Assembly (NCBI RefSeq): GCF_041146345.1
Contig: NW_027191404.1
Coordinates: forward strand, 1,426,001-1,490,000
Source of the DNA: Neodothiora populina
Lineage: Eukaryota
Direction: 5' to 3'
DNA: 64,000 bases
The translations under genes and the position numbers were made by a program. The notes under the pieces were generated by a model. It had not been told where the DNA came from, did not search any database, and was given only the letters and a program-made list of their open reading frames with translations. This document shows, in pieces, positions 1 to 64,000 of this stretch (position 1 is its first letter; each line of letters starts with the position of its first letter).

Positions 1-684
1 CGAGACCTTGCATTTCTGATGAGTGCTCTGAGGTGAACGTCATGTATATCAACTCGCATGACTTTCCTTCAGACTGCGATGTAGGATGGAGGTGTTGAAC
101 AGCGCAGTCAGGCATGCAGTCCCTGCTCACCGTGTTACCATTTGTCTCACCAAGCCAAGTTCGTATCAAGATCGTTCGTTCACAATCATGTTTGGCTCCA
201 ATTTTGCCATTTTTTGTAGTATGAGCCGAGGTGAGAATTTTGCTTGACGGCCATAACTTTTGGCCGACATTTGTGACACTGATATCATGTCACTATTGCA
301 AGTGTACATGTAAATAACTCCGTCTTCCGCTATTGGAGCCTGCTGCACGGTATTTACTGGTCCCTCTAATTCTCGACGCAATATTGTCTCTTCGGAAATC
401 TGGCAGATTTAGGTTGATAACTTTCCTCTTCTGATACAGAAAAACCGCGTGGTAGATGCTGGAGTATATGACAAAATCCGTAAGACGTTGCAGATCCTCT
501 TGTTCACTTGGTACATTCTTGCTCATCAAGTCTCATCCCATCTCATGAAAACATCTCCGAATTTTCTCAATTTCTCCACCGAGTATAGCAGAGCGACTGT
601 TTCAGATGGTGGTCAATGACCATTAAGGCGGGAAAACCCTTAACGTATATAAATGCAATGATCTACCACAATCCCATAATCAAA

Positions 685-793
685 GGGCTTGTGGTCTAAT
701 GGTATGACATCTTCTTAGCATCATTCAGTTTCTCATCCGAGCAACTGTGGTCCTGAGTGGAGAAGGTTCCGCGTTCGATTCGCGGCTAGTCCA
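685..793 (+). tRNA. tRNA-Ala(AGC), with 37-nt intron (721-757)
   Basis: Acceptor GGGCTTG/CTAGTCC with G3:U70 Ala identity pair; A-box TGGTCTAATGG; anticodon stem TCTTC/GGAGA with AGC at 717-719; B-box GTTCGATTC; T-run just downstream (Pol III terminator). Confidence 0.93.
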
Positions 794-1450
794 ATCATTT
801 TTGCCTTTTTCCCAGTCTTCTCTTTCTCGTTTTTACCTTTCGTGCCGTGGTCGAAACGTGAGAGATGCTGTACAAGTATTCTTATGCCTTTATTTGCAAT
901 CAGTAGAACTTGAAGCTGGTCGTGAGTAGCATGCTCCTTCGAGTAGAGGTCTTGACGTCGGCTTGGCGGATAGATCGACTCTATTCACCATAGCGATTAC
1001 CTTTCCATAACCACATACGGGCATCATCACTAGGTGCATTATCTATTTTCATACAATAGACGACAAGACAGCCTAGATCCATGTTATATCGGTCGTGAAC
1101 CATAGGACTTACCGCGTTACAAACTTCGATATGGAAGTGATAGCACCAGTACTGAGCTAACAAGTGGCCCAAGGTCCTACTAGCGAGAAGCAGGAGCAGC
1201 AATAAAATGATGAATACACACTCTGTCACTTGCACACCTCTATCTAGGAATTCAGCATCGAGTAAAGGCGAAGACAGGGACATGACTGCCATGTCGTCCA
1301 GCAGACACGACTTGCCTTATGTTCGACGACCGACAGACTACCTATAACGATCAACACTAAGGTAAGGTACTCAACCCGCTCCCCAAGCCTACCCAACCAC
1401 AGAAAAATACAAACGATATATAAGTAGGCGCGGGACATTTCATCAAATAG

Positions 1451-1540
1451 GGTCGGTTAGCTCAGTTGGTTAGAGCGTGGTGCTAATAGCTTCCGCTACA
1501 AGGCACGCCAAGGTCGCGGGTTCGACCCCCGTACTGACCA
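1451..1540 (+). tRNA. tRNA-Ile(AAT), with 16-nt intron (1489-1504)
   Basis: Acceptor GGTCGGT/ACTGACC; D-arm TAGCTCAGTTGGTTAGAGC; anticodon stem TGGTG/CGCCA with AAT at 1485-1487; T-loop GGTTCGACCC; TTTT immediately after. Confidence 0.95.
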
Positions 1541-1588
1541 TTTTATCTTTTTGTCTTCTTTTTGTCTTCTTTGTGTCTTCTCTCTTTC
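1541..1588 (+). repeat. Pol III terminator followed by a short T-rich (TTTTGTCTTC-like) tandem tract
   Basis: ttttatctttttgtcttctttttgtcttctttgtgtcttctctcttt directly after tRNA-Ile. Confidence 0.6.
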
Positions 1589-1939
1589 GCTATTGGTGAA
1601 TCGTTCCTCACGTGGGGGATTTTTTGACCCGAGGCTCTCTGGTTAGTTAGCATGTACATGCAAATGGGGAAAGTGTAATTATGTTAGATGATGTTTTGGC
1701 AGGCGGCATAGATGGGCTGCTAGTCGGGAACACGAGAGCCTGGGGGAGTGAGGAAGGAACGGTGTGGTATGGCATGGGTAGTAAGTAATTAGACACTCGT
1801 AACGTGTGTATCAAAGGTATATATCTATGTAAAACAAACGCGTAGTCTGGATCTCTAGATCTCTCGATCAATCTCCCAACCTCTATCATCTCCCAAACTC
1901 CTTGCTTCGTCCAGCTCATTGCAAACCAAAAAAAATAAT

Positions 1940-3667
1940 TTAACTCATCGAGAACCGACTCCAACTCCTGATCTTTGCGCCATAGAAATAGAAAATCAAC
2001 GGCGCGGCCACCATGGCCAGACACGCAAACGCTAGCACTGTACTCGCCCAATCCGTGCCGAGATTCGTGTACATTGGTCCTGAAAATAGCGGGAACGAAC
2101 ATGAGATTATGCTGCGGCAGACGACGTGGATACCTGAGACAGACGAAAGTCAGTATTTGTTGAAAAGGATTGATGATATTGTGAACGGATTGGAAAAGGG
2201 AAAGGGAAAAAAAAACTTACTCATAGCGCTATTGCTGTTCGCGGCGTAAACGTCGACAAGATACACGATGCCGGTATCGAAAATAAGCAATAGTCCGAGC
2301 CCGACGAAGAAAAGCGCAATGACTTGACTCGCCCAATGGGTATGTTGGGACCAGCCAAACCACCAGAGCGCAGGCGGGAGTATCACCGAACCGAGAATCA
2401 TAGGCGGCAGGCGAGCCTCCGGGGGCGCGGATCGTGTCTTCAGCCATGTCTTTTTGTAAGACGTGTTGTTGAAGAAGCAAAAGACCCCCCAGGCGGCCAG
2501 GATACCGAGCAGCACCGAGATGAACGGTAGTTGCGATACCGCGGGGCTCCAGCCACGGTTCTGGAAACTGAAGGGGATGGCTTGGTATGATAGATACAGG
2601 ATACCGTAGACCAGGGTGAGATAGGCGGTTAGGATTATAAGAATTGGTTCGTTGATGATGATGCGAATGGGCTTTGTAAGATACTTCTGGGCCAGAGTCT
2701 TGATGTCCACGGGCTGCTCCTCGGACTTGGCATGTAGGGCGAAGTTCTTAGTCTCGAATCGCAGATGCTTCGCTTTGCGAGCTAGTAAGACGGGCTCGAA
2801 GGTCTCGTGCATTGTGAGGATACCCAGGACTCCGACGGTACCGCAGTAAATTAACGTGAGCCATGCGGTCCATCTCCAGCCAATCTGCTGAACGACAAAG
2901 CCAGAAAAAATGGGCGCAAAGGTCGAACCCAAGTTGATACCCGTGGCGGACAAGGCCAATGCATTTCCACGGGCGATCGGACTCCATATGTCGACGAATA
3001 TTCCAGACACAACGGCGAAAATGGCACTTCCAAACACGCCTTCGAAGAAGCGACACACCAGTATCGTTCGCACGTTGCCAGCTACTGCCTCTGGAATCTG
3101 GAAAATTGCCATGCCTATGAGTCCAGTGTAAAAAGGTATTAGTCGGCCGAAGACCTCGGACATGGGACCGAAAAGCAGCGGGCCACAGGCAAATCCTAGA
3201 ATGTGAAGCGAGATGGCGAGATCCATGACTTCGATTCCCACGCCGAATTGCTTAGCTGTGACATGCGTGGCGGGGCCGAAGATAGAGGAAGAAAACGAAA
3301 CACCTGCGACGAAAAGACTCGCGGTCACCGTCATTGCAATTTTCTTGCCCAATGGCCAGTTTTGGGGTCGTCCAGGGTCGTCATCAGAGTCCCAAAGTAC
3401 AACGTTGGGATCAGTGATATATCCATCGTGCACGGCGCACGGTTGAGATTCCTCGTTAGTGAGTCCCTGTTTACATTTCGAGCAGAGAGGATTGGGTGGA
3501 TTCCTCGATGATATCGTCCGCCTCAACTGCATTCCATCGGCAAGTGCTTCATCGGAAGAATTTCTGGGTTCACTTTTATCGCTGATGTCGGGTGTTTCTA
3601 TTTCTTCCGGGTGGTTGTCATAAGATCCGACCGGCGGAGATCGTTTCTCATCATATTCGGCAGTCAT
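1940..3667 (-). CDS. MFS drug:H+ antiporter (DHA1, 12-TMS; Flu1/Tpo-like). Exons 3667-2221 and 2133-1940
   Basis: WDSDDDPGRPQNW before TM1, GPMSEVFGR motif A, ETFEPVLL, PEARL motifs. Intron 2220-2134 (GTAAGT..CTGAC..CAG) restores SAMSIHVVCRS..FPLF..MY..LG..WA and a TAA at 1940-1942. Confidence 0.9.
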
Positions 3668-5793
3668 TTTCGCAAAGTCTGACTCGCGATATTAGGTGAA
3701 CATTCAGCGCATACGATACACATAAAAGCACACAGTTGCGAGATTGGACGTGAAAAGTTTCTCATGGACTGGTATATCAAGAGGTAGACTAGGAAGAAAA
3801 GCAATGGGTGGAACCTCGTCCTATGCAATCGACTCCTTCGTGGCGACGATGAAATATGGGCCCATGGGCTGTTCCGATCCTCGAGGCGGATATCCGGTCC
3901 GCTTGGGCTGATGTGCGGAACGAGCCGTGCGACACACCTTATTTTCGGGTAGGATAAGGTAGGTTACCTTACCTGGTACTGGCATCTTCGCTTTCAATGG
4001 TGATTATAGTAGAAGGTACCCGCTCGTAACCTACCTTATATAGCGTTTTACACAAGTCACACATTGATGGCTGCATCAATGTCGACTCTGTCTATAGAGA
4101 GGTCACAAAGGTGCATTAAGTATTCAATTCCAGGGCCTCGAACAATCCTCGTTCAGCAAAGTCTTCGAAAACAAAAGTCACGGCGCGCTTTGCGATAAGA
4201 TAAGGTAAGAAAAAAACACCTATATTTGTACTGTACTTGTACTGAAACCTGTGCGGTCTTGTACCTTTGACCCTCTCGGCCCTGGCCTTAGATCTCTTGG
4301 AAGATGGCCAAAATCGCTTCCTAGCTCACATGGAAAAGGGCCGGCCCGGGAAAGTGTTTTCATGAGATCCCCCAATGATGACAAGCTGTCCATAAAACCC
4401 TTTACAAGGTCGCTTACAAGGTCCCGCATCTCACCCTGATCTTCGTCGCTGATGAAAAAGTATTCTTTACCTCAGGTGGTCTAATCAAGGTGGTCCAATC
4501 ACGATCACGTTATGTTTCTTCCGGTCTTCAGATAGTCCTGTACAGTACTGTACAAACATATTCGTGCACGATCAGACTTTTCATAGTACATGAACATTCT
4601 TCGAGATCTTCCAGACGTTTCACGAATGAGAGCTGCCGGAGACACGTGGCGCTCGCGAAAGGCTTTCAGAATGCGAGCAGTAGACTAAGGTACGCATATC
4701 ACCTGGGCACTGTAAACCTGGAGGGCGAAGCTGTCTAGAACGAACTTCCGATAAAGTGATCAGCAAAAAAGTCCGTGTTATACAGCGCTTGTCGCAAGCA
4801 CTTTAGGTCGGACCGAGAGGGGACAGTACGTTCGCTCGAGCTTTGGTTGCATTCGCGAACAAGATGCCGTCTCGCGACTTTCAGCCCTACGAGTAGACCG
4901 CGTCACGGTAGAATAATAATCCCCGATGGGGCAGCTGGTCGTGTACAGTTGTTTATAGGTATACAACTCAACGACCGTATGCTTAGATCTGTACTCATTG
5001 ATCCGAAGAGGTCATGTCAGAACGCAGTACAGGATCTCCTCAGACCGTCAGACCAGACAATCTCTCTGAGGTGACCACAATGCTGTCCACTTGATGGGTC
5101 GGTACACCTTCATGCAAGTCTCTCGCGATCCTAGCCAACGACTGCCAGATTGCACAAGGCTTGACGCGAAGACAAGAGAAAGGACTTGGTTGTCTACACC
5201 TGCTAGGTTGCTTTCAATTGGCTTGTGAATAGTCTCCAACCGTGCCTCGGTGGGTCGATGTAATCTGTGAAGTAACGGACATGCATGCGCTTGTCGCGTC
5301 GAAATCACTTGATCTGAACGGCAAAACGGTGTTTTGCAAAACAAACTTTTACCGCTACATTGAACTCGAGTGGATGAGGGGCAATGTTACTAGGCCCCCT
5401 ATCATCCTGATCAAGTGTTCAGAGTAAATGGGATCTGAGAGTAAATGGGGTCTGAAAGTCTTGCTAATGTTGAAAAAGTGTATCACTACGAATTTGAAAC
5501 AGAGGCACGAGGGGCTTTTGGTTTTTACAGCGACTTATTTTTTGACTCTATATATAAAGAAAAAAGATCCAAGCATTAAGCAGGTGAATTTTCAGCCAAC
5601 GAAGCGAAAAACAATTGATAAAACAACCAGGAACATCCCTTCAAGTAGAACTCAATGGCTAGATCCATAGAAATGTGTACAAGCATCCTATCCCCATTTG
5701 CATCGAAATGGAAAGTCAAGCAATAAATCCGCCTTCATAGAAAAGAGATTCGTTCGTCATGTATGCTAGTCAAATCATCCAGACAAAAGCTTC

Positions 5794-6858
5794 TTAAAGA
5801 AGGAAAGCGGCGGCGGCAACGATGGCACCAACACCACCGGCGGCCTTGACCTGGACAGCAGCGCCAGTGTAGGCGGGCTTGGTGGCAGTAAGAGACCAAG
5901 AGGCACCAGGAGCGGTACCAGTGGGGTGAGCAGTGGTGCTGGCGGGTCCGGTGGTGGAGGCAACGTAGACCTTGCAGCCGGGGCAGCCGCTGGGAGCACC
6001 ACCGACAGCGGAGCTCATGACAGCGTTGGTAGCAGGGCAGGTGGTGGTGGACCAGGTGGAGGCAGAGGGGCTGGGGTAAGCGATGACGGTGCTGGTAACG
6101 GGAACGAGGACCTTGTGGCCATCGGTGGAGGAAGCAGACCAGGCGTTGACAGTGGAGGCACCGTAAGCGCAGCCGCAAGCAACGGGAGCGACGGGGATGA
6201 CAGTGGCGGTAGGGCAGACATACTCGGTGCTGGTGACGGGAATGACATCAGTGACAACAGCGACGCCGTTCTTGAGAGGGCAGTCGGTGACGGTAGGTGC
6301 GCACGAAGAGATGGTGCGGACAGCGGTGCTGTACATGGTGGAGGTCAAGGTCTGGCCAGCGGAGGCGGAGGTAGGAGCAGCATCAGCGACGCGGATGGCG
6401 AAGTCAACGTTGGCCTCGGGGTAAGAGGCACCGACATCAGAGAAGAGGGTGCAGGTAAGAGCAGTGGTGTCGAAAGCGGTACCGACACAGGTGGTGACGC
6501 TGTCGCAGAGGTTCATGCAGTCACCGAGGTCAGAAGGAGCAACAGCAGCCTGGCGCTTGGCGAAGGAGGTCGAGTTGATGGAGATCTCGATGATGGTACC
6601 GAAGTGGTTGGTGGAGCACTCGATGAGGAAAGAAGCGCTGTTCTCGTCGACGAACACCTGTCCGTTAAGGCGAGGGCAGAAGAGGCTGTCGTTGGCCTGG
6701 GTGGTGGAGTTGGAGGTGTTGTTCAGGCCAGTGGGACCGACAGTGGTACCATTGGCGAGGACACCACCAGCAGTGGTGTTGTAGCCAAGCTGGGGCATGG
6801 CAGAGGCCATGCCAACGATGGCGGCGCCGGCGGCAGCGATGTTCTTGAAGGAAGGCAT
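5794..6858 (-). CDS. Secreted, probably GPI-anchored Ser/Thr-rich cell-wall protein with a Cys-rich PAN/apple-like domain
   Basis: Hydrophobic signal peptide (MPSFKNIAAAGAAIVGMASA); C..C..CxxxC....C..C pattern; TISSCAPTVTDCP motif; Thr/Ser/Pro-rich stalk; C-terminal YTGAA..hydrophobic tail (AIVAAAAFLL); strong codon bias. Confidence 0.8.
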   Translation of the reverse strand: MPSFKNIAAAGAAIVGMASAMPQLGYNTTAGGVLANGTTVGPTGLNNTSNSTTQANDSLFCPRLNGQVFVDENSASFLIECSTNHFGTIIEISINSTSFAKRQAAVAPSDLGDCMNLCDSVTTCVGTAFDTTALTCTLFSDVGASYPEANVDFAIRVADAAPTSASAGQTLTSTMYSTAVRTISSCAPTVTDCPLKNGVAVVTDVIPVTSTEYVCPTATVIPVAPVACGCAYGASTVNAWSASSTDGHKVLVPVTSTVIAYPSPSASTWSTTTCPATNAVMSSAVGGAPSGCPGCKVYVASTTGPASTTAHPTGTAPGASWSLTATKPAYTGAAVQVKAAGGVGAIVAAAAFLL

Positions 6859-9373
6859 TTTTAAGGATTAAGAATTAAGTGGTAGTGAAGGGACTGGTTG
6901 TTTTGCTTAAAAGAGCGACTGAAGTGAATTACTAAAGAGAGTGGACGGCTGAAGCCTGAAAGGGAAGAGAGTTGCTGGATTAGAGTCGCTGTTGTTGCTT
7001 GATGATGAGAGAAGATAACTTGAAGACCATGGGAGCTTAGGTTATATACTATTCCGCGTCCTACCTTCTCCACCAGAGCAATAGTTACCTTCATTTCCTC
7101 CTCACTGAAAACGTTTTGCCGGTGAATCCACAATCGATACATAACATGACCAAGCTCAAGCAACACCGCTTGCTGTTCAATCTCAACCGACGGCAGGCGG
7201 ATTACTGCACGGACTCGATGGAGGAGTAAACAATCGATTGAGATGCAGTCTCCTGGAGCAAGTCGCGTTATGCTTAGGTTAATGCTTAACGGCAGCCGCA
7301 GTGGTCTGCTCCTCGAACAGTCTAAATGCATGGGGAGCCATACCGCGGGCTCACTGCGTTGTTTTTTCCGCCCCCTCAAACAACAACACTTTCTCGGTCG
7401 TCAGACTATATGATTTATTGACTTTCGTCCAGTCGTCAATGTTTTTCCGTAGTATTCTCATGGATAGTGATTTGAGTATAGATCGGTTCTCTCCGCCTAA
7501 GCATGTCCGCGTTTGTTGCTGGTGCTTTGTTTATTTGTTTGTGTTCAGTGGCGAGAGGGGGAGACGTTGAAACGGGCATAAGTCCCGTCGACCGTTTGGC
7601 AGGGGGAAGTAGAGCAATCTCTCCAAGGTCAAGACTCAAACGTTTCGTGCTGTAATCGATCGAAAAGAGGTGTATAGCCTTTGAATATGCTTACTCCAGT
7701 GTCTATCGTTCATTTCGCAATGTAGACAAGGCATGATTAAGGGACAAATCGAGGTCATGAATAGAAGGAATTGAGTTGGGCCACGAAGCTACACTCCTTG
7801 GCCTCCCGTGCGAAGCGTTTCTATCTGAGCCGCGCCGGAATGATCGCTGACGTCGCACTCTAACAACTCTCCAACCTTGTTCAGTGTACTGTGGCTTGCC
7901 TCGCCATCGATGTCTACTTCGGCGATTCGCATTGCTATGATTCGGTAGACCTTTCGCCTAACAGCGGCCTGACTGTGGAGCAGTGGTTTAATTCGGCGGA
8001 TGCCATTTCTTACAAATTGGGTGGTACATTGGAGATGTTCCATTCGTTCTGGCAGGCTACCTGCCGCGTGACATGTTGCTTTGATGGATCCAATCAAAAC
8101 TTGGTACTTGTTGCAATCGGTACTTGTATCTTGCTATTTGTGGTATCAATTACATTCGTCTGGAAGCATCCACGTCGATGGAGATCGCGAGGATGGAGAT
8201 TGTGCTCGATTGCCATCAACATCATTGTGCATTTTACAAGGCACTTCTCCTATCTGAAGATCAAGACTTATGTGCGAATAGAAGTAGTCCATGCGTATCT
8301 GTTGTAGGTGTTATACTTCGCTAGTAATGCTAGAATATTCGCTGTATAGAGCCACATTCATGAGCTACCGTATGCAATCTTGACATGCGTACGGGTCTGC
8401 TAGACTCATCACGAGAGGGGTACAGTGACAGGAGTTTGAACTTTAAGCGAATACGGTAGCGCAACGTGAATGGAAAGTAATATTCCGTGGCTTGAAATAT
8501 GCCCTGGTTCTACCTTATGCTCACGACGTGAGGGCGACCCTGTCTGTCGTTGTCTGAGTATGCAATATTCCATCGACTTACACCTTTAGATGAGTTGCGA
8601 CAGCAGAAGGCAGATCTACGAAGGAGACATTGTTACATAAACTTCATGCTTGTCTCGTCCGTCTCAGGTACAAGACAGAGGGTTTCGGAGGAAGTCTGCA
8701 AATTCATATCACCTCTCAAGTAATGAACACAACCTTCGCCTTTGCTCCACAACTTCCCTTTCCCGAATTGTAAAGGAAGACTCCACATGGATTACACGTC
8801 CCGGTAAGACACAGGGTGCGCCGGCTCTAGAGCTTATAACGTCGACGAGAGTGTATTGACACGTAAGCATTGCTATACTAGCAGTTGTGACACCGTCCTG
8901 GGTATAGACCTTTCTTCCATGCCCGGCTTAGATATGGATGAAACGACCTGCTATTACTGCAAGAGGCTCTGCCTGGCGGACAGCTAGACCCTGAGTCAAT
9001 GAAGCAATGATTTTGACAGTGGTTATAGCAGTTGAAGCAGAACATTCCCACCTCGGAGCAATACAAGCAACAGTTCTAGCATGGTCACTGCAAGAAAGAT
9101 ATCAGGTTCCCACGATCAGTATATGCTGTTTATCGATCTATGATTTATGTATAGCAGCACATCTTACAGAGGACATTACTGAAATTGGAGCGGCAGCCTC
9201 GTACCAAGAGGGTATTGTTAGCTTCATTGGTATACATCTGACGTATAGGCACGAGAATGCACATAATACCTCAACATCGCATGTCGAGCGAAGAACAGGG
9301 TCGCGGTCCTGAAAAAGCTGATATGCCAAAGCAATCAATTTACCGAAAGTGGCAGCAATGCGGGGTGGCGATT

Positions 9374-9405
9374 CGCGAAAACACCAAGACAACGCGAAGG
9401 CGCGT
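9374..9405 (+). promoter_or_regulatory. MCB/SCB-like (CGCG-core) G1/S elements upstream of PRI1
   Basis: CGCGAAA (9374), ACGCGA (9392) and GCGCGT (9400) clustered about 180-210 bp before the primase ATG. Confidence 0.5.
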
Positions 9406-9581
9406 GTTTTACTTTAATCAGCGTCACGTCTCCTCGGCCGGTATTTACAGTACATCAGAAATATCAATTCACAATTATCCCATATCACTATACTACATCC
9501 TGACTGTAATATACTACTCAAATTCAAGAAACAATAATCCAATTCATAGCCCATACAGTAAAACTGGATTCTCCAAGCAAC

Positions 9582-11246
9582 ATGCCTCACGCGATTTCGC
9601 CGGCCTCGTCGCCGCCTGTACAGGACGACACGATCATGTCAGAGGCAGTACCAGAAACAACAGAACAGGAAGAGTCACAGCCAGCAGACATGGCCACGCA
9701 AGACTCACAGATGTCAGAGCAGAAGACACAAGAGGAGAAGACAAATCTCGAAGATATGTTCGACGACGATGACGAGGACGAGGAGTTCTCGTCGAGTGCA
9801 CAAGTCAAGACAGAAGACGCATCATCACAGCAGCAAGCGTACGAGATGATCCTCTGCGAAAGCCATCGTGTTCAAGAGGCCAGACTGACAATTGCATATG
9901 GACAGGTCACCGACAGGAAAACCCTCAGGCAAAGCGAGTGATCCAGAGATCCTCCGTGCCTTCTACCAGCGGCTGTTCCCCTTCCGCTATCTCTTTCAGT
10001 GGCTCAACCACTCTCCGACACCGACTACCGACTGGATGAACCGTGAATTCGCATTCGTGCTGCCAAACGACGCCTACATACGTTACCAGTCCTTCCTCAC
10101 CGCAGATCAGTTCCGCAAGCAATGCGTGCAGATGACCCCGGTGCGTTTCGAGATCGGTCCCGTGTATTCTACAAATCCACGCGATCGCAAGACGCTGCGC
10201 AAGGCGAGCGCTTTCCGTCCTCTCAGCAAAGAGCTGGTCTTTGATATCGATATGACGGATTACGACGAGATCAGAACCTGCTGCTCCGGGGCGAACATCT
10301 GCCGAAAATGTTGGGCTTTCATCACCATGGCCATCAAAGTCGTCGATGCAGCGCTGCGCGAAGATTTCGGTTTCAAGCATATTCTTTGGGTGTACTCGGG
10401 CCGAAGAGGTGCTCACGCATGGATCAGCGACAAGAGAGCGAGAGACATGGATGATCAGAAGAGAAGATCCATCGCCGGCTATCTTGAGTTGATCAAGGGA
10501 GGTGACAAGAGCGGCAAGAAAGTCAATGTGAAGAGACCACTTCATCCCCACATTGAGTAAGTGCTATGCGTCCTTGCCTCAAAGTCCCAATATTAATATC
10601 TGCCACCTCCAGACGAAGTCTCGACATCTTAGATAAACACTTCGAAGACGCATTACTCGAATCACAAGACCCATGGTCGACGCCAGAGAAAGCCAATCAC
10701 CTCCTGTCGCTCCTCCCAGACAAGACGCTAACGGCAGCTCTGCTCAAGAAATGGGAAAGCCAGCCCTCAGCACGCACCTCAACCCAAAAATGGGACGACA
10801 TCAACGCCGTCGCAGAAGCCGGTAACCTCTCCACATTGAAGCCACAGACTCTCGTCCAAGCGAAGCAAGACATCAGACTCGAATACATGTACCCTCGCCT
10901 AGACGCCGAAGTCTCGAAAAAGCTAAACCATTTGCTCAAGAGCCCCTTTGTCATCCATCCGGGCACAGGCCGAGTGTGCGTGCCCATCGACATGAGCAAA
11001 GTCGAGGACTTTGACCCCTTCAGCGTCCCCACCGTGCACGAATTGCTCGCCGAGATCGACCAGTGGGAGAAGACCGCCGCGGGTCAAGACTCGTCGGAGC
11101 AGAGAGAGAAAATACAGGATTGGCAGAAGACGAGTCTGAAGCCGTATGTTGAAGTGTTTAGAAATCACGTCAATGCTGTGCTCAAGGATGAGGTTGTCGA
11201 GAAGAAGAGGGGCAGGGAGGAAGAGGCTGAGGGCATGGAGTTTTGA
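9582..11246 (+). CDS. PRI1: DNA primase small (catalytic) subunit. Exons 9582-9838, 9907-10556, 10613-11246
   Basis: REFAF, RFEIGPVY, KELVFDIDMTDYD, WVYSGRRGAHAW, YPRLD, NHLLKSPFVIHPGTGRVCVPID motifs; two GT-AG introns join the ORFs in frame. Confidence 0.96.
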
Positions 11247-11605
11247 TTTCGTCTCTGTCGAAGGCTTGCATTAGAACACATATATGAGCCAGAAGAGGGA
11301 GATTGGATCGTAATTTGATGATGCGGACGTATGAGAGGGATACCGACTCAGGGATGGCGACTGGCGTTGTGTGGCTTGTGAGTGCTTCGAGCTCCTTCCT
11401 TGTTCAGACATAAGTCGAGGAATGAACACAGACTGTTTTGGAGGGCTAAGGTGAGGTACCTAGGCAGGTAAGGTAATGTAGTGATTTATATAGTGAAACC
11501 TGAACGAAATATCGACGAACGATACCCATTTCATAACACTTTCACGCCTGGATGTTGCAATCGATGTCACATGAGGCTCTTCTACTCCTAATATCAGATG
11601 TATAT

Positions 11606-12643
11606 CTAATAAGTCGCGGGCATGACACTCAAACGACCGCCATCGATGACTTGCACGCTGCCGTTGTGGTAAGCACCAGATTTGCCGACCATGAAGAGGA
11701 TGAGTCCAGCCATGTCCTCATATTCACCCTGTGTGCCCGCCGGGATCTCATTGACTGGGAAGACGGTCGCTCCTCCTGCCGTCATGTCGGAGGGAAAGCC
11801 TGTCACATAACCATTGTTAGTCTCCATGAGGTTGCGCAGAAATGTGATATAGCGTCAAACTCACGTCCAGGACAGATGATATTACTCCTGATGCCCCAAG
11901 GAGCAAGAAAATGGCTCATGCTCTTGCCCAACATGACCGCGCCAGCTTTCGAAGCCGTGTACGCCAACCCAGCCGTGATTTTCCTATTGAACGCCGCGAT
12001 GCTGGCAACAGTGATGATCTGACTCGTCCTCTGATCGTGTGCGTCATAAGACGCGCTTCCGTCCCGTTTCTGAGTCTCTCTCTTGCCCTGCACCCAGCCG
12101 CGGCGCTTGTTTCCCTTATCGAGCAAGTGCAAGAAGGCGGCGCTGACGCCGACGACGGCCGACGTGTTGGTCTGCCATGTCGTGTCCCATTTCGCCCAGT
12201 CGCTCTGCAGGACCTGTTGTACTTCGCGGATGCTCTGGGCTTTGTTCACTTGGTTGTGGTCGGGCCCGATGATGCCTGCGTTGTTGATCAGGACGTCGAC
12301 GTGCGAGACTTGGCTTTCGACGACTTTGACGGCCGAGGCGATGGAGTCGGGCGATGTCACGTCACATTGGATTGGGTGCACGATGGAGGGGTTGATTGCT
12401 TTGGCGGCTGCTTCGAGGGGCTCTAGTCGGCGGCTCAGCAGGAAGACTTTGCTGGCGCCGGAGTTGGCGAGTGCGGTTGCGTATGCTAGACCGATTCCTG
12501 GTTCGGGGTCAGTGTTTACTGCGATTGGGGTTGGCAATGTCGATGGGGTCAGTGGACGCACCGCTGCCTCCTCCTGTGATGACTATGACAAGGTCTTTCG
12601 CAGAGAAGAGATCGGAAGGATCGACGGGCTTTGAGGTGTTCAT
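11606..12643 (-). CDS. Short-chain dehydrogenase/reductase (2 introns)
   Basis: Spliced TGGGSGIG Rossmann motif (intron 12561-12498), NNAG, catalytic YTASK, IRSNIICPG|RFPSDM, terminal DGG. Confidence 0.9.
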
Positions 12644-13236
12644 CGTGGCAGAGCTATTGAGGATTTGATGATGGGAGGGTTATCAGGTGTCGTAGCGGTG
12701 ACAGAACATGTCTCTTATGAGGAAATCATATAGTCATAAGGCACCTTACCTTTACGATAATAGTCGTCATCACGTGGATATCGCTTCTATATCAGGCAGC
12801 TCGTAAGGGGAGTGTAAGGTAGTGACATGGATCATTGTATTGTGGATGAATGGCTACTACATGCGCTTGTTCAAGCATAGGAATACATTTTGGCTCTTTG
12901 GATACAGCGACAGCATACTACATACAGTCTCAATTCGAAGATCAGTCATAGCAACAGTCAAACAAAGTGTTGCTATCTTCATATCAATATCGGACAAGCT
13001 GCAAGGTACAATACCTACCTACTTTGTAAGCTCCCCCCGCATAGAGCATCGCGGGGCCGTCGCGTCATTGATACAGATGAACCGACTAAGGTGACCTCCT
13101 TAAGCGAGATCCACTGACTCCTGCCAGGGCCTCTGGGAAGAAAGTCGAGCCGACTTCGAGCTGGTTCCATCGAGCACCATAGGAACGAGCTCAGCTTACT
13201 CATCTGGGCATATGGCCCGTGCGCAAACTCACCAGG

Positions 13237-13246
13237 GATATATAAC
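13237..13246 (+). promoter_or_regulatory. TATA box of the U1 snRNA gene
   Basis: GGATATATAA about 40 nt upstream of the U1 5' end. Confidence 0.55.
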
Positions 13247-13283
13247 CTCGCCGCATGAACCAACAGGTTGTCTTTCTTTCTCC

Positions 13284-13437
13284 ATACTTACCTTGTGATG
13301 GAGGGGGCGATCAAGAAAGCCTTCCTCCCGGGAGAGTGCCCTGCATTGCACAGCGCGGCGGCGTCCTCCCGTGCATCTCTCTACGGAGGGCTGTTATCGC
13401 GCAATTTTTGCTGGACTACCATGACCTTTGGTTTAAT
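13284..13437 (+). ncRNA. U1: U1 spliceosomal snRNA
   Basis: 5' ATACTTACCT splice-site recognition sequence; SL1 GGAGGGGGC-GATCAAGAAA-GCCTTCCTCC (U1-70K loop); SL2 with ATTGCAC loop (U1A site); SL3 CTCTCTACGGAGGG; closing helix GTGAT/ATCGC; Sm site AATTTTTG at 13403-13410. 3' end approximate. Confidence 0.92.
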
Positions 13438-14258
13438 TCTTTTCATTGCTTTCTTGGTCCCTGGTTGGACTGAGATGTGAAGAAGAGTTGATGTGTGTTT
13501 GATGAGGCTTGGGTGGATGTATCATGCTATGTGTAGCTCTGTCCTTGTCCTGGTGAGTTAGGATGAGGCTTGGAGTCCTGTGTTTTGATATAAAGCACGT
13601 TATCATGCCTGTGTTATGCTAGATCTTGCCGGTCTCGTGTTCAGCTCGCGCAGCGTAGGTAGGTAGACTGTCTTGTTGAAGTCCTCTTCTTGTGGGCATG
13701 ACTGACGAGATAATAATTGATCGTCTTGGAAGATCGATCTATCTATGTTTCCGGTTTCCTCAAAACTAATGAGCTGTGCAGTGGAATGAGTTCTCATATG
13801 TGCCCCCTGCTACCAAACCTCAGAGGTTGAAGCAGTCTGCCCAGGATTTGTGATATAGACATTTCTCGCTAAAGACGTTGATGTTCATACGACGTGGTCA
13901 GCTCGAAGGAGCCGTTCGATTCCTAGCAATAGCCCAATGTGACAATGTTTGGTCTCTCTAGTCAGAAACTGGAGGAATGTTACCTTGAGACGTGTTATAG
14001 CCATCTTTCGCAGTGGGCGGCAGATGCCGTGAGTAAGTGTCCCATCCGGGGAATGCCAGGCAGCTGTTGCAGCGTCACCAATCCCGACGCGGCGAGCTTC
14101 AAGCTACAGGCCTGCATCTTATCCAACCCATCACCACTGCATCAACAAATATCACCTCTTCACTTTGACAACCTTTTCATCTCTCGACCATCTCTCAACC
14201 GCTGTCACTGCTCACACATCACTGCCCTCACAGCCAACATAGCAACACATAACCCATA

Positions 14259-15314
14259 ATGGATACACTAGTGGCGCAGTACAGCCGTCCGGCATACCAA
14301 GACGAGGGCTACACACAAGAGGAGCAACTCGACCTCGTAGACGTGGCGCCACCGCTCGATCTGAAGTTTGCTCTGCCGCCTACTGCTCAAGTATGGCGAT
14401 TCAGTCTGTCTTTCTCTGGTTCATCTGACTAACATGTCTCTACAAGGCATCATCATGGTTGCGTGCAATGACCGACGACCACAGCAATCCCAACTGCCCC
14501 ATCAAGATCGCTCACGGAACGACGACACTCGCTTTCAGATTCCAAGGTGGCATCATCGTCGCCACTGATTCTCGCGCCACTGCTGGAAACTGGATCGCTT
14601 CGCAGACCGTCAAGAAGGTTATCGAGATCAACCCACAATTACTCGGCACGATGGCTGGTGGTGCCGCTGTAAGATCATCTACACGCCCTTGAAGGGAGAA
14701 CAATGCAGACCTTTTGTCTTGTCCCGGAGAGCAAAGGCTGACTCGTGTGTCTACACAGGATTGTCAATACTGGCTCGCATACCTAGGCATGCAGTGCCGT
14801 CTCCACGAACTTAGACACAAGAAGCGCATCTCCGTCGCTGCAGCATCAAAGATCCTCGCCAACCTTGTGTACTCATACAAGGGCATGGGTCTAAGCATGG
14901 TGAGACTGTTTGGTGCATTACGGCGATGCATGCATAATCTAACGCTCTCATCTACAGGGGACCATGTGCGCAGGCGTCACCCCCGAGGAAGGTCCTGCAC
15001 TCTACTACATCGACAGTGACGGCACTCGTCTCTCTGGAAATCTTTTCTGTGTTGGATCTGGCCAGACGTTCGCTTATGGTGTACTCGACGCCAACTACTC
15101 GTACGACCTGTCAGTTGAAGACGCCCTCGAGCTCGGAAAGCGAAGTATCCTCGCGGCCACCCACAGAGACGCCTTTTCTGGTGGTTTCATCAACTTGTAC
15201 CACGTCAAGGAGAGCGGTTGGGTCAAGCACGGCTTCATGGACACGAATCCCATCTTCTGGCAGACGAAGTTGGAGAAGGGCGAATTCTCCAACGTTACCG
15301 CCGACCTCAACTAG
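14259..15314 (+). CDS. PRE2: 20S proteasome beta5 subunit (chymotrypsin-like), 3 introns
   Basis: [11 protein letters not shown] start; propeptide junction [63 protein letters not shown]. Confidence 0.97.
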
Positions 15315-16356
15315 ACATCGACCGAGGCAGCACGGGCAGAAAGAGACGTCACAGGGAGCAGATATTCGCATCAAGACATGGGAAGATGAACGTTGCCTGG
15401 TCATGACGCGGCGCACCGAGGCATAGTGGGCCGTGGCGTTCTGGGCGAAGGAAGGGCTGTACAATACTGCATTTAATCTGTGGGCAATAGATTCACCATT
15501 GATACCTTCCCACCTGCCTTTGGTCCACACATGACCGCTCACCAGTGCTGGGATGTAAGGTAGCTCGAGGGCAAGAGGCTTACGAGTTGGAGCTCAACAT
15601 ATGGTCTCAAGGCACGACAGATGACAAAACATCACATGAACCGAAGCTCGATCATTACAAAGCAGTGTGTGACATTGTCAAGACCGAAGACTTTGTGACT
15701 TCGTACCATTCGTTTTCCTGCACCTTGAGCGTGAACGCGTGAGGCAGTACAGTACTGTACCTTGAGGTATCCAATTCAGTGTAGAAGGTATACGTCACCG
15801 CCTGCCTATAACAGACTCCGGCGGAGGTTGAGGCCCGAGCATTTGCAAGAAGCATGTGGCGTGCTTGTGATTTGTGGTCGAGTAGAACGCACGAGTCGCA
15901 CGAGCAGAGAAGCGATCAGAAATCACCATCGTAAGCAGGGCGTGCAGCATCGAGTTTCGAAAAGAGTCAAGCGGATCAAGTCTACTACTGTACCGTATGT
16001 GGCACGACAGCCGGTGCCCATTCCCCGCCATCTGATCATTCGTCGTCAGCGCTTTCGTACACAGCTGCCTGTACTTCAGCGTACTATAATGACTAGGTAT
16101 ATCTTGAGGGTGTATATAGCACATGTGATATAGTCCCGATAACTGCACCTTCCGTACACTCCAGATCGTGTCGCCTTTGACTGCTACCTCCGACAAAAGC
16201 AGCAGCGGCGAGCACGTCCTGATGTCATTCGCATAGGATTCTCGATCCTCAATTCTCACATCCACATCAATCATACCTTACCCTAGCTAGGTCTGGGACA
16301 ACCCCCGGACAAGCAGGTCACACACACCTACACTTTCTCCAAACCACACCTGCAGC

Positions 16357-19300
16357 ATGCCCGTCTCACCAGCAGAGAGGGAGCTGGGCATTTTCCTGCG
16401 CGATCTGCCCCGCGAATATAACCACAGATACACAGAGGAGGCCGAGAATAAAGTACGGGAAACCCTCTTCCGCTCCCTGGCCGGCAACGACAATCACACC
16501 CTCCGCCTTCTTTTCCCCTCTGGTCCACCACCGACGGGACAGCCCTGGAGGCTACGTGATGCTCAGGGAGCAGTGGATGGGGCAGAATACACAGCGGCGG
16601 CAAAAGGTCATCCTTGCGGACACATCTTCAAGGCGGGCGAATCGACATACCACTGCAAGACATGCGCGGCAGACGACACTTGTGTGCTGTGCGCAAAGTG
16701 CTTCACCGAGAGCGACCATGAAGGCCACATGGTGTACATAAGCGTCAGTCCCGGAAATAGTGGATGCTGCGACTGCGCCGACGACGAGGCTTGGGTCAGA
16801 CCCGTCCACTGCTCCATCCATTCCGCCGACACCGACCCCGCCACGCAAGACAAGGGCAAGACGAGTCAACCCTCTGCTCTGCCGGACGAGCTGCTCGAAC
16901 TCGTTCGTATGACCATCGGCAAGGCTTTCGACTATCTCTGCGATGTCTTCTCCTGCTCGCCCGAACAATTGCGTTTATCCAAGACGGAAGAAAGTGTAAA
17001 GTCCGATGAGCTGCTGTCGAGGCTCACCTCCGACCGCTACGGTGGCCCCGAGGTCATGGAGTCGGATGAAGAGTATGCCTTGATTCTGTGGAATGACGAG
17101 AAGCACACGGTCACAGATGTGCGGGACCAGGTTGCAAAAGCGTGCAAGCAGAGGAAAACATTCGGCTTCGAGAAAGCCATGGAGGTCAACGACACAGGAC
17201 GCAGCATCATACACTACTCGAAAGACATCAAAGAGCTGCTGGCCATGGCTGCAATCATAGAACAACTCAAGGTGTCGGTGACGGTGAGATCTGCCAGGGA
17301 CACCTTCCGGGAGCAAATGTGTGGGACTGTGGTAGACTGGATATCAGACATCTCTGGCTGCAGCTACGCTTCCGATCCTCATATCCTGCGCAACACTGTG
17401 TGCCAGCAGCTTCTCCAGCCTTGGCGCATGGGAAGCGAGGCCACGAACGAGAGTGTTGGCCAGAAGGGCATCGACGATCACGAACACGAAGATAACGTAC
17501 GAGAGCGACGTGCGAACGCTAGATGGTTTAGACCCATGGCTGGCATCAACATCGTGAGGGTCGATATCGAGCCCGACGACGACGGCGCCGATGATGATGA
17601 GGATGATGACGATGACGAGGGCGATGACGAGGACGGCGAAGAAGCCTTTATATTGGAGGAAGAGCTGGACGAAGCAATGGACGACGGTGACGAGCAAGAA
17701 GCCATGGAAGTCGACGACGACCAAGGTCATTTCGTTGTTCTTCCCGAGAACGATCTGGATCTGGAGATGGACACCGAGGGGCCTGGCGAGATATTTGAAG
17801 CCACTCATGCTGGCTATCCGCCTCCGCCCGCGCCGCCTGGTGGAAGAACCCGACGGACAAGAGCGGCCACAAATGAGGAATCCGACGAGAGCGAAGCCCA
17901 ACAATCCACTCAATCCGTCGCTCCTTTCTCCAACCTACCCAAGACGCCCAAACACAAGGTGAGGCCTCCGAGGCCGCCCAGACCTGCCAAATACTGGCTC
18001 GAAGTTCCGGACGAGTACAAATCGCGATCTGCGAACTCACCAGAGGAGGACCTGTGGCAAAGGGTCCGCCTTGACTATCTAATTCTCTACGATCTCAGGC
18101 TATGGAAGACTCTGCGTATAGACTTGCGCCATCTCTACATTAGCACTGTCGTTACTGTGCCACAGTTCAAGCGGATATTGGGTCTGCGCTTTGCCGGCTT
18201 GTACACGATGCTTGCCCAGCTCTACCTTATTGCGGACCGTGAGCCGGACCACTCGATTATCAATCTGTCCGTTCAGATGCTCACAACGCCCTCCATCACC
18301 GCCGAGGTTGTCGAGCGCGGCAACTTTCTGACCAACCTAATGGCAATCCTATACACTTTCCTGACGACTCGCCAGGTTGGCTTCCCGTCCGACGTCAACC
18401 CCACCGCGACCCTTGCATTTGACCAAGGAGCTGTCACCAACAGGCGCATGTTTCATTTCTTCATTGACACACGATACATGTTCCAGTCCGCATTTGTGCA
18501 GGAGAAGGTACGCACCGAACAACGCTATCTTCTACAATTCTTGGATCTCGTCAAGCTTCACCAAGGCATATGTCCCAACGTCCGTGCTGTTGGTGAGCAT
18601 GTGGAGTATGAAGCAGATGCTTGGATAAGTGCATCTATGATCATCAAGGAGGTGAACAGGCTCTGCCGACAAGTTGCCGAATCTTTCAAGACTGTCGAGC
18701 ATTCCGACTTTGCACCGATCCAACGCGCTATCCGTCACACTGCCCAAGCAACATTCATCAACGCCATCGGCACCGAACGAAGTAGATTCACCGGGGCGGA
18801 AACCAAACATGCCGAGAAATTCCATTGCTTCCATCACGCCAGGACGCTGAAGGTGGATCCAGAGGTAGACCGAAGTCAGTTTGCACACGTCTATCCGACG
18901 TCGGACGCCATCCAGGGCGGTCGCGACTACAGCATACCATCCTTTGAAGTAGCGAACGGAGCTATGAGCTTCCATCACCCATTACATTATCTGCTGTCAT
19001 GGCTGCTCGAAGCAGGGAAGAGTATGACAAGAACAGAAATGCTCCGAGTCCTTCACTTCGATCAAGCCGATCAAAGGGATCCATGGACGCCTAATTGGAA
19101 GCCCGCCCCTTCGAACGGTCCTTTCAAACCCGATGAGGTCGTGTCCATGCTTTTCGAACATCCTCTACGCGTGTGTACGTGGCTAGCTCAGATGCGTGCT
19201 GGAATGTGGGTTCGCAACGGTATTACCTTGCGCCATCAGATGCACACTTACCGCGGTACGTCCCAGCGCGACGTATCCTTTCAGCGAGACATCTTGCTGC

Positions 19301-22300
19301 TGCAAGCTGGTCTTGTTCTCTGCGGTAGTGAGGAGGAACCTCTGGGCGTGCGATTTCTTGCGCAGATCATCGACCGCTTCAACCTCAATGACTGGGTGTG
19401 CGGCGTATACGATCCACCAGAGGAGTACGATGAGCAACAGCGTCTTGACGTCGTGGAAGAGTTCTATCATCTGCTCATCGTGCTGTTGAGTGAGAGACAG
19501 AACCTGATCCCAGGTGCAGACAATGCCGACTCGCATGTCAAGGCTATTCAGCGGGATATTGCTCACGTCTTGTGCTTCAAGCCGCTGTCATTCTCTGACA
19601 TTTCTGCACGACTGACCGACAGGGTTGCGGACTCGGAAGAGTTTGACAGCATCCTAGAAGACATGACCACATTCCGCTCTCCTGAAGGCCTTAACGATTC
19701 CGGCACCTTCGAGCTACATCCCGAGTTCATCGAACTGGTGGATCCTTACTACGCGTATTATAACCGCAATCAGCGCGAAGAATCCGAGAGTATTCACAGG
19801 CAACATATTGCTAAGCTGACCGGCAAGGCTGCTGCGGATGTTGTCTACGAGCCCAGGCTTCCTGCGATAACCTCTGGCCTTTTCCGAGACTTGAGTGCTT
19901 TTACCCAGTCTCCACTCTTCGAAGATGTCGTCTTTTTCGGACTCGCATTCCCGTTGAAGATTCTCGAGAAAGACCCCCAGTGCTCGTTCTTCACGAAACT
20001 CGAGGGGTTGACGCACGTGATTCTACATCTCACACTGATAGCAGTCATGGAAGACAAGGGTCCAATTGACAGTGCCGAAACGCAAGAAAGCTTCATAAGG
20101 CTTGCGATTGGCACGTCTGCCTTGACACCATCACCAGGCACCATCTTCGAACTATTGTACAAATACCTAGCTACGCAAGAGTTCGCTTCGTGCGCGCCAA
20201 AGATCCGTCTTATTCTAGACAAGATGTCACAGAAGTGGCCTGAGGCGTTCGCTGATGCGGTAGCTGTAGTGAGACCGAGCGGCAGACCTGTCGCCGATCC
20301 GGCTTCTAGTGGAAATGAAGATGCCAAAGCACTCAAGAAAAAACAGGCACTCGAGCGACAAGCCAAGGTCATGGCTTCATTCAAGGCCCAGCAGAATTCA
20401 TTCATGGCAAACCAGGGTCTGGATATCGAAGATGAGGATTTCAGTGACATGGATGAAGACGCAGAGCAATCCACACATACAGCACCAGAGGAAAGAGCCT
20501 GGGAGTTCCCCACTGGCTCATGTATGCTCTGTCAGGAAGAGACCGACGACAAGCGATTATATGGAACTTTCGCCTTCATCGGGCCTAGCAGGATACTTCG
20601 ACAGACGCCAGTCAATGATGAGGACTTTGTCAAAGAAGTACTCGAAACACCTCCGAGTCTGGATCGCTCCGCAGAAGATATCAGACCTTTCGGAGTCGCT
20701 AAAGGCGCGGAAGAGACATTTCAGAAGATCAATGCAGACGGCTCTGTGTCGGTGCAGAAGCGACAAGGTCTTTCCAAGGGTTTCCCAAAAAGTGAGAACA
20801 TCGAAGGGCCGGTTGTAACAAGCTGTGGACATTTGATGCACTACAACTGTTTCGAGACCTACATGGTTGCTACCGAAAGAAGACACGCGACCCAGATTGC
20901 TCGTAATCATCCAGAGCGGGCTGATTCGAAAGAATTTCTCTGCCCGCTCTGCAAAGCTCTGGGCAACACTTTCCTACCGATTTTATGGAAGGACAAGCGT
21001 TTTGGTTTTCCAGGAGCATTGGCTAAAGTGGATCAGACGATCGATTATGACAACTGGTTGAAGCATACAGGTCCTCACGAGCTGCTGGAAACAGCGCAGC
21101 TTCCTCTTGTCTTCAACTCATGGCGACAAGGACACCTTGACTACTTGCAGACAGCTCTGAACCCTACTCTGGCTACCACACTGCCGCAGCTAAGACAGTC
21201 GTCTCCTGCACCTGCTGAGGCGTCTGGGACCGACTACATGTCAGACGACTTTCCTCCTCCGGAGCCTACTCCACTGGAGCGCTCTCGTTCTGCTCTACCT
21301 GAGCTCGTTCAAAGAGCAGCAATCGAGCTTGGTCTAGTATCTCGTCCTACAAACTCCGAGCCACAGAGCCCTCCTCCGGCCGAAGAGCTCCGACACGCCT
21401 TCACTCGTATTGAGACGAGCATGCGTCCGAATAAAGTCATCAGCTCGGAGAGTACCTATCTAGAACCAGGAACCCAAAGCTCCAGTGTGCAGACCTCGGA
21501 AGCGCTTGCCAACGCACTTGCATTCACGATTTCGAGTGTTGAGATTGCTCATCGTGGCGTAGCTCCAGCCGACGGTATTGTGAATACCACAGTACTAGAC
21601 GCTGTGCCTGAGCAGACAATGACCACATTGAAGATTCTCTCGGAAACCCTCACATCTATCACAGCGCAGGCAGCAACCAGACCGTTGCCTATTGCCGGTG
21701 CCGATTCAAGGGTGCACCGGTCCTGGTATAGCCAACTTGGACATTTACTCGGCCAGAGTGTCCTTGATAGTACATTGTTTTCGAGTCATTCTCTTCTCGA
21801 AAATGATCTGTTCATCTTCTTTGCCACGTGCACTGTAAACGAACTCCCGATGGGCGACGATATGCACCACGTTCTTCGCCTCTGTTTTTCTGCAGAAGTG
21901 ATCAAAGTCCTTCTCGTCTTTTTTGGCAGGCAGTCTTTGGGCGGACAGAAGTTGGACCCGGCTACCAAGCGATGGGAGCACCCCATCGACGAGCCTGTTT
22001 CTTATTTCCAACAGTGGATCACTTCCAACCACGAGTGGCTGACCAGCCACAAGGAAGATGGGTCGGGCTTTCCATGCGCAACAGCACTCCGTCTAGCGAC
22101 TCGGAACGACTATCATGACGAAATCGACATCGCCGACGGGACTCCATGGCCCGAGCTGCTTCTGCAAGGCGACATGGCGGCTGCGTTGGAGACTTTGATA
22201 GACAGATACGCCCTCGTCTTTCTGCGGAAAGTTCTCATCCTTCTACACGTACGTTTTGGTATCGACTTCTCCCTCTCGGATGAGTTCATCGACCCCAACA

Positions 22301-22953
22301 CTACCGAACTCGCACGGCTCGCACGTCTCCTCCGTCTACCTCAGCCCTCGGAGATCTTCCAACAACTAGGCTCCGCCACAGCCTCAGGAGAAGCCTTGCG
22401 CAGACTCGCATGCAAATGGGCACTGGCAGCGTCATCGAGCCTTCCATTCCACGTGCTCCGCCCGAAAGCCCAATCCCTCTCCCACCCATCCATCTTCGAA
22501 CTAGTAGGCCTGCCCAAGAACTACGACACGCTGACCGAAGAAGCAATCAAACGGCGATGCCCAACAACAGGCAAGGAAATCACCGACCCAGCAATATGTC
22601 TTTTCTGCAGCGAGATCTTCTGCTCGCAAGCCGGCTGCTGCATGCGCGACCGCAGCAAAGGCGGCTGCTACCAGCACCGAGCCAAATGCGGCGGCGCCAT
22701 CGGCGTGTTCATCTCTATCCGCAAATGCATGGTGCTGTTCTTGCATAATAGCCACGGCAGCTGGTTCCACGCCCCGTATCTGGACAGGCACGGTGAAGTG
22801 GATCCGACGCTCAGGAGACACCACCAGTTGTTTCTGAATCAGAAGAGGTACGATCGCTTGATCAGGGAGGCGTGGCTCAGCGGGGGCGTGCAGAGCGTCA
22901 TCAGTAGACGGTTGGAGGGCGATATGAATACTGGGGGCTGGGAGACGCTGTAG
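16357..22953 (+). CDS. UBR1: N-degron (N-end rule) E3 ubiquitin ligase Ubr1, 2198 aa, apparently single exon
   Basis: UBR box (CGHIFKAGESTYHCKTC..CCDC), ClpS-like LWNDEKH, RING-H2 (CMLCQE..CGHLMHYNC..CPLCK), C-terminal APYLDRHGEVD and GGWETL end. Confidence 0.96.
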   Translation: MPVSPAERELGIFLRDLPREYNHRYTEEAENKVRETLFRSLAGNDNHTLRLLFPSGPPPTGQPWRLRDAQGAVDGAEYTAAAKGHPCGHIFKAGESTYHCKTCAADDTCVLCAKCFTESDHEGHMVYISVSPGNSGCCDCADDEAWVRPVHCSIHSADTDPATQDKGKTSQPSALPDELLELVRMTIGKAFDYLCDVFSCSPEQLRLSKTEESVKSDELLSRLTSDRYGGPEVMESDEEYALILWNDEKHTVTDVRDQVAKACKQRKTFGFEKAMEVNDTGRSIIHYSKDIKELLAMAAIIEQLKVSVTVRSARDTFREQMCGTVVDWISDISGCSYASDPHILRNTVCQQLLQPWRMGSEATNESVGQKGIDDHEHEDNVRERRANARWFRPMAGINIVRVDIEPDDDGADDDEDDDDDEGDDEDGEEAFILEEELDEAMDDGDEQEAMEVDDDQGHFVVLPENDLDLEMDTEGPGEIFEATHAGYPPPPAPPGGRTRRTRAATNEESDESEAQQSTQSVAPFSNLPKTPKHKVRPPRPPRPAKYWLEVPDEYKSRSANSPEEDLWQRVRLDYLILYDLRLWKTLRIDLRHLYISTVVTVPQFKRILGLRFAGLYTMLAQLYLIADREPDHSIINLSVQMLTTPSITAEVVERGNFLTNLMAILYTFLTTRQVGFPSDVNPTATLAFDQGAVTNRRMFHFFIDTRYMFQSAFVQEKVRTEQRYLLQFLDLVKLHQGICPNVRAVGEHVEYEADAWISASMIIKEVNRLCRQVAESFKTVEHSDFAPIQRAIRHTAQATFINAIGTERSRFTGAETKHAEKFHCFHHARTLKVDPEVDRSQFAHVYPTSDAIQGGRDYSIPSFEVANGAMSFHHPLHYLLSWLLEAGKSMTRTEMLRVLHFDQADQRDPWTPNWKPAPSNGPFKPDEVVSMLFEHPLRVCTWLAQMRAGMWVRNGITLRHQMHTYRGTSQRDVSFQRDILLLQAGLVLCGSEEEPLGVRFLAQIIDRFNLNDWVCGVYDPPEEYDEQQRLDVVEEFYHLLIVLLSERQNLIPGADNADSHVKAIQRDIAHVLCFKPLSFSDISARLTDRVADSEEFDSILEDMTTFRSPEGLNDSGTFELHPEFIELVDPYYAYYNRNQREESESIHRQHIAKLTGKAAADVVYEPRLPAITSGLFRDLSAFTQSPLFEDVVFFGLAFPLKILEKDPQCSFFTKLEGLTHVILHLTLIAVMEDKGPIDSAETQESFIRLAIGTSALTPSPGTIFELLYKYLATQEFASCAPKIRLILDKMSQKWPEAFADAVAVVRPSGRPVADPASSGNEDAKALKKKQALERQAKVMASFKAQQNSFMANQGLDIEDEDFSDMDEDAEQSTHTAPEERAWEFPTGSCMLCQEETDDKRLYGTFAFIGPSRILRQTPVNDEDFVKEVLETPPSLDRSAEDIRPFGVAKGAEETFQKINADGSVSVQKRQGLSKGFPKSENIEGPVVTSCGHLMHYNCFETYMVATERRHATQIARNHPERADSKEFLCPLCKALGNTFLPILWKDKRFGFPGALAKVDQTIDYDNWLKHTGPHELLETAQLPLVFNSWRQGHLDYLQTALNPTLATTLPQLRQSSPAPAEASGTDYMSDDFPPPEPTPLERSRSALPELVQRAAIELGLVSRPTNSEPQSPPPAEELRHAFTRIETSMRPNKVISSESTYLEPGTQSSSVQTSEALANALAFTISSVEIAHRGVAPADGIVNTTVLDAVPEQTMTTLKILSETLTSITAQAATRPLPIAGADSRVHRSWYSQLGHLLGQSVLDSTLFSSHSLLENDLFIFFATCTVNELPMGDDMHHVLRLCFSAEVIKVLLVFFGRQSLGGQKLDPATKRWEHPIDEPVSYFQQWITSNHEWLTSHKEDGSGFPCATALRLATRNDYHDEIDIADGTPWPELLLQGDMAAALETLIDRYALVFLRKVLILLHVRFGIDFSLSDEFIDPNTTELARLARLLRLPQPSEIFQQLGSATASGEALRRLACKWALAASSSLPFHVLRPKAQSLSHPSIFELVGLPKNYDTLTEEAIKRRCPTTGKEITDPAICLFCSEIFCSQAGCCMRDRSKGGCYQHRAKCGGAIGVFISIRKCMVLFLHNSHGSWFHAPYLDRHGEVDPTLRRHHQLFLNQKRYDRLIREAWLSGGVQSVISRRLEGDMNTGGWETL

Positions 22954-25900
22954 TTGGTCAGAAAGTCTGTTGCTTCTTGGATATTTTTCGTCCCGTCCTG
23001 ATGGCAGATTTTCACCAGCTCCCCCTTTATTGCAGCAGATGAACAAGGAGTCGCGAGGAAAGGACTAGATGGCAAAAGGCGCCTGCGAAGGACAGAAATG
23101 CACAACTAGGCAGAAAAGATGATTAAGTTCAAATAGCTATACATACATATTACATATTCACATATTGCATGAAACCCCCCTTCTCAACCCTTTCTTTCCA
23201 CGAACCCTGGTCTTGAGTGCTTCCTTCTTCGTCAATTGTATTCGACGACTTTCCTCCCGGCCCCTCAAGGCTGTTTACTGTCCTGAATTTACTTGCCTGT
23301 CTTGAACGGGAAAATGCTACAAGATGTGTGTGGGCCATTTGACTACAGGAGATATTTCGTTGGGAGACAAATGGATCGAGTAGTGATATAAGGAGAGAAG
23401 AGGAGACTGGAGCACGAGGTAGAGCAGTGCCAGTAAGCATGTCAGATGTCTGAATGCCGCTGATCGAGAGTGATAAGTGGAGACGGCGGTGCTTGCGGTG
23501 AATAATCCTACTCTCGGAGGAAAACACAGTCAGGCCAACGTCATATATCATCCTTCGTGGTCACTCTGTGGTTTCATGGCCGAGGACATTAGATGACAAG
23601 TATCACCAGAGCCAAGAGGTCATCCCAAGGACGCCTGACGTGAACACTGCCATCCTTCAGAACGCCTAGGGGCAAGACAGGCAACAATCATTGAACCTTG
23701 CGCTCGTTTACCTTTGCCTCTGCTGAGGTGAAGTAGGACTATTTCGCTCCAGTGTGCTACAGTTGCTCGTACAGTACATCACAATGTCGCTCGGGAACAG
23801 AAATCGACCGAGACGGTAGAGCCCTGTCGTCGAGTGCGAGCTTTTGGGTGACGCCGCAAGACACCAAGGGAGAAGCTCGAGATTTCCGTCCGCAGGATTT
23901 CTTTGACCGTGGATATGCGAGAAAGAATCTCGATGGAGCGTAAACGAGATGCTCGTATCGGCGGCGATCGATGATCTCCCAATACACCAGAAGCCTATTC
24001 CGGTACATTACACGACGTATCTGATCCATGCGTTGGAAGCATGAACCCAAAGGCGCGAGAACAATGCGATCAGATTGAAATGGAACGATGTTGATAGCAT
24101 GGAGCCTGCAGGATGGATGAGCATAAGGGGGGCTTGCATGAATGTTCGTGGTAAAAACCTGGTGTACATACTCCGGAGTAGTCGCCGCGAGGAGAAGGTT
24201 GAGATAGTCACGGTTTTGTAGGCTCGCTAAAACCCGGCAAATGACGAAATGTGAAGTAGCGTGTAGCAATGGCAAGGACCCTTTGACTCGTAACTTAAGG
24301 GTAGATTAATCTTTGGCTCCTGCGATAGGAAAATGCTCCGATGCCAATATTGTGATCCGAGAAGGCGATGCTCCACGTTCCAAACTCATATCGAGATGTC
24401 CGACAATCTCGTGTCCAAGGGCAAGGGTCCTCGCTACCTTGGCTGACGTCCTTTCTTTTGTTCATCCTTCTTTGTGTTCGGACCTGGCCCCGGTCTCTGA
24501 GTAAGTATAGGTATGGAAAGTGTTCGTTTCGAACGACATGCAGCAACTGGAGGTCAAGCTGAATTTCGACGAGCGAATCAGGTGCGCCTTGCATGATTAG
24601 ACGTCGTCTGAACAATCCTGCTGTGCATCAGGATAGTGTCAGTGCTGCGTCATGATGCCGGAGACGAGCAGGCTTGGAAGCGTTCCGCCGACTGTTCGAC
24701 CTAGAGGAAGGCCCACTGGCCTGTACAGTAAAGTAATCGGCTGCCTTCGGTACGGAGGCGGCTCCAGGATACAAGGCTGCAGCAACATGTACAGAGGCCG
24801 TTTTGACCTCAGCTTCCTTGATCACGCTCGCCAGTTGCAGTGGTACTTGCTTACCTTAACTTTACCGGTGTACTGTACGGTATGTAAGCTGCCTTCATTG
24901 CTTCACACAAGCGACACCCGTTGCGGTGTACAAAGGTACGGAGTACAGTCCGGGCGGAACCGGTCCGTTAAACTTAGAAACGAGGCGGAAACCCCGGATC
25001 TATGAATAAGGTACTATACTTCGCTACTTGTATCTATCCGTAAATCCTTCTATGCCTTCAAGGTGTCCAGCCTCTTTATGCGGGCGATTAGTACCGAAAT
25101 ACCAGCACTGATCACCGCATAGCAGCCAGCGTGACGGCTCACAGGCTCGTACAACATTCAAATAAGCTCCGGCTACGGGTAATTGTACAAATGTCGTGAC
25201 TAGAACACATGTTCGTTGTGTGTTTAGGTTCCTTCATTCATGCGCTCTAGGAGACGGTTCTCTTACTAACACAAAATTGACGGCTCATGGTCCTGTCTAC
25301 AGTTCTGACAAGCTTGTGTGGAAAAATACTACTCAAAATTGCCTTTCGTACTTCGCATTCAGCAGCCGTGCAGTGATGCAACTATGAGTCCACTTGCTAA
25401 GTGGGACTGACATGATAGACGCGAAGGTGTTTATTAATATTGTGACAGTGCCTAGCTCACAGTGGCATATAGTGAGCAGAAGCAGGTATTCCTCACGAGT
25501 GTCGCGACCAACAAAGTATTCTTATCTCCGTAGTAGCTTCGCCTCACCCTACGCGCATTAGAGACAGAAAAGTCGTGGTACAACTCCTATACGCGCGGAG
25601 GAGCGGGCTACAATATTCTCGGAGCCATTTGCTTGGCGATCCTATAAAGACTTTCTGACTTCAACTTTGTGAAATCCATACAGCAACGGAAACCGTGAGT
25701 TCCGAGATTTCATGTTCGATAGAAAGCGTGTGCGCCAGCCGCAATGGCGTATAGGGCCGTGTGGAACACTCTTCCTGAACGGGACAATAACTGACACATT
25801 AATCATATTCGAAGAAAGTGCCGGCTCCTCTAGTGTCCCGGTAGCTGAATGGACCGACAGGTTTCGGGAGATCACTCGTAAATGGCTTGACTGTGTTACA

Positions 25901-27599
25901 GGATAATACCATTTCGGTGCCGGTTCGCCATAGCAGGTGTCATAATGATCAGCAAACATCAGACAGGATTGCTTCGGAATTCATCTCCGAGATAATGAGC
26001 ATGAATCAGGTATGCATAACCCGACTTGAACCAATAGGTACATGGAAGATCCCTGAATTGTATGGTGGCTACATGCCGTAGCACCTCGATTTGATATACG
26101 CACAGATATGGTGCGGTAGTACAAAGATGCCACGCGCGCGCCGCAGGTCGTGATATCTCAAGAGCCTTATTTATCATGTTTCAAGTAGTTCAACACAGCT
26201 GCACGGCAACGTGCAGAGTTCGGTTCTCGCACCATGGACAGCGCTGACTCAACAAGTGCAGTTGTCGTGTATCAATCACCAGCTTAAATTCACATGGAAT
26301 CGGAATGCTTTCCATCATAGGGCAAGTCGAACCCGCTTCCTGTCGGCGATGTGCAGGGAGTGTAGCACTCTATTCCCTTCCTCGATGCATGTTCACCTCT
26401 GAAGACGGATTCCATTACTGACACATGATCAGTGCAATGCAAGTGTCAGTATCAGGAGGCGTCGGAGCTCGAGTCCCTCGGTGACCTTATCTTTCAATAA
26501 AATCGACGTTACAGCACCAATAATACAGCACTGAGGTCTGGACTTCCAGCAAGTCTTGTCCAAGCGGAATCAAACTCCGAAACAAAAGCCCTTGCACACG
26601 AATAAGTCGACGCGAACTGAGGTACCGTACAGAAAGTACTGCAAAGCGAGCCAAGCTAGGCGCTTTGCCGCACTTAGCATAAGAGCAGACATAAGCGATA
26701 ACGTGTCAGTCGCCAAGCACGTTGTGTACACTATGCTCTATGCGGGTTCATCTTTCACAAACACATGATACCAATGGTCCAGATCGCATACTACCGTAGT
26801 TTTCTCCGCTCCATCGACGATGACAGTAAAGCGTTGCCCTAATCCTGTCGCGACCCATGCTAAACGCAATATTTGTTCATTTGCTCTGGTATTGCACGAC
26901 TCATCATCTCGATGATCGCGAGAGGTGCTCCTTACTTCCCGGAGCATTTCACTCACGGTATCGAAAGCCCTCTTACGAACCTAGCTGCTACATCAGGACT
27001 ATGCCGTACTAAAGTTCCAAGACTTCTCCATTGGCATTTGGTAGCCATTGGGCGAGGTTTCCGCGTTAGAATAGGAGAGCGCGATGTGATTCTGCCAGTC
27101 CATGTATCTGAGGTCCTCGACACAGAATGTAATGCCAAGCCACACAAGCTATGGTGAAGTCAATGTCTCTCGTCTCAGTTCTCCTGTACCAAAACTTGGA
27201 GGCTGAGGCCAGACCCTCATCGAGGCAGCTGTTCACACTAACCCGGCCCCCAATTGCATCCTAGTCAAAACATCCGTGTTGCCATGTTGAGATTCGGGCA
27301 CCCGCCTCGATCAAAGGAGGTGACAGTTCGCCACGCCTAGCCATTGTACCGCTTAGCCGCTTGCGTACACCCCTCGCCCTTTTAGTAAGTATGATACAGT
27401 ACCTTAGAGTCGATCATGAACGAAAGGGCCTACCTTACTTGTGTTGCTGTTTCTTCTCGGACACTTGCATCATTGAATGCTAGAGGCGGCCCATCATTGT
27501 GCGTGGAAGGCAATTGGCGAATTTTATCACTATATGTTGCTTTGCATGCTCCTGTCGATTGAGAAGCCATTCTCTAGTGCTGCACAGAAATCTTAAAAG

Positions 27600-28350
27600 A
27601 TGGAGCGCAACTACCGGCCAATATTACCCACGAAGACATCGTCTGGTTCCGACACCCACTCGACGCCGCCCAACCATGACACTGGTATCGAAACTCGAAG
27701 GAAGCGACAGCAGATCATCGTTGCTTGTAATGCCTGCCGCAAGAGAAAAACAAAGGTATTTAGCTATGCTTGTCTCTCCTCTCGCTCCTTCATTTTCTTG
27801 TCCTCACCTTTCGCTCGTCTGCGGCCTTTTCGAACTCAAAGGCATTCCTGATTCGCTCCAGTGCGATGGACATAGGCCAGTGTGTTTATCATGCAGTCAC
27901 AAGAAGACGACATGCTCCTGGACTGCAGATCCAGATGCTCCACCGATCGTTGCCTTGAAACGCAAATACGATGTATTGAAAGAGCAATCGCAACTTTCGC
28001 GTGATCTCATAGAGATGTTGAGGACCCGACCAGAAGGCGAAGCCTTGGAGATCTTGCGATGGCTCAGGCAAGAGCATAGCCTTAATTCAGCATTGGACTC
28101 GATCAGGGTCGGCAGAATGACCGAGGATACCGAGTCGTCAACAAATGATGATGACCATGGCGAGATGGAGCAGACTTATGTCTTGCCAACGATCAGTGCT
28201 TCTTCAACGTCTACTACGCTCAATACAGCCAATGTGTATGGATCCGGAGCCACACAGGATGGAGTATTGTCAAGAAAATTCACGAGTGTAGTTCTCACTT
28301 CTACTCTGCCAAGGAGGGTCTCGATCCAGGATCTCCTAAATGGAGCCTGA
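27600..28350 (+). CDS. Small Zn(II)2Cys6 transcription factor (~214 aa). Exons 27600-27755 and 27862-28350
   Basis: Spliced ACNACRKRKTK|CDGHRPVCLSCSHKKTTC binuclear cluster, coiled coil, LRTRPEGEALEILRWLR segment, C-terminal VSIQDLLN. Confidence 0.88.
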
Positions 28351-29810
28351 GTGGTTGCGATCGCACTCAACAGCGCAAGCCTACGAGCAGTCTCGTCGAC
28401 TATCTGGGATAGGCATAATCCATCTTTTCTCCATACAACCCATTGCAGGAGGGACAAAAGTCGTGCTTTGCTATTTGGAGCTAAGCGGCGGAACGACTAT
28501 GATCGGTCTTCCGCAAGAAGACCATGATACCAAGCTGTCAACAACGTGTTGGTCCCTCGGAATACTTCATCGCACCTAGGGAAACCAACAGCTTGGTATT
28601 CGGACTTGTCAGAGACACTTTCAGCATTGCGCAGTCTAAGTAGGCTCCCTTCATTACCGCCGATCGTCATCGTGACATTGACAAGCCATGGGTGCACTGT
28701 GTGAGTTCTCCAGGAAGTCATTCCATTTCCAGGCAACTGATGATCTAGACTCATAGCTTGCAAATCCGAAACTGCACCATCCTTCCGCTAGGAATGTCAC
28801 CACCAGCGGTATCAGCCAGGAATGCATGTTGTCTCACTATTCAACCGTTTTCGGATGACAGAGTAGCTTCGATAGCTTGCACTGCAAGGTCTGGAGAAGA
28901 TACCGGAATAGAGCGTACTTGGTCCCGAATGGCCTGTATCCCCGGAACAATTCTGACTGGCTTGATCGACCAGTCCTGCATCATCATCGCAACTCATTGG
29001 AATGGTTCTGCCCTGGTTCGTCCTGGCCCTATGCAATGCGATGGAGCCTGTAGAGCTCTGAAAGAGGGCGATACAAGCAAGGTCCCAACCGTAGATTTTG
29101 TCCCTGGGGATATGTACCTTTCTCGACATGACTGGTCTGCAGAAGTTGTGGTGTCGCGATGCCGCAAACACACCAAAAGTCCACAACTACTTACATCGCG
29201 CGTATTGTCACAAGCAGTATACCTGCATTCTTGTCGTGCAGAGAAGTCATATTCGGATCATACAGAGGACCATGCAATGCAATCATGGGTCACTTCAGAC
29301 ACAGTGAGTCGCGCACAGTTCCCTGGGTTTACTAGAATACTTTCGATAGTCACACATAAACATTGTACAGGAGAACTACCTAGCGTACCTACATAATCCA
29401 TGATACAGACGTGGCGCACCGGTCATTTGCATCCTGTATCCTCGGTTAACTCCAGCCGATGCGCCCCCCCCTTTTATGCGCAGAGATGTGCTGAATGCTT
29501 CCGAATCTCTTACTCGATGATTACTCGATAAATATCGAGTAATTCTAATGCTAACGATGTGAACGCCGTACAAGGTTCAGGGTCTGCGTAAGTTTTCCTC
29601 GAAACACCGGAAACAGCCGGTGAGTGTTTGTAGAGCAAGAAGGAGCACGAAGACCTTCCCTTTCGGTGAACTATGTAGTGCTCTAATCGCTGTATAAGAG
29701 AGGTGATGCATACCTATCAAAATCAAGCCACAGCAGATCCCAGGCTACAACAATGACAGCAACTACCTAAGTTATACACAGTAGCATCAACACAACCGAC
29801 CAAGGAGCTA

Positions 29811-30195
29811 ATCTTATCAGGACTCGGCTGCAGACGACCGCCAAGAAGTGGATAAACCCTCTCTCCGGACCCGGCCGACCTCATCCCATCGTTTTCCTTA
29901 TCAGTGGCCCCAATGATTCGTCCGCCTCGACACGTGTTGAACTCTCCGTGGTTTTGATCGAGTAATAAGTTCACCCTGGTCGTCAATTGACTGTGCAAGA
30001 GGAGCAATGTTCAGCTGGTCACGGCAAAGAGAGTGCTTGATGACGGCTACTTTCAACGACGCACAATGTCACTTCAGGACGTAGCAGTTATGTTGAGAAG
30101 GCTCTAGCAGCGTCAGGTATTGTTTCATTCTGTGCACCACTATGATCCCGGTGGATCTTCCGCGCTCAGATAAGGTAAGGACGGATACCCGATAC
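29811..30195 (+). promoter_or_regulatory. GATA cluster plus CGG-N6-CCG-type sites upstream of allantoinase
   Basis: CTTATC (29813, 29897), GATAAA (29851), GATAAG (30169); CGG-ACCCGG-CCGA (29866-29878); TCGG-CTGCAG-ACGA (29824-29837). Confidence 0.5.
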
Positions 30196-30479
30196 CCCAC
30201 GTTGTCAAGTGATGTCTGAGCGGTCTAGTGGGAATAATAATAGGGTGTTTTCTAAAGCCACTCATACCATAAGTCATTTCTCTTCCTTTTCCTCTTCTTC
30301 CTCACCTACACTATCCCTCCATAGTAGAGAACGACTCAGCTCTGGCTCCACAAGTATTTTATCCCCTGAAGATTTACCGCTGACAGAGAACATCCTCTGT
30401 GATCTCCTCATAACAGCATTACTTGACATCCGCAAGAGTGCCGGTTTTGTGTTTCTGGGATAAACAGTAAACGCACAAT

Positions 30480-32072
30480 ATGGTTCCTCATGCTACGGAG
30501 GGGTCGAGAGTTTCCTCGTCTACCGGGAACGACATCACCGTTCTTGCTTCATCTAGAGCCGTCGTCGGAAACAGGGAAAGCGCTGCAACCATTGTAATCT
30601 CTACCGTCACTGGCAAAATACAGTCCATATATCACTCGGTTTTGGACCCTTCGTTCTTCCCACCAGGCACACCATATGTCGACCATTCACCGCATATTCT
30701 CATCCCCGGACTTGTAGACGCACATGTTCACCTTAACGAGCCGGGAAGGACGGAATGGGAAGGATTTTGGACTGGAACAAGAGCTGCTGCATTTGGAGGT
30801 GTGACTACCGTTGTGGACATGCCCTTGAACGCCATTCCTCCAACCACCACACTGGCTGGCTTCGAGGAGAAAATCGCAGCTGCGCAAGGGAAGTGTTGGG
30901 TCGATGTGGGATTCTATGGTGGGATAGTGCCAGGGAACGCGGCAGAACTGAAGCCGTTGGTGAAGAAAGGTGTTAGAGGCTTCAAGGGGTTCCTTATCGA
31001 CAGTGGTGTAAGTGTTTTTGTTAACAGGCCATGCTGGTTGCAACCTTGCTAATCCGGCCTCTAGGTCGATGAATTTCCCGCAGTTTCAGCAGACGATATC
31101 ACAAAAGTCTTCGAAGAGCTAGCCGATGAGCCAACGACAGTCATGTTTCATGCAGAGATGATCCCTCCTGTCACACAATCCGTTGGCGACGATGTACAGT
31201 GGTCTTTACCGCCTCTTGAACCGACCGGACCTTTGGATGTCTATCAGACCTTCCTCGATTCCCGGCCCTCATCATTCGAGCTGTACGCGATCCTGGAAAT
31301 TCTTAGCCTCGCACACCTAGCGCCGAACCTACCTCTTCACATTGTGCATCTGTCAGCCGTAGAAGCCATTCCCCTGCTACGAGAAGCTCGAGCCAAGGGT
31401 GTGCAAATCACGGCTGAGACGTGTTTCCATTACCTCTCACTCGCCGCTGAAGCGATCGAGAAAGGTGACACCAGGCACAAGTGCTGTCCACCTATCCGCA
31501 GCCAAAGCAACCAAGACGGTCTGTGGAAAGAGATGTGTCGTTCAGACAACAGTTGCATCAAGACCATCGTTTCAGACCACTCTCCTTGCACACCAAACCT
31601 GAAACTGCTACCAGCGCACGTTGCAGGTGCGGTGCCAGCGGCGGAGGCTAGCAAGGATGTGGACGGCGATTTCTTTGCTGCTTGGGGCGGCATCAGCAGT
31701 GTCGGACTAGGTCTCAGCATTCTTTGGACCGAAGCACAGTCGCAGTCACGGAACATTACGATAGAAGAGATCGTGCAGTGGTGCTGCAAGAACACCGCGA
31801 TACAAGTTGGCCTCGAGGACCGGAAAGGAGAGCTCGGTGTAGGCTTTGATGCCGACATTGCCGTATTTGATGATACAGCCGAGTTTGTTGTTCAGCCTAG
31901 CACAATGCTCTTCCGCAACAAATGTAGTCCTTATCAAGGCAAGACCATGAAGGGCGTGGTCAAGGAGACCTGGCTTAGAGGCAGAAAGATACACACAAGG
32001 GCAGAGGGTTTCGTTGAAAAGACGGGTCCTCAAGGAGAACTGCTACTCGAACCTAGGGTGAAGATCCAATGA
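30480..32072 (+). CDS. DAL1: Allantoinase (amidohydrolase). Intron 31008-31064
   Basis: PGLVDAHVHLNEPGRTEWEGF, AAAFGGVTTVVDMPLN, GFKGFLIDSG|VDEFP, FHAE, HIVHLS, ETCFHYL, KCCPPIR, VSDHSP, AWGGISSVGLG. Confidence 0.95.
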
Positions 32073-32478
32073 TTCGGACCTGTATAACGCACATATTCAC
32101 GTAGTACCCAAAAGACTGCGGTACGAACAGGCAGCAGCTTCGAAAGACCAAAAATAAAACGAGAGCATGATTACACGTCGTCAAGACTTTTGCCTTCTTC
32201 ATATTATGTCGCCGTAATTTTGCTATGTTGCTTTGACCCCACCTTGTGAGCGCGGAATGGCTCCGTTCCTACCTTGTGCATCGAGCTCTCCCGTATCGTG
32301 ATAAGCAAGAGTACCCCGGAATGGTGAATCCTACGGGACGAGGAGTCAAACTATAAAGATGCAGAGCAGCTTCGTGGGTCGCCCTTGGTATGTGATATTT
32401 CTGCCTCCTTTACTTCATGATAAGACAGCTCATCAGTATCCTTTCTTATTGTCATCTGATTGTGGTACGTGAGAAGCC

Positions 32479-34166
32479 ATGTCGCGCACATCAATTGAGC
32501 TACATTCTATGCCCACGAAGGTTGACTCGGCACCCAAAAGCGTAGGAAGTCTGACATCTTTGGCGCCAATTGATCGGGAATCGCAGGCGCGGGATGGCGA
32601 TGATGAGCAAGGAGCGGCAGCAGAGGCCTCGTTGCCAGCACCGGTGACTTCGAAGAGTGGAACTCTGATCATCATTCTCTCGACTACTCTTGTCACGGGT
32701 ATCGGGTCCATGCTTAATGGCATGGTCACTGTGTCACTTCCTCAATTGACCATTGATCTAGAGATACCCGGAGCTTTGCAACTATGGTGAGCTTTTCTCG
32801 AAGCGCAGCAGTAATGCGATTAGTAATGACATAAGCCAGGCCTTCTTCCATCCAAGCATTGACATGTGGTTGCACGCTTCTGCTGTCTGGAAGTCTCGCA
32901 GATACACTTGGTAGCAGGTTGATGTACTTGACTGGCTGTGTCCTGCAAGCTGGCTTTGTGTTGGGCTGTGGCCTTTCGAAGACCGCGACGGACTTAATAC
33001 TCTTCCGGGCTCTGTCTGGTGTATCGCTGTCGTTCTGTCTACCAAGCGCTGTGAGCATCATTACTGGATCATTCAGCGGAAGCAGGAGAAATGTAGCCTT
33101 TGCTACTATGGGAGGGGGTCAGCCTGTTGGCTTCGCGATTGGACTGACCCTTGGTGGTGTGCTGACAGAAACCATCGGTTGGAGGGTCGGATTCTATATT
33201 GCTGCAGCTATCAATGCAGTCATCTTCGCTATCGGTTTCTTTGGCTTGCCTAAAAACACTACACGACCTGACGGGCTGGCGCTCACATGGCACCAGAAGT
33301 GGGAGCGAGTGGCCCACGAGATTGATTGGGTGGGTGCTATTATCGCTAGCACCTCGCTCGCCATGCTTTCCTACGTCTTTGCCAGCATCACGGGAAGTAC
33401 GAGCAATATACGAGAGCCGTCCAGTATCGCCTTGCTCAGTACGGCATTTGCACTCATACCTTGCTTCATCGTGTGGGTTGGTAGACAAGAACGCCTTGGC
33501 CGACCAGCTATCATTCCGAACTCACTCTGGCGCACGCGAACGTTTACAACCATCTGCCTCGCTGTGTTCATGACGTGGGGCGCGTTCAATGCTCAGGAGA
33601 CCATTACGACATTCTTCTTCCAGCACGCACAGCATCTGACCCCAATCCAGGCGTCGATACGCTTCTTGCCAGCGCCTGTGACAGGAGTGGCTGCCAATGT
33701 GTTGATAGGCCTGCTGGTGTCGCGCGTAAGAGCAGACGTACTGGTTGCGGGAGCATGTTTCATCGCCTGTTTCTCTGCCGTTCCGTTGATCACTGCCAGC
33801 CCTGGGTCGAGCTATTGGAGTTCGGCTTTCATTGCCAACATACTCTTGCCAATAGCTCCGGATTCACTGTTCACAATTTCTAATCTTGTCATCACGTCTT
33901 CCTTCCCACCCAAGACTCAAGGATTGGCAGGGGGTGTCTTTAACACTATCAGCCAGATTGGTAAGAGCGTGGGCTTGGCATTGGTTGCTGTTATTGCCAG
34001 CTCGGTCACAAGGAAGTCGGACTATGCCGACAAGAAGGACGCAGAGGCGTTGATGGTAGGTTACAGGGCAGCGTACTGGTATTGCTTTGCCAGCAGTGTT
34101 GTGACATTACTTCTGGTATCATGGGGTCTTCGCCGGATAGGCAAGGTTGGACACAAGAGAGACTGA
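32479..34166 (+). CDS. MFS transporter (DHA2/Atr1-like, ~14 TMS). Intron 32787-32839
   Basis: LQLW|PSSIQALTCGCTLLLSGSLADTLGSR motif A, FRALSG, GWRVGFY, IDWVGA, QGLAGGVFNT..QIG. Confidence 0.9.
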
Positions 34167-34619
34167 GGTGAGTCTTGCTGCTGCATCTATGGATTGGAAG
34201 AAGGGGTCAATCCTCTGCACGAGTCGAGAAGTCTGACCAGACATAGAAAAGTTGTATCAACAATTCAATGTAACACAAAGTGAGGCTCGAAGACTGAAGC
34301 AATTATAATTGTAGAGATTAAGAGATTAGATTGTGCAGTAAGCAAGAACATGCGGGTAGATCCGCCAGCAGCGAGGTCAGAGCGCGGATGGGGTTGGCTG
34401 CAGCGAGTACCTTCCGTAAGTAAGTCGTAGCTGCCCTGTGAGCCTGTGTCTGTCCGTACCTGAACTTGAACCGTCATCACACGCCTCCCAAACTTCATCA
34501 ACACCACGCCTGCACCTTCACCACCGCATCTGATCCCACCCCATCAAATCTGCAGAACCACATCGACAGCAAGAACGTAACTAGATACACGACATATCCC
34601 ACCCTCGACTGTAGATAAA

Positions 34620-35494
34620 ATGGCGGAGAAGGAGGTTCAGCAGACGATCCAGCAGTTACACACTCTCTCACCACACAACCTCAGCAATGCATCATCACTG
34701 CTATCGCGTGCAAAATTGTCTCTCCTGAAGCTGAATGCGCTCGTGCCTTCTCCTGAGAATTCCACTCACCACCTCCAACTTGCACGCGAAGTGCTTGAGC
34801 TCGGTGCTCTCATCTCTATTCGACAGAAGGACCCTCAGGCATTCACCAGATACTTCCAGCAGCTCCAACCCTTCTACTCATTACCTGCCGAGCGATGGGG
34901 GAGCCATGACAAGGGTGGCAACAAGAGCAAGGTTACCGGTCTCCATCTCCTCTTGTTGCTCAGTCAAGGCGACTATGCAGGCTTTCACACTGTCATCGAG
35001 AGCTTGGATACGGCATACGGCGGCAAGAAGAAGCTGGATGAAGATGCATTCATTCAATACCCCATGAGACTCGAACAGGCTCTGATGGAGGGAAGCTACG
35101 ATAGAGTGTGGGGTGAGACCAAGGGCGAGAGAGTACCCAGCGAAGAGTTCGCTGTTTTTTCGGAGGTGAGTGTCTGCACGCAGACCACGGCGGATCGCTT
35201 TCTAATCATCAACAGGTCCTTGTCAACACCATTCGCTCCGAGATTGCTTCGTGCAGCGAGCGCGCATACCCTTCGCTGCCAATCGCCAACGCCAAGAACC
35301 TGTTGTTCCTAGATTCAGAGGGCGCTGTCATTCAGTTCGCCCAATCGCGCGGCTGGGTGGCAAAGGAGGGCCGCATATACTTCCCCCAGCAAGCAGAGGA
35401 GATGGCCGAGGGCCAGAAAGACATCCTTGCTGCCAGTGGCCAGGTCATCGAAAACACCTTGGAGTACGCTAGAAAGCTAGAGACTATTGTCTAA
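34620..35494 (+). CDS. RPN12: 26S proteasome lid subunit Rpn12. Intron 35166-35215
   Basis: AREVLELGA, FTRYFQQLQPFY, LEQALMEGSYDRVW, TIRSEIASCSERAYP, NTLEYARKLETIV end. Confidence 0.95.
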
Positions 35495-38400
35495 GGGCAA
35501 TGTTGCATTGCACAATACATGAGGAATTTTGCGTATGAGACGATCAGCATTACATCAGGGAGAAGGCGGCGACGTCTGCGTTCGAACAAGGACTGTGCCC
35601 CCCCAATTACATACCACAGGCCTGATCTCCGACGTGCTGATGAAGTGAAAGTAGCATGCTAAACTTTCACTCTTCCGCCCATGTACTTCTTTTCTCATAC
35701 GTAATCCACGATATTCTTCTTGCAAAGAAGAAGAAGCTCTCTCATTGACCCTGTCTGGCAACAGAGACAAGTGGAGAGCTTACACAGGCTCACGAGGACC
35801 CCCAGCATATAATATTACAGAGGGCTACCTGATATGCGATAGCAACCACGCTTAGATAGCTTCTTCATATATATTACGTCTTCCGGGCTGCGTCCGATGG
35901 TGCCGAACGAATCATGCGACGTGTTTACCTAAGGTAGTTACAGTGCCGGGGCGCTCCCCTTCTATCACCCTAGATCGCAGTGCCTCAAGTATACTTGTAG
36001 TCTTTCTACACGGCTCTGCGCTCAAATCAATGTGAGCTCGCTTGCCTGCTGGCCGAGGTAGGTTCTGCCGTTCTTGCTTAATCAGGTAGCTTGGAAGGTC
36101 ACGTCTGGAAGCTCATATCGAAGCACTTGGACGACCACTTCGTATACGTCTCGGACACAGATCAGCTACCACACTGCAGTCACGGCACTCTCGGAAGTGA
36201 TTTACAGTGATTGCCGTAAGGGACAAGGTACCATGCAGCACATTCCGCATCTGCATGTAACTACGACTTGATCGTTGGGGGTATCATTACTGTAGAGTGA
36301 TCATACTTGTTTGTACGAAGTGATGCGACAAGCCAAGGTAGCTAAAGTACACATATATCTCCACCGTGCATAGCCCCCAAGTGGCATGCTACTGCAACCA
36401 CTTGCCGTCTTCACATTGGCAGGTGCCGACCTAGCCACAATAGCCCGAGCAGAGCAGTGGAATATTCTCACACCTTCACAGATCCGAGGAGGCATAAAGC
36501 ACCAGAGCAAAGCGTATTTTTAAGCATCCTCTCGCGAAAAACGGCTTCTGATACACAGACACGAGATACCATGCTGGATCGACAGGAGCCCTTGAGAATG
36601 TCACGAAGAGGCATATAGTATAGACCTTCGTGATCGACATATTAGTCCTGTGTTATATAGCTTCGATCAAGCGCGAGTCGACGGCGGCTAAGGTGATTCA
36701 AGAACATCCTCATACTTGATTGACACTTGCTTGCGGTCGCGTCCACCAAGGTACCTTATCCACATGGGTGCTTTAGGTATTGCGTTGGGTAAGGTATTCG
36801 ATGATCACAGTGGAATCATGTAGGTAGGTTCAGTTAAAGGAAGACTTGGCCAAAGCGTGTAGATTGTTGATGACGGGATCGGCGTCGATTGATTGGCCGG
36901 CCCCTCAGATTGCCAAGGCAGCTTCTCCTCCCACAGGCTTCAACCTCCGCAAAGGGACAGCTTCATCACAGTTCGATCACTAACCGTCCTTCTTTGGTCG
37001 ATCCGATAATCGACCGCCTTACTCATCGTCTCGTTCACGCGAGGCAGATTGCTACTGTACCTTGCTTCTCAGACACCAAAGCTTCTACATAGCGCATACT
37101 TTGACACTAGGGTGATTGGAGCTTGTTGTGATTCTACAACGCCACATACTCACGATCAACAACTTGCGCGTCCAGCTGTCCCAAGCCAGCTATCCGAACG
37201 CGCGTGGATACTCGAGGTTAGTCTTCCATCACAGTCCCACTTCGAGCCATATATGCGCTTTGCGCATGTGCGCATATACGAATGCAGAGAGTGGGCAATT
37301 CGGGGGCCTCTGGATCAGATCGGCCATGGTCAGGAGAGCGCGAGAGACACAGAGAGAGATAAAGTGGGCAAATGGGCTGTACGGGATCTATGCGCCATGA
37401 ATCAGTGGGCTCGAGGCATGCGCCGCAATCGGTCTTTGCAGTACCGCCACAAGTCATGGCGAGGATGAGAGCATGAAAGCACGAGGGCCGGTTCTGAGAG
37501 CGAGAACGAGACACTGTGATCATCGGCGATACTATTGCTGCAAGGCGTCCATCCGCGGCCCGCTCGAGGTGCGAGCTTGACTTTGGCCTCGAGGTCTCCT
37601 CTCGATGAGCCCGCAGACCCTGTGCAGCCGCGTTTCCCCCCTCAATACTCGAGTAGCGTCGTAGACAGCCCCTCAATTGCCCATACCTCAATTCACAAGC
37701 CCAGTTCTCTGCTCGTGACTGGCTGAAACTAGCTGCTCACGCGTGGATTAGGACGAGCCCACACCCTGGTCAATCTGAGCCTTCCCTCAGCTGTGGTGTT
37801 CGTGCACACGACGACCGCGCCTGCTTCTTCCGGCGACCTATTGCCGTTAAACAACCTCAACACCCCGATCTCACACTATGGGTATGATTCCAATTCTGCA
37901 GTTCCCTTTTCTTATCACGACCTGTCTTTTTGTTTGTGGTCGACTCTTGCCTTGATTTTGCCTCTGATAGCTCGACTGCTTGGAGACGTTTCCGCTTACT
38001 CTCGCCCGTCAATAGCAGATTCGGATTCCTATCGTCCGCGCGACAGCGTAAGTCACATAGAACCTTTCTTAATCTCCATCACTCCCCTATCGCACACAAT
38101 TTTTCAAGCTCTGCGTGGGCAGAGCATTACGGGCCTGGATTGGAACGACCACCCTGGAACAAGAGCGAGGTATGGCTTCGCCGAACCACTACGGATCGCT
38201 GCAAGGACCTGGACTGGCTGGCAACACCGATCAAGAGAAATTGCTTTGACCTTGATATGTGGATCATACCGACATTGCTCAGGCAGTGCGTTGGTTGGCA
38301 TTGACACGTGGGTCTGGGGGCTGAAGGATGGGTGACGGGACTTGCATTCGCGACCGAGGCGGATGTCAGTCCGCGCGAAGGACGCCCCAGAAATAGTTGC

Positions 38401-38660
38401 CAACAGCACCGCGACCCACTGTTTAGTCACACTGCAGTGATTGCGAGGCGCAGGACAGACGGTCACTTGTTGCGCTGCATCTCACTTCACTCGCGCGCAG
38501 CCCCGCATCCGAATTGATACGTCTATTGTTCTCTTAATTCACACCTCAGCTGCCATCATTGCGATTCCCAGGCAACCACTCGGCGCAAAGGAGTTGCGCA
38601 TCACACTCGACCCTCGCTGCTTCATCACACTCTGGAAGCCACCTCACCTGCTCAACCCAG

Positions 38661-40647
38661 ATGGAACTAGTCGAGCCTAGCGAAACGTGGAGCTTCACTG
38701 ATATCTGGTTTGCTAACTCTTTCTTCCAGCGCGACAGATCCCACTCACGTCGCCGTTCTAGATCACCCGCACGCCGCGACCGCCGCCGCTCGTTTGACTC
38801 CAGATCCCGATCCCGCTCTCGCGGCGGTGACTACAGACACGAACGCAGGTCTCGCTCACCCATCAACGGTGCATCTGGTGGACCGAGTTACAATTCCTCT
38901 GCTTATCCAGAACGTGGCGGCGCAGGAGCAGCCCCTGCGAGAAATTTCGAGGATCGTGGAGCCAACAAAGATCAGATGATGCAGAACGTGCGTGAGCAGT
39001 CTCAACAGGACCGCCGTGTCTACGTCGGCAACCTATCCTACGATGTCAAGTGGCATCATCTCAAGGACTTCATGCGTCAAGGTAAGATTGCGGCTTCGTG
39101 ACTTTGGTGTGACGACACTGACCTGTTCCACAGCTGGTGATGTGCTTTACGCAGATGTGTTGCTTCTTCCGAATGGAATGTCGAAGGTGGGCTCTTGATA
39201 TTGGCTGGTTTCCCTGGCTTTCTTTTTGGTTTATGGATAATGGATTGACGGATTGGACTTTCGTCCGGGTGATTGTAGGGATGCGGGTAAGCTTGACCAA
39301 AGAAGATATTTGTTTGGTTCAATGACTAATGCACATCCTAGAATTGTGGAATATGCGACAAGAGATCAAGCACAGAATGCTGTCAACACACTATCCAACC
39401 AGAACTTGATGGGTAGACTTGTCTACGTGCGCGAGGTAAGTTGATTTCCAATATGTCCAGCTTCTTTCCGTGTTCTTGAGCAGGCAATGACTGACATGAT
39501 GAAAATCTTCCAGGATCGCGAGTCAGAGCCTCGATTTTCCGGTGGCCCTACGGGTGGCATGGGTCGCGGTGGCTTTGACGGCGGAGCTCCTCGTGGTGGC
39601 TTCGGCGGCGGGTTCGGTGGAGGCATGGGAGGCGGCATGGGAGGTGGCATGCCCAGCTCTCAGATCTATGTCTCAAACGTTTGTTACCTGATGCTTAGCG
39701 ATCATGTCGTACCTCGCTGACCCGGATCTTAGCTGCCATACACCGTCGGCTGGCAAGACCTGAAGGATCTATTCCGTCAAGCTGGTGAGGGTTCCACATC
39801 CGATGATGATACTTTCAGGAGTTGCTGACGTTATCATAATAGCTCATACTGGAACCGTCGTCCGCGCCGACGTTCACGTCACTCCTGATGGACGCATGAA
39901 GGGCTCTGGTATCGTAGCCTTCGATAACCCCGAGGATGCACAGAATGCGATTTCGCAGTTCAATGGGTACGAGTGGAACGGCCGTGCCCTCGAGGTCAGA
40001 GAGGATCGTTTTGCTGGCGCTCCCCGTGGTGGATTCGGTGGCCGTGGTGGCTTTGGCGCCATGGGAGGCCGCGGCGGATTCGGCGGTGGTCGTGGCGCTT
40101 TCATGGGAGGCCGCGGAGGTTACGGCGCTCCAGGTTTCGGAGGCGGCTTCGGCGGAGGCCGTGGCGGAATTGCTGGAGGTTATGGTGGGGGTGCACCCGG
40201 TGGTTTCAACGCCCCTGCACCCGCTGTTGCTTCCGCTCCTAACCCCTTTACCGATTTCGCTACGTCTGGAGGCGAGCCAGGCCCTCTTATCTACGTCCGC
40301 AACGTAAGTCATTTAGACGTGAATTACCGGGTTACAGCTTGCTAACCCATCAACAGTTGCCATGGTCTACCAGCAACGAGGATCTTGTTGAGCTCTTCAC
40401 CACCATCGGAAAGGTCGAGCGCGCCGAGATTCAGTACGAGCCAAATGGCCGCTCTCGCGGTACCGGTGTTGTCGAGTTCGACAACCAAGACAACGCGGCT
40501 ACTGCAATCGCCAAGTTTTCTGGCTACCAGTATGGCGGACGTCCTCTGGGTCTTACTTATGTCAAGTACGCCAACCAGCAAGCGCCCGCCGACCCTATGC
40601 AAGGTCAGGAAGCCACTGCCGGCCTCACTCAAGACCAGATCATGTAA
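38661..40647 (+). CDS. GBP2: SR-rich three-RRM mRNA-binding protein (Gbp2/Hrb1/SnxA family), multi-intron; 5' start uncertain
   Basis: RS-repeat N-terminus; RRM1 [21 protein letters not shown] and SKGCGIVEY; RRM2 [10 protein letters not shown] and [14 protein letters not shown] linker; RRM3 [14 protein letters not shown] and SRGTGVVEF. Confidence 0.9.
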
Positions 40648-41209
40648 ATGGACGAAGGCAGGATGGACCTCTGAGGAGTCACGGTGCAGTGAATGCTGCC
40701 CTTCACTTTGCTGGAACATTTTTAAAGAAGCTCTGGGTTAGAGAACCAAGATGGTGCGGGAAAGAGGGAGGGGATCAGACAAGACTGTGTCGTAAAAGCT
40801 GCGAGACCACCAAAAAGAGGCATGGCTGGCGTAAAAGCCGTGCGTGTTACTTGTTTTTATCTGATCACAACGAATGCAAGAGGAAGTACATGTCTATTCT
40901 CTACGCCTTTGATTTCTTCCGTCTTCTTCGACAGGGAAAAGTGATGGTCCACGAGAGTCAAACATCTATATTTGAGGGTTAGATCCTTTTTTTGTTTCTT
41001 CTTCGTACCAAGAGTGACATATATACAGAAACCAAGTAATTGGCATGTCCTGTCCCTGTCGACAGGGCAGATGATCGTCTACATACTTGTCTATTTGCCA
41101 GGTTGTTTTCCGAGCCTCTAACCCCACTGCTTAATTGCATCGGTCACTGTTGCTACTGCTGCTGCTGCTGCCGCCACTACGGGTTGTACCATTGATATTG
41201 TCAGTGCCA

Positions 41210-42502
41210 TTACTGCCGCACAGCAAACCAATGCATAACCCACTCATACACAGCCCACTGAACAGCATTGACGAAGAAAGCGCGCACGCTGCAGACGCCC
41301 AGACCTCGGAAAAACACTTTTGGGCCTTCTGTCTGGTAGGCTTGTTTGGCGATTTGATACGAGGAAAGCTTGGTCTGTTGTTGGGGGCTATTGTTGAGTA
41401 GTCGTGAGGTTTCCGAGGCGGCAGGATGTTGTGATTGTACTTGCTGGGCCGGGGTGATATCTTGGGTTTGCAGTCGGGTTTTGATCACGTCTGTTATTGG
41501 CGTCAGTCCCTCATGTACACGGTCGTGATATGGAGACGTAAGTAGGACTAGATCTTACCGAGAGGGAAAATCGAGGCCCACGTCACCACGCCTGCTATTC
41601 CTCCGCACAAGAGGACGGACATCCATTCTGGGGCTTCTTTTGTTGTTGGTGTTAATTTCGTGGGCTCGGAGAAGTGGTTGGTGATCAGGACGCGTTTGCT
41701 CAACTCGTAGGACCAGAAACTGTTTTTTTCCATGGACGATTGGTTGGTTTGTGGTCTTTGGATTTTATTTTCTTTGGGATTTATGTATAGTTTTCACTTG
41801 ATGGAGAGGAGATGATGGAAAAGGAATGGAGAATGGGTAGACACATTGTTGCTTATGATGGAAAGAAGAAGTGGAGACGTACTAGAACCCATAGCCTACG
41901 CTATCCCTCACACTCGTGATTGCACCACCCCAATAGAGGCCCCTGATACCACCTTCTCTCCACAATTGCTTTGCGATGGCCCACGACGAAGAAGAAGAAG
42001 AAGAAGAAGAAGAAGAAGAAGAAGAAGATGCAGACGACAAAGATGAAGACAACGAAGACGATGGCAAGGAAGAAGAAGGAGGAGGGGCACTGTTGCTGAC
42101 TTGAGCACGGCATTTGATCAGCTCCGTAGGCGCAGAAACAACAAACGTAGCTAGACCCGCAGCGGCGCCAGATATCCATGTCTTAGACAAAGAAGACGGG
42201 TGAGACGGATCTTGTGAGAGTGCGGCCATGCTGCGGTTGTAAGTCATGAACATCAGGGCGTTGAGAGCGCCATAGCCCAAGACAGGAGCTGCTGTGCCTT
42301 TGAGCAGGTTACGGATGGATGTGGGTAAATCATTGAATGTGAATGTCGGCTGGACAGTATTGACATCTCGGAGGACCGGTGCTAATGATGATGACAATGG
42401 TGGTGATTGTCGTTGCAATTGAACCTTGACTATGTCGAGGGGATTCCCTATTATGATTCCTGCTGCTCCGGAAACATAGCCAGCCCAGAAGTCGGCGGAC
42501 AT
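41210..42502 (-). CDS. Mitochondrial carrier (SLC25, Ymc1/carnitine-acylcarnitine-like). Exons 42502-41883, 41719-41559, 41490-41210
   Basis: Three PX[DE]XX[KR] signatures (PLDIVK, PTELIK, PLDVIK); RGLYWG..RD..GYGFYF; RAFFVNA. Confidence 0.92.
41988..42026 (+). repeat. (GAA)13 microsatellite, read as poly-Ser in the carrier gene
   Basis: 13 perfect GAA units, flanked by degenerate GAY/GAA units. Confidence 0.95.
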
Positions 42503-42993
42503 TTTACTGCTATGACTCTGCGGTCCTCATCGGTGTTACACAATACCATCGATGTATCTGTACAGTACAGTATGTGGCGACTAAGGTACCTGCAGCATGT
42601 ACCTTCGAGTCACGCACGGGCCAGTGTGGAGAATGCAGTCGGCGTCATGAGTCATGCATATGTGCCTCTCACTCGCAAGGCATTCACCATCAAGACACTT
42701 TTGCCTCCCACCTTCCTGTCCGAAACAACCAACATTATCCTTCCACTTCTTATACATAGCATGATTGGCATTGTGGATCATTTGATTCTCGTATCCTTCC
42801 GCAAGAAAGCTCTATAATTCCGTTGATTTCTCGTTAATCACCGTCTTTGGATTGTTGCAGCGTACATTCAGTGCCCCTCCACCGCCACTTCCCCACTCAC
42901 AGACCAAACAACAGCTACCTTGCTTTCCATCACTTGCATCCTGTACAACCCCTCCAAGTATTCAACCCCCGCTCGTGGTGTCATCGACTCTAG

Positions 42994-44985
42994 ATGACTA
43001 CAACTACAACCGAGAAAGCCTGGGATTTTTCTCAGGTGCTCAAGCTCATCAACACCCTTGATGCCAATCCACCGTCGTCCAGTCCGGCCCAATCAATACC
43101 CGCCCATTCCGCTGCTGTGGCGGCTGCCGCTGCCGTCAATGACTTTGACTTCGGCGTCTCCCAGTCACTACCCAATCACTCTCCCTTTGGCGCTTTCGAA
43201 AGCACCTCGAACGGTGGTGTGCGTCTAGGAGACTTCGACAAGGTGTGGGAGTATCTGGGAGCACCACTCCAAGCTCCTATCCCCAAGTTCACCAATCCCA
43301 CTTCGACCGCCTCTGAGAAAATCTCTCCAACACTCAGAGAGCGAGTTCCTGTCAAGACAGACTACACCAGTGACGGTGCAGTCTATCTGACTCCGAGCAA
43401 GAAGAGCATTCAATGGAGGGATGAGGCGAGCGCCGGTGGTCTTTTCGACGTCGCTCCATCGTCCTCACAAGAGCCGGTGAGGCTTACCAAGACGCAGAGG
43501 AAGAAGAAGAACAGGCAAGAGCGGAAGAAATTGGGCGCCGAGGCTCTTGTTTCTGCCAGCGACTTCGAATCGGAAGCCGATGATCACCCAAACCGCTTCA
43601 CTCCAGCTCGCAAGGCTAGTGTTCACACTGTTGTTTCTGAGTCACCGACTCCGAGATACAACCTCAGATCATGTTCGGCCACTGCCGCTGCTGCTTCTGC
43701 CGCTGCTAAGAATGCAACGCCATCGAAATCAGAAAGTTCGCTCATCACTCCTGTGAAGAAGTCACCAGAGTCATTCTTCGAGAAGAGGGAGCGCTCTCGC
43801 TCTCCAACAAAACAACCTCATCGCTCCAAGAGTACTCAGGCCTCTGATGCCGCTCCTTCGACACCAGCACCGAAGACTCCCCTTGCAGCCAGTCGGAAAC
43901 ACTCTCAGCCTATCACCACCACACACAAGACACCAGCTACTGATGGCAAGAATAATCAACGCAAAGAGTGGCCGGTCGTCAATCTTCAGGACAAGCTTGC
44001 ACAAATCAACAGGTCGCCTTCTTTCTTGCCTGCTTCTGTCAAGCCAACTCGTCATACGAACCTGACTCAGCCTACTCTTACGTCTGACGGTACCATCGAG
44101 AAACTCAGTGAATCACCGTCCAAGCACAGCAACAACCGCAACATCATCAAGCCCAAGATCGTTCGCACCGGCGAAGACCGCGACTTGGCTCTTCTTTTGA
44201 AACTTGTCTCCGATTTTTACGAAGATCGAGGTCACCTCGTCAAGCCAGCAAACTTGGCCAATCATTCAAACAATCCCAAAGGTATTCATGTCTTTGTGGA
44301 TGCTTCTAACATTTTTATCGGTTTCCACGATCAACTCAAACGATCAAGAGATATTCCGCAACACTTTCATGTCCCACGTGTCAATTTGTCCTTTGGCGCA
44401 TTAGCTCTTCTTATGGAACGTCGACGCCCTATTGCCAAGCGAGTCTTGGTGGGCTCGAAACCCAACCTACTTGCATTCGATACTGCCCGAGAGATCGGAT
44501 ACGAATGCAGTCTTCTGGACAAAGTATTAAAGGCTCGGGAGCTGACCGACCGCCAAAAATACTTCCAGGAGATGGAGCGCAAGAAGCGGGAGAAAGGGGG
44601 CCGATTTCGCTCTGGTAGCAACAGCGGAGGCGAAAGCGGTGGCAGTGGCTTGGAAACAACCTCGGGCCCCGTGTACGCACCCGAAGCATTCGTCGAGCAA
44701 GGTGTCGATGAAATCCTCCACCTGAAAATGATGGAGAGTATCGTCGATACTGAGGAGCCCTCCACGATGGTTCTAGCGACCGGAGACGCTGCTCAAGCCG
44801 AGTATTCGCAAGGATTTATGAAGATGACACAGAGAGCGCTCAAGGCCGGTTGGCGCGTCGAGCTGGTCAGTTGGAGTAAGAACATCAGTCAGGCCTACAA
44901 GAAGTCTGCATTCAGAAAGGAATGGGGTGACAAGTTCAAGATTGTCGAGCTGGATGACTATGCAGAAGAGCTGCTCGATATGTGA
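42994..44985 (+). CDS. NYN/PIN-like (LabA/DUF88-type) ribonuclease-domain protein with a long disordered N-terminus
   Basis: HVFVDASNIFIG, EQGVDEILHLKM, VLATGD..F, GWRVELVSW, IVELDD: the acidic catalytic pattern of NYN domains. Confidence 0.8.
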   Translation: MTTTTTEKAWDFSQVLKLINTLDANPPSSSPAQSIPAHSAAVAAAAAVNDFDFGVSQSLPNHSPFGAFESTSNGGVRLGDFDKVWEYLGAPLQAPIPKFTNPTSTASEKISPTLRERVPVKTDYTSDGAVYLTPSKKSIQWRDEASAGGLFDVAPSSSQEPVRLTKTQRKKKNRQERKKLGAEALVSASDFESEADDHPNRFTPARKASVHTVVSESPTPRYNLRSCSATAAAASAAAKNATPSKSESSLITPVKKSPESFFEKRERSRSPTKQPHRSKSTQASDAAPSTPAPKTPLAASRKHSQPITTTHKTPATDGKNNQRKEWPVVNLQDKLAQINRSPSFLPASVKPTRHTNLTQPTLTSDGTIEKLSESPSKHSNNRNIIKPKIVRTGEDRDLALLLKLVSDFYEDRGHLVKPANLANHSNNPKGIHVFVDASNIFIGFHDQLKRSRDIPQHFHVPRVNLSFGALALLMERRRPIAKRVLVGSKPNLLAFDTAREIGYECSLLDKVLKARELTDRQKYFQEMERKKREKGGRFRSGSNSGGESGGSGLETTSGPVYAPEAFVEQGVDEILHLKMMESIVDTEEPSTMVLATGDAAQAEYSQGFMKMTQRALKAGWRVELVSWSKNISQAYKKSAFRKEWGDKFKIVELDDYAEELLDM

Positions 44986-45988
44986 TGCGAGAAACATGGA
45001 CGATTCGGCGGTCTGAGTGCCGACGCACTACCTTTTTTTCCAGTCCTGTGTCTTGAGGGACTGGACCAGATGGTGAATGACTTTTTTTTCGATAGATCTT
45101 ACATTCACTAAAGCAGCTCAAGCTGTTTCTACCAACCACATCAATCATTCTCACTCTTTTGCCAAACACTGTGCTAATATGGATGTTCCACTATCATGGA
45201 TCACACAAGATCTCTACGTTGTGATATACTACTCGGACTCTATTCACTATGGCTGCTGCAAGGCTGAAGTCGATCTACCCTTGGCAAGACGATCCGGATC
45301 TGTAGTGAACCTATATTCTTCACAAATACTGCGAAAGGAGCCACAATTGGTAGATCCACGTTGCATGCGGTAAGGCTGATCGCATTTCATGTCAAGCAGA
45401 CAGGCCGCAAATCATGAAGTGAATTGACCTTCGAAACTCTGTGTGGATGAAGGACATGAGGAAGGGAGAAAAACATCTCGGCCGAAGCAGCTCGGATGAA
45501 GCTCTCCCCAGATCCACTAGCGCCGCCCTGCAACGGGGTCCAAGTTTGGAGCAAGCCCGATTGTCTGTCCCCCCGTCGCCTCTACCATTCTCTCTGTGAA
45601 TGACCGAACGGCCGAGCCGTTTCAGGCGACATGCAGTACTGCTGGAATGGTAGTTATCGCCAATATGTCGACAACGCCACAAGTAGTACCCTGTATAGCT
45701 AAGGTAGGTGGCTTCTCTGAGTAGTCTTGTATAAGATAAGTGTATGTCCTTTGTTTCTCGTTCTGCTCTTCTTCCATCGGCTTTTTCGTCCGTCGGATCC
45801 AGAAAGATATAAAAAGATCCCTTCATCGGAAGCTATACCTATCACGAGCCCCTTGCACTGTTTCAGCTGCACGTTAGAGGTAGCTAGTACGTAGCAAACC
45901 TCACTCTTGGGTCACTGCAAGAGACACATCACAGGTCGTCGCGATTTTTCTGTCTTTTTGTCTCCAAGTCAGCTCTGCAAACGCGGTG

Positions 45989-47497
45989 ATGGCAGGACCT
46001 CAGAGCATGTCTTCGTCGACGGTCGCTACAGATTATTTTCGCAAGACAAGCGACGAACTCGAAAAGGACGATGGTCACCATGCGACCGAAGCGAAGTCTC
46101 TACCCTTGGTAGGTACTTCGTCAGGACGCGCCTCGTCCGCAAATGAACGAGGCGATGTCGAGAAAGGTGGTGTGAAGCTAGGAGGACCTCCAGCGTTCGA
46201 CCCGAGACATAACCCCGATGGAGGACTCGAGGCTTGGTTGGTGTTGGTGGGAGGGTTTTGCTGTCTATTCTGTTCTTTTGGGTGGATCAACTGTATGTGT
46301 TTACCCCTTTACGCAGCCATTTCGTCGCTGTATCTTGTTATTTGCCGAGCACGCTGACACCGACGAACGATAGGTATAGGAGTTTTCCAGGAATACTATC
46401 AGACCCACCAGCTCAGATCCTACACATCGAGCACGATCGCCTGGATCCCCTCGTGCGAAGTGTTCTTCATGTTCGCGCTTGGCCCACTGATAGGCTACTT
46501 CTTCGACTCGTATGGACCGCGCTACATCCTCCTCCTCGGCACATTCTTGCATGTCTTTGGACTGATGATGACGAGTCTCTCGACCGAATACTACCAATTC
46601 CTGCTCGCGCAAGGCTTCTGCTCCGCCGCAGGAGCGAGCATGTGTTTCTATCCAGCGATATCAGTAATGCCCACATGGTTCTTCCGCCGACGCGCAGCAG
46701 CTTTCGGGGCCATGGCTGCAGGGTCCAGCATCGCAGGCGTCATCTTCCCCATCATGGTAGCGCAACTGATCCCCAAAGTCGGCTTCGCATGGACAATGCG
46801 CATCTGCGCGTTCCTGATCTTGTTCATGATGACCATCGCCAACATGACCATCAAAAGCCGGCTGACGCACCGGCGCAAGAAATTCGACATCCTGGACTTC
46901 CTCCGCCCCCTAAGAGAACCCCCTTTCGTCCTCATGACCCTCGCATCCCTTTTCTTCTGTTTCGGGCTTTTCCTACCCATCAACTACCTGCCCCTAGAAG
47001 CGATCTCCTTCGGCATGTCCCAGCGGCTATCAAGCTACCTGATCTCGATCCTCAACGCAGCCTCGCTGTTCGGGCGCGTGCTCCCAGGCATCATCGCCGA
47101 CAAAATCGGCCGCTTCAACGCCATGGTCGTGCTCTCCTACTTCACAGGCATCATCGTCTTGGCGCTCTGGCTGCCCGCAACAGCCAACACACCTATCATT
47201 ATCTTCGCGGCTCTGTATGGCTTCGGCAGCGGCGCATTCGTCAGTCTCGCGCCTGCGCTCACGGCCCAGATCACGCCTGATGTGCGACAGATTGGTGTTA
47301 GGACGGGAACGGTGTTTGCATTCATGGCGATCGCAGCGCTTTGTGGCAATCCGATCGGGGGTGCGATCATTGACGCTGATCAAGGCAGCTGGGTCGGGTT
47401 GCAGATTTGGTGTGGCGTCATGTGTATTGTGGGTGCGTCGGGGTTTTTGGCGGCCAGGGTGAAACTCGAGGGGTGGAGGGTGGGCGTCAAGGTTTGA
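45989..47497 (+). CDS. MFS monocarboxylate-transporter-like protein (Mch4/Mch5 family). Intron 46293-46373
   Basis: [73 protein letters not shown]. Confidence 0.9.
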
Positions 47498-48001
47498 GAT
47501 TGAGAGTCGTGCGGCGTCACTGGGGGCTTCGTTTATATGGCTCAACTGGGCCGGTTTGGGGGCCGGATGGGGATGGACCTCTCCAGGGGTTTGTGGTTCA
47601 TCAATTAATATAGGGTTTGGGGTGGGATACCAGACTCAAAAGATTGGGCCTTTCGTGCATGCGATGCATGGATGGGACTTTGGTTGTGGGCTTGACGACT
47701 GGTTTACGATGCGCGCTTATCTGGCCTTAATGTATTGTAGTGTATTACCTTGCTCATGAGTGTTAACGAGAATAAATCTGTGATGAATTATTTATGGGAT
47801 TGAGCATTAATGATATATCAAATCATTCTGTATGTGTGATATTTTCGCCATGGAATTGTCATGGATGGAGAATGGATAATACATAGTCATTCCGTATATG
47901 TAATCCATGTATCAGATATCTAGTCTGCGAAATACGTTATCCTTCTTCGGACCATGCTCTATGACACTAGCCAACGCCCTCTATAAGAACAAATAAAGAA
48001 T

Positions 48002-49422
48002 TCAAAACCCCTTTCCCAACCTGACAGTCTCTCCACCACTACCATACCACAACGCGCCCTGCCTGGAATCGAACCCCTTTTCCTCGCCCACAACCCAAGC
48101 CAGGCCCTTTTTCTTCCCTTCCTCGCCATCAACAGGCCAAAACTCCTCCTTCAACCACTGGTTGATACCTTCGATGACCTCGACCAACTCAGCTACTTTG
48201 CCACCGTCCACTTCCCCATCTGCCGTCTCAAAGTCTTTGCTCTCGATGAATCGCGCCACTGTCAAGTGAGCCGAGGGGACGACGTATCTACTTGCTACTT
48301 TGACGCCCGTGGCTGATGCCATGGAGAACAGGTCTCTGCGCAAGTGGTGGTAGGTGTACGTATCTGCCTCTGCTGTCCTCCGGCCCTCGCTAGCAGAAGC
48401 AGAAGGAAGATCTTCGCCCGCAGCAGGCAAAAACGACAGAGCAAGTGCCTGAGCGTCAAAGGACAGAGAAGGCTTGACCAGACGCGCTCGACACTGCGGA
48501 TTCTCGTAGCTGTAGTCTGTTATCGCGGCCATGTGCGGTTCGATCTGGGACACTAGAGCGTTGATCTCGGGCGCGGTCAGGGAGTGGGTTATTTCTAGAG
48601 CTGTCATGTGGAGGGATGATTGTGGCATTGTCCAGAGATCTTTTTTGGGTGATAGTAGTGTTAGTGTTGCTTCGGCTAGGGGTCTTTGTGGCGACTTGAG
48701 TCAGGAAAGGTGTTGTAAGGGGGGGAGGTGGTCCGTGATCATGTCAAATGTGAGGATGGAAAAGCGATAGAAGCAATTATTGCCATATCCAGAAATGGAC
48801 GCGTTCTTTGGCGTTCTCCTGGCGATACTTCGGCTTCGGCGCGTACCTGCCTGCCGGCTGTGGGACTTTGTACATTCCGTACTTGATTCTTGCCCAGCCA
48901 GTCGTCGCGCCTTTTTAATGCAAAGTAATGAGAGAGAAAGGAGACTCTGGAATTAAGAAAAGCTCAACACGACTTACTGGGAGCTACTGTTTTCAACCTC
49001 CGCTGGACCTCAGCTATCACTTCTTTGACCTCCTGAGGCGGACGAGCCCAGAAGACCAGGCAATGTCTCGGGTCTTTATAGTCAGGCTCCAGAGGGTCCT
49101 CGAGACGTTTGAGTATCTGATCGATGACTACGCCCTCGAATTCAGCAGACAGCAGCTTTTTCTTCTGCTGTTCCGTCCGCGCAGTTCGATGAGTATCATA
49201 TCGTGACTGGATCTCTTTCTGGGGACTATCAGTCACTTTTCGCTCGTTCAGATGGTCGTTTCTACATGGCTTCTCTTCATTCTATGTGTGTTTCTGACTT
49301 GATCTTACTGGAAATTAACTTACGGGATCATTGTGGCAGGTTTCAATCAGCCCATCATAGGGATTATCCGAGAGCGAAGTCGCGGCGCCCGAATAGTCCT
49401 CGAAGGTATACGAGGCCGCCAT
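48002..49422 (-). CDS. 2H phosphoesterase (LigT/cyclic phosphodiesterase-like). Exons 49422-49324, 49218-48978, 48639-48002
   Basis: Two HxT motifs (LHMTAL, AHLTVA); DPRHCLVFWARPP; splice signals GTAAGT..CAG and GTAAGT..CTAAC..AAG keep the frame. Confidence 0.8.
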
Positions 49423-50230
49423 GTTCCTTCTTGCTGGTTTGCCTGATTGATCTGGCCTGGTCGCAGAACACTCTACACTGATTGGTAAGATTCAAGATGA
49501 GACCTATGCTACTTTCACTTCTACTAATTGATCGCTGGCCTGAACGACTGGTCGGTACCCCTACTGAATCGACGGTGATGCGAGAAAGGTGATCAGTCGA
49601 CTGACTCTGCTCGGTAAGTCACAATTCTTGGTTGATCGATCACGAATCGCACGAGTATGCGAAAGATGTTGTCAACATGAGATGAACCCCTGACGGGCGG
49701 TGGGTGGTCTTGTTGATATGCCCCAGAAGATGGGGGCCTTACTCAGGCCTCGGCCGATGACTCACAACACATGAGTCGTGGAAGCTACTTTCCTCGCCAA
49801 TCTCCTCGGGGGAGCTCCTTCCGCCAAGGTGGTGATCACAAACACGAAGATATTCTCGAGGAGCAAGCAAGCAAGCCATCGTCTTGAAGATCTGTAACGA
49901 AGCCTGAATCTCTCCTCGATGATGGTCGCCGCTCTGGGTCCCAGACATGATCAACGGAACTCAGCCGGTGACACGGCCGGGTAGAATGTCAGATCCATAT
50001 CCACCGAGGGATTCATCGCCGCGCCTCTACCGGAATGATGTCCAGATATATTCCTGTATATCAGAGGTATCGATTCAACTCACAGCGAATGAGGATTCCG
50101 TGGCTCATGTACAACGACATGTTCTCGAGGCCAACGGTATGGAGCAACTGCTCTCTACATCGCCGGTACCTGTGCAGTATGGTCAGTGATGCGGACTTTG
50201 CAGCACCACTAACGCCGCATCCCGCATGAA

Positions 50231-50302
50231 ACGCGCCAAAACTCCACAGAAAATAAATACAGGGTCTGGGGTTTGCAACGCGGCGCGTCATCCCAAGCGC
50301 GT
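50231..50302 (+). promoter_or_regulatory. MCB-like CGCG cluster upstream of DNMT5
   Basis: ACGCGC (50231), ACGCGGCGCGT (50278), GCGCGT (50297), about 120-190 bp before ATG 50425. Confidence 0.4.
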
Positions 50303-50424
50303 TTTCCCCAGCTGCTCCATGTTCACATAAACATCCAAAGTCTACTCAATTGACTCATGGTTGGACAAACATCAGTCTTCCCACAAGAGCTGGTTCAGTC
50401 TGGTAGAGCGGTTTCCTCGCTGCA

Positions 50425-53400
50425 ATGGCCCGGAAACAGGCTCCGAAGAAGGCTGCTCCTCAGCAACGTGGACAACTGAGCATCACATCATGGACGACAG
50501 GCAGAACACTGCCTACACCTGCACAAAGCGTGTCAGACCCAGAATCAGATACAATCAGTGTCCTTCCCGCAGACCATGTCAATGTGGGACTCAGAGATAG
50601 AGACTCCGAGTCCCCTCAGATCGGTGTGCAAAGCGACGATCTTGACCAGCCAGATCCCTATATGAGAGTCATCTCTAGCGAAGGTCAGTTCAAACGAGGG
50701 CGCAGATGTACCTGGAGCGTATTCACAGATTGCTAACATGACTCCCTTCTTAGAATACCCATTCAAGAAGAGACGTCTCCTTGTGGCTGTAGAGAGTGAG
50801 CCGCCTTCCCTCGATCACAAATCCCCCAATCATCTTACCCATAAGGCAGTTCCCTCGCCCGCGCCTAGTCATCAATCCTCCGAGGTTGCGCCTGAAAGCC
50901 ACCATACCGTTCCTCACATCGATCAAGACATCACACCAAGAGCGGAGCAACCATCCGCCGGTCGAGCACGGCGCGGAAAGCGTATGAGTTATGCAGCAAT
51001 GTTCAAACAAGATTCCGTTGCCGGCGACGGTGGTGAACAGGCATCGCCAGATTCCGAGGATGACAACTTTGCCCTCCCGGACGAGCCAGAGATGCCTTCG
51101 GAAGAAGAGGAGGAAGAAGAGGAGGAAGAAGAAGAAGAGCCAGATTCCGAGACCAATGATTCGTCTGTGGAAGAGGAGCAAGAGGCTAAACCTCGTCGCG
51201 ACACAGCTTCGAAAAATGCAAACCGCAAGGGCAAAGCTCCGAGAAACGCTATCCCTCCACCTTTACTCAGTAGCATAGACAAGACAAACGACAAAGCCAA
51301 AGATCATATGAAGAGGCTGATCAAGCGTGCGAAAGATGGTGTAGACTTGAGCCTCCCTCCACTCTTCAACATCCGCGATATCTTCATACACATGACGGAA
51401 AAGGGTCTAAGGCTTAAGAATGGCTTTGCAGATACTCTCAAGGCGATAGAGTCGCGCCCGCTACGTGTGGCAACCATGTGCTCTGGTACAGAGAGCCCAC
51501 TGCTTGCGCTCGAGAGTTTTAGAGAGTCATTGTCCGCTCTCAATCTTCCTGGCTTCAATATTGAGCATGTTTTCAGCGCCGAGATCGAGCCTTATAAACA
51601 AGCATACATCGAGAGGAATTTTCACCCACCGACAATATTCAGGGACATTGTCGAAATCACACATTCCGAAGATGGCTTCGCCACTACCGCGTATGGTGCT
51701 AGAGTCGCCATACCAACGGATGTGGATATTGTCATCGCTGGAACCGCTTGTGTTGATTTTTCGGGCCTCAATCGCAGGAAAAAGGGCCTTGACGACGGTG
51801 GTGAGTCTGGAGACACATTCACTGCAGTCTTGACATACGCGAAAAAGTACCGCCCCCGTCTGCTCATCCTTGAGAATGTTTTCAACGCGCCCTGGAATTC
51901 AATGCTTGCTCGCTATGAGGCCGCGGGCTACGCCGCGACCGGCGTTTTGGTTGACACTAAAGAATACTACCTGCCTCAAACCAGGCATCGCGGTTACATG
52001 ATCTGTGTCGACAAGGAGAGTGCGACTCTAGCAGGAGCAAATGCTAGCCGTATAGTCGAGGCATGGTCTGAGCTGATGGAAAAGTTCAAGCGACCCGCAA
52101 GCTCGCCCGTGTCAGCCTTCTTGATGCCACACGACGATGGCAGTGTGATACTCTCCCGCGATCGTGTCAACCGACAGTCAGTCCTTGATTCTGTGCTGCG
52201 AGATGTCGACTGGTCCAGATGTGAAGAGCGCCACAAAGTCTATCGCTTGACCGCGAAACTCGGCAACGCCAAGCCTTATACCTCGTGGGAACCTAGTGGA
52301 GCCATAAAGCTCTACGACTATTGTGATCGCGCCTGGCATAACGCCCAGGTCGAACGTATCTGGGACTATGAAGACTGCTCTATGCTGCGCAAAGCTCGCG
52401 ACTATGACATCCAATTCAAGACACGAGTCTGGGATACTTCGCAGAACATTGACAGATATATTGATACCTCTCCGTTCGGAGTGTCGTCCTGCCTGACACC
52501 ATCTGGCAATTTCTACGTCACGGACCGTGGTGGCCCTTTGACATTTGCTGAAAGCCTAGGTTTGCAGGGCTTACCTGCCGAGAAGTTGATCTTCACCTCG
52601 GAGACCGAGAGGCAAATCCAAGATCTTGCTGGGAATGCGATGAGTTCGACCGTGGTAGGCGCTGCTCTGCTGTCGGCGATGATAGCCGCGAAGGACGTTC
52701 TGCATTTGGCTGCCGAGAAGAGAGAGCCTGTACGCTTACAAACCCAAGATCATTCAGCAAGCTCTCCACCGACCTTGCAGGGTAGCTTGGTCGCTAAGGA
52801 GCTAGGGTCTCGCGATCTCGCAATTGACTTCCAGCGATTGATAGAGCATGCTTCTTCGTCAGCCAGCAGGTGCTATTGCGAAGGTCAAATTTCCACCGCG
52901 GCAAAACCAATCCAGAGTTGCACGCTTTGCGGACATACCACTTGTCTCAGCTGTGGCGGCAAACCTACTCATGACTATGGGGTTCCAAGCCGCGAGGAGC
53001 GCAGAAGTCCTCAGAGTTTCGTTCAAGAGTGGCGACCCGGTTTCCCAATATGTCTAAGCTTTGATGATCCGCAACGTGTGGAAGACTTCATCTTGCAGAT
53101 TATGGGCAAGAGAAGCGAACAGCCAGGACATAAAATCAACCAAGTCTTGAAAAAGTCCTACCCCTCGATCGTGAGGAACGCTGTCGCTGGTGAATTCAGA
53201 CTCAGTCACTTCCGAAGAGCTTCTGTCTGGAAGGTCGTATACGAAGCCGCTGACGCTCGTCTGGTATTGACAATTGATCCGAAAGGCTTATATTGGGAAC
53301 TATTCTGCTTACCTGCAGCGAACCTAGCTGGCAACGACGTTCATCGTCACTTTCTCGAAAAACCCGTCGCTAAGGCCATGGTAGGCGATTCCGGTTTACT

Positions 53401-56400
53401 GGGTGTTGCTTGGCAATGGCGCATTCCCGAAGATATCAAGTTTGGTCTCAAAGTAGCCACAGGGGGCGAAATGGTACCTTCCTGGACTGCGAGATTGAAA
53501 TTACCTGGCGAGGAGAACATGAGACTCTCACAGCTGCTCAAGATAACGTATGCCACGGGTCAGAACAGTGACTTGCAAGAAGACATCTCCGGCACTTATG
53601 AACATCTGAGATACTGTGGAACTGCTTCTGAAGCGTTGTATCGCAGGACCAAACCCGACGACGATCAATTATACCTTTTCCTTGATCCCGCACGTCTAGG
53701 TGATGGTAAAGGGGACAAGTTCGTCTTCTCGGATAATCCTGAGCGCTTGCAATACGATGAGACTCGGAACGTCATCGCTTCTATCGGCTGCGACTGGAGA
53801 CCATGGAACAGCGACGTATCGTCAGCTATTGGCATGACTGACAGTTACTGGGTTACCGAAGCTAAGACCTCACTGCTTGCTACAGAACCGAAGCTCGAGG
53901 TATACGCTCATTCAGATCTGAATCACTTCTCTGGGCAACATACTTGTTCATATGCTCATTGCATCGTCCGCTGCGATTTCCAGGTCGATGAAGCCCTGCC
54001 CACCTTATACCAGGGTTCAAAGCAGATCAAGCCAGATGACAAGGCGTTCTTCCGAGCGTTTGCTTGGGCGCTCACTCCAGTCCAACAACACCTTAAATAT
54101 GGCGAAGAGTTCACTATAACCTCAGATCACTTCGCCTCCTGTCCGACCTGCGCGCCCGCGTTACCCCAGATAAACTAGACTCTCAGCCAAAATAATGGAA
54201 AGTCATTTATGCGACCATTCGAGGAGCCAAAGTCTGCAACAGACTACGAGGTTTTATTGAAGACCCGCCCTGACATCTTCACGACCAGAAGCTCAATAGA
54301 TGGCAATCGTGGTACAATTGACATAGGATTCAATAGCCTCGCACTTGCCCACCGGGCGCTTTCCAGATTACACAGATTGACTGCCAAGGGGTATATTTCC
54401 ACCAGCTGGAAATTCGACGCAAGTTTCTCCGATATGCCTCTGTCACTTCCTGACTTCCATCTTAGAAGCAATGACCCAAACTGTCCTTTGCATATTGCCC
54501 TGCCCGCATCTGTAAAACTTTGGGAGAAACAAGAACAATCTCTAGCTTGGATGAGAAGCCAGGAAGCCGGTAATGGCAGGGAGGTCATACTCGAGGCAGC
54601 CGAGGAAGCCATCTTGCCTCATCTTGGCTGGCGTGCAGAGGCTAGATCGAAGGCTTCATTATGCATCAAAGGTGGTATACTGGCCGATCATCCTGGCTTT
54701 GGAAAGACCATAACCTCGCTTAGCTTGATCTATGCAGATTTCGTTGACCACGCAAATGCACCAGATCTGCACAAGGCTATTACAGAACGAATGAGCCCTC
54801 TTTCCGTCGATGCAAGCCAAAGCCCCATCAAGATTGCTGCAACGCTCGTTATCTTGCCCAAGACGATTACAAAGCAGTGGTACGAAGAAGTGGGACACGT
54901 ACTCGGCCGAGAATATCAGAAGAAGACTCTTTTGATCGAAGACATGAAGGACCTGAACAAGTACAGCGTCCAACACTTCCGCGATGCACGAATCATCCTC
55001 CTGAATCGTGGAATCATTGGCCGAGAGAGCTATTTGCAACGTGTCGCTAAGTTTGCAGGTCTCCCTGAGTATGGACCAGCGACCAAAAAGCGAGACTTCA
55101 AAACCTGGCTTGAACTCGCTGTACCAAAGGTCGCCGAGCATGCCAATATCCTGACGAGCAAGGGATCTAGTGTTCTGTCGAAGACCATCAAGGAAGAGAC
55201 AAAGGAGAGACTTTGCAATAGGACAGTCCGTACCTTTGCCAGTAAGCGTCTGAAGGGCCAAGCCTATGTAGAGAAAGGACAAAACAAATCTCGCCATGCT
55301 GAGAAGGAGGCGGACCTCGAGCGCACTATCTCGACGCCTAGTGCCAGGGAGTTGAGCGGCTGCGTTCTTTTCGAGATGTTCCATTACAATCGAATCATCG
55401 TAGATGAGTTCTCATATTTGCTCGACAATGAAGGAGGATCCATGACCTCGATGACCACATTGAGCGCAGACAAGCGTTGGGCGTTGTCTGCTACACCGCC
55501 CTTGAAAGATGCGTATGATGTCGCGCAGCTCGCCCGGGTGATAGGAATACCGCTCTCACGGGGGTTCTCTATGCCTGGGCTTCTTTCAGCAAAGAACTTA
55601 GCCGCGCTCCAAGAAGACATGACCAACGTGGAATTGTTCGAGATGTTCTCTGAGGCTCCTTCGTACATCATGTTAGGTCGCATCCACGAGTTGGCGCAGA
55701 AGTTTCTTGACGCCTTTGTTCGTCAGAATATACTGCAATTCGCCGACTTCCGATATGATGATCACATCGTTCCGGTGCACCTGAACTTGGATCATAGAAT
55801 TGTATACAACGAGCTGTCTCAGCAACTCAACTCACAGGATATGAGGATCAAGCGCTCGAGCAAGAAGTCCGTCGAAGGTCAAGATCGTGAAGAACATATT
55901 CATGACTCTGTACGTGGACTCAAGCTTGCTGAACAGGCTCTATCTAATCGCGCGACTTTCTTTTCTTCTATCGAGCTCGGCCACAAACATGGTGGCATCC
56001 ATGCGCTGCTCGAGAAACGTAGAGAACAATGTGATATCCACAAGAGCGAGATCAGACACGCAATCGATGTGAACCGCTTGTTGAGTTCCAAGTTGAGGGG
56101 TGAGGAACGCCCGTTCGAGGAGTGGCAGAAGACAAATTTGGACAGTGACGAGATCGGAGATCAGGGAGTCTCCGACACAATCAAGACCATGATCGCCGCA
56201 GCCCGGCCTGTCACCAAAGCGCTAGAGGTATCAGATGAAGAGCGCTCCGAAGACGAGACATCTGACGACGGTGGCAAGTCAAAGAAAAAGAAGAAGTCGA
56301 AGGAATCGAGACCTGTTCTGGACCAGGCTAGGGCAAAGCGTGCGAAGTTGAACTTCCTTGTCAAGAAGCTATTGGCGGTCACGCGATCCATCCGTTTTGT

Positions 56401-57430
56401 CGAAAATGCGCGGCGCTTGCATGGTGCACAGGAAGAAGGCAAAGAAGTCGACCGTTGTGATTTTCAGGATTGTGCTGGCAATAGAGCCTTTTCTCAGCTC
56501 TCGGCGGCCTCTGTGTGTGGTCACATAGTCTGTGATGCATGTTATCAGAAGTCGCAGTTGCTAGTCGGCAACTGCGGTGCTCCAGGCTGCAGAAATACCC
56601 TCCAAGAGTTCCAACTTCTGAAAGCCAAAAAGCTGGTCTCGGTCAACGAGGCATCGGCGAATCCTCAGGATCAGAGCCAAAAGATCGCTGCCGTGATTGA
56701 GATCCTTCGGCGAATCCAGGAAGTCCGCCAGCAAGCGATTCTTTTTGTGCGTCAACACGAGCACATCGAGACTGTACAGGCGGCACTCGAAACAAATGGC
56801 ATCAGAAGCGAAGCCATCAACAAAGAAACCGCCAAACGCATCGAAGACTTTCAGAGAACTCAGGCCGTCGACAAGAAGACAGTCATCATAATAAATGCCG
56901 ACGACGAGTCCGCAGCAGGCACTAACCTCACCAACGCCAATCATGTGATCTTCCTTTCGCCACTGCTAAAACTTGATCAATACGGGTACGAGTCTCAAAT
57001 GGCGCAGGCAATCGGTCGTGTGCGTCGACCAGGCCAGAAGAACGACATCTTCGTCTACCGCATGGCTTCACTATACACAATCGACATCGACGTCCTCGAG
57101 CACCGCGAACGCCGCGACAGGATCCTCATGGAGAAGAAACCAAACGAAGTCTGTGGCAGCAAAGACCCAGCATCACGCGAGGACATCGACATGGACGCCG
57201 TTGATACTATCACCGCACCCTTCACTGCAGAAGAGACCTCGCAGACCGCCGAGCGCACTCAGTTGATCAAAGACTGCGATGGCCGTTTCAAGCTCGTCCC
57301 CAAGAGTCTTCTTTTGCGCAGACCCGAGAGCGAGGGAACCGTGGACATCCAAGGTCGCGCGCGAGTCAAAGGTTTCGAAGAATATATCGCCTTGATCAAG
57401 TTCTCGAAGGCTTACAACGCCGACGACTAG
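50425..57430 (+). CDS. DNMT5: DNMT5-type C5-cytosine DNA methyltransferase fused to SNF2 ATPase/RING (~2311 codons), interrupted by one in-frame TAG at 54176-54178. Intron 50684-50753
   Basis: MTase motifs ATMCSGTESP (I), AEIE (II), AGTACVDFS (IV), LENV (VI), PQTRHRGY (VIII), LAGNAMS (X). SNF2 motifs GGILADHPGFGKT, IVDEFSY, LSATP, AGTNLTNANHVIF, QAIGRVRRPGQ. RING-like CGHIVCDAC..C..PGC. ORFs 50738-54178 and 54209-57430 share a frame with only 10 sense codons between them. Confidence 0.92.
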
Positions 57431-59199
57431 AGGGGAGATGAGGGTGTATGTGAAAGAGTGACAGTGAAGGGTTTCTTGTTCATTCTGGATCGATCAACCA
57501 TCGAAAGGAAACTGTTACCTACTCGCTTCACCACTTTCTAACTTTCTTCGAAGTTTCTCGCATTTGTACCCAACCGATTAGCCAGGCACTTGCACTCGAA
57601 TTGCATTACCAAGGCAGACATTGTATAGAGTAATAAACTACTGCAAATCTTATCTTACTATACTGTACATTCGAAGCCCTTCGCGCTCGAACAGAAACAG
57701 ATAGAGAAGGAGAAAAGGAAATGTGGACAGATCCTAAATCGAGGTGTCGTCCTGCTTTGTATAGAGTATATAGCTTAGAAAAGCAAACCAGAATAATAAC
57801 CAAAAAAGTTGTACAAGTAAATGGAGAGCTCAGCGTCATCTTACCTGTGCGCGAGGTATGTGAAGATGTGAAGATACACAGATATGAAGACACAAAGATT
57901 CGAAAACATGATATCTTGCAGCCGTGATCATGTCAAGATATGGAAATGTGGATGAGGGCGTGGCATTTCGGATCTTTTTGTGTCCCGTACTTGTCCCGTA
58001 TTGTGTTGTCTTGTCGTTGCGTGCCGTGTCTCTGCTTGATTTCTGCTTGGGTCTTGTGTCGTGAGACTCGCCTGTAATGGATCCATTGATGGATGCAAAG
58101 CAGTATTTATCTCTAGTGGTTTTCCAGCGACGATGGCCAAACAGCAGCACCAGCAAAGAAGCATCCATCACTAGCACCAGCACCAGCAGAGCAGCAACAG
58201 CACAGTATCGAGTGGCCTCTGCATTTGCCACAGACAGCTCTATGAGAGCAAGCAAGGTACATTAAGTAAGCAGTCACGTTCTAACCGCGCTCACACTCCT
58301 GATGGTCAGTCCTGCAACACAGCAAAGGCACGATGATGATTTGCATTCCGGATCATAGACGGCTAGTTGATCTTGAATTCAGAATAAGATCTGTAATCAA
58401 AAGTTTTCTTTAAAATGATATAGCATGACTAGGTAGAGTAAGGTAAGTAAGTACCGAGAGGCCCCATGTAGGCCCGTAGGGTACTGAAGTGCAGAGGAAA
58501 GAAGAAAAAAAGCCGAAAAGAATCTTGTCTGTGTCTTTGTCTGGAGAAGAAGAAAAAAGACACCCAGTTGCATTGGTGGGAGTACCATGCACGTAATGAA
58601 GATCCGAAAAAGAGAAGGGGGAAAAGTGTATGGTGAAATGTAACCGGCTCTTATTCCGCCTGCGGTCGTAGTGAGAAGTGAAGTAAAGAAGAAAGAAAAA
58701 GAAAAGAAAAGGCATTACGCATTCGAGCAGCCTGGGACTGCTGATTGCTTCCGCGTTGCTTGTGGTTGTAGAAAATGCTCATTGTGCCCCCCCGCCCCTT
58801 GGTTCGAAGTCTGTCATTATTTGAATAATTCTGTGGCGAAGTACGGGTAAGGATACTTGCATAAGATCCTAGGCGCCCGCTGATCCTTTATACTCGTCGC
58901 GAGCGCCAGTGCTGTAGGTTGTCGTGAAGATCGACTGAAAGCATGGTGTATACCCATTTGCTAATCGATCATGCTTGAGGGTGGTGAAGACTGTAAAATG
59001 CTTGATGAGGTCGGACTTCTGAGCCGCCGTTTAGAGATATATCGATGCTTGATGATCTTGTCGGCTAGCATAATGCTGGAGATCGCTCTTTCATCATAAT
59101 AGTCAAGTGCGAAACTGTTTCGATTTGCGCTTTTGTGGGACGCGAGGTGGCGTGAGCCCATCTACGAGTGGATGTATAGGTGGCAAGTTCGACGGGTTT

Positions 59200-60542
59200 T
59201 CAGACCTTGCCTTTCTGAGAGGATTTGCCTTCAGAAGTGTACATTGGGACGGCTCGGACCATCTGTTCGGTAAGCTCCTTCTCTGCAAGCTTTGGAGTTC
59301 TGGATTCTGCGTTGTAGTAGTGATCAGGCCAGTCGATGAAGGCAACGCTGTCCGCTTTGATGCGGACAAGGTAGGACGAGAAGCGGTCTTCATCGGCCAT
59401 GAAGAACCAACGCCTACCTTGGAACGAGAGTTTCAGAGTCTGTAGGCGAGCACTATCTCCCAGTAGACGTAGCGCTGCATATAGATCTTCGTTACTTGTG
59501 AAGCGACGATCGTCAATGCTCTTCAGACGAGGATTCAGCGATGGAACGAGATCCTCGAAGATGAAGATTATGTGACGTATCAAGCCAACGTTAGTAGGCC
59601 CGAGAGCAGAGAGGAAGTAGCGGATGTCCCTACATGTATGTTAGCACAGCAGACACAAGCGTTCGATCGAGAGCAGCAGTGCACTGACTTGTACGCAATC
59701 TGGTAAGCTCCAGATTCGAAGCGACGAGTGCGTGTCTCTCTTGAAGCTTGGAAATAGAACGTATTCTCGGAGTACAGAATGCTCTTTCCTTCCTCATGGA
59801 CCTGTTTGCAGGTCCTGAGAAAGTGTGATGAGCGGCCAAAATTACGAGGATGACCAAAGTCGAGCTTGTCAGGAGTGACGAAGAGGAGACGATAGACCTG
59901 GTTCCTCAACTCGGGGGGAAGACTCAAGAAACCCGCCTTTCCTGTGCGTTTCGGACTGCTGTGAGTGAACAACTTGCGAGATGAATTCGATTCAGACGAA
60001 GATCTGGATTTGCTGGCATAACCTGAATCGGCCAACGAAGGCGTGTGCGGAGCACTCTGCAAGGATGACTTCGTCGACATGGCGTTTGGTAAATTGGCCA
60101 GAAGGTTGGCATCAAGATTCACCACAAATGGTCCAGAGTAGCCGGGAGGTATGTGGAAGGTAAACGAGACCGGATGAGTCGAATCGTGAAGGCTGTTGGA
60201 TTCGCGAGAAGCAACGACCTCATCAAGAGGTTCCGTGTCGTCGATCAGCCGACGGGGAGTCATTGGAGGAGTCGGTGAGCGCTTCCGCTTTTTCGCCACA
60301 CGGACATTGTCGTCGAAATCATCAACGAAGACGTCCTCGTCTTCGTCACTCATGGCATCGTCTGGGTTAACGTAACTGGGCTGCAGTGACTTGCGACCTG
60401 CACTCCTGCGGATTGGTCGGCCAGTACGAGGGTTGTAGTCCGTAGGCAATTTGACATCGTCAATAATTTGTTTGCTACTGATCGGATCTACCAGATTTGC
60501 AGTTTTCGTCTTTCGCTTGTTGCTCTTCCTGGTGGGCGCCAT
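59200..60542 (-). CDS. Uncharacterised fungal protein with F-box-like FLSLPPELRNQVY motif (DUF7730-like). Intron 59688-59630
   Basis: FLSLPPELRNQVYRLL, FLRTCKQVHEEGKSILYSENTF, spliced KDIRYFLSALGPTNVGLIRHI; basic/acidic disordered N-terminus. Confidence 0.75.
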
Positions 60543-62002
60543 TGTGGAAGAGATGTCGAGGAAGGCTTGAATTTGCAGAATGTCCTTTCCGGAAATTCAA
60601 TTCACTTGGTGTTACAGCCTTCTCAGCGCGCGACCAAGAGCGACGGCGTTCTGACGGACAATCCGAGAGAGATTCCTGATAGGCTGCGATTGGCCTCGAC
60701 GACGCCGGTCAGGAGTGGCTTTAGGCAGATGAGATGAGTTGATGACTTTGTTTGTCTGCGATGATGAAGAGGAGAAGGCACGCTTTGAAAGGAATGTGAG
60801 GTTGTGTTTCTGGACCCCGCGCTAATTGTTGGCAAGATGCACGGCCTTCGGACGCTAAAAGGAGACAATTGATGCCAAGATGAGTGTTATAGGTGTGGAA
60901 TCTGGAGTTTTTGGTGTAATAAAGCTCGCGGCGCGTATGAGCATCGCCCATTTTACACGCTCAACAACATAACATGGAGCTGCAATTACAGACGCACATG
61001 TTGCACGTATTGTCGCTGCAGAGATGGGCTGACGACAGCCGAGGGCCTAGAGCCTGAGCGCAGTACCTCTGCGCTCACGACTCAGGGTTCGTCGGTATAT
61101 CGGTCATAGGGTGTTCGCATGCCGGTTGGGCCTTCTTGGTCCTGGGTTTTTGTTGTCTCGGCACAGGCTGAGCTTTAGCAATGTGCATCACAGCTGCAAT
61201 GAAGTAGTAGTAGTGGTAATAACAATTGGACAAAAAGAGACGTGTATACCTGACCTACTGTACCTGTCCGAAAATACTATCTTCTGTGCAGCAAATACTC
61301 ATGCTCTATTCTCAGAGGTTCAGCATAGAGACCCGAAGAGATACCGATGAGCGGGAATTGACTTGGTTCGTGGGACAAACTCAGCTTGTATTGTGTTATG
61401 GCTAGGCTATATATAAAAACTCGAGTAACAGTCCCCCTGCAACACATGTGTCTTTCGCCATAGCTGCAATGTGACCAGATGTGGTTGCTGCATGATGCCG
61501 CTTCGCGGTGTAGGACACAACACTTCCAGTCAGGAGGTTCAATCGCCTGTCAAAATGGTGGTTGGGAACCCCAGGCGTGTCAGATCAGCTACCACGTCGA
61601 CCAGCGTGAGCCGGACGAGTGAAAGGTCTGCCGTGGAATAGAGGTCATCTCATCATCCTGGAATTAGTTGTGTACTGGGAGGAAGAGGTTCGAGGCGCGA
61701 CGCGTTTTTGACATTCGCGCCAAGACATGGAAAGATGGTGTTCGGCGAGCTTGGCAGACTAATCCGCAAAGAGCCGCATACCGATGACGGCTGCCGATGG
61801 GCGAAGAATGAAGTCCGGCGGCCGAGTTCGCGCGAGAGAGAGAGAGAGTGGGCCAGAGTTGTTAGAGGTGCTCGAGGTGATAAGCGTGAGGTGCTCTGGC
61901 TCCCGCTTTGAGAATCTGGAGAGGATGTTTGTGGGAGGCGACCCGGCAGCTATATAATCACTAGAGTGGCGCAACTTCTCTCCTCTGTCCATACACGCAA
62001 AC

Positions 62003-63830
62003 ATGTCTTCTGTCAGGACAGCATTGAGGGCTTCGAGCCTTGTGAATGCTCGTATTTCGAGCAGGCCCGTCCTTGGAGGTCAGCAGTCAATTCGCGCCTC
62101 AGCATGGCGGGGCATGTCGACAGAGGCACAGCACAAAGTATGAATTGCTCGTTCTGCATGAAGGAAGGGAGAATCGCACTCATGCTGACTCTGTATAGCT
62201 GCTCTCTGCAAACCTTGAACAGGCAGATCCGACTGTGTACGACATCATCCAGAAGGTAAATATTCGAAGAATGAAGTTAGAAACCGGCCCTGGAAGTCCA
62301 ACAAAATTAACTTGTTGTAGGAAAAAAGACGACAGAAGCATTTCATCAACCTCATTCCTTCCGAGAACTTCACATCTCAGGCAGTGTTGGATGCGCTTGG
62401 AAGCCCCATGCAAAGTGAGCAACGCCACCAGAAGCGGAATCGCATTTGGCATTGGAGCGGTGCATCTGACGTGACGCAGACAAATACTCAGAGGGATACC
62501 CTGGCGCACGCTACTACGGAGGCAACGAGCACATTGATGAGGCCGAGACGCTATGTCAGCAAAGAGCACTCCAGGCCTTTGGTCTGAACCCAGAGGACTG
62601 GGGAGTCAACGTGCAGCGTAAGAATTGTCGCATCAAGCATCAACCATCGTCCGCTCTAATTATGCTGACACCAATCGTCCAGCTCTCTCTGGATCCCCCG
62701 CCAACCTCCAGGCCTACTCTGCCCTCCTCAACACTCACGACCGCATCATGGGTCTCGATCTGCCCCACGGCGGTCATCTCTCGCATGGTTACCAGACCCC
62801 CACAAGAAAGATTTCGGCCATCTCCAAATACTTTGAGACACTTCCATACAGACTGAACGAGAAGACCGGTTTGATCGACTACGACAAGCTGCAGGATCTC
62901 GCCACTCTTTACCGACCAAAGATCATCATTGCAGGCACATCTGCGTACAGCAGGCTGATCGAGTACGAGCGCATGCGTGCCATCGCTGACGATGTCGGTG
63001 CCTACCTTCTCTCCGACATGGCCCATATCTCGGGTCTCGTCGCCGCTGGCGTCATCCCCTCGCCGTTCCAATACTCCGACGTGGTCACCACGACGACACA
63101 CAAGTCCCTTCGTGGACCTCGCGGTGCCATGATTTTCTTCCGCAAGGGTGTCAGGCGGACGGATAAGAAGGGCGTTGAGGTCATGTACGACCTAGAGAAC
63201 CCCATCAACGCCTCGGTGTTCCCTGGACATCAAGGTGGACCCCACAACCACACCATTACTGCCTTGGCTGTAGCTCTGCAACAGGCTCAGACCCCCGAGT
63301 TCAAGGACTACCAGCAAACCGTGCTAGAAAATGCCAAGGCTTTTGCAGCACGCCTGGGCGATTCCAAGGAGAAGGGCGGCCTCGGATACTCCATTGTGTC
63401 TGGAGGTACTGACAATCACCTTGTGCTGATTGACCTCAAGGACAAGGGTATCGATGGTGCACGTGTCGAGCGCATCTTGGAGCTCGTCGGCGTTGCTGCC
63501 AACAAGAACACTGTCCCTGGAGATTTGTCCGCTATGAAGCCCGGCGGTCTCCGCATGGGTACACCAGCCATGACTTCGCGCGGTTTCCAACCCGACGACT
63601 TCGAGAGAGTCGCAGATGTTGTTCACCGAGCAGTCGAGATCACCAGAAGACTGGCCGGCACGGCAAAGGAGGCCATGACGAAAGCTGGTCGCAAGAACCC
63701 AGGCAGCGTCAACGCTTTCAAGGAGCACGTTGGCGAGGGCGAGGAGATTACCGAGATCGTGCAGCTGAGGAAGGAGGTCGAGGATTGGGTTGGTACCTTT
63801 TCACTTCCCTGGGAGAAGAACGGATCATAG
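62003..63830 (+). CDS. SHM1: Serine hydroxymethyltransferase, mitochondrial type (4 introns)
   Basis: Arg/Ser-rich presequence [46 protein letters not shown]-lysine motif [30 protein letters not shown]. Confidence 0.96.
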
Positions 63831-64000
63831 GCAGAGTGTCTATAGCCTGTGGCTCGTGATCCCTTCCTCAGTGTCTCGTCCGTATCGCGATGTAGACATT
63901 CATAGCATATGCCTGAGCGAGGATCAGCACTGTGATTCTGGCGTAACACAGTTCTGGCCCAACACGACGGGCTCGGCGTAAATCGGCGTCGTTGAGCTTT

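Follow-up and report, generated by a model that had tools for sequence, protein, structure and literature searches.

The window, the whole 64,000-nucleotide stretch of DNA that was analysed, carries on its forward strand a DNMT5 gene that is interrupted by one genuine in-frame TAG (T54176, A54177 and G54178, read directly from the window sequence). The TAG is codon 1210 of 2293. It is the sole separator of two stop-to-stop frames in the same phase, 50666..54178 (1170 codons) and 54179..57430 (1083 codons). The coordinates of the exons, introns and stop codons are collected in Table 1. Both strands of the window were scanned for neighboring same-frame open reading frames of at least 120 codons each with a single stop between them. 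Six such pairs exist; the DNMT5 pair is the longest by far and the only one separated by TAG, the other five (122-379 codons) having TAA or TGA. Because the two adjoining frames each exceed 1000 codons and are collinear with one protein family, a chance event is excluded.

Table 1. Features of the interrupted DNMT5 gene (window positions)
Feature	Position	Strand	Description
Exon 1, DNMT5	50425..50683	+	259 nt; ATG 50425-50427 is the first ATG of frame 50407..50736
Intron 1	50684..50753	+	70 nt, GTCAGT...CTAAC...TAG; GT..AG joint in RNA contigs X2, absent from DNA contig X1
Exon 2	50754..50795	+	42 nt; between both joints of X2 record 2
Intron 2	50796..50849	+	54 nt, in frame, GTGAGC...AG; X2 record 2 skips 54 nt (GT..AG)
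Exon 3, 5' of stop	50850..54175	+	C5 DNA methyltransferase ~51542-52657, then Cys-rich linker ending C..CAP..P..IN
In-frame TAG at near-invariant Trp position	54176..54178	+	homolog alignment; read in X1 and X2 record 4
Exon 3, 3' of stop	54179..57427	+	1083 open codons; SNF2 ATPase ~54530-55546, RING-like Cys/His cluster ~56510-56593, Helicase_C ~56681-57034
Terminal stop of long frame	57428..57430	+	C-terminus ...KFSKAYNADD matches homolog consensus ...KFSxAFxxDD
Gene model P0068, 959 aa	54551..57430	+	internal Met start; SNF2 half only

The end of exon 1 follows from a GT..AG joint in X2 record 2 (50681->50752, cut +2) together with the sequence. Intron 2 is retained in X2 record 3 (111 nt, uninterrupted over 50769-50879), so that spliced and retained forms both occur in the RNA contigs. 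Gene model P0068 is 100% identical to residues 1266-2224 of P0001 and is the only model of the DNMT5 locus found in the protein collection; the search of that collection returned no model with the methyltransferase half.

The two frames together make up a complete, orthologous DNMT5-type protein with a C5-methyltransferase, a RING-like Cys/His cluster and an SNF2 ATPase. PF00145 (DNA_methylase, E 1.3e-19) lies upstream of the TAG at residues 263-634 of the translation of window:50756-54175, and PF00176 (SNF2-rel_dom, 5.5e-18) and PF00271 (Helicase_C, 4.4e-7) lie downstream of it. The downstream part also has a RING-type match, PF14447, which at 17.9 bits (E 0.003) is weak and falls short of the 27-bit cut-off; the near-invariant Cys/His columns 1906-1945 are preserved, and none of them is among the deviations of the protein. 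Pfam gave no other domains in the window protein. In the homolog alignment the invariant methyltransferase columns are kept (C242-E246, C332, E373/N374, R410/R412 and G626-A628), including C332 and E373/N374, which we take to be the catalytic Cys and the ENV motif. The invariant SNF2 columns are likewise kept: Walker A G1316/K1317/T1318, D1550/E1551, S1578/T1580 and Q2084/R2088/R2091/Q2094. In the tree the window protein is sister to the DNMT5-type protein P0002 of Delphinella strobiligena (support 1.0), and the two are nested in a clade with Aureobasidium (support 0.98). The source is a Dothideomycete close to Dothideales. An earlier sequence-only reading had named the gene DNMT5 with intact methyltransferase, Walker A/B, RING and helicase motifs. 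The Pfam matches, the tree and a match to PDB 7r76 bear out the name, and the domain matches and invariant columns bear out the methyltransferase, Walker A/B and helicase motifs; for the RING there are the conserved Cys/His columns and a Pfam match below cut-off.

The TAG stands at a near-invariant position of the linker. In a MAFFT alignment of cropped homolog sequences, its column is occupied by W in 60 of the 61 homologs, the exception having F, and the flanking C, C, P and P columns are conserved in 60-62 of the 62 alignment rows; this bears out the ortholog motif CAP..P.I.W given in the sequence-only reading. Since the stop replaces a near-invariant Trp, one A-to-G substitution at 54177 would be enough to bring Trp back, as had been proposed. 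Trp is also found at the site in short homologs, by reading of the N-termini in P0063, P0066 and P0067 and by motif in P0064, P0065, P0075 and P0079. In P0069 the N-terminus resembles a frameshifted version of this linker motif, to judge from the likely codons. Among 19 short homologs and 9 more found with P0044 as query, none ends at the linker Trp. The break points of fragmentary homologs are spread all along the protein, and enrichment at the linker Trp cannot be claimed. Both halves form a single chain in all 61 longer homologs, and the window gene does not encode an uninterrupted polypeptide. No relative among those inspected shares the TAG, the closest being only ~50% identical, and no second isolate turned up. 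In a metagenome scan, 53 pattern matches to relatives of the downstream part included none that was confirmed, and a second scan, for the 28-base pattern of the site in exact form and in both base versions, gave 0 matches.

The stop is present in both DNA and RNA. DNA contig X1 reads TAG at a depth of 31.7 with no other letters over 50300-57600. Record 4 of the spliced RNA contigs X2 also reads TAG; it is collinear over 50850-54832 at a depth of 5.47 with no other letters, and records 4 and 5 cover the downstream half without joints. X2 is labelled 'DNA?' in the run index, yet it holds spliced contigs. The X3 contigs, from organism B, cover 50474-50695 and 54693-54886 only, with the TAG outside. 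X1 and X2 come from one sample and agree, which rules out the base-calling error considered earlier and is still compatible with a change private to that culture. The DNMT5 gene is transcribed, and the sampled RNA shows neither splicing nor editing at the TAG codon. Because the X2 evidence is a low-depth contig consensus of unspecified stage in which minority variants are hidden, partial or stage-specific editing is compatible with it. An intron removing the TAG was considered and rejected: the RNA contig passes through the site without a gap, the homologs do so too and have conserved residues to either side of it, and there is no GT..AG pair of workable length around the codon. The sequence-only reading had likewise found no splice sites that would remove the stop.

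The remainder of the gene is in good condition. No second disablement was found in the DNMT5 gene when its frames and conserved columns were checked, and the 1083 open codons after the stop agree with the roughly 1080 reported previously. Of 230 highly conserved columns (at least 95%), the window protein deviates at 6, counting the stop; the figure for other orthologs is 0-9, a range that excludes three poor ortholog models with 23-34 departures. The terminal branch of the window protein is 0.55 and that of its sister Delphinella is 0.52. Tajima relative-rate tests were non-significant for the N half with all 5 outgroups and for the C half with 4 of the 5, and there is no consistent rate acceleration relative to Delphinella. 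Under neutrality, the 3249 nt of the downstream half would remain open at P >= 0.05 only to a divergence of ~0.8-2.8%, given an assumed indel rate. The RIP indices of the gene (TpA/ApT 0.57; (CpA+TpG)/(ApC+GpT) 1.31) are those of unmutated DNA and are similar in all 2-kb bins. The window has no AT-rich 2-kb bins, GC ranging from 0.45 to 0.56. The protein collection containing P0068, which may be less than the whole proteome, yielded no paralog above 49% identity. Heavy RIP is rejected by the two indices and by the presence of one disabling change only, and with it goes the suggestion of a RIP-type knockout in its heavy form.

The best explanation, to which we give a probability of roughly 55%, is that the TAG is a recent nonsense allele of DNMT5. 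One G-to-A change would have turned the conserved Trp codon 1210 from TGG to TAG. As there is no splicing and no editing at the codon in the sampled RNA, translation should stop after 1209 residues, leaving the methyltransferase part without its SNF2 motor. By analogy with Cryptococcus neoformans Dnmt5, the truncated product would be inactive and the allele null or strongly hypomorphic. In the part of the C. neoformans report available (bioRxiv 10.1101/2020.01.05.895227), the ATPase step is called 'essential for DNA methylation' and methyltransferase activity is undetectable in the Walker A mutant K1469A, in line with the earlier statement that the SNF2 ATPase of Cryptococcus Dnmt5 is needed for methyltransferase activity. 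Since the remainder of the gene still has the look of a sequence under selection, the change must be recent; it may be a polymorphism of the isolate or species, or it may have been acquired in culture. We infer that the truncated product is inactive, that the change is recent and that the stop is unrescued.

The evidence for a nonsense allele includes the site itself, which has no editing-favoring features beyond the UAG. Other considerations count against it. By a rough count, a random TGG-to-TAG knockout of DNMT5 in one isolate is itself rare, with a probability comparable in magnitude to that of a premature-stop-corrected site, provided that the lineage has editing. Every full-length Dothideomycete ortholog retrieved is intact, a pattern suggesting that selection usually acts against the loss of DNMT5; this point is weakened by the fact that broken copies would be under-represented among predicted proteins. 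The window gene also shows the TAG-at-Trp signature of the restored pseudogenes of Fusarium graminearum, FgRID1 among them. A recent null allele, listed before as one alternative among several, is still the simplest reading and is not separable from stage-specific editing by these data.

Restorative A-to-I editing is the strongest competitor of the nonsense allele, although it is considerably less probable. A sexual-stage ADAT-type A-to-I deaminase would rewrite the UAG of codon 1210 to UGG, and full-length, active DNMT5 would be made only in sexual development; in vegetative cells there would be the truncated product or no product at all, leaving the enzyme inert or absent. TAG is the only stop that one A-to-I change makes into Trp, and the column is Trp in nearly all homologs. 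U(-1) and G(+1) form the preferred triplet at 54177, and the adenosine is unpaired in the RNA fold, with P(paired) 0.008. As far as the available text of the F. graminearum study goes (PMC4817773), U precedes 85.7% of edited sites, consistent with the preference cited in the sequence-only reading, and editing affects almost 9% of UAG/UAA triplets. Elsewhere the 2293-codon gene is intact; it evolves without consistent acceleration and is transcribed. The accessible portions of PMC10776026 and PMC11156358 describe 71 editing-restored pseudogenes in F. graminearum, whose signature is a TAG at an ancestral Trp in an intact and expressed gene. Their TAG stops stem mainly from TGG, 16 of the 71 are abundantly transcribed in hyphae, during infection and in perithecia, and FgRID1/PSC49 provides a precedent for a DNA methyltransferase. 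The window gene resembles a premature-stop-corrected gene in having one in-frame UAG and a coding sequence that is otherwise intact and conserved; in such genes the ancestral codon is usually UGG.

Several observations weigh against editing. The sole RNA contig over the site reads A, as a consensus of unspecified stage that drops minority variants. The adenosine is outside a hairpin loop: its place is in the stretch separating two hairpins, immediately 5' of a 4-bp stem, and the local fold does not score better than shuffled sequences do (z 0.11). In F. graminearum, according to the text available of PMC4817773, hairpin loops contain 62% of sites and >70% of the highly edited ones. The weaker preferences from the same source are also unmet: the site has A instead of G at -3, C instead of U at -2, A instead of G at +2, and C at +3 and U at +4 instead of A or G. 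These hairpin-loop and flanking-base features are a tendency of edited sites rather than a requirement, and the preferences are derived from Fusarium. In the accessible text of the review PMC11156358, such editing is reported only from Sordariomycetes and Pyronema, and genome-wide editing is absent in Aspergillus nidulans and Botrytis cinerea. Pseudothecia-forming fungi were unexamined for A-to-I mRNA editing as of a 2020 review. The literature searched, which covered few subscription journals and was available in part, contained no report of A-to-I mRNA editing in any Dothideomycete and no link between DNMT5 and such editing. No relative shares the TAG, none being closer than ~50% identity. 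The sequence-only reading, with A-to-I recoding as its headline, is supported in part: its premises stand (DNMT5, a conserved Trp, no intron and no other damage), but the transcript reads UAG, the site is not in a loop, and only U(-1) and G(+1) match.

A tolerated split of the gene is improbable. The 1209-aa methyltransferase part and the SNF2 part, the latter from an internal transcript or a downstream ATG, would then act as two polypeptides, or the methyltransferase part alone would be partly functional. The break does fall within the linker between the halves, an ATG at 54209 lies ten codons past the stop, and the downstream half is still intact. The only gene model found for the locus in the protein collection is the SNF2-only P0068, and homolog P0070 begins at a Met directly after the conserved Trp. 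However, the RNA contig is continuous across the stop and so gives no sign of separate transcripts, though transcript starts are not visible in contigs. Eukaryotic ribosomes are not expected to reinitiate after a reading frame of ~3.6 kb. The Met is shared with the intact Delphinella ortholog, so it did not arise as a new start. Both the linker Trp and its motif show conservation and can be aligned to the solved CnDNMT5 chain, and both the uniformly single-chain longer homologs and the scattered breaks of the fragmentary ones argue against a split at this site.

Ribosomal readthrough of the UAG, which would supply some full-length protein in all stages, is more doubtful still. Any stop codon leaks at a low level, and the downstream frame is intact; but the context AAC-UAG-ACU-CUC is unlike leaky contexts such as a CAR-YYA type sequence after UAG, or UGA-CUA. 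There is no stable structure downstream of the stop, and the tRNA scan found no suppressor tRNA in the 64-kb window, its sole tRNA being Ile-AAT. Least probable of all is an artefact, either an assembly or base-calling error or the RIP by-product of a duplicated copy: TGG to TAG, which is CpA to TpA when read on the opposite strand, is the type of change that RIP makes, but the DNA and RNA libraries of the sample agree on TAG, and the RIP indices, the GC content and the lack of a close paralog in the collection described above speak against it.

The significance of the stop depends on which explanation is correct. If it is a plain knockout, the gene is a further example of the ready loss of cytosine methyltransferases in fungi. 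CG maintenance methylation should then be absent in the isolate, which would be useful for work on its epigenome and otherwise ordinary. If the codon is edited, it would be the first evidence of this kind of mRNA editing in Dothideomycetes, a large class in which its presence is an open question. DNMT5 would be a second, independent DNA methyltransferase gated by a genomic stop codon, after Fusarium RID, and epigenetic maintenance would be restricted to the sexual phase through a recoded stop.

The window gene can be compared with three known systems. The DNMT5-type proteins of other Dothideomycetes (Delphinella strobiligena P0002, Aureobasidium, Zymoseptoria, Cladosporium and others) are full-length, collinear and 35-52% identical to the window protein. 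They have Trp at the TAG codon, except for Phe in one partial Aureobasidium melanogenum protein. Basidiomycete DNMT5 proteins are just ~30% identical to it. The C. neoformans Dnmt5 structures (PDB 7r76, 7r77, 7r78 and 7t02) share its domain order of C5 methyltransferase, RING-like cluster, SNF2 ATPase and helicase C, and the Walker A/B and methyltransferase motif columns are likewise kept in both. These PDB entries are deposited as 'DNA repair protein Rad8'. The linker of the 7r76 chain aligns with the window protein (E 2.4e-27) and places the TAG opposite the Trp of ...CAPRPPKIHW.... In contrast to the Cryptococcus gene, the window coding sequence is broken by TAG at this linker Trp. A chromodomain was not found in the window protein, and Pfam PF00385 is listed for Tremellomycete homologs only.

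The third system consists of the premature-stop-corrected pseudogenes of F. graminearum, in particular PSC49/FgRID1. These are edited, whereas the window gene has an unedited contig only and a site outside a hairpin loop. The window organism belongs to a class without such editing reported in the literature searched, as far as its available text goes, and RID and DNMT5 are different methyltransferase families. The likeness is in the lesion: in both cases a single in-frame TAG lies in a gene that is otherwise intact and transcribed. In PSC49/FgRID1, as the accessible portions of PMC10776026 and PMC11156358 describe it, the TAG likewise comes from a TGG (Trp) codon and the product is likewise a DNA methyltransferase.

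The stop consists of T54176, A54177 and G54178 on the + strand, read directly from the sequence, and the letters quoted around it in the sequence-only reading recur in the window one for one. It is all that separates two stop-to-stop frames in the same frame, 50666..54178 (1170 codons) and 54179..57430 (1083 codons, where about 1080 had been claimed). Both strands were scanned for adjacent same-frame ORFs of at least 120 codons each with one stop between them. Six such pairs occur in the window; the DNMT5 pair is by far the longest and the sole TAG case, the other five having 122-379 codons and TAA or TGA stops. The upstream half encodes a Pfam C5 DNA methylase domain (PF00145, E 1.3e-19) and the downstream half SNF2-rel_dom (5.5e-18) and Helicase_C (4.4e-7). 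A RING-type Pfam match downstream is weak (E 0.003) and under the family cut-off.

Three public sequencing runs contain the stretch, and two of them, X1 (DNA) and X2, derive from one sample, which may be the source of the window. A single X1 contig spans 50300-57600 with zero differences at a word depth of 31.7. X2 record 2 has two GT..AG joints not present in X1 (50681->50752, 70 nt skipped, cut +2; and 50795->50850, 54 nt skipped), and X2 thus contains spliced transcripts. It is labelled 'DNA?' in the index, yet behaves as the transcriptome of X1's sample. The resulting gene model has 2293 codons, with the TAG at codon 1210. At a depth of 5.47, the 3983-nt record 4 of X2 runs over 50850-54832 with no other letters, and record 5 over 54802-57600 with one; both are joint-free. 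The DNMT5 gene is therefore transcribed, the stop is unspliced, as had been argued from the lack of credible splice signals, and the transcript consensus at codon 1210 is UAG, a contig-level reading of RNA of unspecified growth stage, from which minority variants drop out, so that partial editing would escape it.

Exon-intron structure of the DNMT5 gene
Feature	Position	Strand	Basis
Exon 1	50425-50683	+	ATG at 50425; X2 joints and sequence
Intron 1	50684-50753	+	X2 joint and sequence
Exon 2	50754-50795	+	X2 joints and sequence
Intron 2, in frame	50796-50849	+	X2 joint; retained in X2 record 3
Exon 3	50850-57430	+	X2 joints and sequence

The 54-nt intron 2 is both spliced (record 2) and retained (record 3) in one run; its retention would insert 18 residues and keep the frame. 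At 51096-51150, within the poorly conserved N-terminal part of the protein, is a stretch of Glu codons (EEEEEEEEEEEEE). The third run, X3, comes from another study under another organism label and holds two short pieces (50474-50695 and 54693-54886, neither at the TAG). Their identity of at least 99% to the gene suggests that this fungus, or one nearly identical to it, occurs at a low level in that sample.

Residues 960-1330 of the translation through the stop, with X at the stop codon, served as the query for a homology search. Of the 61 longer homologs obtained (1223-3892 aa), almost all have methylase and SNF2 domains; the best, from Delphinella strobiligena, is 49% identical over this region. 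In an alignment of all 61 over 130 residues either side of the stop, the TAG column holds W in 60 and F in one. Of the 62 rows, 60-62 conserve the C..CAP..P motif around it, so that the motif given in the sequence-only reading, with Trp at the stop, was correct. The window protein has no indel there, which argues against an intron. The stretch also aligns (E 2.4e-27) to C. neoformans DNMT5 of known structure (PDB 7r76 and three further entries), where the W of ...PKIHW pairs with the TAG; DNMT5 structures are also the subject of bioRxiv 10.1101/2021.10.01.462825. One G-to-A change at 54177 thus gave rise to the stop.

Among 19 shorter homologs, seven span the stop site, all with W, and the remainder begin downstream. 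The sequences searched contain no relative above about 50% identity, and two metagenome scans gave no confirmed match. The protein P0070 (87% identical to P0044) begins at a Met immediately after the conserved Trp; none of nine fragments found is an upstream partner ending there. The N-terminus of P0069, judged from the protein alone, resembles an out-of-frame ...GLRWKLT that returns to frame a few codons later. These two proteins may reflect DNMT5 breaks at about the same place in Cladosporium-like fungi, or ORF-calling or assembly artefacts. Fragmentary homologs have breakpoints at many positions, and no hotspot is therefore claimed at the stop site. For this locus the protein collection yielded a single model, the SNF2-only P0068 (959 aa, 54551-57430, internal Met start), and none of the methyltransferase half, so annotation would miss the DNMT5 identity of the locus.

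The rest of the gene is intact. A full-length alignment was made of the query and 48 of the 61 homologs, leaving out 13 truncated or redundant rows (P0003, P0004, P0008, P0014, P0021, P0024, P0034, P0036, P0038, P0041, P0049, P0053 and P0054). In a leave-one-out comparison, the window protein deviates at six of 230 columns conserved at 95% or more, the stop included; the others are R506K, E513P, D1157E, G1974S and L2046I, counted as two upstream and three downstream of the stop. Other orthologs deviate at 0-9 columns, and three evidently poor models at 23-34. The columns of the methyltransferase motifs, Walker A/B and SNF2 motifs III and VI are all retained, as are those of the RING-like Cys/His residues. 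In a FastTree phylogeny (2009 trimmed columns) the window protein and Delphinella are sisters (support 1.0) and nest in a clade with Aureobasidium (0.98); their terminal branches are 0.55 and 0.52, respectively. Relative-rate comparisons with Delphinella were significant for none of five outgroups in the N half and one of five in the C half (P0013, p = 0.019, one of the three poor models). A neutral downstream sequence of 3249 nt would stay open at P >= 0.05 only to about 2.2-2.8% divergence by substitutions alone, or about 0.8% with an assumed 0.08 indels per substitution. With the downstream half intact, this bound means that the stop is either young or harmless to that half.

We consider a recent loss-of-function allele the leading explanation, with a probability of roughly 0.55. 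Restorative editing of the UAG to UGG is a tentative second. Under either reading one expects a genuine TAG where Trp is conserved, a gene that is otherwise intact and a transcript without editing, and the source culture of the RNA was probably vegetative. By rough estimate, a chance TGG-to-TAG knockout of this long gene in one isolate has a prior in the low tenths of a percent. The prior of a premature-stop-corrected (PSC) site is of the same order, after a 10-20% chance that the class edits at all, and drops by about half for want of the hairpin and the flanking preferences.

Sexual-stage A-to-I mRNA editing by Tad2/Tad3, invoked by the sequence-only reading for Fusarium and Neurospora, is established there and in Sordaria (all Sordariomycetes) and in Pyronema, as stated in PMC11156358; hyphal editing of CHE1 is described in PMC11169179. 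PMC7306014 gives pseudothecia-forming fungi as not yet examined for editing. The literature searched, with few subscription journals, contained no report linking DNMT5 to A-to-I editing or of such mRNA editing in a Dothideomycete, in keeping with the caution first voiced about this class. In F. graminearum, 71 pseudogenes have TAG corrected to TGG, mostly TGG-derived, with a median editing level of 79% at the corrected stops (PMC10776026). At edited sites the base at -1 is U in 85.7% of cases and the base at +1 is A or G; further out, U is weakly favoured at -2, G at -3 and +2, and A/G at +3 and +4, and 62% of the sites fall in hairpin loops (PMC4817773). The context here, A-C-U-[A]-G-A-C-U, matches only in the UAG core. 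The adenosine at 54177 is unpaired (P paired 0.008, folded with 30 or 40 nt each side), between two hairpins and immediately 5' of a 4-bp stem, and the local fold is no better than shuffled sequence (z 0.11). The site would thus allow editing, yet has none of the optional features linked with high editing levels. The proposed A-to-I candidate keeps its TAG at a conserved Trp in an intact gene, but the A-to-G change sought in RNA is not seen in the X2 consensus.

A tolerated two-piece or truncated function is improbable. If C. neoformans Dnmt5 is a guide, the 1209-residue product should have no methyltransferase activity, because in that enzyme the SNF2 ATPase step is essential (bioRxiv 10.1101/2020.01.05.895227; also PMC7862722) and a Walker A mutant has undetectable methyltransferase activity (bioRxiv 10.1101/2020.01.05.895227), a dependence correctly cited at the outset. 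Ribosomal readthrough of the UAG, into the open downstream frame, is less probable still. An artefact is very improbable: a base-calling or assembly error is excluded, since DNA and RNA libraries, from one sample and not from independent strains, both read TAG.

The TGG-to-TAG change is of the RIP type, but TpA/ApT (0.57) and (CpA+TpG)/(ApC+GpT) (1.31) are those of unmutated DNA. No 2-kb bin anywhere in the window is RIP-affected or AT-rich, and the protein collection containing P0068 holds no paralog closer than 49% identity. The neighbourhood is ordinary and gene-dense, with MFS transporters, an amidohydrolase, a serine hydroxymethyltransferase and a UBR1-type ligase. The last is an open frame of 2220 codons (16291-22953, +) for a UBR1-type N-recognin E3 ligase with zf-UBR, ClpS-like, UBR1 winged-helix and PRT6_C domains. 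A 90-nt tRNA-Ile(AAT) at 1451-1540 (+) is the window's single tRNA; its A34 is naturally deaminated by Tad2/Tad3, the enzyme that edits Fusarium mRNA.

Read as a nonsense mutation in a known gene, the stop is ordinary. Editing, if true, would make this a stop-gated DNMT5 in a class without known mRNA editing, which would be of specialist interest. Its parallel would then be FgRID1 of F. graminearum, a DNA methyltransferase among the 71 corrected pseudogenes (PMC10776026).
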